A program made the position numbers and the translations under genes. 64,000 nt of DNA. Source: Peribolospora baueri (taxonomy: Eukaryota). This document shows, in pieces, positions 1 to 64,000 of this stretch. Where the stretch lies: the NCBI GenBank assembly GCA_029717555.1, contig JAMDHS010000047.1, positions 1 to 64,000 on the forward strand, read 5' to 3'. Numbering within the stretch: the stretch's first letter is position 1; every line of letters begins with the position of its first letter. Under the pieces are notes generated by a model. The model made no database searches. It had not been told where the DNA came from and saw nothing but the letters and a program-made list of their open reading frames with translations.

Positions 1-469
1 CTCCGCCCTTTGTTGTGGGTGAAAAGAAGTGTGCGGAGGTGTGCAGGCGAGAAGACGGGGCGGAGAGGGGCTGATATCGTCGCAGGGGAGGGGCGAAGAG
101 GGAGAAGACGGCGCAGGCGGTGAGCGCAGGAAGGACGTTACGGGATAGCGAGAAGGAGGAGCGGAGGAAGGAGGAGGAGCCCCGGAGAATCAGCATATAT
201 AGATCGCTAAGTCGGTCGGCTTTCCGGGTCGTGTCGCGAATCGAGAGTCCAGGCCAGGCGAGTCCCGTCCGAACTTTCGCTCCCCCCCCAGCCGCAGTCG
301 TCTCCGCCCACCAGGGACGATCAGGTTCGTGCGGGTATTGCCTAGACGACGACGACGACGACGACAGACGGCTTGCACTGTTAAGCCAGAAGTCTATCTC
401 GGCACCACCTACCAGGAAGCAGGCCGAATCAAACGAGTCGCAAGTCTCATTGCCGGCACTCGCGTCGCC

Positions 470-1888
470 ATGCCCGTCGACAGGATATACATCGCGCGGT
501 GAGCTGCCGAGGACGTGCGACCGCCTAGTTAGCGGGAACGAGAGAAGGAAGGAAGGAAGAAGGAAGGAAGGAAGAAAAGGCTTGCTTGCGCTGACGGCAG
601 ACCGTGCATTTTTTCGTATCGCACTGCCAACCTCCGGCCGGCTCCCATCCTCACTCGGTCCTTGTCGCTCTACCAAAAGTCATGGCTTTCGCATGTGCGT
701 CCCCTTCTACGGAGCCTTCCGGCACGACGCCAATGGCAGGCAGGACTTTCTGTCGCACGCGCGCGTAAATGTGCTAGACCGAACGTATGAGTGACCGACG
801 GTCCATGTTCTCCGCCCCCCCTCGCAGGAACTGGCAGACCCAGGTGTGGTTCTCGCCCACCGGCTTCCCTCGTGACCCGCCTCTGACCTCCCATGGCGAG
901 GTGAGTCTGGGAAAGACAAAACAGTCATGTCGTTGCACAAACCCAACCTGCGAGAAAGTGGCGAATCGAACGTGAATTCACCTCCCACCCCGACCCATCA
1001 CCACAGGACCAAGCCAGAGACCTTGCCTCCTACTTCCTCTCTCTGCCCGCCTCAGAGCGCCCACACCTCATCCTCTCCTCCCCCTACTACCGCTGCCTTC
1101 AAACCTCTCGCCCCGTCTCTCGCGCACTCGGCTTGCCCATCTATATCGAGCCAGGCCTAGCCGAGTGGTACCCGCCCGCCAAGCCTGGCACGGGGCTGCA
1201 CCCGCGGGCGGTGACGGCGCGGGAGATGAAAGAGTTTGTGGACGAGGTGGGCATCTGTAGGGACGAGGTGGGCATCCAGTCGTCTTACGAGGACGGCGCC
1301 TGGGCGCCGCTGGTGGAGGTGGATCGGAAGGGGGAGACCGTGGAGGAGATTCACGCCCGAACGGCGGAGATGCTGCGACGGCTTCTCGCCAAGATCGACC
1401 GCTGCGGCTTACCCGGTGATGGGTCCAACTCCGGCGAGAAGGAAGGCGCAGGGTTCAACGTCCTTCTCGTCACGCACGCCGCGACCAACATCGCCCTCGG
1501 TCGAGCGCTGCTGGGTGACACCAGCACGCGAAGACTGAAGGTCGGCACTGGATGCGCTACGCTAGGTCAATACGACCGCCAAGGAGAACGAGAAGTAGAG
1601 CAAGCGCGCGAGCAGGAGCTCTCTACTTCTCCCGCGTCTTCCTCGCCAGCTATTACTCCGCCGACGTCCGCGTTGCCGGGCATCGGCCAATGGAAGCAGA
1701 CACTCAACGGCTCGGCGACGCACCTCCCGCGCGGCGTCGAGCGAGACTGGAGCTTCGACGACGTGCCGCCGGAGCCGGAAGAAGATGGGATGGGTGAGGA
1801 TGGGGAGGAAGAGGAGAAGGCAAAGAGGGAGAAGATGAGCGCGGATGCCAACGCTTTCGACGCGAGGAGGACCAAAGCTGGGCTTTAG
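470..1888 (+). CDS. Histidine phosphatase (phosphoglycerate mutase-like) protein, TFIIIC tau55/Tfc7-like
   Basis: Exons 470-498, 680-694, 828-900 and 1007-1888 splice to MPVDRIYIARHGFRMNW...RDPPLTSHGE..ILSSPYYRCLQTS..IEPGLAEWY..LLVTHAATNIALGRAL. RHG motif and late VTH present; GT-AG introns. Confidence 0.85.
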
Positions 1889-2237
1889 AGCAGGCGGTTT
1901 GGTCTGGATGTTATCGTCTAGAATGATGTCGGCCCTCGGAAACCACTCGTCACTCTAGGTGTTGTTGGTGCTTCGATAGTGGTGGAATATAAATTGTGGC
2001 GCGGTCTTCTTGCGAGGGAAGCCACACAGCTGGGGAAGATCAGATAAACAAGTTAACGTGTGTCAATCACTCTCGGCAGACCAAAGGGGTTAGGCGCTGG
2101 TTATACGGTCAGACACCACAAAGTATGCGTCGTGCGTCGTTCTGCAGACAAACGCTTTCTACCCTTGGGAAAGGGGGTAAAGAAGTACAAATACAATGTC
2201 GTGTTGCAAGGATGTATCGAGCCATTCTACCACCCCA

Positions 2238-2830
2238 TCACCACTTGCGCTTTAGCTACCAGGAAGGAAGTGGAAGATAGGGAGCGAAGGGAGGAAGGGT
2301 CGAGCAGAGTTAGTCAGGTTTTCCTGTGAGCTGCGAGCACGGCGAGCGAGTAGATACAAAAGACGAGCGAGCGTGTTGAATGGGCCTCAAACTCCGCCAT
2401 GGACGACTCACCACATCCTGAACACACGCCTTGAATGCCTGGAACTCCTTCTCGCACATGCCCTTCTCCACCGCTTGGTAGGACGCAACAATGCACGCGC
2501 CATATACTTGGGCCTGTCGGAGTGGGCGGTGATGTGCGCGAACCGCGGCATGAAAAGGCGAACGGAAAGAGAAGGGTCGGCCCGCGTGAGCGTCGTAATA
2601 ATAAGCCACCCGCATGTCCCACTCGAGGCCGGAGGGAAAGCGCAAGGACATCCCCATGCCCCTAGCCACCCCGCTTCCCCTCCCCAAACTCCCACTCCTC
2701 ACATCCTCATTTTCCTCACGTCGCTCCATCCCTGCCGTCTCCTCGAACGCACCTGAGATGCGCAAGCGCCCGCGGCCTTCGCAAACGTACGAACGGGCCG
2801 CAAGTCCCGGGCCTTTGGAGGCGGTGGCAT
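2238..2830 (-). CDS. Small twin-CX9C protein, NDUFAF8-like complex I assembly factor
   Basis: Three exons: MPPPPKARDLRPVRTFAKAAGACASQ | AQVYGACIVASYQAVEKGMCEKEFQAFKACVQDV | LKRKW*. Two CX9C motifs; the last intron has a GACTAAC branch point and a pyrimidine tract. Confidence 0.75.
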
Positions 2831-3310
2831 GAGTGTGTGGGCGACTCTGGTCGGGTCGGGTCCTGCTCCACCGGAGAATATACCTATCTGATCTGGTTCT
2901 ACGACTTTGGTCGGGTCTCGTTACGTTCCTTCGCTTTCCGCCCCAACCCGTGAGCCGGTTGTGACAGGACTGCTGCGGCATGCGAGATCGATCTTCGATC
3001 TCAAGCCCGTCCGCCCGTTCAGGCCCGCCTACATCCGTCCGTGTTGGGCGGTGCTGCGCCACCGTGCGAGCGGCGGAGGTCCCGAGCTCTTGACGACGCC
3101 GTGGCCAGACCGAGACTGTTATAACTACCACCATTACTCGCCCACCCAGACCGAGACGGCATCCTAATTTTCTATACCAGCCTTCCAAAGTCCAACGTAG
3201 ATTCGCGTGATCGAATTCTTGTTAGCTGTGGAGCTCCACCGTCGTCCTGACCAACACATACTACTCCTGCTCCTTCACCCACCCACCCACCGGCCGATTG
3301 ACCGCCAAAG

Positions 3311-4584
3311 ATGTCTTTCTTCAAGCGCAAGGAAAAGGTCGAGATCCCCCCCGTGGCGTCTGAGTCTGCCATGCGCAACGAGCTTCTAGGTGGCCCAGGA
3401 GCAGCCGGCGCAAGACCCGGTCGCGGGCCACCCGCTGGAGCTCCGCCTGGGCGTCAAGGCGGTTACGGTGGTGCCTATGGAGCCGGTGGTGGTGGCTACG
3501 GTGGTGGTGGTGGCTACGGCGGTGGTGGTGGCTACGGCGGTGGTGGACCTCCCCCGTACGGTGACGGCGGGGCATATGGCCCGAATCCGCAGCGCAACGA
3601 GCTGTTTGCCGGCGCGAAGCCCCCTCGAGAGGGCTTCGGGTCTCAATTCGATCACACCTACGGCTCCGGGGCGAGGGGTGGTGCCCCGGAGGAGGACGAG
3701 TACGCTGAGTATGATGGCGGTCGCTCGGCTGGCGGCGGCGGTGGAGGCTACGGGGACGAGCAGGCGCAAGACGAGGACGACGAGGTGGAGGCTATCAAGC
3801 AGCAGATGAGGTTCACCAAGCAAGAGAGCTTGAGTTCCACTCGTAATGCCTTGCGCGTAGCCAGGGAGGCGGAGGAGACGGCCAGCAACACCCTGTTGAA
3901 ACTCGGCCACCAGAGCGGTGGGTAGAGCTGCATCTTGTCCAAGTCTCACTCCGAGCCGTGATTCTAATTATCTCATCATCTCATTTCCGTTTTCTTTTCC
4001 CATCACATTTAGAACGCATTGCCAACACGGAGCGTAACTTGGACTTGGCCAAGGCACACGGCGCGCGAGCGGAGGACAACGCGAAGGAGATCGTCGCCCT
4101 GAACCGGTCCATCTTCCGTCCTTCGGTCACGTGGAACAAGCAGGCTAAACGAGATGCTGAGGAGGCGCGGATCGTGGCTCGGCACCTTGAAGAGCGCGAG
4201 GAGAGGGAGCAGGCTCGGAAGCAGGTCATGGAGTCCAAGACACGCGTCGACCGCGCCATGGGCGGACCTGGCTCCGGCGGCGACCGGTTCGGCGGTTCCG
4301 GTCGCTTCGGTTCCTCCTCCTCCAGCAAAGACAAGACGAACAAGCTGGCCCAGAGGAGCAGGTACCAATTCGAGGCGACAGCCAGCGACGACGAGCTTGA
4401 GGACGAGCTGGACGGCAACCTGGACGAGATGTCTTCCCTCTCCAAGCGCCTCCATAATTTGGGCTCGGCGATGGGTCAGGAGATCGACGCGCAGAACGTT
4501 AGGTTGGGGAGGGTCTCGGATAAGGTGGACGCGGCGGATCTAAGGATCGGCTCGCAGACGAGGGCGTTGGAGAGGATCAAGTAG
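3311..4584 (+). CDS. SEC9: SNAP-25-like Qbc t-SNARE Sec9
   Basis: RNELF repeats, Gly/Tyr-rich N-terminus, first SNARE motif (IKQQMRFTKQESLSSTRNALR) and second SNARE motif (LDGNLDEMSSLSKRLHNLGSAMGQEIDAQN). One intron at ~3920-4011. Confidence 0.92.
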
Positions 4585-5513
4585 AGGAGCTGTCGTGCTT
4601 CCGCTCGTCACTGGCCGAGCCCGTTCCCTCCTCGTCCATCTCCGCGCTTCCGTCTCTCGCCTCCATCTCTCTTGCCTCCACCTCTCTCTCTCTTTTCGGA
4701 CATCTTCTCCCGGTTCCGTCTCGCTCTTTCCCTCCCAGTACAACTTGGGCGTCTTTCTCGTCTCCCACACCCCAATACTCGTCCATCTTGCCTCACATCC
4801 TTGCCGTTCGTAGACCGCCAGCCACTCGCGATCGAGTGGGTTTCTCGTCGGAACTTTAAAAACTGCTTCCGATTTATGAACGCAGTCCCGTTTGACGAAA
4901 ACGGTTCCGAGCCGCTGCTATCTTTCGGGGTGGGCGAAGGGCGTGGGGCGAGTTAGAAGAGTGGTATCATCATACACATATAAGTCTCGAAACGAAGCGC
5001 GTCGATCAGGGACGACGTCGAGCCCGCGCCCGGCCTATATTCGCTCGAGAGCGACGGCATCGCGCATTCCTGTGGGTGGGTGGCGCTGCCGTGCACGTCA
5101 AGTCGATCGTCGTGGAGCGACAGCGCAGCCGGACGGGTCGGGCCTCGGCTTGCTCGGGTCCTTTGTGACCTTCATCTAATGGACCGGGAAGTGGGTGACA
5201 CGAGACGGGCCGACAGGACACGACGCGACACGAGGTGGCGCCGCCGATCGTGGTGGTCCGTGCACAGCACAGCGGTCTGCGGGCCCGTCTTGCCTGTATC
5301 AGCGAGGATGCAAGACAGGGCGGGGTGTTCATCAGAGACGTCCGACGGGGATATCGTGGTCAGTTTCAATATGAAGGAGGAGGACGAAAGGGTGTGAGAG
5401 AGAGTGTGTATGGAATGGATGGCCGGCGGTGAAGGTGGTGGGACGTTGACGTGGCGTGGCGAGGCATGATGTGGGCAGGCAGTGGAGAGCTAGGGAAAGG
5501 GAGGTGGACAACC

Positions 5514-5545
5514 ATGCCATGCCATGCCATGCCATGCCATGCCAT
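5514..5545. repeat. (GCCAT)n pentanucleotide microsatellite
   Basis: About six tandem GCCAT units read directly. Confidence 0.9.
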
Positions 5546-7573
5546 ATCCTTTCCCACCCGGCGCTCTCTCCACGTAATCACAGCGCCTGGCACGTAAACC
5601 GAGGTCGGCGGTCAGCCTTTTGCATATCGGTGGCAGATGTGCAGCAACTAGATTTCTAGAAAGTGTGTGCTGTGCCGCTCTCGAGGTGTGCGCCCGGCAT
5701 CGGACCGTCCGCGCGGACCATGCGCGGTGGAATCGGGTCGGTTGTTTGCAGGATCGGGCTACGTCGGCGCTTGCGATTGCAAGATCGATCGCGTTCCCAC
5801 GCCGTTCCAGCCCGAGCCGAAGCCGCTCCCACCCACGCCGACAAGGACAAGGGGCGTCCCTCGGCGCGCGTCTGCTCCATTCCCATGCGTCTCGACCCCT
5901 GTCCTTCCTTCCACCGCAGCACCGAGCAGGGCGGCAGGTCTAGTACGAGTACGAGTACCTCACCGGCGGATCCATCAATCGGGCCGCCTCTCTTTCACCG
6001 CCTCTTCGCCGCGCTCGTGGTGCTGCGGCAATGCCAACCTTGGTGTCGTCGACGTGCTTCGACGCGCAGGCATGAGCGATGCCGGCGAGAAAGATCCGTT
6101 TTGTCCTTGTCAAACACGGCCGGCGGTTGACAGAAGCTCTCCCTTCTCCTTTCCGCCCCCTATGTTCATGACCAAGCGTGGAGGCGTACTCCGTTGCTCC
6201 TTCCCACCCTTCCGCTCCCCGAAGCGAGCTTCGCGTAGCAAACACGACTAGACCGCCAGCTCTTCACCCGCCACTAGGCCAGGGCGCGACACCGGGCCCG
6301 GGCAACCAGCGGTCGTCTCCCTCGACTTACTGCACACCGTACATCTGCGTACGCAAGGAGTGGCTTGCCCAGCACTACTGCTCTCCTTCTCGACTCCGAG
6401 GCGACCGACTGCTTCCTCCCTCCCTCGACGCCCTCGTCGTTCTCCGGACCTCATCGCGTCTCTCCCCCGCTGATCCGCCAATCTACTCCCTCCTCGCCGC
6501 AACGCCCACTTCGCACACCGACCTTGGAATGCGGCACTGTACCACCAGCGCTATCACCGTCCAGATGCCCATTCCCACCCCCCTCCCCCGATCCAACTAA
6601 ATACATCGGCACCGCGAGCCCGTACCAACGGAAAGTTCTCCTCACTCCGCCGACGTTCGCTGAGCCCGCCGGCCCGCTTCCAACCAGCCTGGCCCAGCTC
6701 GGCGTCTTGCTATGTTCCTTCTCCTGCTTCGTCGCCCTCCTTGTCTTCATTCCCGCGTCCGCCGAGGTGGCTCGATGTCTTACTCACACACCGACGTCGG
6801 TTCCTCGACGGCTGCGCGTCGAAGCACTCCGTCTACTCCTTGTTTTGGCCGAACCTCCCGTCCATCCACAGGACCAAGCCCGACTGTCGCGCTTCATCGA
6901 TGACGACAAAAGAAAAAGCGAAAGCGTGCCCTCCGAGCCCCTCCGGGCCTTTCCGGCTTTGCCTTGTCCCGAACAGACGGACGGGCGGGCCAACCAACGC
7001 ACGGACGGCGGATCAGCGCATTTAAAATGTCTCATTCCTTTGTATTAGACCGCCAGCTCCGCCCGTCATCGATACGATCGTCTTGTTTGCAAGTCACCTT
7101 CTTTCTCCCCATCCATCCATCAGGGTCCCCCTCCTTCCCCAACCCTCATTTTTCGCCTTTCCCATGTCCACCTCATCGAAGGATAAGAAGGGCCAAAAGA
7201 ACGTCAAACCGTGAACCCGCCCCCTCATCTCATCGAGCCTCATCTTCCCTCGTCCTCCTTCCATCCACCCCCACCTCTTCTCCATCAGACATTCCTTCCT
7301 CGAGACCTACCAGGCCCACCCTCAGTTTTCCTACATCGCATCCATCTACAAAACTTCTCTTTCCTCTCCGAACGAGACAGAGACAACATCTCCAAACTGG
7401 CGCCCTTGCGTGCCCGTCGCCCCCAGCCCCCTCTCCCTTCCCCCCACCCCATTCACCACCTACCTTCTGTACGGTTCTGCCGTCGTGGTCGCAGACGCGC
7501 GCTCTCTTCTCCTCCCGACCTCGAACCAAGCGGTCCATTCGAGCTTGTCCCCATCGATTGCAGCAAACTCCGA

Positions 7574-7933
7574 ATGACTAAGTATTACGCTGGTTAGTTG
7601 GGGTTTTTTCTTCTCTCTCCCGCCCGCGTCAGCCCTTGCCTTCCCTCCTGACTCCTCCAGCACTCTTTTCTTTCCCATCCGCCGTCGTTTCTCTAGTCGC
7701 CGTAGGCCGCGAGACTGGCGTGTTTACCAGCCAGTTCGAATTTAAGACTTCCACCTGGAACTAGTGAGCCACCTCGGTCGCCTTTATAGAACCGTGTCTC
7801 TGATGCCGGACAAGGTGAATACGTCTTAACAGCGATCTCCCATTTTTCCTCCGACAGCCCCGGCGCGCTCTATCGCATCTTCTCCAACGCCGAGGACGCT
7901 TGGCTGTGGTACACGGATAACGTGACGTGTTGA
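7574..7933 (+). CDS. Putative microprotein made only of an RNase H1 N-terminal hybrid-binding (Cauli_VI/viroplasmin) domain
   Basis: Exons 7574-7592, 7697-7763 and 7858-7933 (donors GTTAGT and GTGAGC, acceptors TAG and CAG, CTTAAC branch point in intron 2) give MTKYYAVAVGRETGVFTSQFEFKTSTWNYPGALYRIFSNAEDAWLWYTDNVTC*. This matches the YAVxxGRxxGVF...YPGAxY..F...EDAW pattern. Confidence 0.72.
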
Positions 7934-9134
7934 TGAACAAATCTGTCTCGATGAATGCGAGCGCCGAAGGACAACGGACGTAGGACGGACGCGCTCAGCC
8001 TCTCTCTATCCGTCCTTTCACCTTGCCACATCGGTTCGACTTCGGCGCCAATCGTCCCCAGCTACGCACGCGCCTTGTTCGATGCACGCCCGCAGCGCTC
8101 GCAAAGGCCCCTCCCTTCCTCTCTCCAAGGCTCCCTCTTTTCTTTCCGAGGGCGACCCGAACTTCTGATCTCAATCTCGGCCACCTACCCGCATATTTGT
8201 CCTTAGGACCTCCCAACGGAAACACCAACTCCGCCCGTGTACACCTCTCTCCGACCCGTTCAGAACGTCGAGCAACACCACCAACAACAACAACCGCCCC
8301 AGCAGAATTGAAAATGTTTTTCTTACACGCTCTAGCATGTACGACAGCTAGCGGCCACCTTTCTCTCTCTTCTTTCGCACGTTTTCTCCGTATCGGCTCC
8401 GTCTCGCCACGAGTTTTCCTCTTCTAGTGGGCCCCCAGTGTGGGTCTGACATCTGTCGCACACCCAACCCGTCTTGTGTTGTGTCGTCCGCGTCTCCATG
8501 CCGTCGGGATGCCGAGTTTCTACGCATCTCCGTCTCTCCTTACTTTATTTTCTCTTCCGTTCTTGTATTTGTCCTTTACCGTGCCCCCTCCCTTCCCCAC
8601 CAAAAACATCCCGTCTCGGCAGTCGTGAGCCCTTCTATACCTTACAGATAGGGTAGACTTGTTCATCCGCACCTCTCCTCCCCACACTGAATGAAACGAT
8701 TGCACACGTTCTCCTGAACTCGAGTCTGTCTTCCGACCCATACAGACTGCACTACGAGCAAGTAGACAGATGGTTTAGCCCATTCTTGCTCTGTTTCCCG
8801 ACGTCCTACCCTTCCTCTCGGGCTGGGCAGTAATAGCTGACGTAATGCTCCCGTGTGATCGAACGCGGATAGCCGCAGCGAGCGAGCGATCGGCCTCCGT
8901 CGTTATCAGCCTCCCCGCCCGCGCCCAAAGCGAAAGCGTCACGGACGACCCGACGGCTTTGCCCCCCATCCCCCATCCCACACCCCGGCGAAAGCGCGAG
9001 CTCCCTTGAAACCCCACCTTCCCCCAGTCTCCTTTTGTCCATCTGAATAGGATCCCCTCTTCTTAACCTTTGCTTTTTTTAGTTCTCTCCCCTTGGAGCT
9101 TTGTACTTGACCCCGCCCTCCGGTCCGGATCACT

Positions 9135-11061
9135 ATGACGGTAAGAAAGGCTACACACGCCGGTAGCTGGTACACTTCTAACTGTGAGTTTGTCTTTTGC
9201 GGCCCGGGTCTGCTGGGACCCCTTCCGTCCTAGGAAAGGGTTGAAATTGCTATTGTGTCCCTTTTATTTGGGCGCATGGAGGAAGTTCCGTTAGTGTAGA
9301 ACCGAAAGTGTCCTGGACACTCAACGCCTCTTCGCCGTTTTCACTGCCACCGCTTACGCACCTACCTCAGCGGGCAGGCTCGACAAGGAGCTAGACTCGT
9401 ACCTCTCCGCCGTCGATCCCAAACTCGTTCCCGCTCGCTTTGATGGCGTCGAACCTAACTGGCCCTCTCCCTCTCCCGCTGGCGGCGGCGCTTCGGAGAG
9501 CGTGGGCGGGACGGCCAGCAGGGGCCGGATGGTCATGCCCGTCAAGGGTTGTAGGGCCATCATTGCGCCGTGAGTTTGAGCCCTTCCTTCTCAGAAAAAC
9601 AAGGAGCCGGTGGAGAGGCTCTGCATGGTGGCGAACACCCCCGGCCTCCCTCCGAGCCTTATCCGCCCTTTGACAACTCGGAATTGCCGTTTGGCCCACT
9701 TTCGCGCACTTAACGTTCCCCCGTTTCCCGCTCTGCTCCTATCCTATCCCCCAAACGAATCGACTCGACTCGACTCACAGGCACGCGGGATACTCTTACT
9801 CCGGTCCTGCAGCCGCTTGGGCGTATAAGTGCATTGACGTGACGGCGATGTGAGTTGACGAGCCTACCCTCACGATCTCTGGCGAGGCTCGGTTCCTCAC
9901 GTCCCCTTCTCCACACAGCAAGAGAGTCTTTATCCTAGGGCCTTCTCATCACTTCTACCTCGACGGGTGTGCTCTCTCCCGGTGCGAGCAATATGACACG
10001 CCTCTCGGAAAGCTGGAGCTCGATCAAGAGAGTGAGTGCGATAGGTAGGGGAATGGTTGTTCGGTCGACAAGAGCCGAATTGAAATTTCTCACACCTTTG
10101 CTTCCTCTCCTCGGAACGTTCGCCGTATCAGCGATAGCCAAACTGCGCTCTACGGGCAAGTTTACCGAGATGACGCTCGATGTTGACGAGGACGAGCACA
10201 GTATCGAGATGCACCTCCCTTACGTGCGAAAGGTTTTCGAGAAGTGAGTCACTCCTCCAAGGCTAGGCAGAGATTTGCTTGCTATCTCGTCGTCCGCTTC
10301 GCTGCGACCGACAGTCCATCTGTTTGAATTTACTCTCTTCCTCTCTCCCAGGCGAGACATCAAAATCGTGCCCATCCTTGTCGGCGCCATCTCCTCGTCA
10401 AGCGAGCTCAAGTTTGGAAAACTCCTCGCCCCTTATCTCGATGATCCCGCCAACCTTTTCGTCATCTCGAGCGACTTTTGTCATTGGTGAGCTCGAAACG
10501 AACGGTGAGGTTTGGGTGCCGAGGCGGTGATTTATCGATGACTTGGCCATTTTTATGGCATGCTGTCCCTTTCGCTTTCGCCTTTCTAGGGGCCTGCGTT
10601 TCAATTACACCTACTACACTCCATCCCCAACCGGCCATCCCGCCCACCTCACCCGCTCCTCCCTCCCCTCCTCTCTCTCCCCAGACTTCCCCATCCACGC
10701 CTCCATTACCACCCTCGACCATGCCGCCATGGACGCCATCTCTATTCCTGCCCCCTCTCCCCTCACGCCCACGACCAACAAGTCGGCCCGACAGGCGCAC
10801 GATGAGTTCTCGGCTTGCATCAAGCGCACCCGCAACACCGTCTGCGGGCGGCACCCCATCGGTGTGCTACTGGGCGCGTTGGTCGCGCTGGAGGAGGCGG
10901 ACGAGAAGAAGAAGACGGGCGCGGGCGCAGCGGAGGGAAGAGGAAGAGGAGCACCGAAGAGGGCGACGGAGGTGCGATTCGTGCGGTACGAGCAGAGCAG
11001 TCAGTGCGTCGAGGTGGCGGATAGCAGCGTCAGCTACGCGAGCGCGTTCATCAAGTGGTGA
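9135..11061 (+). CDS. MEMO1: MEMO1/UPF0103 family protein
   Basis: Multi-exon: [78 protein letters not shown]. Confidence 0.92.
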
Positions 11062-11914
11062 TCTGGTGCGCTTTCCCACCATCGCTGGGAAAGCGATGTT
11101 AGTCCCGTCAGCGATCCTCGTCCGTCGACCTTGATCTGCCAGAGTTTCTAGGGTTTTTCCAATGCATACTCAATACATGCTCAACGTCATCGTAACGAAG
11201 GCCCAATCTTCCCTCAGCCCCCATAATTGGTTTTACATTCGCGAGCAGCCCGTCTGCCCACCCCGCAGAAGCTAGTCAAGGCAGTCGGCCCTTCTTGCGA
11301 GCCAGATCAGGCAGACTCGCATCGGTCGAAAACACCTGATGCCGCTCTACGTCTGTCGCGCACTCTTCTTCGTAAACCTCCCGAGAAAATCGACGACACC
11401 TTTTTCCCCACCCTCCGCTCGAATGTCTCGTTCGTGCGTTGGCACCCTTTTTCTACGGCGACATGGGCGGAGCGGGCGCCGGCAAGCTGTTGGTGCTAGA
11501 GGACGAGAGGGACCACTGCGGAACCACGAGAGGAGGACTCGAATCGAATCCTTATCAGATGCTCCCATGCGTCGGTTGGGAGCGCAGTCCCATAAGTTTT
11601 CACCATGGCTACGAGAGGCCGGGCCGTCTTCCTCGATTTAAACATCCCGTTCTCTGACGCAATAGAACGGGATGACAGCACAGTCAGCAACTGTCCATTC
11701 TACAGAACGGCGCGGTTCGAGCCGGTTCGGGAATAGAGTCTTAGTTGGCGTATAGGAGCGTACAAGTACAATCTACGGCTGAAATAGCGGAAGCCTGCCT
11801 CTTCCCCTCGTCGCGGAAGTCAACGGCCTCGTCGAGTAGCGAGAAAGATGCTGAAGTGTCCCCTTCCTCCCATATCATCTCGGGGCATTGAATGGAGGCC
11901 TTTCCCATGGCCTT

Positions 11915-13098
11915 CTACATTAGCTGCACGAGCACCCTGCTAACCTGCAATCCGCATTCCACAACGCGCTCCCTCTCACCGGCCAGCTCCGGGACGCGAC
12001 TCGCAACCCGAGCTTGGAAGCGGTCAGGATGAAAGAAGAGGATCGCCTGTCGCAGGATGCGCTTCCGCTCGGCTCCTTCCTTCTCGGCTTGCGTATCCTT
12101 TGATTCTGGCGCGCCGTCGGCGGTCTCCCCTAGGAGGAAGGAGGCAATCGAAGTCTTGTCCAAGCTGATCTTGCCGTCAGCGGGATGGACGGGCCAAGGG
12201 ATGTCGGAAAAGTGTAGTTCTGTCTTCTTCGCCTTCCCCTGCTCGGAGGCCAGCAGGTCCGTACACCTTGACTCCCAAAGCCGTCTGCCCTCCTTCGCCG
12301 CGAGGCGTTCCTTGCGTTGACGTCGCTCATTCCGCTCTCGTTCTCGCTCCTTCTCCAGTCGGAGAGTCTCTTGCCTCGTCGCCTCCGCTTGTTTCTCTCG
12401 TTTCCGAGCTTCCTCTGCCCGCCGCTCTGCTTCTCGGATCTCATCGGCGTGCTTCCTGCGATACATGCCCACTGCGTTTATATGAAAATGAGAGATTCAG
12501 CGACGTGCCCATGAGACCGAATGAGAGAAAATGACGCATGTAACTCACCTCGAATAAACTCGGCGTACTCCTCCTCGTCCATGTCATCTATCCTATCCAG
12601 GCCCCTTCCCAGATACTCGTCCTCCACGCCGCCCTTCCAACGACTTGGAAGGCTTCGCTGCGCCCATTCCGCTTCCAACGCGTCTCTATCGTCATCCTTC
12701 ATAAGGTCGAATAGTTTGTCACGGAAACCAGAGCCTTCGTCGGCGCCAGCGCCGCCAAAGTCGACATCAGGGCCGTCATCGACTGCTGTGTAAGTACGAG
12801 CATGGCGTGGCGGGGAGATGTCTTCATCCTGTTGATCAAAGTAGTACGAATAGCCGCCGCTCCCGGAGCCAGTGCCTAGGTTCTCAGGCTGGTATTCAAA
12901 GTGAGAATGACCATTTCCGACGCCGCCGTCGTTTTGCGAGCGCGGGAGACTCTCCACTGCCGTCCTCCTCCGTCGTCGTGTGCTTGGATCTCCATCTTCC
13001 CTCCTCCTCTTCTCCTTTTTACGCTTCTTGTGCTCCCGCCACTCGCGATGCGTCCTCTCCTCCGGCGTCTCCTTCATGTGCAGCCTCCCATGCCCCAT
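11915..13098 (-). CDS. Coiled-coil protein with NFKBIL1-like C-terminal domain
   Basis: MDEEEYAEFIR|GMYRRKH across an intron (~12474-12548), then a coiled coil, FSDIPWPV and RILRQAILFFHPDRF. Confidence 0.7.
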
Positions 13099-13338
13099 AG
13101 CATGCCTAGGCCTCGCTGGCTGGCCCGGCCCACCGGCGTTTGGAATAGAGGATCAAGGTGTGGAGGACTGGAAAGACAGCCGTTAGCCGAACTGTGGTAG
13201 AAGAGGAAATGATAAGCCGACATGGACAACAAGCGATCGAGGGCCAATGATCGACTGCGGCAATCGTTGGGGACGGAAACAGGCCGGTCTTCGTTCGACT
13301 GGCTTGACAGCATGCTTGCCGGGTGAACGAGCGTCGGG

Positions 13339-16300
13339 ATGCTACGTTCGTGGTCTTTCGGGGGATTTTCCAAGCCAGCCGCGCTTCGCAGAAGGGCCTT
13401 AGGCATATCTCCATGGCTGCACCAGCGGGGTATATTGTCTACCCCCTCACATGTGAGCTGAAGGGACTGGCTAGATGGTGCACGCTTTGCCGATTGATAC
13501 TACCTTAAAATTTGTCTTTTCTTTTATTTGCGTGTACGCCATCAGGGGAGGCTACCTGAACGCTACTTTAAGGTGCACCCTGAGGTTGCAGACGCACTGG
13601 AGAGAGGGGAAGGCGTCGTGGCTCTTGAGAGCACGATCATCTCTCATGGTAAGATCATCCTTTTTTCCTCTCCCCGCACGTATAGCTACCGAGCGCATGA
13701 TCGACGGACGCATTCGACGCTTTATTCTCCAGGCATGCCTTATCCTACCAACTTGTCCACCGCTCTGTCACTGGAGCGGATTGTACGGGATCAAGGCGCC
13801 GTCCCAGCGACGATCGGCATCGTCTCTGGCAAGGTCCACGTCGGCTTGGAGTACACTCAGCTCGAGCGTCTCGCCGAGGCCGCGTTGCCGGAGAAGAAGG
13901 CCGAGTGCGTCAAAGTATCTCGGAGGGACCTAGCCAGCACTCTGGCCCAGGGTCTTGACGGAGGTACCACCGTAAGTGGAACGATGGTGGTGGCCCACAT
14001 GGCTGGCATCCAAGTTTTCGCTACCGGTGGGATCGGGGGCGTGCATCGGGGTGGAGAGAAATGTGAGTTCTACCCATGGGCCCTTCATGTCAAGCTTTGT
14101 CTCTCTAACACATGTGCTATCTTATGCAGCCCTTGACATCTCCGCCGACCTCTTAGAGCTCTGCCGTACGCCCGTCGCCGTCATCTCGTCCGGATGCAAG
14201 TCCATCCTTGACATTCCCCGCACGCTCGAGTATCTCGAGACTATGGGCGTCATCGTCGGGTCCTATAAGAGTGATTACTTTCCGGCATTCTACTCCCCGA
14301 GTAGCGGCTTGAAGGCGCCATTTCGGGTCGATTCGCCAAAGCACATTGCAGAAGTTATATGTGAGTCTGACGAGCATGTCGCTGGTGCCCTTTAAAGCTC
14401 GAGCGCATCCTAAATATCGCGCACTTCGATTTGCAGACGCCAGTCGCGCGATGGAGCTGTCCTCTGGCGCTATTTTCGGCGTGCCTATCCCCACGTCTTT
14501 TAGCCAAGCAGGGCTTGAGATTGAGGCGGCCGTCGAGCAAGCGGTGCAAGAGAGCGAAGAGAACGGGGTCGCTCGACGCGGTAAGGAAGTGACGCCATGG
14601 CTGCTGAAGCGAGTGGGAGAGCTCACAAATGGGAAGGCGTTGGAAAGCAGTGAGCGTCGATGCCTTTCTCGAGCGGCTGGAAACAAAATGTTCCCCAACG
14701 GATCGAGCTTACAGGACCGTGCTGGTATTGCCCATAATGCGCAAACAGACGTTGCGCTCGTGCAGAATAACGCTAAAGTCGGCGGGCAAGTGGCCGTGGA
14801 GCTGGCAAGATTGGTGGCGGCGGGTTACCAAACGAATTCTCGTCCAAAGGTGAGTTTCCTAGATGGATCTTGGAAGTGCGCTTATCGTGCCAAACATAGA
14901 CTGATGGGCATGCAGTCATGGTTTCAAGGCGTGAGCCTCCCAGACGACACTTCCCCAGTACCATCCGTCGTTTCGGTCCAGAGCAAAGAGAGTGATTCCA
15001 GTCAACAGGCTCCCGAAGGCCAGGTGAGGAAGGCCAAGCGGCTACGACTCCCAAATCGGAGGGATGCTGATGTTTCCTGACATCCCTTATCAGGCTTCAT
15101 TGCAAGAACCAGTGCTGATTGTTGTTGGATCCGCGGCAATAGACGTCACCGCAATTCCTTCTTCTCCAGGTTCCGCTATTTCTCGTACGACCGTTCCTGG
15201 GCGCGTCTCCTTGTCCCTTGGCGGTGTAGGCCGCAACGTAGCTGAGGCTGCACATCGCATCTCTACCGCTCTCTCGGATGGGATATCGCCTCTTTTGATC
15301 TCGCCCGTCGGTAGAGAAAAGGGTAAAGACTCTCAGACCGACATGCTCGGCCGCGTCCTCCAAGAAGGTCTACGAGCGGTCGGCATGCGCGAGGACGGTC
15401 TCGTTCCGGTATCGAGCCACAGCGACGGTGAAATGGCAAGAACACCGGTATGCAATCTCTGGCTTGATGGGCGTAGGGATCTCAGTGGCGGGGTTGCGGA
15501 AATGAATATCGTCGAAAGAATGTCGTCAACAGAGGTGAGCAGGAGAGGGTCTTTGCGGGTATTGTGCTATCCCATGAGCATTGTGCCTGACCCTTCACTC
15601 CACGCAGGTGCGGTCGGTTCTGCGACACCATAGCCCTGAAGTCATCACGTTTGATGGCAATCTCAATTCCGATGTCATGACCACGCTGATGGAGTTCGGG
15701 CTGCAGAAAAATGCGCGGAGTAAGTGCCTTGCTTAGTCCTACGCTCCTTTCCGGCCAGCGATTTGTCCGCAGGTCTCTGAAAGCACCGTACTTGAAACCC
15801 TCGTGCTGTAGCTTTCTTTGAGCCCACGTCCGCATCCAAGGCATTGCGCATCTTGAGCGCTCTGAAAACACTTCTCGACCGGGATACAACGATTAGTAGC
15901 ATTGACCGACCTCTGCTTTCGTTCGCCTCGCCCAACGCCCTCGAGCTGATACGTTTATGGAACGAGGCGCGCTCTCTCTCGCTCGACCTGTTTTCCCATC
16001 CCACATGGTGGCCCTCCATCGACTTGCTGGGCCTTGGCCCTGGTTTTCGGACAGACCTCGACCAACTCGTGATGGGGAGGCACGTTGCTTCAAGCCAGAA
16101 ACAGGAGAGAGAGCTCAGTTTACTGACCAAGGACGGACTCGTGCAAGCCTCCGTCCAACTTTTGCCTTTCATCGGTACTCTCTTCGTCAAATGCGGAAGC
16201 AAGGGCGTCCTCCTCGTCTCTCGTCAGCCCATGTCCGACGCCCTTCGAGGCGCGCGGACGGACATCGCAAAGGGCCAAGTGATAGCACACGCTCTCGACG

Positions 16301-16581
16301 GCCAATCCGTCCTCGTCGTCAAACACTACCAGGTCATCGCGCCGCCCCTCGAAGCGGAAGAGATGCTCAGTTCTACGGGTGCAGGAGACAGCTTCGTCGG
16401 AACAGTCTCGGCGGCGCTCGCGGACGCCAGGCTGATCGGCATGAGCAAGGGGCAGGATCCGATGGCGTCCATCTTGGGCATGGACAGTTTGATGGGGCTC
16501 GGTCAGCGAGCGGCCAAGATGGCATTGCTGACAGAGAGTGCCGTCCATCCTAACTTGAACACGATCGTGGAGGTCAGTTGA
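13339..16581 (+). CDS. Bifunctional pseudouridine-5'-phosphate glycosidase (PsuG/IndA) plus PfkB-family pseudouridine kinase
   Basis: VVALESTIISHGMPYP, GGTTVSGTM, FATGGIGGVHRG, DISADL, KSILDI, GKEVTPWLL; then PfkB motifs GGVGRNVAEA and STGAGDSFVG. About 8 introns; start codon inferred. Confidence 0.9.
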
Positions 16582-16737
16582 TTTGATTGAGAGGATGTTC
16601 CAGTGGCGCAACAGTGCACGCTATCGTTTATTATGCCAGAGTGGCCGTGAAGCCCGAGAATGACGTGGAAAAATTCATCTGCATAGAAGTGCGGGAAGGG
16701 AGCCATTGTAGTCTACGTCACCGCATCGAAAAGCGAT

Positions 16738-18232
16738 TCATGACGCTGGCAAATCGGGATCTTGTGCCATCGCCATTCCCATAGCCAAGTGAGCCAGTCG
16801 AGCGTCAAGAGCGTATCCTTTTTTCGCGAACTCTGCGAGCCGGGAAAATGCAAAGGAGGAAGCGAGGCAAGAAAAAAAACGTCCCGGTGGTACGTGAGCT
16901 CTCGACCCTCCGTCAGATGTTGACATTCGACTAAATCAAAAGCTGAAAGCTGCGAGAAGGGTCCGCCGCGGTTTGTCCGACCCACCCTTGAGCGTCCCCC
17001 AGAGACCTTTAACGGGGACAATGTGACGCTCGATGAACTCGCCCGGGTCGGGGTGGGCGATGGGCTGCGGGGCGTCGTCGGAGAGGCGGATGACCACCGA
17101 GGCCATTTTCATGTTCGCTGAGCTCAGGCCTTGGGAGGGGAAGAAAAACCAACAAGAGGAAAGGTTAAGGGTGAGCAGAAAGTGGAAGCCGGGAAGGGTA
17201 CGGCGAGTCCAATTCTGCCGTCACAGAAACGTTCCGGCTTGCTTGCAACATAGCAAACACTTTAAAGAAAGCGAGACCGGGCCGCCCAAGGGCAACGAAA
17301 GGAAGGGATGGAAGGACGAATGGGTACGGACCTTTGAAACAAGAACTCACCAGGATCGTTCAACATGGGCGGAGTAATGTCCTTGATTGTTACTTCAGCA
17401 CCACCCTCCGTTCCTCCATACCCGGTCTCCTCCCTCAACTCCCTCAGCGCGGCCCTCTTAGCGCCCTCATCTCCCTCTTCCCCTTCGTCCACCAACCCCG
17501 CGGGGAGCTCTACCACTTTTTGATTCGCCGTGGGACGGAATTGGGTGATGAGGATCACCGAAGGTGGGGAAGAGGGGCGGAGGATGATTGTGAAAATCGC
17601 TATGGCTAGGAGGATATCAGGAACGGGGTAAGAAGGGACAAGAAGGTTAGAAGGGGCGAGCAAAGTGAGCGACAGAGCCGACGGTGGTGAGGAGGACAAG
17701 GCGAGCCAGGCGCAAGGCAGCGCTGGGCACTTCAGTCCATGTGCATCACGTCGTTTACTCTCCTAGCAGCCATCCGATCGAGCAAACAGCGAGCAAGCAA
17801 AGAGGCGACAAAGCAAAACCGGACTTCCGCATTCGAGAAAATCTCACCATCCACATCTCCCTTCCTCGTCTTCCTGTCCGCGCATTCCCACTTCCTGACC
17901 TTGCCGGTCGGGTCCATCCACTCGATGGCCTTCAAACCGACCCATTTGGCGTCGGCATCGTTCAAAGGGGTAGAGCTGAGATTCCGGGCAGCCACCTGGC
18001 TCTCCTTCGCCTGCGTACCGGAGGACATGTTGGTGATGGGCTCGCCGGAAGGGGGGTGAGCAATGGTCGTGACTGGTCGTCGGGGGCCGAGCTGGAGCGG
18101 CGGACGGAGGCGGACGATGGACGCGCGGGTGGGGGAGAAGAGCGAGTGATTCGGATGTCGCTGTCCAAACTTGGAAAAGTCGAGTCGGAGAATGGAGGTG
18201 GTGATGGGAGAAGGGAGAAGAGGCTTGGGCAT
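16738..18232 (-). CDS. YSA1: Nudix ADP-ribose pyrophosphatase (Ysa1/NUDT5-like)
   Basis: DAKWVGLKAIEWMDPTGKVRKWECA, QFRP, Nudix box ELPAGLVDEGE...AALRELREETGY, NDPG, GEFIE, DARLAH. A second in-frame ATG is at 18028. Confidence 0.85.
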
Positions 18233-18741
18233 GTCTGATCTCGAACTCGTCGAGAGCGAAATAAAGGCGTCGCCCGCGAGAACTGAGGTGTGGACAACGA
18301 GAGTTCCATTCGTCATCGACGAATTCCCCGCGTCGATCGATCGTCGGCAGCTATCGACCTACGGGGGCGGACGTCGCCGACTTTTGTCACTTCTCGCAAC
18401 CTATCTCGTCAATTCTCGCTTCCTTTGGCCGCGCACACTTCCTTTACAGAGAGCCGTGGAGGAGAGGAAGAAAGCCATAGCTCGATTGTTTTTCGGTGCA
18501 TGATAGAAGCACCATATACATGAGGGGGGCCCAATGAAAAGCCTCAGCCGCTGACGACAGCATGCCGCGCCAGGGCTCATAAGGGGGACGATCTGTCCGC
18601 GGGGATTGACAGGACGAGATCAGAGATGGGGGTACGTCGATGCGTCGACGAGGTGAGCGGAGGATGGTGAAAGGTACAGGGCGTGCCAGACGGAAAAAAA
18701 TGCGAGCGAAAAATAGACGGGGTGCGTAGCCGTCAAGACGC

Positions 18742-19779
18742 TTAGAGGCCGTACGTCGCAAGCTTCTCGTTGACGCTGGAGAGCTCGGTGGAAGAGGCCT
18801 TGGAGGCCGCGATGCGCCGCTTGGTGTTGGCGGTCTGAAGTGAGAGGACCACCATGGAACGGATGTCAGGAGAAGGGACGGGATAGGAGCGAGAGCGACC
18901 CAGCAGCTCACCTTGCGCTCGTAGAAGGCCTTGGCCTTGACCTTCCTCTTCTCCTCGAGGCGGTCCACGACGTCCTTGTAACCCCAGCCGACCTCGTGAG
19001 ACAGGCGCTATTGGAATCGATGTTGCAAGATTCGAAGCGTCAGCAGTCACCTTCAGCAGTCACATGCGCGCTCCTCTCGACGGCCACATGTAACAGCCTT
19101 CCATAAGGGCGCCGTCCTAATCGGTATCCCACCACATAATAAAAACGAGACACACCTTGATCGTGCAGTACTTGCGACCAGGCTTCAAGCGGAGGACGCG
19201 GAGCGCATCAGGAACGACCATCTTCTTCTTCCTGTCGTACGGGGGAGGCACACCCTCGTAGAGCTTGAGCCTCTCGAGAGCGGCGGCACCGCGAGCGGTC
19301 TTATGGGGGACCATGCCGCGAATGGCCTTGTAGAGGATGCGAGAGGGGGCACGGTGGTGGAATGGGCCCTGCTTCTTCGGGTTCACGAGGTGGCGCTTGT
19401 GCAGGAAGGCATGGTAGCGGAGCTGCAGCGAAGGCGAGAAGAGATATCACACGAGTCCATCAACACCCGCCAAGAAATCCACACAAGTCCATTCACGATT
19501 GCGTTCATCCATCCGTCCATCCATCCAAAGTCCACGTATCCCAAACAAACCCGCCAAATGTTCATCACTGATGCACTCGCGAGGTCCCCCGCCCGCGTAC
19601 AAGCTTCTTCGCTCACTCACCTTGTTCCTGAAGAAGCTGCCCGAGACGTTGATCTCCTCGCACCGGACGACAACGATCTTCTGGCCGTTGAGGATCTGCT
19701 TGGAAATGATGGAGGCAAGGCGGCCAAGGAGGTGACCCTTGCCGTCGATAATGTAGGGCTCGGAGGTGAAGAGGGACAT
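18742..19779 (-). CDS. RPL16: 60S ribosomal protein uL13 (L16/L13a)
   Basis: [56 protein letters not shown]; three introns. Confidence 0.97.
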
Positions 19780-19925
19780 GTTGACGGCGGTGAACGGTTG
19801 GTGATGAGCCGGACTTGAGGCTTTGACGTTACTCTCCACTGGCAGTCTTCTGCAACGGCTGGGATACGCACCGGTTGCCTACAAGCAGCCGACTGCGGCG
19901 AGCTTGCAGGCAGACGTTACTTCCA

Positions 19926-19938
19926 TAACCCTACCTAA
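19926..19938. promoter_or_regulatory. Candidate ribosomal-protein promoter element (Homol-E/Tbf1-like) in the RPL16-RPL32 bidirectional promoter
   Basis: TAACCCTACCTAA lies midway between the two divergent RP genes and resembles the S. pombe Homol E consensus ACCCTACCCT. Confidence 0.45.
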
Positions 19939-20274
19939 TTTTGGCTGTACAGCTCGGTGTTACTCTTTCAAAGCCGCGTATGTGCGCGCACCATGCCCAA
20001 CCTCGTTCTGAGGTTTTGGTACTCCCCGGCCCGGCCCTGCTCGCTTTCCACTCCATCCGACCAGCTCGTCCTCATCAAGTTAGGTGAGTATCATCGTTGT
20101 CGTATGTCGGCGAGGGCATCGTGTCCGGATGAGTCATGGGGGCATGCGGATCTTTGAAGCTCTGGTGACGAGGAGGCGATGGGAACGGCAGGTCTTCGGA
20201 CACCTTAACGATGGACATGTCGCTTCTTCATAACGTGCTCACACCGTTTTCCCATCCTTTTCCATCCAGTCAAA

Positions 20275-20961
20275 ATGGTTGCCACTAAGGTCCCCATCGT
20301 CAAGAAGCGCACGGCGAAGTTCAAGCGCCACCAGTCGGACCGCTTCATGCGGGTGGGCGAGTCCTGGCGCAAGCCCAAGGGTATTGACAACCGCGTCCGC
20401 CGGCGCTTCCGCGGTAACCTGCCCATGCCCAAGATTGGTTACGGCTCCAACAAGAAGACCCGTCATCTCCTCCCCAACGGCTTCCGTCGCTTCCTCGTCT
20501 CCAACGTCAAGGAGGTTGACCTTCTGCTCATGCACAACAAGAGCTACGCCGCCGAGGTCGCTCACAACGTTTCTAGCCGCAAGCGCATCGAGATCCTCGA
20601 GAGGTTAGTGTTGGGGGAGGGATGAAAGTTTCGAGTGCGGCGGAAGAGCGGCGCGTGTGTTGAGGATGATGGCAGAAACGACCGGACGAGCATTGGGAGG
20701 AAGTGAGGGTGCGACCACGAAGGATGGGATGAAAGGATGATGGCTTTGATTGGTGTCCAGGCTGTCGGGGCACCATAGGATATGGCTCTGGTGGGCGCCA
20801 ATGCCCGTGTCGAAACTGGGACACCGCCGATGCCGTTAGTGGTTTACCGATTCCGCGTTGATACTAACCGGTCATGCTTTACATTGTTTCATTACAGGGC
20901 GAAGGTTTTGGGTGTCAAGGTGACGAACGCTGGCGCTCGGGTCAAGTCTGACGAGGCGTAA
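20275..20961 (+). CDS. RPL32: 60S ribosomal protein eL32
   Basis: [43 protein letters not shown]. Coding intron at ~20604-20897; probable 5'UTR intron at ~20084-20268. Confidence 0.97.
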
Positions 20962-21698
20962 ATCGTGCTCCTTTCTTTGCCCGCCTTCGATTCTATCTCC
21001 TTTGGCCACGCCGTGTGTCATGCCTATGCAAGCACTCCACTCTCGGCTCGCATGTACTACTCTTCTCACCCATGACTTTGGGGAAAACACCACCTAGGAC
21101 GCACTCCTGGCGTATGAAAGGGTTAGGGGAAGGGGTGCGACGCCTTCCTTGTTATGCTGAGCTCTTGTTTGAACGGCGTGCCTCATTCTAGATGTCAGAA
21201 GAACTGGCACTTCTCGAGGTGGAAGAGGATTATAACCGCCGCAATTCTTGGGGCGGTAGAAGGCTGAAGCGGCAAATCTAGCTCTTTACCACTCCACGTT
21301 TCATTTGACTCTTCTTCCAGGTGGTCTCCTTTCCAACCGACTTCAGCATTCTAAACTTTTTTTTTTGCGTGCTTGGGGGGGGTGACGTCTCTGGCCCTTA
21401 CAAAGATTGGCGAAGGCAAGCTAGCCAGCGCATTTCGCACCAGCGACTGGGTAGACCTCGTATCTCACTCACTTGGGCGCGCCTCTGGGCGGACGTGAAG
21501 CACATCTTCGCTTTTTACCTGGTCTGCTCCGGCATCTCTTCCATATCTCTTCACAACATAACCATCGCCTTTGCCTCGTCGCCCCAATGCCACCCCTTCC
21601 AACTCTGCCTTTCGAAGAGAGTCCGGAGTCATTTGTCATCCAAAGGCTTGAGAGATATAACACGCAAGAAGGGAAGTCCATCGCACGAAGACTGTCCG

Positions 21699-22696
21699 CT
21701 AATCATCCAAGTCTGGAACCCCACCGCTCCTCCAGCTCCCTCCACACCGTTCCACGATCCGAATGCACATGTGCCTCACCGCCCTGACCTGTTCCTTCGA
21801 GGCGCCGTTGCGCACGGCGTTTTCGAGGTGCCACTTGGTCTGCGTGGGGATGTCGGTGGCGATGAGTGCGGGCAGGCACACGAAGGAGATTGTCACGGGG
21901 TTCCAGAGGGGTTTCTCATCGCCAAATAGTGGCAAGCCGGTCGAGTTTGAACTGGATGCGAAGGTCGACAACATGCCGAGGCCATACACGTAGCCGTAAC
22001 CGACCATCTGCGCCTGTACGGCCAGATCCGGGCTGGCGGACGCGATGGTCGACATGGCCGCCTCGGCCGCCGAGCCGTACGTCTTTGCAAAGGTGGCTGC
22101 ACCCACGTCAGAGAGAGATTCCAGCGTGTGACAAGACAAGTCACTGAGAGTCGTGTCAAGCCCCGGGAGAAGTGTGGGGGACCAACTGCATCAGCCTAAC
22201 GAGGAGGGGATGACGGGTCATTGTGAGGAACCGCTGCTCACCGGAGAGGCTCCTTGTCAACAAGCTCAGGAGGAGTGACTTTGCTCAATGCGAGTGTCGC
22301 CTGTAGAGCCTGTGATTGCAGACCAATAGGTGGAACAACGAGGCAGACTTAGCAGAAAGAATGAATGCGATGGTGGTGTTGATGGGTATCCACCTTTGGA
22401 AATCCTTGAATCAAACAGCTCATGAACAAGCCGTCTCTGATCCGCCTTGTCATCCTCAGCGTCTGGATAGGCTCTGTCTCCCTCGCCTTCAGCCTCTCCA
22501 GCGCAAACTCGAACACCCTGGGCACTTCTTCTGGCCTGCCAAGGGCGCTGAAGGCGATGGATGCTACATAGTCGTAGGGGTTGTCGAGGTCGAGGTGGGA
22601 GACAGTGGAGGCGGCATTTGGGGAGGTGGGGAAGAGGCTGGCGAGGGAGTTGAGGAACTCTGGCGAGGCCAGGACTATGTCTTCCGACGAGGACAT
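21699..22696 (-). CDS. Hypothetical protein, AhpD/carboxymuconolactone decarboxylase-like fold
   Basis: RRIRDGLFMSCLIQGFPK, YGYVYG and LIATDIPTQTKWHLENAVRNGASKEQV resemble fungal AhpD-like duplicated helical proteins. Internal exons are uncertain. Confidence 0.6.
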
Positions 22697-23555
22697 CTTG
22701 CAAGGTGATGGTTACGTCGGTCTCCACGGGGACGAGAAAAACGAGATGGCGAGCCCTTTTTGTTTATGACGTTTCAGACTCGCAAGGGTCGACCATGCGG
22801 CCAGCAACGTCACCACTTTCGCGTGTACAGGGCCTGCTACCTCGTAGGCCAAATTCTTCTTCACTCCGATAAAATTCGCGACATCTCATCTTTTATGGAG
22901 TTTTGTGATTTACGAGACACGACGAGCTGTCGGGAGACCGAAACCCGCTCGGATGACGCTTAGAAAGACTAGATTGCGCACGCCACTGCCTTTCAAAAGA
23001 GCTTACTGCAGTAGTAGGTGGACATCGGGAGCCCGCGAACATCTCTCCTGAAGATGGACTTTAAAGACCGCAAGGGCAGCGGACTGTCAGCCGTCGTCCA
23101 ACATCCCATTACGACACTTCAAACCTCGAGACGTTGTACACGTCAAGGTCAATAAATAAGACGAAGCCACCGGGGATAAGCGGGTGACGCCGTGACGCGT
23201 CGGTCAGCGCGTAAACGAGCGCGAGGTGTCGGCCGGCCGTGCGAGGGTCCGACAAGAAAGATGCTTCCAACCCCGTTCATACTCTCCATCGTGTTTCCCC
23301 TCTGCACATTGCCGACGCTTCACTGCCTTTGGTCCGTCACCCGATTTGACCTTCTCTCGCTCGCTGGAACTTGCGAGTGTCCAGTCGCCGCTCTCCGCGT
23401 CGTGGCGGCGGACGCGTGACCCGGACGCGCCACTCAACGCGGCCCGTCATCGGCGTTTGCCCACATCCATCCATCCTGCTTCCTCACCCCTTCCTTCTTC
23501 CATTGCATTCCCTCTCTGCGCTCTACCTACTTCTTCTCAGAGAGAGGCCCCGGAA

Positions 23556-25655
23556 ATGGCCCAATCCTCCATGGCCAACGGATTGACGAGTGACGAGCTG
23601 CAGGCGCCCGCGACGGCGAATGGCTCTGTGGGGCAGGCGTATGTCGACGCGCTCGAGCGTCCGGGGAGGGAGGAGGGGGAGGAGGAAGAGGAGGAGGAGG
23701 CGAGTCAGGAGGCTATAGAAGCCGCCGTCAAGCGTAGCGAGCTAGGCAGGGTGAGTGTCGAGAAGTGGTAGATGCTGCACCAGTTTGGTCCTTGGTCCTG
23801 CCTGGGCGGCACGCTCCTTCCGAGGGCGTGCCAGAGAGCATCGCGTCGTATCCACGCGATGGCCGACGACAAAAGCGGTCTTTGCCCTCCCTCGGTTCTC
23901 TTCGAAAGGGCTTCCATCACATGTGTTCCTGCTTGCTTGCAGGCTAAATGCTCTACTTCTCTCTCTTTCCTCGTCGTTCCTTGCCTTCTGAATGCGCAGA
24001 GGGCACACGAGCTGCGCGTCCGTCTCGCCCTCGCCTCCTTCAAGGCATCGCGAGGATGGGAAGGGCTCGACCTCGGCGCGGTGGATCAGAAGTACTTCAG
24101 CGAGCCTAGCGCCACCCTTCAGAGCCAGTCACCCGATATAAATGGCACAGGACGGGTGGGGGCGTCAGGACACGACAGGCATTTGGATGGCTCATTTTGT
24201 TCGAGCTCGCTTACCAGCGGAGGACCTGGGATGCACACCTTCACCACCGCCACATCCTCTGCGTCTTCGTTCATGTCCTTCGCCAGCAGCGGTAGAGGGG
24301 GCGGTCTTGGAGGTTCCTGGCAACATTATCAGCGCGCCAGCAGCGCCCGGTCTACGGCCACGACGAGGACGACGCGACCGCCGCCCGTGGTATCTGGAAG
24401 GAGCTCGACAGTCAAGGACGCGTCTGGCCATGGCGTACCCGCCTCAGCACGCAGGGGCGCAAGCGCAGAGGACGAAGACAAGGCGGCGGCCAGTGCGTTA
24501 GCTTCGCTCCTAAACGGCGCCAGCAACAAGCGCCATCGCGGCTCCCCATCCCATCCGCCGAGTACGCCTCCGCGTGGTAGCGGTCCCAAACGGCATCGCA
24601 CGATGGTTACGCCTGGACGAGAGGGCGACGGTCACGGGACGTTTGCCACTCCGCTGACGCCACGGAGGTACGGTGCGCACACTGCGTACCCAGGAAGTGC
24701 GAAGAGGGGCCTACCGACTGGCGCGGCTTCGGCCTCAGCACCAGAACTCACGGATGAACCCTCCACTCACATAGGCCCTGTTACTTTCGACCGACTTCCG
24801 CCCTCAGCTACGCGGGGAGAGCAACCTTCAAACGGCGGCGGAAGCAGGGCAGTCGACGATGATGAAGGAGCACGACTCATGCTCTACCTCGCCACCTCAC
24901 CTTCCCCCGCTCGTGTTCGGCGCACTCCTGGCGATTCCTCTTTCCGCTCTGTCACCTCCGCGTCAGGGAGCTTCGCCCGCGGTGGCAGTGGCGGTCGACA
25001 CCGCCCGCACCCGGACTCTATCGACGAGGATGGGGAGCGAGGAGTCTCTGCAGCCGACTGGGAGGCGACACCGCGCAAATTGTTTGCGAGCGAGAAGGGT
25101 CAGAGTCATGGACAGCAGCTCGTACATGGAGTGAAGCGCGACATGCGAGACGGACTCGGGCCGGCGTCGGAGACTCTTCGGCATTCGGCGAGAGAGGCTA
25201 GCGCGGGATCTTCGACCGAAGTCGCTTCCGGGGACGACGAGCCGGCAAGAGTGGCGAACTCACGTGCCGGGATCGGTCTGGCCCCGCCAGCGGATGTGGA
25301 TGGCGACATGCGCACAAGTGCAGTCGGTTCGAGCGCCGTGAACGGCGACGACCTTCTCCCTCCAGGCCCTTACGCGCCTGCCTCTCCCGACTCGAGCCAG
25401 CGCCCTCGGCCTTTAAATGGCGATGGCGGCACTCCGACTAGATGTATTTACGCCGACAATGTGAGGCCACCTGCGCCTGGCGAGGTCGATGGCCAAGATG
25501 GGAGTTGTAGCGCCAAGCGTCCGCATACCGACGCCGGCGTGGACGCGGATGTGGGTGAGCAGCGACGGGGGCGGGACAAGGGTGGGGTGTCGGACGAAGG
25601 GGATGCTGGAAGCGTGGCGGAAGGGATCGATGGGCTGGATTTTGTGAAGGTCTAG
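23556..25655 (+). CDS. Whi5/Nrm1-motif-containing, largely disordered protein
   Basis: After an intron at ~23751-23999: AHELRVRLALASFKASRGWEGLDL (Whi5-like GTB motif), many S/T-P sites, and EGARLMLYLATSPSP. Confidence 0.6.
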
Positions 25656-26059
25656 TGCGTCTCGACGGCGGCCGTGAAGGTCCCGACTTCTTCTTTCCTT
25701 CCCTTCCGAGCGTACAGCTTATGAGGGCCAGTCGTGCCCCTGCCTCGCCTTTTTCCCCGTTCGGAATTGCTTGTTACCTGCATCTGCCGTCGATGACGCA
25801 TAAGGTGTACCTATGTATGTGTGCATGAACGTGTGCCTGTAATCTTCCCTTCCCTTTTTCTGCTTCGTGTCGTCCTGCTCGACGAGCTCGACGGGCGATG
25901 ATAGGAATTCAAGAGGTATGCGTTGACGGCCGAAGTGGCGCACGTGGCGGTCTTATCAGTGTACGTAACTTATATAAGCTGACCCTGGATGGGGTCGGCC
26001 GAGCGGATGGATCAGACGCTCGACGACGACTGCGATTAAGAAGACGAGATAAGGAGATC

Positions 26060-27428
26060 ATGTCCAAGCTACCACCACCACTACTGTCTCTGTCGCTCCC
26101 CTACGACCAAGCGCTCCTTCCCCGTCTCCCCATCGACGTCCTTTTCCTCATCGCGCACCACCTCTCCGTCCAACACGCCCTCGCCGTCGCCCCGCCCGCA
26201 GACTACGCCCGCTCGCCCCCGATCCACAAGGCCCTCGTAGGACTCGCCTCGCTGAGCCGCTCCATTCGCCCGCTCGTCCTTCCTTTGTTGTACAGACACT
26301 GCATCGTCCGCTCCGCAAAATCCGTGCTCGCTCTTCGAGAGATACTCGACTCTAATCCATCGCTCGGGGCGTGCGTCCGCCACCTGGACGTGTTCGTCCG
26401 TGAAGTTCAGGAGCAGACAAGCCAAATATGGACAGAGGTAATGGAGCTGTGTCTGAGAAGGATGGAGAGGCTGGAGAACTTGAGATGGGATGCTGAGATG
26501 TTGCCGACGTGTAGCGTGGTCGAGACGTTGGTGAAGCTGGGGACGGTGCGCGAGTTGGAGGTGGACTGTAGGGTGTTTTGGGCTGGTGAGCGCCATTCTT
26601 TTGTGGTACTCCATTTTTTGAATCTGGTACATGCCTATGTACGTCGAGCGTTGTTCCTGAAATGGATCCGCCATTTCCTACAGGTTGTCCTGAACTTTCA
26701 GGCCTGACCACTCTTCGATCCTTCACGCTCAGCCACTATGATGCTCACCTCACCTCCATTCATTTCCTGGCGCTCTTCGAATCCCTTGCAAGTGTGGCTG
26801 GGAGGGGAGATAATGAAGAGAGGAAAAGCGGTAGATTATTGAAGAAGGGGGCTAGCTTGGAGTCAGAGAAGGGTTCAGCAGAGAATCGAGACTGTGCAGA
26901 AGACCAACGGTCCCTCGGCCTCCGTCACCTCTCCCTCTCCACCTCTGGCGTGACCTACCTCCACTCCCCACGCCTCCTCCATCTCGGTGCCTGGTCCTCA
27001 CTCGAATCCCTCGACATCTATCCCTTGGACCCATCTCCACCACTCGCAGACTCATTGGCCAGCGCAGGAGCCAGCCTAAAGAGGTTGAGGATCGTGCTGG
27101 ACGTTACACCCGTCGAGAGAGCTTATGACGATCTCTGGAGGGCGCTCGTCGGCAGGTTACCAAGGTTGGAGGAACTTCACGTCGACCCGTTCCCCCAGGT
27201 GGGTCTGAGACGGGGGTAGGGCCGTAGGCAGCGTCTCATGCACACTAAAGCTTATCCCTCTTCCCCGTCCTCTCACAGCTCAACACCGCACCCTCGTTCT
27301 TCACTTTCGCGCGCAAGTGTACCCTCCTGCGTCTGGTGAACGGCAAACCTGCGGAGGAACAGGCGATGTTGGACCAGGTACCTCAAGTGGATATCCTTCA
27401 AGATCAGAACCTCACCGTCTTGCGATGA
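26060..27428 (+). CDS. F-box-like/leucine-rich repeat protein
   Basis: LPRLPIDVLFLIAHHL...LASLSRSIRPLVLPLLYRH, then LxxLxL repeats (LENLRW, LRSFTL, LRHLSL, LESLDI, LKRLRI, LEELHV); two introns. Confidence 0.65.
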
Positions 27429-27606
27429 TGGGAAGTGGCTAGCGTACAAGGATATACGAGGGAGAATGACGATGGGGAGGGAAAAGGCAAGGAGGGACGA
27501 GACAGGGCGATAGCCACAGCGCACAAGCAGGATGTAGGTATTCTGGGTCTGACTAGGTGTCGCCACACTGCTCAATGACGGCAGCACCCGGTCTCCGGCC
27601 CGTCCG

Positions 27607-29791
27607 TCAGATGGCCTGCACGAGCGCTTGGAGCTCTTGGATGACAGCTGTGAACGAACAAAGGACAAAAAAAAGCAACGACCGGGCAATCGGTCAGCCA
27701 CCAAACGACAGTTCGGAGCAATGGAAGTTCCGTCGCTGCCATCACTCACTCTCGTCCAACGCCGGTGTCAGCATGCTGGTGAGCACCGACTCTTCCTGAT
27801 CCGCCAACAGCCCCACCCTACCTTTCAAATCGCTCATGACCAATCCTCCCTCGGTAGACGCATGTCCTCCTCTCCCTCCTCCACCGGACATGTCCCCTGC
27901 CGCGCCAGAACCGAAACCGAGTAAAGGCATGCCTCCAAACATGTCCGCGCCGTCGTTGATCAGCCTCAGCGCCTCAACGATGCGCCGACAGAGTACGCCG
28001 AAGGGGTTGCGCGTAAAGTCGTTCACAGCGTGCATGAGTCGCCTCACGATGCGCCACATCACCGTCGTCGTGCCCGGCAGTCTGCGCATCCGCGCCTTCA
28101 CTTCCACCGGCGCAAGGAAAGCAAGGTTGTAGATGCTCATCGCGAGGCGCTCAACGAATGCCAGCTTGGGCTCGGTGGTAAGCAGTTGGAAGTCGGCCTC
28201 GGCGATGGGTAACATGCGAATGAGCTCTTGTGCAAACGAGAAGAGTTCGTCGGCGTCGATTTTGCTCAGCATTTCCCTGTTCGAATCGTCCAGTGCGAAT
28301 CGGCTAAACGCATCCAACGCCAGGTCGGTGTAGTGCGGCACGCTCCCAGTGTTCGCGCTCGATCGAGGATCAGCTTGCCGCGGCGGGAGTACGCTGGTGG
28401 GGCCGGAGGGATTACAGGGCGTGTCGTAGATAAACGAGGTGATGAGACGGAAGAGCGCCTGAGTAACGGGGAACGGGTACTTGACGAGCTTGATCGAAGA
28501 AGCCAAGTTGGCGAGGGTTACCAGGGTGTCCTTGCGAATCTGCAGAGTCTCTCCACGGCTCAGTATCGTCGCGCTGTGCTGAGCTGCCGGCCGGTTAACC
28601 GAGAGACCATCGTCCACCCCAACGTTGGCTTCTTCGTTGAGACCACCGTCAGCCGTCATTCCATGAGACGCGCCTGCCACGTCTCCCTCGGTTGGATCCA
28701 CCTCGCAAAGGCGCACGAGCAACGCCAACATCTCCACTTGATCCGACATTAGCTCGTGATTCTCCTCCATCATGGAAAAGTTGCGCAGAATGTTGACAAC
28801 CGTCAGGGCCGTCGCTGCATGCCTGTCCCGCTCTCTTTCCACGTAATCGCGCTTGAACAACGCGTCCTCGTTGCCCACGGGCGCTCCGCCCCCAAGGCTT
28901 GCAGCAAAGACGGAAGAAGGAGAGATGATGCGCTGGCGAGAGACGTAGAACCGATCAGACTCCTCGAGGGCGAAATCGAGATAGTCGGAATACGAGCTGG
29001 TCTTCCTCCTCTTCCTCAAATTGCTCTCTTCGCCCCCTTGAATGCGTTCAGCTTCCGTGGAAGGACTGACACCGCTCCTAGAGCCAATCTGAGACGAGGG
29101 GCCTTCCGTTCCGCTGGCCTTGGCATTCCCGCTGTCGTTCGCCGCAGCTTCCTTGGTGTCCTTGCCGAGGATACCCCACTCCTCGTCCTCACCCTCCTCG
29201 TCCTCACCCTCCTCGCTCAAATCGTCCATCGCCACCTCCTCCGCCCCACCGTCCGCGCTCTCCTGTAACAGGTCCACCAGCTCTTCTAACAACCCCTCGC
29301 ACGGCGCCAGAGGAAAGCTAAACGTCGGAGCCATCCCCGCTCCCGAAGAAAGCAGAGAAAGCGCATTGAGAGCATAAGCGACGTCGGTGCCGAGTCGAGA
29401 ACGAATCATCATGATCAGAGCGAAGATGTCAATGGTGCCTGCAAGATCAAACCGGCACATGGTGAGAATGAACAAACGGCGGAAGCCAAGACAGGAGCGA
29501 GATGGTCATGGAAAAGACCCGATATCGCTAGACATCGAACGAACGCGAAGGAGCGTATACGCGGAATCGCACTCACCAAGTTCTCTAGTGCTCCTCAACC
29601 TCGCCTTTCCTCTCGGTCTCGGTACCGCTCCAGTGGCTCCGCCAGCAGTTACGACTCGGTATGCGCCGTTGACAGCTTCCAAGTCCCAGCCTCCATAGCT
29701 CTCGCCCAAATTCCTCTTTAGAGGAACATATTCAATCCGGTGCTTCCTCTTTTTCTCTCTCTGCTGCTGCTGCTGCTGCTGCTGCTGTTGT

Positions 29792-29826
<35 letters not shown>

Positions 29827-29960
29827 TTGCTGCTGTTGGTGGTGCTGCTGCTGCTGCTGTTGTTGTTGTTGTTGCCGCTGTTGTTGGAGCTGTTTCAGTT
29901 GATGTTGCAGCTGCGGCTGTGGCTGCTGTTGCTGTGGCTGCTGTTGCGGTTGCGGTTGTG

Positions 29961-29998
<38 letters not shown>

Positions 29999-30566
29999 TG
30001 GGCCTGGGGTTGTTGTGGCTGTTGCTGCTGGGGCTGGGCCTGGGGTTGTTGTGGCTGCTGCTGTTGTGGTTGCCGTTGTTGTTGTGGTTGCTGTTGCGGT
30101 GATTGTGACTGTTGCTGTTGCTGCCGCTGCTGCATCTGGCGCTGAATTGCTGCGACAGCCTGGTGGTGCATCAGGGCGAGTCGACGCAGATTCAGCTGGG
30201 CTTGCGTCACGAGCTGTTGCTTCTGCGGCGAGTCGGGCTGCGATGCCATCGCTCGCACTTGAGCCATGATGGCATCGCGGTTATGTTGGACATACTGTTT
30301 ATGAGAGAGTCGCGTGAGAGGAATAAAAACCCGGCGGTATTCATCAACGCGTTGTACGACGTGGTAAGCTGTCGAGAATTGGCTCTCACCTGAAGGACCT
30401 GCTGTGGGTTTACCTGCGCGCCCACGGCGCCTGCCGTTCCTCCGGCTTTTATTTGCTGACCAGGTTGGCCAGGCTGACCTGCATGGTCTTGCTGAGCCTG
30501 CTGCGCCTGCTGAATAGGCTGCTGCTGCTGCTGTTGCGGCTGCTGTCCCTGCTGCTGTCCGCTCAT
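27607..30566 (-). CDS. SWI/SNF Swi1/ARID1-like subunit (C-terminal armadillo/BAF250_C region) with polyQ N-terminus
   Basis: RIEYVPLKR..YGGWDL, LGTIDIFALIMMIRSRLGTDVAYALNALSLLS, NILRNFSM, RKDTLVTLANL; last exon TVIQELQALVQAI*. Confidence 0.78.
29761..30135 (-). repeat. CAG/CAA polyglutamine-coding repeat
   Basis: Long mixed (CTG/TTG)n on the + strand, encoding Q and QP tracts. Confidence 0.95.
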
Positions 30567-30885
30567 CTGAGTCGCGTCTCTGGATGGAGGTGGATGATGG
30601 ACCGAGCGTTGAGCCGAGCCTCCGGCCGGCCACATGCACCATGCGGCCGCAGTAAGCGGAGAAAGACGGTCATTCCGGGACTCTCTTCGGTGCTGCGGCA
30701 GACTTGCTCGACCTGCGTCACCCGAGCCGACGTGGTCGCCAACGAAGACAACGAACGAGGTCGAAGAAAATCGAATCCATCTCACCTTCCCACCTCCACA
30801 ACGTCGGCGAGGCCGGTCTTTGGGTTTCACTCTTCGCCTGCGACCCAAATCACTCACAATCATTGGCGTTCGTCCGGCAAGCGAC

Positions 30886-33594
30886 ATGATCAACGGACTC
30901 CTCGCGCGATCGTCGCGTGCCGCCGCCACCTCGACTTCCCGACGGTTGGCCACCGCCTGCTCGCCCTCCCACATCACACCCCGCCCAACCTCTTTTCGCC
31001 CATCTACGTCTCACAAGCTTGCTGCTCGACGGACATATGCCACTGTAAAGGACGAGGACGGGAAGAAGAAGGCGAAGAAGGATGGCGGCGAGGAGGAGGA
31101 AGGAGAGAGGAAGAAGGACGTGCAGGCGAGAGATGACGCCGAGGGTCACAAGCCGGGCGAGCTCCCAAATGCTCTCAAGGGCTTCTTCGGCGGTCAACAG
31201 TTGAGAGGAAATTCGCAAAAGCGGGAGAAGAAGGAGGGGGAGGACGGGCGGAGGAGTCGAAAGGAGGACGAGGAGGACGAGGAAGATTCTTCCTCGTCTC
31301 GACGCTCTTCTTCGACCGGCGGCGGTGCAGGTGGCGCGGGGGGTGGGGGCGGATCGAGCGCTCAAGTACAGGTCACACCCAACACCCTCCTTGCCACTGT
31401 TGCGGCAACGTACATTCTCTACCGTCTCACCTTATCCGAGGGGCCTTCGCGGGAGATCACCTGGCAAGAGTTCCGCACTGCTTTCCTCGATAAGGGTCTT
31501 GTGGATCGTCTGGAGGTCGTGAACCGCAACAAGGTTCGCGTATACTTGCACTCCAATGCTACCGGTCAGATGTACCCTGGTTCTCCCGCCGCTTCCTCCG
31601 GACCTGGAGATGCAAGCCCATACTGGTTCAGCGTGGGCTCCGTCGAGGCGTTTGAGCGCAAGCTCGATGATGCGCAGAGGGAGCTTGGAATCCCTTCGTC
31701 CGAACGAATTCCCGTCGCCTACCATGATGAGATCTCCGCTATCTCCACTCTCTTCCACTTTGCTCCAACCCTTCTTCTCGCCGGCCTCCTCTTCTACATG
31801 ACCCGTCGCGCGGGCGGCGCCGGTGGCGGCGCAGGAGGAGGCATCTTCGGCATCGGAAAGAGCCGGGCCAAGATGTTCAACCAAGAGAAGGACGTCAAAA
31901 TCAAGTTCAAGGACGTGGCTGGCATGGATGAGGCCAAGGAGGAGATCATGGAGTTTGTCAAATTCCTCAAGAACCCGGATAAGTATGAGCGTTTGGGCGC
32001 AAAGATTGTGAGCATATCCCCTTCTCCTTCCGCTCTCGGCCCAAAGACTCACAGCTTTTCATTTGCTCTCACCTGTCCAGCCCCGAGGCGCCATCCTTTC
32101 AGGGCCTCCAGGAACTGGTAAGACCCTTCTCGCCAAGGCGACGGCTGGTGAAGCGAAAGTGCCCTTCCTGTCCGTTTCCGGCTCCGAATTTGTGGAGATG
32201 TTCGTTGGTGTGGGTCCGAGCCGAGTGCGAGACATGTTCGCGACGGCCAAGAAGCATGCTCCGTGCATCATCTTCGTCGACGAGATCGATGCCATCGGCA
32301 AGTCCCGCGGCAAGGCAGGCGGCTTTGGAGGCAATGACGAGAGGGAAAGCACGCTCAACGAGCTGCTCGTCCAAATGGACGGATTCGGGACGGACGAGCA
32401 TGTCGTCGTGCTTGCCGGTACCAACCGCCCTGACGTGCTCGACCAAGCTCTGCTCCGACCCGGACGATTCGACCGACATGTGAGTCCCTTGCTTCTCCAC
32501 TTTCTTTTTTGTCTCACAATAGCTAATTCGAAGGCTCGTTTCGTTGGGCATGTGCTGCCTCTGCCAGATCGCCATCGATCGACCTGACATTTCCGGGCGC
32601 AAGGAGATCTTCTTGGTCCACCTCCGCCCGATCCGTCTCGACAAATCCGAAAGCATTGATCTACTCGCCCAGAAACTTGCTACGCTCACACCCGGCTTCT
32701 CTGGCGCGGACGTGGCAAACGTCTGTAACGAGGCTGCGCTCATCGCCGCTCGACTGGGCGACGACTCCGTGGCGGAGAAGCACTTTGAGATGGCCATCGA
32801 GCGCGTCATCGCCGGTCTGGAGAAGAAGAGCCGCGTGCTGAGCCCGGATGAGAAGACTACGGTGGCGTATCACGAGGCGGGACACGCCGTCTGCGGCTGG
32901 TTCCTCGAGCACGCGGATCCCCTGCTCAAGGTGTCTATCATCCCTCGTGGCGTCGGGGCGCTGGGTTATGCGCAGTACCTCCCCAAGGAACGCTTCCTTT
33001 TCACCACGGAGCAGCTCCTGGACCGCATGTGCATGACCCTCGGCGGACGCGTGTCGGAGGAGATCTTCTTCGGGCGCATCACCACTGGCGCACAAGACGA
33101 TCTTCAAAAGATCACGCGCATGGCCTTTGAGATTTGCGCCAACTACGGCATGAACCCAGAGATCGGGCCCGTGAGCTATGGGAGGGGAGACAATGAAAGC
33201 TTGCACAAGCCCTTCAGCGAGAAGACGGGCGAGATGTTGGACCTCCAAGTGCGGAAAATGGTCGCCGACGCGCATCAGAGGACCACCACGCTGCTCAGCG
33301 ACAAGAAGCAAGAGGTGGAGAAGGTGGCCAAGCTTTTGTTAGAGAAGGAGGTGCTGACGAGGTGAGTGGCGGTTCACCCTCCGTTCTCTCCGCTTCCGCA
33401 CCTAGCTGATCAGGTTGCCGTCTCTTCAAATTCGCAGGGAGGACATGACCAACCTCCTTGGCAAGCGCCCCTTCTCGATGCGGGACGAGATGGACGAGTA
33501 CCTAGACGACAAGAAGAAAGCCCACCTCCCGCCCGGCATGGTCCCGGGAGAGTCCAGCGCGCCGCCCCCGCCGCCCGAGGAAAGCCCCGCATAA
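30886..33594 (+). CDS. AFG3: Mitochondrial m-AAA protease subunit (Afg3/Yta12, FtsH family)
   Basis: Arg-rich presequence, [18 protein letters not shown], Walker [41 protein letters not shown] zinc motif; three introns. Confidence 0.93.
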
Positions 33595-34330
33595 ATGAAG
33601 AGAATTTCGCACGTCGTAATCTCCTTCGCTCGCATCTCACCCGCGTCCGTTCGCACACCACCGCTCCCTCGCCTCTCACTGTTCCTCGCTTGGTCTCGGC
33701 ACCCACTAGTCGTTCTTTGCAATCGCGAACAGCTGTCAAATAGATCTTTCACACTCGGCATCGTGGAATTCCACATGCGCTCGGGCAGCGCGCCCACTCT
33801 CGTCTTTCGTGATCCTTCCAATGGCGGCGTTTGAATTCGCCCGATGTATTCACATGTTTAGCCCACGAAATGAGACAAAAGGTTGAAAAAATTTGTCAAA
33901 GGACGAGCGTTCCAGACGACGAGCTCTTCGTAGAGCCGCACATGCTACGAGCCCAGCGCGGCAAGTTCTCCTACCCCTCGTCCGCCACTTGCCAGAACGC
34001 GACACGAGACCCGCGACACAGGCGTGGTTTGCTCGGCACTTGGAGGTTCAGATCCGGAGCAGGAAGCCGGAAGGCGTGGTTGAGACACGCGACTCCGATC
34101 TTAGCCACGTGGAGGCCACGGTGAAAGACTGCGGCAGAAGCGGCCTGCATAGAGATTTCAACCGCCTCCATCCTCTTCTTCCAACAGGCCACCAACAAAA
34201 AAGCGGCAAGACCGCTCCAGCCCTTCCTCGTCACCACTCCGTCCATTCTTCTCCCCCTCCTCCTGTCTTTTGTCTGCCATCACCCACTCCTTGACTGGCC
34301 TTCATTCCCGGCCTGCGCCACCGACTCACC

Positions 34331-36306
34331 ATGACCACCACTTATGCCGCCAACGAGCCGACGGCGGTCGCTCCGCCACCGGGATCTTCAGGCCACCAGC
34401 AACAGCCTCTCTTTACCTGTCTTTCCTGCAGCATTGCCTTCCTAGACGCTCACGACCAGCGTGCCCACTACCGCTCCGACTTGCACCGGTACAACATGAA
34501 GAGGCGTGTTGCCGGGTTGCCCCCCGTCTCGGCCGACGTCTTCGATGCGAAGGTGATGGAGAGGAGGGCGGCGTTGGCAGAGTCCAGCGGAGAGGCAAAG
34601 ACAGGGAAGGGTAAGGAAGAAGGGTGGGATCGGTGCGAGCCCTGCGGGTGAGTCTGGCGGGATTCAGTTCGTTCGCGCTCGTCATTTTTCTCCGGCCTGC
34701 ACATTGCACGCTGTCGATCTGATTCAAGCGTTTGCCACGTCGCCCACTTTTACAGCAAGTCTTTCTCTTCAGAGAACGTATACCGGGATCACGTCAACTC
34801 CAAGAAGCACAAGGAGAACTTTATCAAGTATGCAGACAACGCCGAGAGGAGGCAGCAACAGCGGACGGCTGCCGTGCAGGGCACCCCCCGTACAGCCGCT
34901 CCCGCCAACGTAGCTGTCGGCCCCGGGGAGGCTCAGCCGGGCGTGCAGCCTCCCGCCCCTGCTCCTCCTGCCTCTGGATTTTTGAGCGCCGGTATGCAAG
35001 GGCTGTCCATCTCCGAGGACGCGAGTCCCGAGGAGGTTCAAGCCGCAATCGATGCCAGGATCGCTAAGGCGACGCGCATAGACGTCCTCGGTGGCGAGTG
35101 CTTGTTCTGCGTCTACAAAGTAAAAACGGAGACCGATAAGGGCAAGGGCAAGAGCAAGGATGTGGAGCCGGAGGATATGGACGACCGCATGAAGCACATC
35201 GGAAGTGCGGTTAAGAAGACGGAAGAGCGGACGGACGATGCGGACGTCGCGGAAATGGAGTCGAGCTCGGACGCGGCGCTGGATAACGGTGGCGATCCGG
35301 AAGGGCAGGATCGCCAAGTGAGCATCCGGATGCTCGCCGATCTCTTGGCCCACATGTCCCTCAGTCACGGCTTCTTCCTCCCGGACGCCGAGTACATCGT
35401 CGATCTCCCAGGCCTCCTCGTCTATCTCGCTGAGAAGATCGCGATCGGCAACGTGTGTCTCTACTGCAACGGCCGAGGGAGGGGTTTCAACGGATTGGAA
35501 GCGGTGAGGGGACACATGAAGGACAAGAGCCATTGCAAGATCGCGTACGACGCCGAGGAGGATCGATTCGAAATTGGAGACTTTTACGATTTCTCTTCCA
35601 CGTACCCCATTGAGGAGGAAGATGAGGAAGGGGGCGAATGGGAGGACATGGACGATGATGGCGATGGGGAAGCCTGGGCAGATGCAGATGGAGACGCCGA
35701 TGAGCAGATGGTTGACGTCGAGGGCTCTACAAGCGTGCTCAAAGCGACAACGTCGTCGAGGAAGGCAGGCGGCAACAACAGCAACGACGCGGGCACGATC
35801 ACTTATGGCGACTCCGAACTCGAGCTCGTCCTTCCTTCGGGCGCTCGGATCGGACACCGCTCGCTCCGACGGTACTATGCCCAAAACCTCGTTGCGTCCG
35901 ACAACCGCGCCCGCCTGCGCGAGGAGCACCAGCGCAGCCTCGCTCAGCGTCTCCTCACTGAGGGCTCGGATTCGTCCGCCGCTGGCGGGGGAGCTCTTAT
36001 GCGGTCCCGAGGCGCGAATGGAGACGTGGGCACCATGATGCGCGCGAGGAACAAGGGAGAGGCCAAGGAGGCCGAGAGGCACGTCAAGGCGGGCACGCAT
36101 CTTCGGAAGGAGCAGCTATTCAGGGAGAAGATCGCATACAGGGCCAACAACCAAAAGCATTTCAGGTGCGTATGGCTCCGCTGTCGTCGGCGTGCGGTCG
36201 ATCGAAGCTTTGGCCTCGGAGCTAGGAGCGCCCGTCAAACTGACGACCTCCTTTCTTCTTTGTTTGGTCTCGTCTTTCCACTCTTAGAGACCCGCTCCTC
36301 CAATGA
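34331..36306 (+). CDS. REI1: Pre-60S zinc-finger factor Rei1/ZNF622
   Basis: FTCLSC..QRAHYRSDLHRYNMKRRVAGLPPV, HGFFLPD, CLYCN..HMKDKSHCKI, ELVLPSGARIGHRSLRRYYAQ, and terminal NNQKHFR|DPLLQ*. Confidence 0.93.
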
Positions 36307-36594
36307 CTGTGTTGCATTCCGTCATACTTCCCTCTCCCACCTTCCTTTTCGTCGCGTCATTGTATGTTATCCGCCTCTTTTCACGTCCGGCGTGATTGGA
36401 CGCTGCTGTGCTGCATGGAGCGCGCGGACCGTTGGAGGCGATCCTCCAGCCGTCTCGGCTTGCTCTCCTTGCAACATCCATTTCACCCTCACGCCACCCT
36501 CATGTCACGTCTCATCCCAAATCTTCCATGCGCAAAAGGACCTCACACAGCGAGGTCGATATCAATTCGATGCCGTGGACAGAATAAAGAAAGG

Positions 36595-38343
36595 TCAGGG
36601 CCCGGCGGGCGAGACGCGGAGCATTTCCTCGAAACCGTGGGCGATAGACTGCTTTGCCTAGGCAGGGCATGGGCGAGAAAGGAGTCGGTCAGGTTCGACC
36701 GCCCGTCTCCAATCTTCATGAACAGTTTCTTTAAAGAAAGCTTTCTCTGACGGCCCGCTGTAGCAAGCGGCCGAGCCGCTCACCTTGGGACTGATCGCGC
36801 CTTCGTCAGCGAAGTAGGCCAACAACAACTCTTTGCCCACCCATCCCTCCCATCCAGGAGCCTCGCCCTCGACGGTGCCCAGCTCCTTGCCCTCGTACTC
36901 AATCGTCAGCTTGGGTTTCGATGGCTCTTGCGGGTTGGACGCGCTGGACGAGAAAGCGCCGAGGAGGGCCGTGGTGGCGGAACGGGAGGGTGAAGGAGAT
37001 GGAGAAGGACGAAGGACAAGAACGAAAGCTTTGCCTTTCGGCACGGCACCCTTGGGGAAGATGGACTTGAGCGACTGGAGGGCTGGGCCGAGGGCCTGCG
37101 AGGGAGGATCAAGAAGAGTTTGCATCCCAGGCGAATCGAAAACAAACGGAAGAAAGGATGGGGGTGATTCGACAGATGCATGAAGATTATGGCTCACCTC
37201 TTCGCCCTTCTCGTCCAGCTCTCCCTTCGCTTTGGCCTTCTTGATGCGCCCCTGCACCGCTCGCATCCACCCGTCTCGGAGGTGTTGCCAGTCGGTACTG
37301 CGCACGGGCACTGACCGTCGGCGGAAGAAAAGGGAAGACGGACCAGCGCATCAGTTAGTTCAATCGGTCGGTCACTCTGCAACTTATCGTAAGCTGTTCT
37401 GGCGACGCGGACGCACCGATCCGCATTGCCATCGGCACCCCAGCGTCTATGAGCCTCTTGATCAGTGCTTCGCCTCTATCATCATCGGAAGTCGGTCGGT
37501 CGCCCGCTTTCCCGTCAGAAGAAGGGTAAGAGAGCAGCCGCGTGGCATCGTAGTTCTGTCCACCCGACAGCAAAGAGACTGCCCGTCAACAGGATTTCTA
37601 CGAAAGGATGACAACGGTCAGCGCTTCTCCGAAGCTCTCCGAAGCTCACCCGCCATCCTTCCAGGCACTTGACTCTCTCTTTAAACTTGTTCTCGTCGAC
37701 GTAGAAGCCGGCGACGTAGACGCGGACGGACAGGAAGGAAACCGTGCGTACGCCGAGGCCAACGAGGGTGAGAGGGCCGGAGAAAGCCGAGGAGGAAGAG
37801 AGTCGAAGGACGGAAGGGAATGGAAGGAGAGTGGTCGGATCTGCATGAAAGAGGATGAGTGGAGCGGCGACGGATGAGACCGGGCGCTCAGTGAGACGGA
37901 GACGCTGCCAAGATGGGCGATGACGACGACGCACCGACCCTGACCGCCCCCGCCTCGACCTTGAGCTCGTCCTCGCCGGGCGGCCCCGGGGCAGGTGCGT
38001 CCGCATAGAGTCTAGGGATCCATCCTCCCGGAAATCCATACGGGCCCCCAACGCCGATGCTGCAGCCTCCGTTCTGAGCGCTCGCCCACCCGGCGGAAAC
38101 GAGCACCGCCGCCCCCGCCGCTACGGCCACGGCGAGCCGTCTCCGGCCACCGTTGCCTCCCGCGCCCGATCCTGGGTTAGGACCGACACCTCTTGGGAGA
38201 GGTGGTCGGAAGTGGAGCGAGATGGGTCGGGAGATGTACTGGCCGCGCGCGCCCCCAGGGACACTGTTGGTTCGACGCAGGAAGCGGAGAGCAGCAGCAG
38301 CTGGACGGACTGTGGTCGGACGCACTGCTGTCATCGCCATCAT
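36595..38343 (-). CDS. Mitochondrial chalcone-isomerase-fold protein (Aim18/Aim46-like)
   Basis: Presequence plus hydrophobic segment; LVGLGVRTVSFLSVRVYVAGFY, PVRSTDWQHLRDGW, LLLAYF..ISPK; multi-exon. Confidence 0.82.
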
Positions 38344-39152
38344 GGTGGAGGATGGGGAGTGACGCTTAAAGTTGTCGACGGCCGTGGATGACAAGGAGAA
38401 GATCGAGTGGGACGCTGTTGAGACAAGAGCGGCTCAGCAGGTCGCCTTTCGTGATCGCTCTTTCCGCAACCGATCGCTTCCGGCGTCCCGGCCAAGACGC
38501 CGTACCGCACCCGTGTCGCAGGCCAATACGGCGACGACGTCAAACGTGGAGAGGCGTGACATTTTGTTCAGGAGCTATAAGGACAACAGATACGGGAGAT
38601 GATCACGACAACAGGGTGGGTCAGGACATTAACGTCCAACCAGAGGAGTCTCGAAAGCGTCCGGAAAAGAGAAGCGTGGAATAGAATGGTCAAGGGTCAC
38701 GTTGGTCGGTGGAAGAAGACCACCGAGAGGCTCGCGAAAGGAGGCGTCTCGTATGGAGAGGCAAAGGTTAGGAAGAAAAGTGAAGAGGAACAGGTACCCG
38801 TTCAGTGAACGATGGCTGGCCGATGGATGTTGGACGACACGCGTACCCGTGCTCAGGATGGCGGATGGGGTTGTCTGCCGTGTTGCTCGGGGAGAGAGGC
38901 CAGCGCAGGTTGCCGTAGCCGCTGCGTGGAGTCGAGATGCGCGGACGAGCAGCCCAACCAGCGAAAAAGGACCTGGTCGGGCCCGACCTGAGCTGAGCGA
39001 TGAGCGATTGGAATACAAGGGCTACGAAAGGAAAATGGCCCCGAAAGAAGAAACGGAAGAGAGGGGGGAGCAAATGATGCCGTGGGGAAGGAAGGGCAAA
39101 ATGGATAGTGCTATCATCCGTCTCCGACGGGCAAGCGCTTTCAGCAAACGCT

Positions 39153-42100
39153 TCACTTCTGCCCGCCCGATGCAGAACGACGCCGGGGGTCGTTGGCGAG
39201 CTTAGACGGTGGCAAGCCGAGGCGTCCACTATCGGCTTGCTGCTGGGCCCGCGCCTCCCACCGCTTGACCGCCGTGCCTACCACGCTGTCCTTCCAACCA
39301 GGACCTTCAGCGTAGGCATTCGGCGGGGGCGGCCGAAGATCCGCGCCCACGCTGGCCTGCACGTCGGCGTGAGAGGTGGACGGGTCGCTATCAGAGTTCG
39401 AGTTCGAGCAGCGCCCGCCGTTGGTGGTATGCGCAGAGGCGGACGAAACGCAAGGAGCAGGACCGGAGCCGTTGCCGGGGCGGGAAAAGTAAGCGGCCGC
39501 GCTAGAGTGGAATTCGGCGACCGTCGCAGTGGAAGGTGGGGTGGTCTGCTCGGTGGCTGCTCCCCACGGAAAGAAGGCGGGCCTAGAGGCCGGGGCCGAG
39601 CCGGGTTGAGAAGGAGGAGCTCGAGGACCGCTGGAGGCAGCAGCTGGAGGAATGGCTGTCTTTATTGGCAAAAGTGGGCCCCCGCGGCTATGGTTTTGAT
39701 GCTGCTCGTTCTCGGAGAGCGAGGGCGATTGCGTCTGTTGGTGCGAAGAGAAAGGCTGGACAGACTTAGAGCCGTCCATAGGAAGCACGGAGGACCAGCG
39801 CTTGTTAATAGGCCGAGGTTCCGGCTGCTGTGCCGCGGCGTCAGTCTGAGAAGCTTTGCATTGAGGCCGAGTTGGAGACTGAGCAGGGGGTGCACGGTGG
39901 GTCCTCCTCTGCCCTTCCCTCTCCTGCGCCTCGTCTCCAGTCGACAAACCCGGGCCCGATCCCGAGCCCGCTGCAGCCGCAGGAGCAGCCGGAGGCGAGA
40001 GGCTAAGCGCTCCGCCCAAGCTGATGGGGGGGAGCATGCCCCTGTCCTTCCTGAGCCTGTTCGCATCCCGACGGGGGCTAGCGAGCCAGTCGGTAACAAT
40101 GAGAGGCAAGGCGTACGCGGCTTCCCGAGCAAGGTGTATGAATTGGGCGAGTTCGAGGTGGAGGGGCATGTAGTAGGTCTGCGAAGACTTGCGCAAGGTC
40201 TACCCGCGGTGGATTCGGTAACGGCCGAGCGTTAAGGATTCAACGGTCGTTCACTGAGGTGATCGAACTAGGCCTCGGCTGGTATCGTGAATCCGAGACT
40301 CACCAGGATGATGCGTTCCATCCCGCTCGCCATGAGCTCCTTGTAGTACTCGTACGCCTCAGATCCCGGTTCCGCACGTCGCCCCGCCAGCTTGTCCCTA
40401 TAGGCGAGCGCCCTACCGAGCATGTTCATGAGGCGGAAATTGGAAGTCTGGATAGATTCCACGGCACCAAATGAAGACCGTCAGAGTTTTGTGATATCTC
40501 GTCCTAATTCGAAGGAGAGACGCAAGGTCGCAGCGTTGATAGAGAGAAAAGATGGACGCTCACCAGGTATCCCATGGCCTCGAACTCGACGCCGCCAGTC
40601 ATACCCCCAGGCACCTTGGGCCCGACGACCTCCTCCCTCTCCTCCTCTGACATGTCCTCCCACCTCCAAAACCTATTGTCACGATGGCAGAACACCCAGA
40701 AATAATCTCTGCACACACCGGCCACCTCCAGGAGGTAGTGCTTGAACGGCCTTGGAATGTGAGCGGAGGTGATGAAATCGTGGGCGGATTCGAGAGTAGG
40801 GTCCGGCGGGTTGAGGAGCAAGGAACGGACGAAGGAGGCGGCGTTGCGGTGGGCCGACAAGGAAGGGGCGCTGTCGCTCGACGGCAAAGACGAGGAATCG
40901 GGATAGAGGTCGAATATGGTTGCGAGAAGGTCGGTGATGAGCTTGCGTGTGGCCAGGTCTCCCGGCTTCTTTTCGCCCATGAGGAGGTCCATGAGCGGTT
41001 TAAAGGGCGCCGGGGAGGAGGAGCGCAGGGCCGCAAGGCCGGTCTGTCGCAGCGGAGTGAGCGGGATATGAGAGGATGGGTCAACATCGGGCAACTGTCG
41101 TGGGACGTGCGACGGAAACCAGAGTCCAGGTAGACCGCTCGCCTCACCTCAGTGGTAGGCAGCGCAACAAAGCACCTCAAAAGCTCGTGAAGGAGCTTAT
41201 CGTCGTGTTGCTCCTCCCGCCACTCTACGCCCAAGATCTCATTCAAGCGATCCAAAAGTCCTGCGTAGCCGCCGAAGCGGACAAAGTCGTCCAGCCAGCT
41301 GTATCGGGGATGAACGGGATCAAGATCGGTTATCAGCAAAGCTGGGCGCACCGACGTCCTCACGCCTGTCTTACTATCCCTGCAGGAAGCGACGAACGAA
41401 CAACGCGCATGTGGAGAAAAACAAGGAAAGCATCTACGCCGCGTCGACTCACCCGACGCTCTCGTTCCTCAAAAGCACTCTCAGCTTTTTCACGGGCCCC
41501 AGGTCCATCTGCACGCTTTTGCCAGTCTTGAGGAAGAGGGCAAAGAAGGCAGGGTTCTGTTCTTCCTTCTTCATCCCCGAACCTCCGATGCCGCCGAGGA
41601 GCAATTTGCCGCCGGCTCCAGAGCCAGTGCCATCGCCGCTCGTCGCTCGAGATTCACGCCCGTTGAGAGGGAGGAGCAGGCCCCTTCCGACGGAGGCGGA
41701 GCGAGGCCGACGCTTGCCCTGCTGCTTCTCCTCGTGCTTTTGATGATGGCAGTGTGCTGCGGCTTGGAGGGCGGCTTGGAGGGCGTCTTCTCCGGCGGCG
41801 GGACCGAACGTGGTGTTGCTCAACAAGGACGCGGTGGACATGCCGCGAGGGTCTGGAGAAGCGGGCGTTGGGGGGAGCGGACCATCGTTGACAACGGCGG
41901 TGGTAGATTGAACGCTCGTGGAGCGAGATCCTGGACCCGACCCTATCGGTCGTCGCCGCGAGCCTTCCGGTTCGCCGAAGAGGCTTGCCCGGTTGGGCGG
42001 CGGCGGGAGCTCTTGATCGGTCGTACTCTTTGTATTCTTCTCGTCCGTTCCCGCTTGGCCATAGTCCAAACCGCTGTCTCGCGCCCCAACCCCGACGCCC

Positions 42101-43250
42101 TGGCCTGCCAGGAACGCCCTCAGCTTCGCCTCGTCTTGTTCGGTGTCCTCGTCCGAGTCTCCCTCGTCGCCATATTCTTCCGGGTTGAGTCCATTGAGAA
42201 CGATGTGGCCGCTGCTCTTAGATTTCCTTAAGAGCGGACCCGGGATGGAGCGCCGCTTGCGAGGCGATGCCTTGTTGTTGGGGTCAGCGTTAATGCCTTT
42301 GGTGGATGGGTGGAAAAAGGAGGCGGCGTTGGGTGCGCGGTTGTTCATCGCGCCCCGAAGCATCGCTTCTTTGACGGGCCGCTTGAGTGTCGAGAGCTTT
42401 ACGCGAAGCGCCGGGGGCACTTGCATCTCGTTCTGGCGAGTGGGAGGCGCAAGTGGAAAGGTCATGAAAGGGTTTTGGAGACAGTCCAAGATGTTTCGGA
42501 TGCTTGTATCATGAAACGGAAACTTACCATCAGGTCTTCAAACCTTTCGTTCACGTCCCGCACTTCATCTCGGCGCTTCTCCTCCTCCCTGGCGCCATTA
42601 GCGCCTGTACCAGTGCTCCGGGCGTAGCCCGAAGACTGCGCCCTCTGGTGCGTTGGCCGAGAGCTTGTCGTAGTTGTCTTGTCGCTCTTACCAGAGCCGG
42701 GAGCATCGACAGAAGCGTGGCCGTGCGTAGCATGATGAGCACAGATCGGCAGGGGTGCCATGTTATCACCATCGGTTTCATTTGAGTGTGACGAAGAAAA
42801 CGGGACACTGGAAAGGATGAACGCCGACTTTGGGCGCGGGCGGCGGTTCTCCTTCTCCTTTTCCTTCTCCTCCCCGTTCACCAGCTGCCAATCATCTAAA
42901 GCGCCCTGCGGCTCCCGTTTCTGAGGTTGCTGGGATCCAGGAGGACGACGACCGGAAGGCCTCATGCGCGAAGCCTTGATCTTGGGCCCCTCATCGTCCT
43001 TCGCTTCCAAAGCCCCCAACCTGGCTGCCACAAGAGCAGTGCCGGCGCTGACGCTGCGTTTGTGGCTCGCGGGGTCGACCTTGGCGTGAGAGCGACCGCG
43101 CTGAGCTTCGGCTTTGGCCTGTTCGCGAAGACGACGGAGCTCGTCGGCAGACGGGCCTTGAAAGCCGGAGCGGTGGATGGGAGGGCTGATGGGGGAGCTG
43201 ATCTGCGCCTTGGTGGGCGAGGAAGGCGCGCGCGTGAACAAGGCGTGCAT
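39153..43250 (-). CDS. Formin GTPase-binding-domain (Drf_GBD) protein, Rid1-like
   Basis: VKKLRVLLRNES|WLDDFVRFGGY..EWREEQHDDKLLHELLRCF, RDYFWVFCH, PKVPGGMTGGVEFEAMGYL, LRKSSQTYY..LHLEL. No FH1/FH2 seen. Confidence 0.7.
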
Positions 43251-44313
43251 GGCGGTTCTTCCAGCAGAGGTGCTCGCTACGTGTTGGTCTGCGTCGAGTC
43301 GTTCCAAAGGCGGCCGCCCATATCTATTCGACGTCGCATCTCTCGTTGACCTGCCATCTATCCAAACACCGCACCCCGTGCCGCAGCAGCCTCTCACTCT
43401 CCCTGGCGCGTCGAGCCGCGTCGCCAGCGCCTCATCAGCTGATAACCCTACAGTCGGACCTCGTTGCTCGCCGCAGCCAACCCACTTCGTCCATAATAGA
43501 ACAGGCCGGCGCACTAGGACACAAACTCCTCTTCCTGATAAACCAAGGGACGTATTCAGGTGGTCACCACTGAGAATAAAAATATGGCAGGCGAGGATCC
43601 ATGGCGAGACCATGTCTTTCGCTCGATCACAACCACTTACATCTGCGGCCATAGGACCATGAAAGCACTGCATCCCGTCCGATCTGCAAAGTTAAGCATG
43701 GTACCGTTGAGTCAGTACTGCGGTGGGGGACCACGCGGGAATCCTCAATGCTGCAGTTTCTTATTTCTTTTTTTATCCTTTTTACTTGGCTCATTCATCT
43801 ACCAGTAACAGGAGGAGCCACAGGGAAACGGACCAGGAACATGCAAGCGCGGTGCCAGTCTCGTCTGTGGGGCTGCTGAGAATCTACGGGGGCATAGATA
43901 GCACTTGGAACACCGAACTAGACATCGTACAACACGGTGAGGTGAACGACGACACGCCGGCATGGAAGGCGGGCGATCGAGATCTTGCTGACATGTCGTT
44001 GACCTCGCGTGAGCATGACGGTGACGGCAACATCGGGAAATTCGCTCATTCCCTCTCCCAGCCCCTACGGCAAGCTGTAGATTGGCGGCGGGGTAAGTAC
44101 AGACGGAGGGAACCATAAAACGGGCGGGCGCACAGAAGGGAAGGGGTATACCAAAAACAGGCGGAAAAAAAGCGAACCGGAGACGTCGTCCTTCGTCCGC
44201 AGAGCGTCGATCGAATTGGGCATGAAAGGGGTAGATAAGGAGAAGAAAAAAAAAAGAAAAAAAAAAAAAAGAAAAAACCTTGGATGGTAGTGCACGGAAG
44301 ACGACCGTGAAGC

Positions 44314-46225
44314 TCAGCAGTGCGTCCGGGCCTTGAAAAGGAACTTCATGGTCCCGTTGACGTCGTAGATGCCATATCTGGCCGCGCGAGGAAGAGGGAG
44401 CGGAAGGAGAGAGAAGACCACCGTCAGCGTTGATCCACTCGCCCTAGTCCGAGCACGGAAAAGAGCATACGTCGCCCCGACAAAACGGAACTCAGCGAAT
44501 TTGCCATCCACCCTACTCACCCCGGCTCCATGCTGTCCGAGTAGATGTGAGCGAACCAGCCGACGCCACCGGTGCCGGGGAGGACGGACTTGAAGTACGG
44601 GCAATGCTTGTCAAGGAGCCTGTAGTACGCCTTGGAGAGGTGGGGAAGAAAGGAAAAGGAAGGAGTGAGCATGACCGGGTTAGGCGACGCGAAGCTAGGT
44701 TATGGTCCGTCCGTCCGGCTCACCGCTTCGTTCTTCACGTCCGCCACAGCGTAGATGCTGTTGTTCTGCACAGATGGGGACGTGACTGAGGGCCAACCGT
44801 TCTTCACGGGGCCGGAGTGGACGGGTGAGAAAAAAAACGCGAAGTGAGAAGGGAGAGCCGAGCCGAATCGCACTCGCATCGCAGCGGGCAAGCAGCGTGC
44901 GAACGGATGAGACGACGTCCATCGCGCTCACTTCGTCAAGGTACATCTTCTTGCCGTTCCCGTGGTCGATGAAAAAGGCCAGGTTCTTATCGACGACGAT
45001 GGGCCAGGCCTTGTCCGCTGAGGAACCGGACCGTGCGAGTGGGAAGAAACGGAAAAGCGATCAGTAGCCGTCGGATGAGGGGCCTCCCCTCCCGGCCGCC
45101 CATTACGACTCAACCGGTGGAAGCGTCCTGATCGAAGAAGGGCAACATGTGGATGTTGATCCAGTCGATCGCGTCCAAGACGTCCTGGGCACCTCCCCTC
45201 TCCTCGTACCCGTACGCCAGTTCGCTGACGGTGACCCGGATCCCAAGGTCGCTCAGATTGGCCTTGGCGGCGTACACCTGCTGGGCGAGCTGCTGGTGGG
45301 GGAGGACGTTGTCGAAGAGGGGCTCGGAGCCGAACTGGACTACCCGCACTACGAACTGGGCCATGGGGTTGGTGTGGAGGGTGTGGAAGAGCGAGTCGCG
45401 GCGAGTGATCCAGATGTCTGAGCCGTCGAAGCCAAACTGCCGGGGGGGCGCAGACGGGAGGCGGAGCGCACGGAGAAAGAAGGGGTAAAAAAGGAGGTTT
45501 GCGGCGAAATTCGAAAGCGGAGCGACGACGGCACGAGCCTCGGCGGAAGGAAGGACCCACCCAGACGAGAGCGTGCACGCCCAAGCCGTTGTTCCAAGCG
45601 GCCTGGATGAGATTGTCCCTGCGAGAGGCGGGCAAAGCGAGGCAAGGTGCAGGCGCGGGTAAGTCGAGCGTCAAGGAGGAAACCGGAGGGAGCGGAGGGT
45701 ATGCAGTGACGCACATGAATCCCTCGTCATCGCAGGCGCCATAGAGCCTAACGTATCTCGAGTCGAAGTGGTAGCGAATGTCGGCAAAGTCAGCGTTGAG
45801 CTTTTCGGGGGATTGGCCTGCCGATCGTGGAGGGGGAGAGGCCAAAGGTGAGAGGGATGAATCGAGAGCGTTCGTCTACCTGCTGCCAGGGAAAGCCGCT
45901 CACAGGCGGAGACCTCGTAACTGAAGCCAAGGAACGCGTACTCGTCGCGGTCATCGCACCACCACCCGTCCAACGTCTCGGGGGGAGCCAAAGGCATGCT
46001 GAAGGAGAGAGCAGGGAAACAGGATGGGTAGACGGCCCCGTTCATGTCCACTCGGCTGTCCGCCGATGAGGCGTTCGCCGCTCGAGGAACAGCGATAGCG
46101 GGCACAGCTGGAGGATCGGGAAGGCGCGCAGGACTGGGTCGAGCGCAAGCCGGCAGAGCGCCGAGAAGGAGGGAGAGCGCGACGAGGCATGTGAGCGGAA
46201 GCGACAACAAGAGTCGGCGAACCAT
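44314..46225 (-). CDS. Secreted glycoside hydrolase, GH17-like (beta-1,3-glucan active)
   Basis: Signal peptide MVRRLLLSLPL, WWCD..EYAFLGFSYEV, YVRLYGACD, QFGSEPLFD, INIHMLPFF, YLDE|NGWPS; many introns. Confidence 0.75.
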
Positions 46226-46781
46226 GGTCACGAGCGAGCTAAAAGGGAAAGTGAGAAAAGGTAGAGAAGCGGCGGCGTGTGCAAGGGAGGTGGACAAGGC
46301 AGGACGAAGTGAGTGAGGGTCGTACGGGACGAAGGAAGGGATGGTCGGAGAGGGTCCAAGGCAAAAGACGGTCAACGCCGTCTACGCCGTCGGCCTATTC
46401 AACTCTTCTCCTTGTCCCAGGCGGGGATGGAAGAGGGACATGCTAATTGCTAGCAAGGAATCCTCCCTCCGGTCATGCCGTCCCCGTCGTTTCCACAGGG
46501 TATTAGCGGCGTGCAGGCAGGCACGCCGTCGTGTGCCTGCCCCCTCGGCCGCGCTCGTGACTTGTCGTCTGCGAACGGGCCAACCGGCGACGCAGCCCAG
46601 CGTCGATTGTAGGCGATGTGCCGTCGTAGACAAAGCAAAACGACACCGACAACGACTGCACGGGCGTGAGCTTGACGGAGGGCAGGCCGGCGGAGCCAGA
46701 GTCGCGGAGGGGCCCCACCTCGATCGGCCGTGTCATCGCTCCGGAAAAAAAAGATAAAATAAGAAACTAAAAAGCAAAAAA

Positions 46782-46878
46782 CGACGCCTGCAGGATTCGA
46801 ACCTGCGCCCACATAGTGGACGACCTCGCAACTTTGCAGTATAGCAGGGCCGCGCGTTAACCACTCCGCCAAAGCGTC
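46782..46878 (-). tRNA. tRNA-Ser(GCT) with 15-nt intron
   Basis: Acceptor stem GACGCTT/AGGCGTC, D-arm TGGCGGAGTGGTTAACGC, anticodon stem CGGCC/GGTCG with loop CT-GCT-A^A, intron TACTGCAAAGTTGCG, long variable arm, GGTTCGAATCC, and a downstream T6 Pol III terminator. Confidence 0.95.
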
Positions 46879-47328
46879 CTTGGTTAAAGCTTCTTTTGCT
46901 TCATCGTACTTAAACCCGCTTTACATTAACAGTTTGCCGTTGATGGCGTCGGAGGAGACTGACTTGGGTCAGGGCGGTGCACGGCGCCTATCGGAACAGA
47001 GCCAATGTGCGACCATGCTGTTTGTGCAGCACACTGCACGCCAAGCTCTACGCTACTGGCCGCTGCACAACGCCCACCATTCCATCCTTCATGCGGTCGA
47101 CCTGCGAGCAGACCGTTCGCTTAGACGACGAGGACGGGTCGTGGGCTAGCCAGCCGAACCGGCGGTGGCGCACGGTCGGCTGACGCAAACTGGACGAACA
47201 GGGACCCAAATGCCACTCACTGGTCGAGTCGAGCCCTCCAAAGGCCAGCTTAATAAGAGGCCAGGAGCCAGCCCAGGCCGTCGACCGCCCCCACTCTTCT
47301 CCTTCTCCACCTCGTTCCTCACCCGAGC

Positions 47329-48605
47329 ATGGCGACCAAACAGAGAAGACCCGGCCAGGCCGATATCAAGCTCATTGGCGCTACGTTGTGAGCTGTCCAT
47401 TCTTTCGGGGGCCGTGCGACCCCATAAGCAGGCCAGGACCCAACGCTCCCCGTCTTTCTTCTCCCCTCCCATAGGCCTCGCACGGGCACGCTGTCGATGA
47501 AGACGGCCCTCGAGAGGCTCGGTTTGCCCACCCACCACATGTGAGAGCTCTATTCCACAGTCCCTTTATCCTTGTTTGTTTTTCCCACTCCCTGCCGCTT
47601 GCTTCAACCTGACCCTCAACCTCACCGCATGACATGACGCCCCACGCCTACGGGCCCCACCTCCTCAGGATCGATGTCCTGCAGCACCCGGAAACAATCG
47701 ACGTCTGGCGTAAGGCGCAGCGGCAAGGCCTCTCGTCGGAGGAGTGGGACGAGCTGCTCAAGGGTTACAAGGCGATCGTCGATGCGCCCGGCGTGAGTCG
47801 CGGCGGTCGCGTTTTGCAGAGGAGAGATGTATATGTTTGACCCCGGTCTCCACCCGTTTCGCCTCCCTCGGTCCCCTCACCTTCTCTCGCGCGCGCGTAG
47901 TGCGTCTTTGTCAAGCAGCTAGCGGACGTATACCCGGACGCCAAGGTCCTCGTGACCACCAGGGATCCGGACGCATGGTGCAGGAGCACGTACAACGTGA
48001 GCATCGCGTCGTCGCCTTCCTTCTACAGACCTTGCCCGACCGCGCGCCATCATCCTTGGGAAGGAAAGCTGAATTAGCCCGCTCGCACCGCACCGGCCGC
48101 CCAGACGGTCCTTGCCCCCCGAGAGAACCAAGGCTCCAATTGGCTGGATCAGTGGCTGCTCATGAACTTTAGTCCCCTCTGGTCCAAATTCATCCCATGG
48201 ACCAAAGAGGTCATTTTCGGCCCAACTGGATATACCAAGGGCGAGAAGCTAGTCCCCGAGCACTTGCCCCGGTACGTGGAGGACATGCTGGCCTTTTTTG
48301 AGAAGAGGGGAGAGTCGGATCGCGTGCTGGTGTACGTTCTCGAAGAGGGCAAGGGATGGGACGCCATCTGTCCTTTCCTCGGCGTGCCGCGGCCGCCGGC
48401 GGATGTGCCATGGCCCCACGTGAACGCGACGGCTCCGGCCGCGCCTAACGTGAGCAAATTCGGAGACACACTCAAAGACGGCGGCGTCTCATCGCCGAAA
48501 GAGGAGGTGGCCAGGCTGAAGCGCAATTTTGCGCTCATCCTCGGCGTTGGCGTCGTTGCCCTATCCGTGGCCGCTAGGTTCGCGCTGGTCGCCCGCAAGG
48601 GTTGA
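47329..48605 (+). CDS. P-loop sulfotransferase-like protein (Sulfotransfer_4 family) with C-terminal TM helix
   Basis: KLIGATLPRTGTLSMKTALERLG.PTHHM, IVDAPG, YPDAKVLVTTRDPDAW, GWDAICPFLGVP..PWPHVN, hydrophobic tail. Confidence 0.8.
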
Positions 48606-48857
48606 GGGGAGAGCGGACAGTCGACTGCGCGAAATATCTTTTCGATCACGTCACGAATGAATGCAAGACGGAGCTGGCATGTCTTCTCACCTGTTCATTG
48701 CACTTTGGCTCTTGCCTTCTTTCTTCGTCTGTGCTCGTTCCCCGTATAGTCTTTTCTCTCCCTTTTCGTGTATACTCTCGCCGGCCGAGGTCTCGGTCGT
48801 CAAACGCGTCAAGGTTCGTGGGTGGGGGAAATCGTAGCTACGAACCGTCATCGGTCC

Positions 48858-49651
48858 TCATCGCGCCCCGACCCCCGATTTCGCGCCCGAGCACCTCGCC
48901 GAGCCTCTTCTCCAACAACAGCACCACCTTGGATCCTTCGGGAGTGAGCGACGAACCGGGCTGGAAGAGATGCGGCGGGAGGTCGAGAGAGAGGAAGAGC
49001 TGAGAGATGGATAATCGACGGCCTGTGTGCGCGCGCGGGCGGCCGAAGTGGACGGGAGGGAATGGAATAGGGAGAGATAGAAGGACATGTTAGCGCCAAC
49101 CAAACGTATGCAAGAGAGAGAGAGAGACAGAGAACTCACAGAGACGCTGAGACATGGGCAGCGCGACGTCCGCTGGCGTTCGGAACAACGACGTGCCCGT
49201 TACGGCGGCGGCGGGCGTGGACGCGTCCTGGACAGACAGACGAATGGGGATGAGCAAGATAAAGGAAGGAGAAAAAGAGACGTCAGCGGACGGGGCTCGC
49301 ACAGGACTAGAAGCCGAGCCCACTCACGCCGACTCTCGGCCGGGCCACCATAGACACGGCCCATTCGTCAGCGAGGCGAGCGGAGATGGGAGCAGCGGCC
49401 TCCCGTCCGTCCGCCTCGTCTCCGCTCGCCTCCTCTTCTTCCTCGGACCGCAAAGCCTTTCGCCAATCCGACACGCCGGCCCACACCATCGCCCACCGCT
49501 TCGTCTCGGTCTCCGTCGTCGTCACGCTCACGTCGAACGCCGGTTGGGACGGGTCGTCGGACGGGACGTGGAACGCTCTGGTCACGAGCACGGGGTGCGG
49601 CCTAGCATCGTCGTCGTCGTCGTTGGACCGGGCCTGAACGGAAGCGGACAT
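48858..49651 (-). CDS. Proteasome assembly chaperone 4 (PAC4/PSMG4)-like
   Basis: AMVWAG..LADEWAVSM | TSLFRTPADVALPMSQRL | [23 protein letters not shown]. Confidence 0.6.
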
Positions 49652-50174
49652 CCTGCCTTGCCTTCTCCGCCTCAGGGATCAGGGACGTCGGGCGCGATAT
49701 CAAGGCCAACGTCGACGACGCAAAGATCGATTTCGATGCGAACGAGCCACGGCGATCGACGCGCACATGGCCCGCCGCAGCACTCAACGCCGGCGGACCC
49801 GCACCGCGCACTAGGAAAGAAATGGAAGGTGGAATATGAACCGCTCGACAATTATGTCGGGAACGAGTAGCGAACAGCACAGCACCAAACCCGGAACGAG
49901 AAGAATCGGAAATCGGAAAGGGGGGACACGGACTACGAACTGAGAGGTGGTGGAGACAGAGTGGGAGAGAGCCACTGACAAAGAGTCGGGACAGTCCGTC
50001 TTCTACGAGAACTAGGGCTACAGAGGCGCGCAGCTGAGCGAACGAGCGGGGCACCGCAAGGGAGGCGAGTGTGTGTGGGGGGGGGGGGGAGAGCGACAAG
50101 ACAGCGGTTGGTGGAAGCGCGAAAGGAAGCATCCGGAAGAGCCCTATGTACAGGACGGGGGACGAGAACCTCTT

Positions 50175-53100
50175 TCATTGTTGCGGCGCTGTATTGCCCA
50201 TCGCGTTCATCGAGTTGAGCGAGGCGGCCCTACCAGGTGTCGAACGAAGGATGAGAAACGCGGTTTCCAACGACAGAGAAACGAGAACAAAAAAGTCAAT
50301 GGAAAGGAAGACTCACCAATCGTCTAAATCGAGTAGGGAAGGCGGCCAAAAGTTGGACAGGAACTCGCCCTCGCCGTTCACGCCCTCTTCCACGCCCGCT
50401 CCCGCTTGGCCTTGGCCGGCCTGTGGCACATTTTGCGATTGGGAGGGTGGGAACATGTGGGCCATCGCGGCCGACGAGTCCGACATGGAGGGAATAAACG
50501 TCTCCGATTCAGCCATCAGCGCCGTCGATCCATCCGCCGACAGACCAAAGCCGGACATGTTGTACATGTCCCCGAAGCCGTTGGGGACGGGCCCGACGGC
50601 GAAGACGGGCGCTTGCATGTGAGCCTGCCGCCCCTGTCCGTGCAGTGGATTCGGCGGGACCGACTGTTGGCCCGACTGGTGCTCCGGGGTGAGTGGTGGG
50701 ATGAGCGACGCAGAGGTATCGGAAGGTCCTCCGCCGGCGGCCGAAGGGGCGCTCATCGACGAAGACGTGGACCGGCCCGTCTTGGGGCTCGAGTCGGACG
50801 AGAAAGCGGAGGTGGCGGCCAGGTCGGCGGTGTTGAAGGGCAGGGGTACGACGCGCGATGTCGAGGGTCGACTCCCTCCTCCCCCTCCTCCTCCTCCTCG
50901 GCGGGACGGCTTGGCGGTCACCTTGCGTCCGCCGCTCGCCGAGGAACCGGCGGGCGAGTCGCCGGGTGCGCTGGTGTTGGGAGACTCGGACACGTCATCC
51001 TCCTCACGCTCGCGCTTGACGCCGTGATGCTCCGCGCGGGGAGGCATGGGCACTTCGCAGAGCTCGGCGAGCTTGGAGAGGACATCGTGGCACTTTCCGG
51101 CTATTTGGAAGCTGTGTCGGCGGGACGACGAGCCAGGCGAGCGGGTTAGGCGCAAGAAAAGGCGAGAGACGAAGCAGGCAAAAAAAGTCAGCGACGACCG
51201 GCCTCGAGAAAAATGGGTGAAAAAGACGACGAATGGATGGATGGAGAGCTCACCGGTCTTCAAACTCCTCCAACACCTTGATGCACTTGGTCACATCCCC
51301 CATCGCGCTCGGCGAAGGGTTCACGCCCGACTTTTTAGCGCCCCATATGTTGAGCATGAGCATGCAGGCGGCTTGAAAGGCCTGGAAGAGAAAGTCAGGC
51401 TGACTGAAGAGGAGGAGTTTGCGTTTGCGGAGGTTGTCGCAGACGTGGGCCGTCGAGCGAGCCGCGTTGGTGCAGATGGCAAGAGAAGGGAAATTGAGCG
51501 GCGAGGGCTTCTTGGGGCTAGGAATGAAGGGCCGATGGATGAAGACCTGCAACATGTAATACTGAGAATAAAGCTCAGAAGAGTCGGACAGGATCACGTC
51601 GTCGGGATGCTCCGCTCGGTACTTGAGGTGTTCCGGCACCGAGTCGAGCCACGCGTTGACCGCCGAGTCGAGCTCTGCGACGATGAACTGGTCCCAATGT
51701 CTGCGTCGCCAGCAAGGCGCGAGAACGGGAAGTGGAGAAGTGAGCGGGGAAAGGTGCGAAAGCGGCGCCGGCGCGGACACTCACGGTCCCGTAAAACCGC
51801 GAATGGCCTTGGCCTTGTCGATAGCATAGATGGTACGCAGAGTCCTTCCAAGGATCTGCAACAGCCGGACGAGGCAGATGAACGTGGCTATCCGGGCCGG
51901 CTTGCCCGGCGGCTGGACAAACTTGCCGTCGACGGGGTTGTCGAGGTAGTCGTCGTCGACCTCCACGGGTAGTTCGATGTCGAAGCTGGGGGATTTCAAG
52001 TGAGCAACCGGTGAGCTGGCGGGAGGAAACAAAACAAAAACTAAAGTCGCTACTCACTCCTCGTCTTGGATACACATGGGACGGCCGAGGCCTGCGCTTA
52101 ATCTCCTACGCGCATGGAGGGGAGACGAAAAGGTGAGCGCCAGCTCGACGATGACTAACTCTCCATCGTCGCGGGAGAAGAGACGCACCTGTCAAGAACG
52201 TAGAGACACCAAAAGATGCGTTTCCTCATCTCGTACTCGAACGGGGTGATGGCCATCTTCTTGCTCGCCTTGCGGTGCATTCCCGCGTCCTGAAGGATGC
52301 GCATGGCGATGCCGGTGATGGCCCATGCGAAGGCTGGCGAGGAGGGCAGGAACATGAGGAAGACGGATGCGATGACCATGAATTGGAGGGAGGGGATGGT
52401 AGGATACATGAACAGCGACATGCCGCGCATATTGATTTTCCTGTGGGGCGGCAAAATAAAAAAAAGGGATGACCAAAAGCGGACCGACGGTGACAACGAG
52501 CGAGGGGCCCGGCGACGGTCAACGGACGACGGGTGGCTCACCTCGTCTCCATCAAGAACTTAACACCAGCAGAATGCTTAAGCTTATCATCCGGCGAGGC
52601 CAAAACACGAGGATCGTCGGAGTACCGACTAGCGAGGGCAAAGACAGAAAAGGCGACCATGGCGAACGACGACTTGCGACGCTTTTCGTCGTTCCTCCAG
52701 TCGCGCAAAAAGGTAGGCCGGTGAAGGACAGGCATGAGAGGGTGGCAGCGTTGGAAGTAGATGTCGATCAACGACTCTGCCAAATCTTCGGCCGGCCACT
52801 CTGGCTCCGAATACGGTTGTTCGGGACAATCGAGATCGGTCAAGGGAAAACTCGACGTCGCCCAGAACTCGGGTCGGGCGGCGGAGGCGAAGACGGAGCC
52901 GTCGACGGACTCTGGCGCGGAGAGCTGCTCGAGCTGTTTGATGAGTCGGTAGCCGCTCGACTTGCCGACGTAATGGCGGCCCGGCGTGGGCGGCTCGCCT
53001 GGGCCTCCCTGGACGTGGACGCCGGCGATCTTCTCCGTCACGAAATCCAACTCGTCCTCCGAGTCGGATACTTGGGACATCGAGGCGGAGCGCGAGTGAG

Positions 53101-53484
53101 CGTCTGGGTAGGAGAGGTCGTCGCAGAAGCCGCGCATCAACCGTTGCGACGGCTCAAGGCTGGCGGCTGCGCCATCCGTGCCGGTGACGAAGGTGGAAGG
53201 GTCGTCGTCTCGGCTGACGGGCTTGCCGACATTTTCCGTAAAATCGACGCCGGGGGCGAGGGAGGCGAGCAAGTGCTCCATGCGCTCCATTCGAGCTTCG
53301 AGGGCGTCGACGTAGCTGTAGGAAGGAGAGTGTATGAAGGAGGAGAGTCAAGGTGAGCGGGAAGGTTGGCAAGGGGGAGGCAATCGACGGCGATGCGGAA
53401 GAGGGGAGGCGCACCCTTTAGGGGGCGTCCGCTTCTTGGCGGCGTCGACGAAAGTGCATTCGTGACCGTACGCCGAGCTGAACG

Positions 53485-53520
<36 letters not shown>

Positions 53521-54235
53521 GATCAGCAAGGCAACCACGAAAAAGAGGATGACGGGCGGGACTGACCAATTGGAGCACTTCTCCCTATTGGGATAAACAC
53601 CAAAGTCGCATCTGATCTTCTTCTTTCGGCAGACCTGCGTGGGGGAAGGGGATTAGATAAGGAGAGGTGAAAGGGAGACGATTTGCAACGACAACGGCAC
53701 TCACGTCACATGCCCTGAGAACCCTCCTCCTCTTACTCTTCTCTCCCGCTTCGCCCGCCGTCCCGTCCTCAACGGCGGCAGCGGCGGCGGCCTGGGCCGC
53801 CGAGGAGGAAGAAGCGGACGGCGGCGGCGGTCCATGGGGCGGACCTTGACCTTGACCTTGACCTTGACCGAGTGAGCCACCACCGTCCGGGCCAGTTCCA
53901 TTAGTCGCGATAAGTCCAGCAAAGAACTCGCGAGCCTGTGCATCGGAAGGGGGTCCATTAGCGAGGTAGGCCTGGAGGGTGTCTGGGTAGGATGTGAAAG
54001 TGCCTTCTGTCATGTTTATCGATGAGGAAGGGGGTTTGTTAGCGGCGGCGGCGGCGGTAGAGGAGGGCCCGGCTTGGGCGGCGGAAGAGGAGGCGGAGGC
54101 TTGTCGCGAGTGAGGGTGGAAGAGCCGCTGGTTGTGGTTGTGGTGCTGGTGCTGGTGCTGGCTGGCGAAGGCGCCGGCCTGGAGGAAGGGGGACGCGGGG
54201 ACGAATGGGTCGCGGTAAGGTGTGCCGCCGGCCAT
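50175..54235 (-). CDS. Zn(II)2Cys6 transcription factor with fungal middle-homology region
   Basis: RRRVLRACD|VCRKKKIRCD..EKCSNC|SAYGHECTF, coiled coil LEARMERME, LIDIYF..HPLMPVLHRPTF, RILQDAGMHR..EMRKRIFWCLYVLDR, GRP, FDIELP. Confidence 0.92.
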
Positions 54236-56423
54236 GGCGGTGACAGTGGTGACGGTGACGGTGGTTGACGATGGAAACGGAACGGTGCCAGTGTATTATT
54301 AGGACGAGACGATGGCCGTGTATTATTAGGGGCCGGAGGGAGATCGACGATCGCGAAGAGTTAAACGGTCGGTCGGTTGGAGTCGGAGATTGCGTGGAAG
54401 TGGAGCGTCGAGTCGAGCGCGTGCCTGGCTGGGCCGACGACGTTCCTGGGCCCCGTGTCGAATTGCGGGCGGCCCTCGAGGGAGGAGAGGACGACGGACG
54501 GCGATGGGCTGGTCAGGAAGACGGAGGGTAGAAGGGAGAGAAAGAAGTGGACGGGATCGTTGGGCCGCGGAAAGAAGCCGAGCTCGGCCGAGAAAGGCAG
54601 GAGGGGCCTTTCTCGCCTTCTTTCCTTGTGTTACTGACGAGTGGATGGCAGGGTGAGGACGAAGTGGTGGGCTTCTGGTAGGGAGATGGGAAGACGTAAC
54701 GCGATAACGAGGACGGGAGGCGCAAGATAGGAAGGACGGAGGGCGTAGAAGACGTGGGATCGACGGTGGCCGCGCTGGTTGCACAGGTGGTGGGGGCCGA
54801 CGAGAAGGGACGGTGGGCGGCGGGGGTGAGGGTGGTGGTGATCGTCGCGGTGGTCGTCGTCGACGGCGAAAGGAAAGACGGCGGATGGAGGTGGGAGAGG
54901 GCAAGGCAAAGAGGCGGCAAATGAGATGTGCGGATCGATGGATGATGATGGGATGAGATGGAATGATGATCTGATTTGTACGACCTTTGATTTGTACGAC
55001 CTTTACGACACGCCCTCCGACGTCCCACTCGAGTACAAGCGCTTGGCAGAAGGGCAGGCTGGCCAGCAAGCAGATCGACGACCACGACGGCTTCTTCGGC
55101 TCGTCGTCGTCAGAGCACACCGCACACATGTTTCCGTCGCAGCTTAGGACGGGGAGGAGGACGACTTGTTGGCGTACTCCTTCGTGTTTTTGGCCTGTCC
55201 CTGAACCGCTCGTCTGTCTTTGCATAGCACAGCCGCTACCTCGCCTCGCCCGCGCGGCGCACCCCATCGCCCATCGCCCATCGCTCATCGCCCATCAACC
55301 ACGACGCCGGCCGAGCCGGGAGGGACACGTAAGCGGAGGTGAGCTTAGCGCTATGTAAGACTAGACTGGCAACGCACGCGCGCCCTTCGGCGCCGCCGCC
55401 GTCTTCTTCGCCTCGTCGTCGGCCGCCGTCTTCACCCGTCGCCCGTTGTTCCACCTTGGCGTCCCCGATTCGTCCTCCGTCCGTCCATCCGTCTCCTGCC
55501 AGCCCTGCCGCCTGCCTACACAGGCGGTGAGACGCTTATTAGACTCGGCAGGCTCGTGGATAACACCGTGTCTTATCTTGTCTTGTCTTGCTCGTCTAGC
55601 CAGCCCAGCCCGCCACACACCGCTCCGAGTGGATACGAGTCGGGCGTTGCGAAGGAGGTAGAGGTAGACGCCCTCCTTCTCCCTTCCCTGTCCATCTCAT
55701 CATCTGGAGAACGTCTTGTGATGAAGCGACAGCACGACCTCTCCCGTTACACAGACAGCGCCGGTGCGACCCCCCAGACCGGCCGAGCGCTGCGGTCTGT
55801 GTATAGTGAGCAGTGACCAGTGCCCTCCGCACAACCTTCCTTCCCCTCGCCCTCGCTTTCGGGGCCGTTCACATAGATCGTCCGTACGGAACTCGGTCGA
55901 TGCCGTATATCCGTCCATCTCACATGGCTACTCACCCCAGAAACTTTACATTCCTTTCTCTCCTTCCATCCCCTCTTCGCTCGCAGATCGTTTTATCTCC
56001 TTCCATCCCCTATTCCCTCATAGATCCTTACAACCGAACCCACGTCCACCCGTACGGCCGAGTAACGAACGGGCACGGCCGAAAGAAAAACCTCCAAGCC
56101 CGCCTCGCCTCGGGTCGATATCGATATCGCCGTCGTTGTCCGACGCTCCCTCACGTCGGTACCAGTACCAGTGCTGCCTCACTCGCTGCCCGCCGGACCG
56201 ATGACGATGACGTGCTCCATATCATGTCGATCCACATGTCTGTTCGTCGGTCGGTGTTGTCTCGACAAGACAGTCCATCTATCCATCTATCTGCAACGAC
56301 GCCCACCTAGCGTGCTCTTTTCTCGCGTGCGCTCGCTCGCCATGGAAAGGAGTCCCTGCGCGTTCGCTCGGCGATTGTCGGGGCGTACTCGGCCGTACTT
56401 TCCCACCTTCCGTCCTGGGCCAA

Positions 56424-58154
56424 CCGGGCCCCAGTAGCTCGCTGAAGCTTTGGCCGTCCAGCCAAAGATGAACAGGCTGATGGGCGGGATCCGGCAACCC
56501 AAAAGGGCGATTTCGAGGCGCGTCTCGGGCACCAAGGTGCCGGTACGTACGAAGCAGGGCAGGACGACGTAGCGTTGGTAGCACGCGTAGAAGATGTACG
56601 CCAAGACGCCGGAGACGAGGAGAGAGAGGAAGGGAAGACCTTGTTCGCCCAGGTTGAAGTGGAACTGATCGACGAACACTAGGGGGAAGGCCTCGAACCA
56701 GACTGCGCCCGAAGGAAGGGAACGAAGCCAGCCAGCTCCGGTCAGTCGCCGAGCGCGGCTCGATCAGATAAGATAGATGACTCACCGTAAAAGATATGCG
56801 AGACCGATGTAGAGGTTAGCAAAGAAGACGGCAGGCTCAAGGGCGAGTTGTATCGGACGGAGAAGGGCCTCGAACAGGGCCGATGAGGTGGAGACGTTGG
56901 ACTGCTTGAGTTCGCCCTCGGTCACGTACCGCTTGTCTCTCGCGCGCTTGCGAATGCGCTGGGCGCGTCTGTGGAGGATGGTAGGGCCAAAGGTCTCGGG
57001 AAGGACGAAGAGGAGGACGAGGAGGGCGAGGCCGGAGATCATCAACATGATCCAAAGCGTTCAGCGCCAGCCGACGTTCATCGCTGCGAAGCCGCCCATG
57101 ACGGGTCCCAAAACGGGTCCCATGACGGCCGCGCATGCCCACAGACCGACGACTGAAAGGGGTTAGAAAGGCGAGGACGCGAAGACGAGTTGAGCGCTCC
57201 TTCCATTTATTATTATTATTACGGGGGTGCCAGCTCACCGTAAGGAACCTGTATGGAAGACCAGATGTCTTGGATCGAAGCTCCGCAGATGGACAGGGCG
57301 GGGGAGCCAAAGAATCCGCTGAGGAAGCGCATGGCCATGAGCGTGCTGTAGTTCTTGGAGAGCGCGGCGGGGATCTGGACGGCGACGAAGATGGCGAGGG
57401 TGGTGACGTAGAGGACGTTGCGGCCGAGGGGGAGCTCGCTGAGCGGGGAAAAGACCATGGGCGAGATGGCATTGCCGAGCACGAACAGGCTCAGACCGAG
57501 CTCGGCCTTGGTGAGCGAGACGTTGAACCCTTCTATACGCCTGGGATGGAGGAAGTGTATATCGCCGAGCCTATGTATATGGAAAACGTCTGCGCGACGG
57601 AAAAGAAGAGGATGGGAACGGTGAGTCCGCGCGTGTCCTTCACAGACGGCAGACATGCAAGCTCACCAAAAGACATATGCCCGCGCTGACGATGCACTTT
57701 TGGAGGAACGACCAGTTCTGTGGGTTGTCCGGATCATCGTCGCCATACCTGCCGACGATCATCGGTTCGAAATCGTCATCGACAACGGTGGAACAGGTCG
57801 GCTCTGGAGACGAGGCGGCTTTGCTTTCTCGTCGACCTCGTCCGCCTTCTCCCCTTGCTCTTTCGCGTCTTTGCAGGCCTCGACGTCGACGTCGACGACA
57901 GAGTTGGCGGCCGTGCCGAGAGCGGTGCTCAGGCCGGTCGCAGGCGGAGGTACGTGAATGGGGTACGCACGCGAAACCGATGCCTCCTCGTCGTCGTCTC
58001 GAGCGTCCCGCGCGGGCTTCAAAGTGGGCCTCGCAAAGAGGTGCGCCGCCGGGACTTGCCAGTCGGGCTTCTGTTCCGGGTATGGCAAGATGCGGCCACG
58101 GGAGACCCAGTTAAGGAGCTGACCAACGGTCGATTCGCGGAAGAGGTCCGTCAT
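56424..58154 (-). pseudogene. DHA1-family MFS multidrug transporter pseudogene, 5' part (inverted)
   Basis: MTDLFRESTVGQL, DPDNPQNWS, FSPLSELPLGR, MRFLSGFFGSP, LPETFGPTIL, PETRL, IFGWTA..WGP. Two frameshifts and an in-frame TGA at 57061-57063; homology ends at ~56424. Confidence 0.85.
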
Positions 58155-58323
58155 GGGCCTGGTCGAGACGGATGGAGGCAAGGTCTGGTGGGGGCGTTCC
58201 GACCGGGCGTTGCGACCTAAGGGACGAGGGGTCGGGTCAGGACAAGCGCGTGCCATGTGCTCTTTATTATACCTGCGCGGGCCTGGTCTGGCCTGGCGAG
58301 GGTGAAGGAAAGCTGTCGGAGCG

Positions 58324-58349
58324 AAAAAAAAAAAAAAAAAAAAAAAAAA
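58324..58349. repeat. Poly(A) homopolymer of ~26 nt
   Basis: Read directly; about 20 nt from the inferred inversion breakpoint. Confidence 0.9.
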
Positions 58350-58370
58350 CGCAGGAGCGATGATCACCAA

Positions 58371-58637
58371 CCCGGACTACGCGGCGAGCGTGCTGGCCTC
58401 CAACACCCTCGTCCGCTCCGTCTTCGGAGCCGCCTTCCCCCCTTCTTCGCCCGCGCCATGTACGACAAGCTCGGCATCGCCGGAGGATGCTCTCTCCTCG
58501 CCGGCCTCAGCATCTTTATGATCCCCTTCCTCTACGCCCTCTACCGGACCGGCGCCCGACTCCGCTCTTGGTCCAAGTACGCCACGGCGTTGAAACCTGC
58601 ACTCATTCCGCTAGACTTAGATGTAGATGATATATAG
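58371..58637 (+). pseudogene. DHA1 MFS transporter C-terminal fragment (last two TM helices)
   Basis: PDYAASVLASNTLVRSVFGAAFP (frameshift in a C run) FFARAMYDKLGIAGGCSLLAGLSIFMIPFLYALYRTGARLRSWSKYA...*; no upstream coding sequence on this strand. Confidence 0.85.
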
Positions 58638-58791
58638 ATATAGATATATGACTTGGGAGACGAACGTCACCATCGCGTTCGATTTGCAGCGGGGAGCATC
58701 TCTATCTGACGTTTTTTTCCTTTCCCGTCCGCTTCCCCCCTTCCTACGTACAAGTCGAAACCGAAATCGGGACCCTCCCTCCCTAGCTAGC

Positions 58792-58847
58792 CCTTCCTTC
58801 CTTCCTTCCTTCCTTCCTTCCTTCCTTCCTTCCTTCCTTCCTTCCTT
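58792..58847. repeat. (CCTT)n tetranucleotide microsatellite
   Basis: About 14 units, read directly, just 3' of the citrate synthase stop. Confidence 0.92.
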
Positions 58848-58860
58848 CCCTCTTTCCCCC

Positions 58861-61079
58861 TTACTTCTTCCCATCCAGAAGGGCCTCCAGCGCATCGAGC
58901 GACATCGACTTGGGCCTCTCGATCGGCAGTCCGAGAGCGCGAGACCAGACGAGGCTGTCAGGTGTCGGGCGGGAGAAGGAATAACAAAGACAACGATTGG
59001 AGTCAGAGAGATGGTCCGCCACTCACTCCCCCCCCCGCCTTCTTTTTCTCATCTCAAGAAAACAACCACGAGAACTCACTTGCTCAGTGCGCCCAAGGCC
59101 CGAGAAACGCCAAAGACGACAGTGTAATAGCTGAACTCGATCATGCCGTAGTGGTAAAGCACGCAGCCTGACTGGGCGTCCACTGTGGGTAGGTAGGGAA
59201 GGGTGACAGGGACAGACAGCAAGGAAAAAAAGGTTCAGTCCAATCAGACCGTGTGAGACTGAGGAGCTTACGCCACGGATGGACAGGGGCCACGTAGAGA
59301 ACCCTCACTCACCGTTCGGGTAGGGGTTCCTGTGAGACGTCGGGCAGAGGGAAAACGATGGCGATTCGCGTCAGTCATTCAATCCATGCCATGCCCGACG
59401 CGTCCGCTGACACTCACTTGGCCTTGCCGTGCTCCAACAACACACCCGGCGCCACCTCGCTGGTCTTCTTGACGAGAGCCACGATAGAGCTCTCCCTCAG
59501 CTCGTTCACGCCATCACAGAACTTGCTCAGAGCGTCGAAGCGAGGATCAGGGAAGCGCAGGACGGCGTGACCGTAGCCGGGAACCACCTGTCCGGACTTG
59601 AGCGTGGACCAGAGATAGGCCTTGATGTCTTCGTGCGACGCGTTGGGACCGACTTTGGATTGCATTGCGAGCATCCAGCGAAGGACTTCTTGGTTGGCGA
59701 GGCTGAGGGAAAGAGCGCGTGCACGTGGGTGAGTGCAATGGAGCTTCGGAGGTGCGGGCCCGGTTAAGCGGACGGAAGGATGATTATGTTACGAGAAAAT
59801 CCTTACCCGTGCAGAGGACCAGCGAGACCAAGCAGGGCAGCAGAGTAGGACAGGAAAGGGTCCGAAAGGGCCGAACCGACGAGGTCTGCGAAGCAAAGGC
59901 GGGAAGAAGAGCGAGAAAAGGATCGACACGGTGAGCGGTGTATGCCGCTACGACGAGCAGAAGGCGGCCCTCGCAAACTGGAAGTACCGGCACTCACGCG
60001 TGGTGTGGGCACTAACGTTCCCACCCTCGTGGTCGCCGTGCAAAGCAATGTACAGCCTCAAATAGTCGGTCATGTTGACGTTGCCTCCGTAGCCAATCAT
60101 CTCCGAGTAGTTACCGATCAAGTCTTTGCTCTTGTCAATGACTTGCTCCGCCGATCCCTTGCCAAAGGTGTTGTGGTAGATCCGAGCCGCCAAGGCCGGG
60201 AGTTTGGCGATGAGGGAGAGCGAGTCTTGCAGCGCGGGCTGCCAGTACTCGGACTTCTTCATGCCCTTTTCGTAGGAGGACGCAAAGACGGAGTCGTGGT
60301 TCAGTGCTGCCACCGAGGCGGACAGCTGGGTCATGGGGTCTAGAGGGAAATCGGCGAGCAAATCGGGCGTCTGAGTGCGGCGAAAGAGAAACACAGGTGG
60401 TCTGACATACGGATAAGGAGAATCGACTCACGCAGCGACTTGGGGAACGAATCGATGACCTTCTTGACATAGTCTGGCAGCTCCCCCTGCTCAGCGAGCT
60501 CCCTGCTGAGGCCCTTGACTTGCTCCACGCTCGGCACCTGGCCGGTGAGGAGGAGCCAGAGCATGCTCTCCGGAAGCATCTCCTTGCCTCCAAAACCGGC
60601 GTCTGCAGCCGTGGGGAGCTCCTTCTGACATTCGGGGATGGACCTGCCGTGGAAGGCGATGCCACGCTGAGGGTCGAGGACCGAGCCTTGCCAGAGCATG
60701 ATCTTGAGGCCGCGCATGCCGCCGAGAAGGTTCTCCAGCTTGACATCGCCGAGAGATGAGTCGTTGTGGCGCGCCTTGAGCGACTTGAGCTGTTCTTGCT
60801 TGGCGGGGATGACGTCGGCCAGAGTGTCTTTGAGGGACTGGAGAAGAAAGACGCGATAAGCGTGTGCGTGCAGGGTCAAGCAGGTGCATTCCGTAGCTCC
60901 CTCACCTTGGTCGAGGCGTAGCGCGTGCCCGAGGGGATTTGGCGAAGAGAAGCGGCCCTGAGAGCGGACTGTGGGCGGAGAACCAAGACACGCCGTGTGG
61001 TCAGCCTAGGGCGTGAATGGAAAGGACGAAGAGATGCTCAAGGCCGACGCACCCTGGAAGCGCAAGACGCGGTCAACAT
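58861..61079 (-). CDS. Mitochondrial citrate synthase family protein, 2-methylcitrate synthase-like
   Basis: [105 protein letters not shown]; about 8 introns. Confidence 0.9.
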
Positions 61080-61862
61080 GGCAAGATTTGGATGATTGAT
61101 GCGGGATGGGCGAGGGCTGATGTGGCGAGAAGCAAACGAGGGGCGACGTGAGGGAATGGGGATATATAATGGCCGAAGACGTGCTCGTTCCGGAAAGGGG
61201 CGACGATGAGAAAAAGAGACGGGAAGACGAAGATGGCGGTCAGAACGTGACCTCCGCTGCCCGTCGTCTTCCGACCGGCCCCGCGACGGCCTAAGAGGGG
61301 CTCCGCTCTACCTCGGCGACCCGGTTGCGAAATGTGCCGGTGCCCGGATGCAGGCGGTGGCGGGGTCTTCTTTCTAGGTTAACGATGAGACACCACCGCC
61401 GTATACGGAGGCGATGAACGACAAGGATCGGAAGACGACATGCGACAGGGGACACCAGCTCCGAAGGCCGGCCAGGGCAGGCAGTCCCCCATGTGGTTAT
61501 GTGGTTGATCGAAGGGTCGGCAGCCAGCGGGCGACCTCTCCAGCCGTTTCTGCCGGACGCCCAGGTGCTTCTCTCTATGGACGTGCTTCGCTCTTGGCCC
61601 ACAACGAGAGACGCCGACTCGACGTAATTGGGCGTTGGCGTCCTCGGCTAAGGACGTTGCCCACAGCCCGTGCCCATTTTCTAAGCAATGAACCTCCATA
61701 TCCAGAACCGTGTCCGCTACCGACGCTTCAGACGGCCTCTTCTGCGCCTGACCCCCGAGACCTGACGCCGAAGATGAATGAGGTGCCACATGGAGGCCGC
61801 CGGTACCCCTGTGATCTTAACTATCATTCAAAGTATATAACATGGTGTGTATCCATCAAGAG

Positions 61863-62334
61863 GCATGCCTTACGGATATCTCCGGCTCGGATGTGAGACA
61901 GCTGCTCCGGCGGGGAAGTGATTTCACACGGTGGCCATTTGGCCCAGCCGCGCCCCGGACCCCCTGTGTACTACCATTGCGCCCACGCTCCCTCTTGATG
62001 AATACACACTACTCTGAACCATGGTCAAGATCACATCTGACCTTGCCGCTGATTATGACCTCTCTTTGAGGACGGCAAGTTGCGTTACCCCAGTTTCACA
62101 TGGCCCCAGTTTCACACGGACGCACGGTAACGCAACTTGCCGTCCTCAAGAATAGGTCATAATCAGCGGCGAGGTCATATGTGATCTTGACTATGGTTCA
62201 GAAGTATAGAACGTGGTGTGTATTCATCAAGAGGGAACGTGGGCACAATGGTAGTACACGAGGTTGTATGTGAAATCACACCCCCGCCGGAGCAGCTATC
62301 TCACACCCCAGCCGGAGATATCCGTAGGGCATGC
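61863..62334. mobile_element. Foldback/MITE-like long inverted repeat
   Basis: Arms 61863-62089 and 62126-62334 are reverse complements over ~200 bp (e.g. GCATGCC.TACGGATATCTCCGGCT vs AGCCGGAGATATCCGTA.GGCATGC; GAGGACGGCAAGTTGCGTTACC vs GGTAACGCAACTTGCCGTCCTC), with a 36-nt spacer. The repeat is certain; mobility is inferred. Confidence 0.65.
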
Positions 62335-63534
62335 GTCGGCGTCGCTTCTTCCATTGGCTGGATGACAATCAGACCCGATGACGCGGCAAGCAGCACAAGC
62401 AGCAACAAAAGGAGGTCTCATCTTGGAGCTTGAGAACGGAGCAACGTTGATAACGACTTTACAGGCGCTCGTCGAGGAGCCAAGTGAAGGAGAGGACTGT
62501 GGTGGATGATACGTGCTTGCAGCTGGCGGGAGGTGCCCTCGAGCACCCCCGACTGAACACAGGCCCTTCGGTGTGGCGGGCGAGAGCGGTCACATAACCC
62601 TAACACTGGCCCTTGCTGGGCTTGCTGGGCACGAACACTCGAGCACATAACGAACGGTTCGTGCAGTGCGAAAAGCGACCGTTCAGTGCGCGCAGGCGAG
62701 TTGGAGGCGACGAAGTGTACTCGGTCTGATATTAACACGGCACAGAGAGAGAGAGAGAGACGACCTCCTCCGTCCTCTACCGTGGTTGTGCAATCGTCCT
62801 GGTTACGTTCTTCCTCCCCAGGCGTTCGCAAGACCTGCCGTCCGACCTCTTGCATCCCTCTCGCGGCTTCGGCCAGAATTGAAACCGTTCCCTTTAACCA
62901 GAGCGTAGCTCGTTGCTACAGGTTCTCCGTCGGAGATCGCATACCTTGACGACCGCACCTGTCTGTTTCTCTCTCGTTCTCTCGCGGGGCTCTGCGAGCA
63001 GGCGATAGTGAAGAAAAGACGGATGCCGAACGACGTCTGAGTGCCGGATAGACGACTGCGGCATCTGGCATCCGCAGTCGCTCGCTTCCCCAGCGTCTCA
63101 CGCACTTTCACATGCGCGGAATCCGACGCCTGGTTCACAGCGTGCTCCGTCCTGCCTGGGAATCACTGGACATGGGCGAGACGGCACGGAAATTCAGAGC
63201 ATGTATAGAGCACGAGCGTATCTTGCTTTGCTTCTCGTGAAATCCTCGACAACAATCTGCCCATTAACATACCGGAACTAGCTCCACTCAACCCGCCCGT
63301 TCGCCGCTCGGGCCGCTCGATCATTGGGATCTTTTTCACGCTCAGCATGTCACGGTCGACGTCGTCTTGCTCGTCCACCATCACTTTCCCCTTTCCAGGC
63401 CTTTTTATCTTTAAAACGGCAATCTCTCCTCGCGTTCCGCCACCTCCACCATTCCTTGCTCCTCCCCGTCTCTAGGAAAGCGAGCAGCAGCTTAGCATAT
63501 CCCTTTCTTCGTTGGTACAGGAAACGCGAACGCG

Positions 63535-64000
63535 ATGACGTCTACAGAGCGACCAGAGTACCACGACGTCGTCATCGTTGGCGCCGGCGTGTCCGGCATC
63601 GGCATGGCCGCCCAGCTCAAACGCAACCTCGGCGTGACGGACGTGCGGATCGTCGACCGCGAAGCGGGCCAGGGCGGTACATGGTGGGCCAACACGTACC
63701 CGGGCTGCGCCTGCGACATCCCCGCTACGCTCTACAGCTTCAGCTTCGCGCAGAAGAAGGACTGGTCCACGTTCTACCCGGGTCAGGGCGAGCTCCGCAA
63801 GTATATCACCGACGTGTGCCACAAGTTCGAGCTGGATGACAAGTTCCTCTTCCGCCACGAAGTGCGCTGCGCCCGCTGGGACGAAGCGACCCGTCTCTGG
63901 AACGTCGAGCTGGCCGACCTGAGCGAGGTGGGCAACGACAGGTCCCTTTCCCCGGGCTCGACCAACTCCGAGGTGGTTCAGACGGCCAAGACGAAACACT
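63535..64000 (+). CDS. Flavin-containing monooxygenase, Baeyer-Villiger type (5' part, truncated by window)
   Basis: MTSTERPEYHDVVIVGAGVSGIG (GxGxxG), GGTWWANTYPGCACDIP..LYSFSF; the frame is open to the window end. Confidence 0.9.
   Translation, partial: MTSTERPEYHDVVIVGAGVSGIGMAAQLKRNLGVTDVRIVDREAGQGGTWWANTYPGCACDIPATLYSFSFAQKKDWSTFYPGQGELRKYITDVCHKFELDDKFLFRHEVRCARWDEATRLWNVELADLSEVGNDRSLSPGSTNSEVVQTAKTKH

Follow-up and report, generated by a model that had tools for sequence, protein, structure and literature searches.

A candidate three-exon fungal gene whose 53-residue product would be a divergent, free-standing RNase H1-type hybrid-binding domain

Can a fungal gene consist of nothing but the hybrid-binding domain (HBD) of RNase H1, and if it can, would such a domain still read RNA:DNA hybrids? 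The question is raised by positions 7574 to 7933 of a 64,000-nucleotide stretch of a Peribolospora baueri contig (JAMDHS010000047.1), a stretch that we refer to as the window. A first-pass annotation of the window, made from its letters alone, proposed that three short exons join there into a microprotein made only of the Cauli_VI/RNase H1 N-terminal domain, and it suggested three roles for it: a reader of R-loops or double-stranded RNA, a competitor of RNase H1, or a domain repurposed for another ligand. The window is fungal by its gene content, which includes Fungal_trans, Whi5, Memo, an m-AAA protease, citrate synthase, and others.

Judging from the comparisons presented here, we put at about one half the probability that this locus is a small three-exon fungal gene, expressed, and with a divergent free-standing HBD (Cauli_VI, PF01693) as its whole 53-aa product. 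Its transcript would be spliced and translated into a domain that stands by itself.

The gene model and the spliced domain

The proposed gene has the following parts, given with their positions in the window:

7574..7592, + strand: exon 1, the ATG and the first six and one-third codons
7593..7696, + strand: intron 1, 104 nt, GTTAGT...CTCTAG, 77% pyrimidine
7697..7763, + strand: exon 2, which encodes beta strand 2 (G-R-E-T-G-V-F) and helix 1 in its divergent form
7764..7857, + strand: intron 2, 94 nt, GTGAGC...CGACAG
7858..7933, + strand: exon 3, the Y-P-G-A-L-Y-R-I-F strand, the last helix (A-E-D-A-W), six residues, and the TGA (7931-7933)

The three short exons, the canonical splice signals, the junction phases of 1 and 2, and the closing TGA are all present as the first-pass annotation had described them. 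Exon 1 ends at the donor CTG/GTTAGT and exon 2 at CTA/GTGAGC (the slash marks the junction), and the 3′ ends of the two introns read ..TCTCTAG and ..CCGACAG. Branch-like motifs precede both acceptors, CTGAC at 7648, 45 nt upstream, in intron 1, and TTAAC, 28 nt upstream, in intron 2. The joined coding sequence is 162 nt long, 53 aa plus the TGA, and a further in-frame TGA follows right after it at 7934-7936. The first strand of the domain, the K-Y-Y-A-V of exon 1, begins two residues after the Met, and seven codons lead from the last aligned domain position to the stop. Because it lacks an ATG and is closed upstream by a stop just before 7582, the exon-2 frame can be read only after a splice.

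How does this model compare with the other ways of splicing the same region? We enumerated all GT..AG intron pairs, with introns of 40-250 nt each, that fall between 7450 and 8100 and leave the junction region open, and scored them with a profile of bacterial domains. The model of the first-pass annotation is at the top of the 7,955 open GT-AG two-intron models, with 34.1 bits. The second-best model, at 26.3 bits, has three of the four splice sites in common with it and a different second donor. In the m-AAA protease gene of the window, comparison with 76 homologous bacterial FtsH fragments defines two introns, 73 and 88 nt long, with donors GTGAGC and GTGAGT and CAG acceptors. The GTGAGC donor is common to intron 2 and one of these, and in such features the proposed introns resemble genuine introns of the same genome.

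The composition of the joined exons can also be evaluated. The coding sequence has a GC3 of 0.74, next to 0.43 for GC1 and 0.48 for GC2, and in the coding stretches of four other window genes GC3 is 0.63-0.80. The codon-position GC bias is coding-like. The pyrimidine share is ~50% in the exons, 60-77% in intron 1 and the flanks, and 56% in intron 2. A scan of GC periodicity over 3000-11400 cannot tell coding from non-coding DNA here, because MEMO1 itself comes out nearly flat.

Is the spliced peptide a Cauli_VI domain? We gathered prokaryote genomes by way of a bacterial-like FtsH exon of the window and searched them with PF01693, which scored over the Pfam cut-off of 21 bits in 2 of 5 genomes and then in 20 of 151, for a total of 21 distinct loci (L081-L101). 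A local profile built solely from these 21 bacterial domains, each of them over the PF01693 cut-off, matches the spliced peptide with 34.7 bits (E 2.5e-9, Z=3702) at positions 1-42 of 44, which is essentially the whole length of the domain. On the same profile, the best of 2000 shuffles of the peptide reaches 11.4 bits. The best of the 1701 window ORFs of at least 20 aa is the exon-3 frame with 8.1 bits, and the exon-2 frame alone has 5.2 bits. By this measure the match exceeds chance, and the assignment of a Cauli_VI/RNase H1 N-terminal domain to the joined exons stands. The domain is visible only in spliced form. Pfam searches with four single-exon pieces, at E-values up to 10, gave a PF01693 match for none of the four, and a PDB search with single exons gave no HBD match.

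A near-identical profile (A1), which in addition holds two exon translations as fragment rows, finds yeast 1QHK with 72.7 bits and human 3BSU with 71.9 bits, so the profile is valid for eukaryotes. The spliced peptide is at about half the canonical HBD score (34.7 vs. ~72 bits). In a BLASTP comparison with 120 small PF01693 proteins, which are the top-scoring ones among the matches listed and are biased toward canonical sequences, the 10 best matches are 42-51% identical to the peptide, with E-values down to 3e-13.

One could object that the resemblance arose by chance, or that the DNA encodes a different fold altogether, the exon-3 frame being read on through intron 2 (7790-7930) as FG-GAP-type repeats. 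A phmmer comparison of this 47-aa frame with P0122, a bacterial FG-GAP/Kelch-type secreted protein, has an E-value of 2.3e-5 across four repeat units, and the frame has a sub-threshold Pfam match to DUF1935 (E 0.0055). But the P0122 score sums the repeats of one short motif, single units scoring 17-28 bits in what is a two-sequence comparison, and the Pfam FG-GAP models do not match the exon-3 frame at E-values up to 10. Moreover, FG-GAP repeats would account for neither exons 1 and 2 nor the splice signals, whereas splicing adds ~26 bits to the HBD reading and makes it the best of all the models enumerated. We rejected the P0122 likeness of 7790-7930 (+) as a chance motif that repeats amplify, and we consider this objection so improbable as to carry almost no weight.

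The ends of the gene and its neighbourhood

Does the domain stand alone, or is it the visible part of something longer? Unlike RNase H1, the fungal peptide has no linker and no catalytic domain. No PF00075 catalytic domain was found downstream of the HBD. Pfam reports neither RNase_H nor Cauli_VI in the 128 window ORFs of at least 155 aa, and no family, at E-values up to 1, in the 29 flanking ORFs on both strands of 5652-9291 (a DUF5848 match of 13.8 bits we take to be noise). Nor does any family reach its cut-off in 44 further ORFs, 42 of them in 4584-7584 and two that are frames of the upstream gene. We also used a local RNase H profile made from the C-terminal RNase H portions of the proteins at the 21 bacterial loci; with this profile, which is bacterial and comes without a eukaryotic positive control, no window ORF scores above the shuffled controls. 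With both Pfam on the flanking ORFs and the RNase H profile silent, we agree with the first-pass annotation that no RNase H catalytic domain lies ahead of MEMO1. The MEMO1 frame has what we take to be its own Met, directly before the conserved N-terminal motif at ~9135, and for this reason it needs no upstream exon.

The N-terminal end is also compatible with a complete domain. Those of the 21 bacterial homologues that have a Met nearby carry it a few residues ahead of the domain, and the HBDs of human (3BSU) and yeast (1QHK) RNase H1, which belong to the same family and have ~44 residues, are at the N-terminus after the Met. A Met two residues before K-Y-Y-A-V matches the placement in the bacterial homologues and in the two solved eukaryotic domains. 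The ATG at 7574, with a C at position -3, is the only in-frame ATG after a stop at 7184. An ATG-free leader of 409 nt is not significant (P=0.11). A short ATG-to-TGA ORF of 16 codons occupies 7164-7214 (+). It lies 360 nt ahead of the HBD start, with no other ATG until 7574. It could act as an upstream ORF, if the leader reaches that far.

The same upstream region had been pointed out as an open frame that might make the exons part of a much larger protein. The frame is indeed open back to 7187, with the stop at 7184, but it has no ATG. A larger gene could also arise in other ways. An upstream exon could be spliced into the frame before 7574, for which there is an acceptor-like TTGCAG upstream of the ATG, with its last base at 7562, or a weak donor just ahead of the stop, AAC/GTGACG at 7921, could lead to further exons. 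In either case the HBD would form a single module within a longer protein, perhaps one of low complexity. The openness of the exon-1 frame back to 7187 and the ~3 kb upstream (4585-7573) with no assigned gene leave room for such an arrangement. Other observations argue against it. From 7187 up to the ATG at 7574 the frame has no other ATG, and in the pyrimidine-rich DNA around the upstream frame, where stop codons are rare, composition alone holds frames open. The flanking ORFs have no Pfam family, the Met-x-K-Y-Y-A-V start has the N-terminal placement just described, and two in-frame TGA codons follow the domain. Joining MEMO1 would take an intron of >1.2 kb, compared with the introns of 73-104 nt found here, and a set of 5.8 billion clustered proteins contains no protein of >105 aa with exon 2. 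All considered, a larger gene seems to us improbable, and we go on with the small gene as the preferred reading.

Around the locus, 4585-9130 provides ~4 kb in which there is no other recognisable gene. The ~3 kb between the stop of the upstream gene (4582-4584) and the HBD ATG (4585-7573) have no Pfam-recognisable coding on either strand, the only hint of any being a sub-threshold match to the APH phosphotransferase family in a frame at 4984-5394 (+) (18.2 bits vs. a cut-off of 23.2); within them, a perfect (CCATG) tandem repeat of 6.8 copies occupies 5512-5545, and the + strand is pyrimidine-rich from ~6400 onward. We found no meaningful direct, inverted, or tandem repeats flanking the locus and no transposon structure, no Rfam family or tRNA in 4500-9300, and no viral features around the locus.

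The upstream neighbour at 3302-4584 (+) is rich in Gly and Tyr in its N-terminal region and has two heptad-like stretches toward its C-terminus. To us it looks like a t-SNARE of the Sec9/SNAP-25 type, which is an assumption of ours; Pfam gives no supporting match for a t-SNARE at E-values up to 0.1. Farther along the window, Rfam identifies a dispersed 5S rRNA gene at 43641-43759 (+) with 109.8 bits, and a tRNA of 97 nt at 46782-46878 (-) with 46.1 bits, which ARAGORN misses and which may have an intron. At 13498-16578 (+), matches to Indigoidine_A-like (pseudouridine-5′-phosphate glycosidase type) and PfkB kinase families in consecutive frames suggest one fused or adjacent pseudouridine-metabolism gene.

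Helix 1, the binding surface, and the question of decay

What has become of the residues with which an HBD holds a hybrid? In the human HBD, Trp43, Lys59, and Lys60 form the binding surface, heteroduplex binding is ablated by W43A or by deletion of F58-K60, and K59A and K60A lower the affinity ~10-fold, according to the passages on binding in PMC6846478. In the sensor experiments described in PMC10639055, both W43A and KK59/60AA abolish the R-loop localisation of an HBD sensor. Counted along the 3BSU chain, human W43, K59, and K60 are profile positions 17, 33, and 34. The residues of the fungal peptide at these positions are Gln, Arg, and Ile, so that none of the three binding-surface residues is found here; tool alignments and counting along 3BSU give the same substitutions that the first-pass annotation had read off a manual alignment.

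These substitutions do not have the same weight. The Trp that is replaced by Gln is present in 21 of 21 bacterial loci, in all of the 120 top-scoring small proteins among the matches listed, and in both the yeast and the human domain. The peptide also has a Phe where Cys is invariant (141 of 141 comparison domains), and an Asn at a Gly that is kept in 18 of 21 loci and 120 of 120 small proteins and is Arg in human. At the K59 position, Arg stands in place of a Lys found in 20 of 21 loci and 119 of 120 small proteins. At the K60 position the peptide has Ile. Human has Lys there, and S or G is found in each of the 120 small proteins and in 20 of the 21 bacterial loci. The change of KK to RI is real, but it weighs less than had been implied, with the Arg conservative and the second Lys usually an S or G. 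Neither the W nor the C reappears when exon 2 is read, by eye, in its two alternative frames.

The residues that are kept (in profile numbering) are K1, Y2, Y3, A4, and V5; G8, R9, T11, G12, V13, and F14; Y27, P28, G29, A30, Y32, and F35; and A41. The changes concentrate in helix 1, and fold-defining positions elsewhere are retained. With the core residues kept and the Trp and Cys of helix 1 lost, we expect a fold that is retained and a canonical RNA:DNA-hybrid binding that is weakened or lost. The fold would be kept through the strand and core residues Y-A-V, G-R..G-V-F, and Y-P-G-A-x-Y..F and the helix-2 Ala, and the helix 1 without its invariant Trp and Cys would be where hybrid binding fails. 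The loss of the Trp argues against canonical hybrid binding, and the changes from K to R and from K to I do so much less. Given a real and expressed protein, we think it unlikely that canonical hybrid binding is retained.

The same changes can be looked at in a different way. The exons could be a relic, what is left of a captured copy or of the N-terminal exons of a gene that carried an HBD, RNase H1-like or not. Such a relic would still be open but unexpressed or unselected. A decaying copy would be expected to lose the invariant W and C and to have the G and K altered, and a profile score half that of canonical domains points in the same direction, as does a location within ~4 kb that hold no other recognisable gene. 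The searches for relatives also fit this picture, for they returned no orthologue from either proteins or metagenomes. The exon-2 frame, compared with the 5.8 billion clustered proteins, has no candidate of near length, and none of 64 longer candidates matches at E-values up to 10. The exon-3 frame has no orthologue among 1.84 billion representatives, and its two matches there are both unrelated bacterial repeat proteins. In JGI metagenome contigs, 597 pattern matches include no relative, and a degenerate pattern of 8 residues has nine exact matches, all in an unrelated context and with at most 4.7 bits on the HBD profile. A mechanism for moving such a copy exists as well, since Helitrons can move PF01693 genes in a basidiomycete (PMC4289320, main text).

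Against decay, all six signals (the start, the stop, two donors, and two acceptors) are intact, and so is the ORF. The changes gather in helix 1 and are not found at the fold-defining positions elsewhere, GC3 is coding-like, and the locus has no terminal repeats or other transposon structure. We regard a relic as the main rival, to be kept in mind although doubtful, and the locus is probably a genuine small gene of an ordinary sort, distinguished by the unusual binding surface of its product.

What would the protein do? Of the three roles proposed in the first-pass annotation, reading R-loops or competing with RNase H1 is the least likely, because W43A ablates heteroduplex binding. As far as the residues can tell, either a repurposed domain or a relic has better odds. 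An expressed protein would act through its changed surface on another ligand or on a protein partner, and not as a reader of R-loops or a competitor of RNase H1. Taken one step further, a microprotein with the HBD fold and a swapped nucleic-acid-contacting helix could be an adaptor that binds proteins or an alternative ligand and does not read hybrids at all; it would, for example, be a regulator that docks on the machinery of R-loops or double-stranded RNA. We offer this as a speculative idea with long odds.

Known free-standing domains and the meaning of the locus

How unusual is an HBD without an enzyme? The fungal peptide and the HBD of RNase H1 have in common the Y-A-V, the G-R-x-x-G-[IV]-[FY], the G-A-x-[YF]-x-x-F, and the helix-2 Ala. 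The solved constructs 3BSU and 1QHK, of 47 and 53 residues, indicate that the HBD alone is a stable unit, with a sheet of three strands and two helices as its fold. Small proteins with the domain are numerous, with 552 PF01693 proteins of 11-91 aa at E-values up to 0.001 among 604 candidates. Most of these 552 are on short metagenome contigs, many of them of ~1 kb or less, and probably represent pieces of complete RNase H genes. Others are on long bacterial contigs, where domain-only proteins of 54-79 aa are found, one of them (P0074) under the name 'viroplasmin family protein'. The bacterial proteins P0074, of 67 aa, and P0050 and P0051, both of 54 aa, are free-standing PF01693 domains of a size similar to that of the fungal peptide. 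In contrast to it, the bacterial domain-only proteins are prokaryotic and intronless, and among the 120 top-scoring ones of the matches listed, the W, C, and G are present in 120 of 120 and the K in 119 of 120.

Non-catalytic Cauli_VI proteins do occur in basidiomycetes, as the first-pass annotation had claimed. A search of the literature for PF01693/Cauli_VI in fungi, at the level of main texts, found two cases only, in Trametes and in Pleurotus. A 'Cauli_VI domain-containing protein' of Trametes versicolor, of roughly 15 kDa, is cited from UniProt in the main text of PMC10541659, and the Pleurotus capE is described as a PF01693 gene captured by a Helitron in that of PMC4289320. As far as these descriptions go, and the comparison is with the descriptions only, both have the domain without RNase H, as our peptide does, but they are larger or fused. 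The domain is found in a non-RNase protein of viruses too. The caulimovirus P6/TAV, after which the Pfam family is named, includes a PF01693 domain of roughly 48 residues that has been modelled on 3BSU (PMC7102451). In contrast to the 53-aa fungal peptide, P6/TAV is a viral protein of large size and several functions. Proteins made only of an HBD are already annotated, and what is new here is an unusually divergent member, not a new kind.

A relic would be of interest for annotation alone. If it is the small gene that we favour, it would be a further intron-split microprotein that ORF-based annotation of fungi misses. Isolated human HBDs serve as probes for R-loops, for example in the RHINO sensor as presented in PMC10639055. 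A natural HBD with a rewritten helix would, if true, show which residues carry the specificity for hybrids and what other uses the fold can have. And if the adaptor idea holds, the peptide would be an example from nature of an HBD that has become an adaptor and does not bind hybrids.
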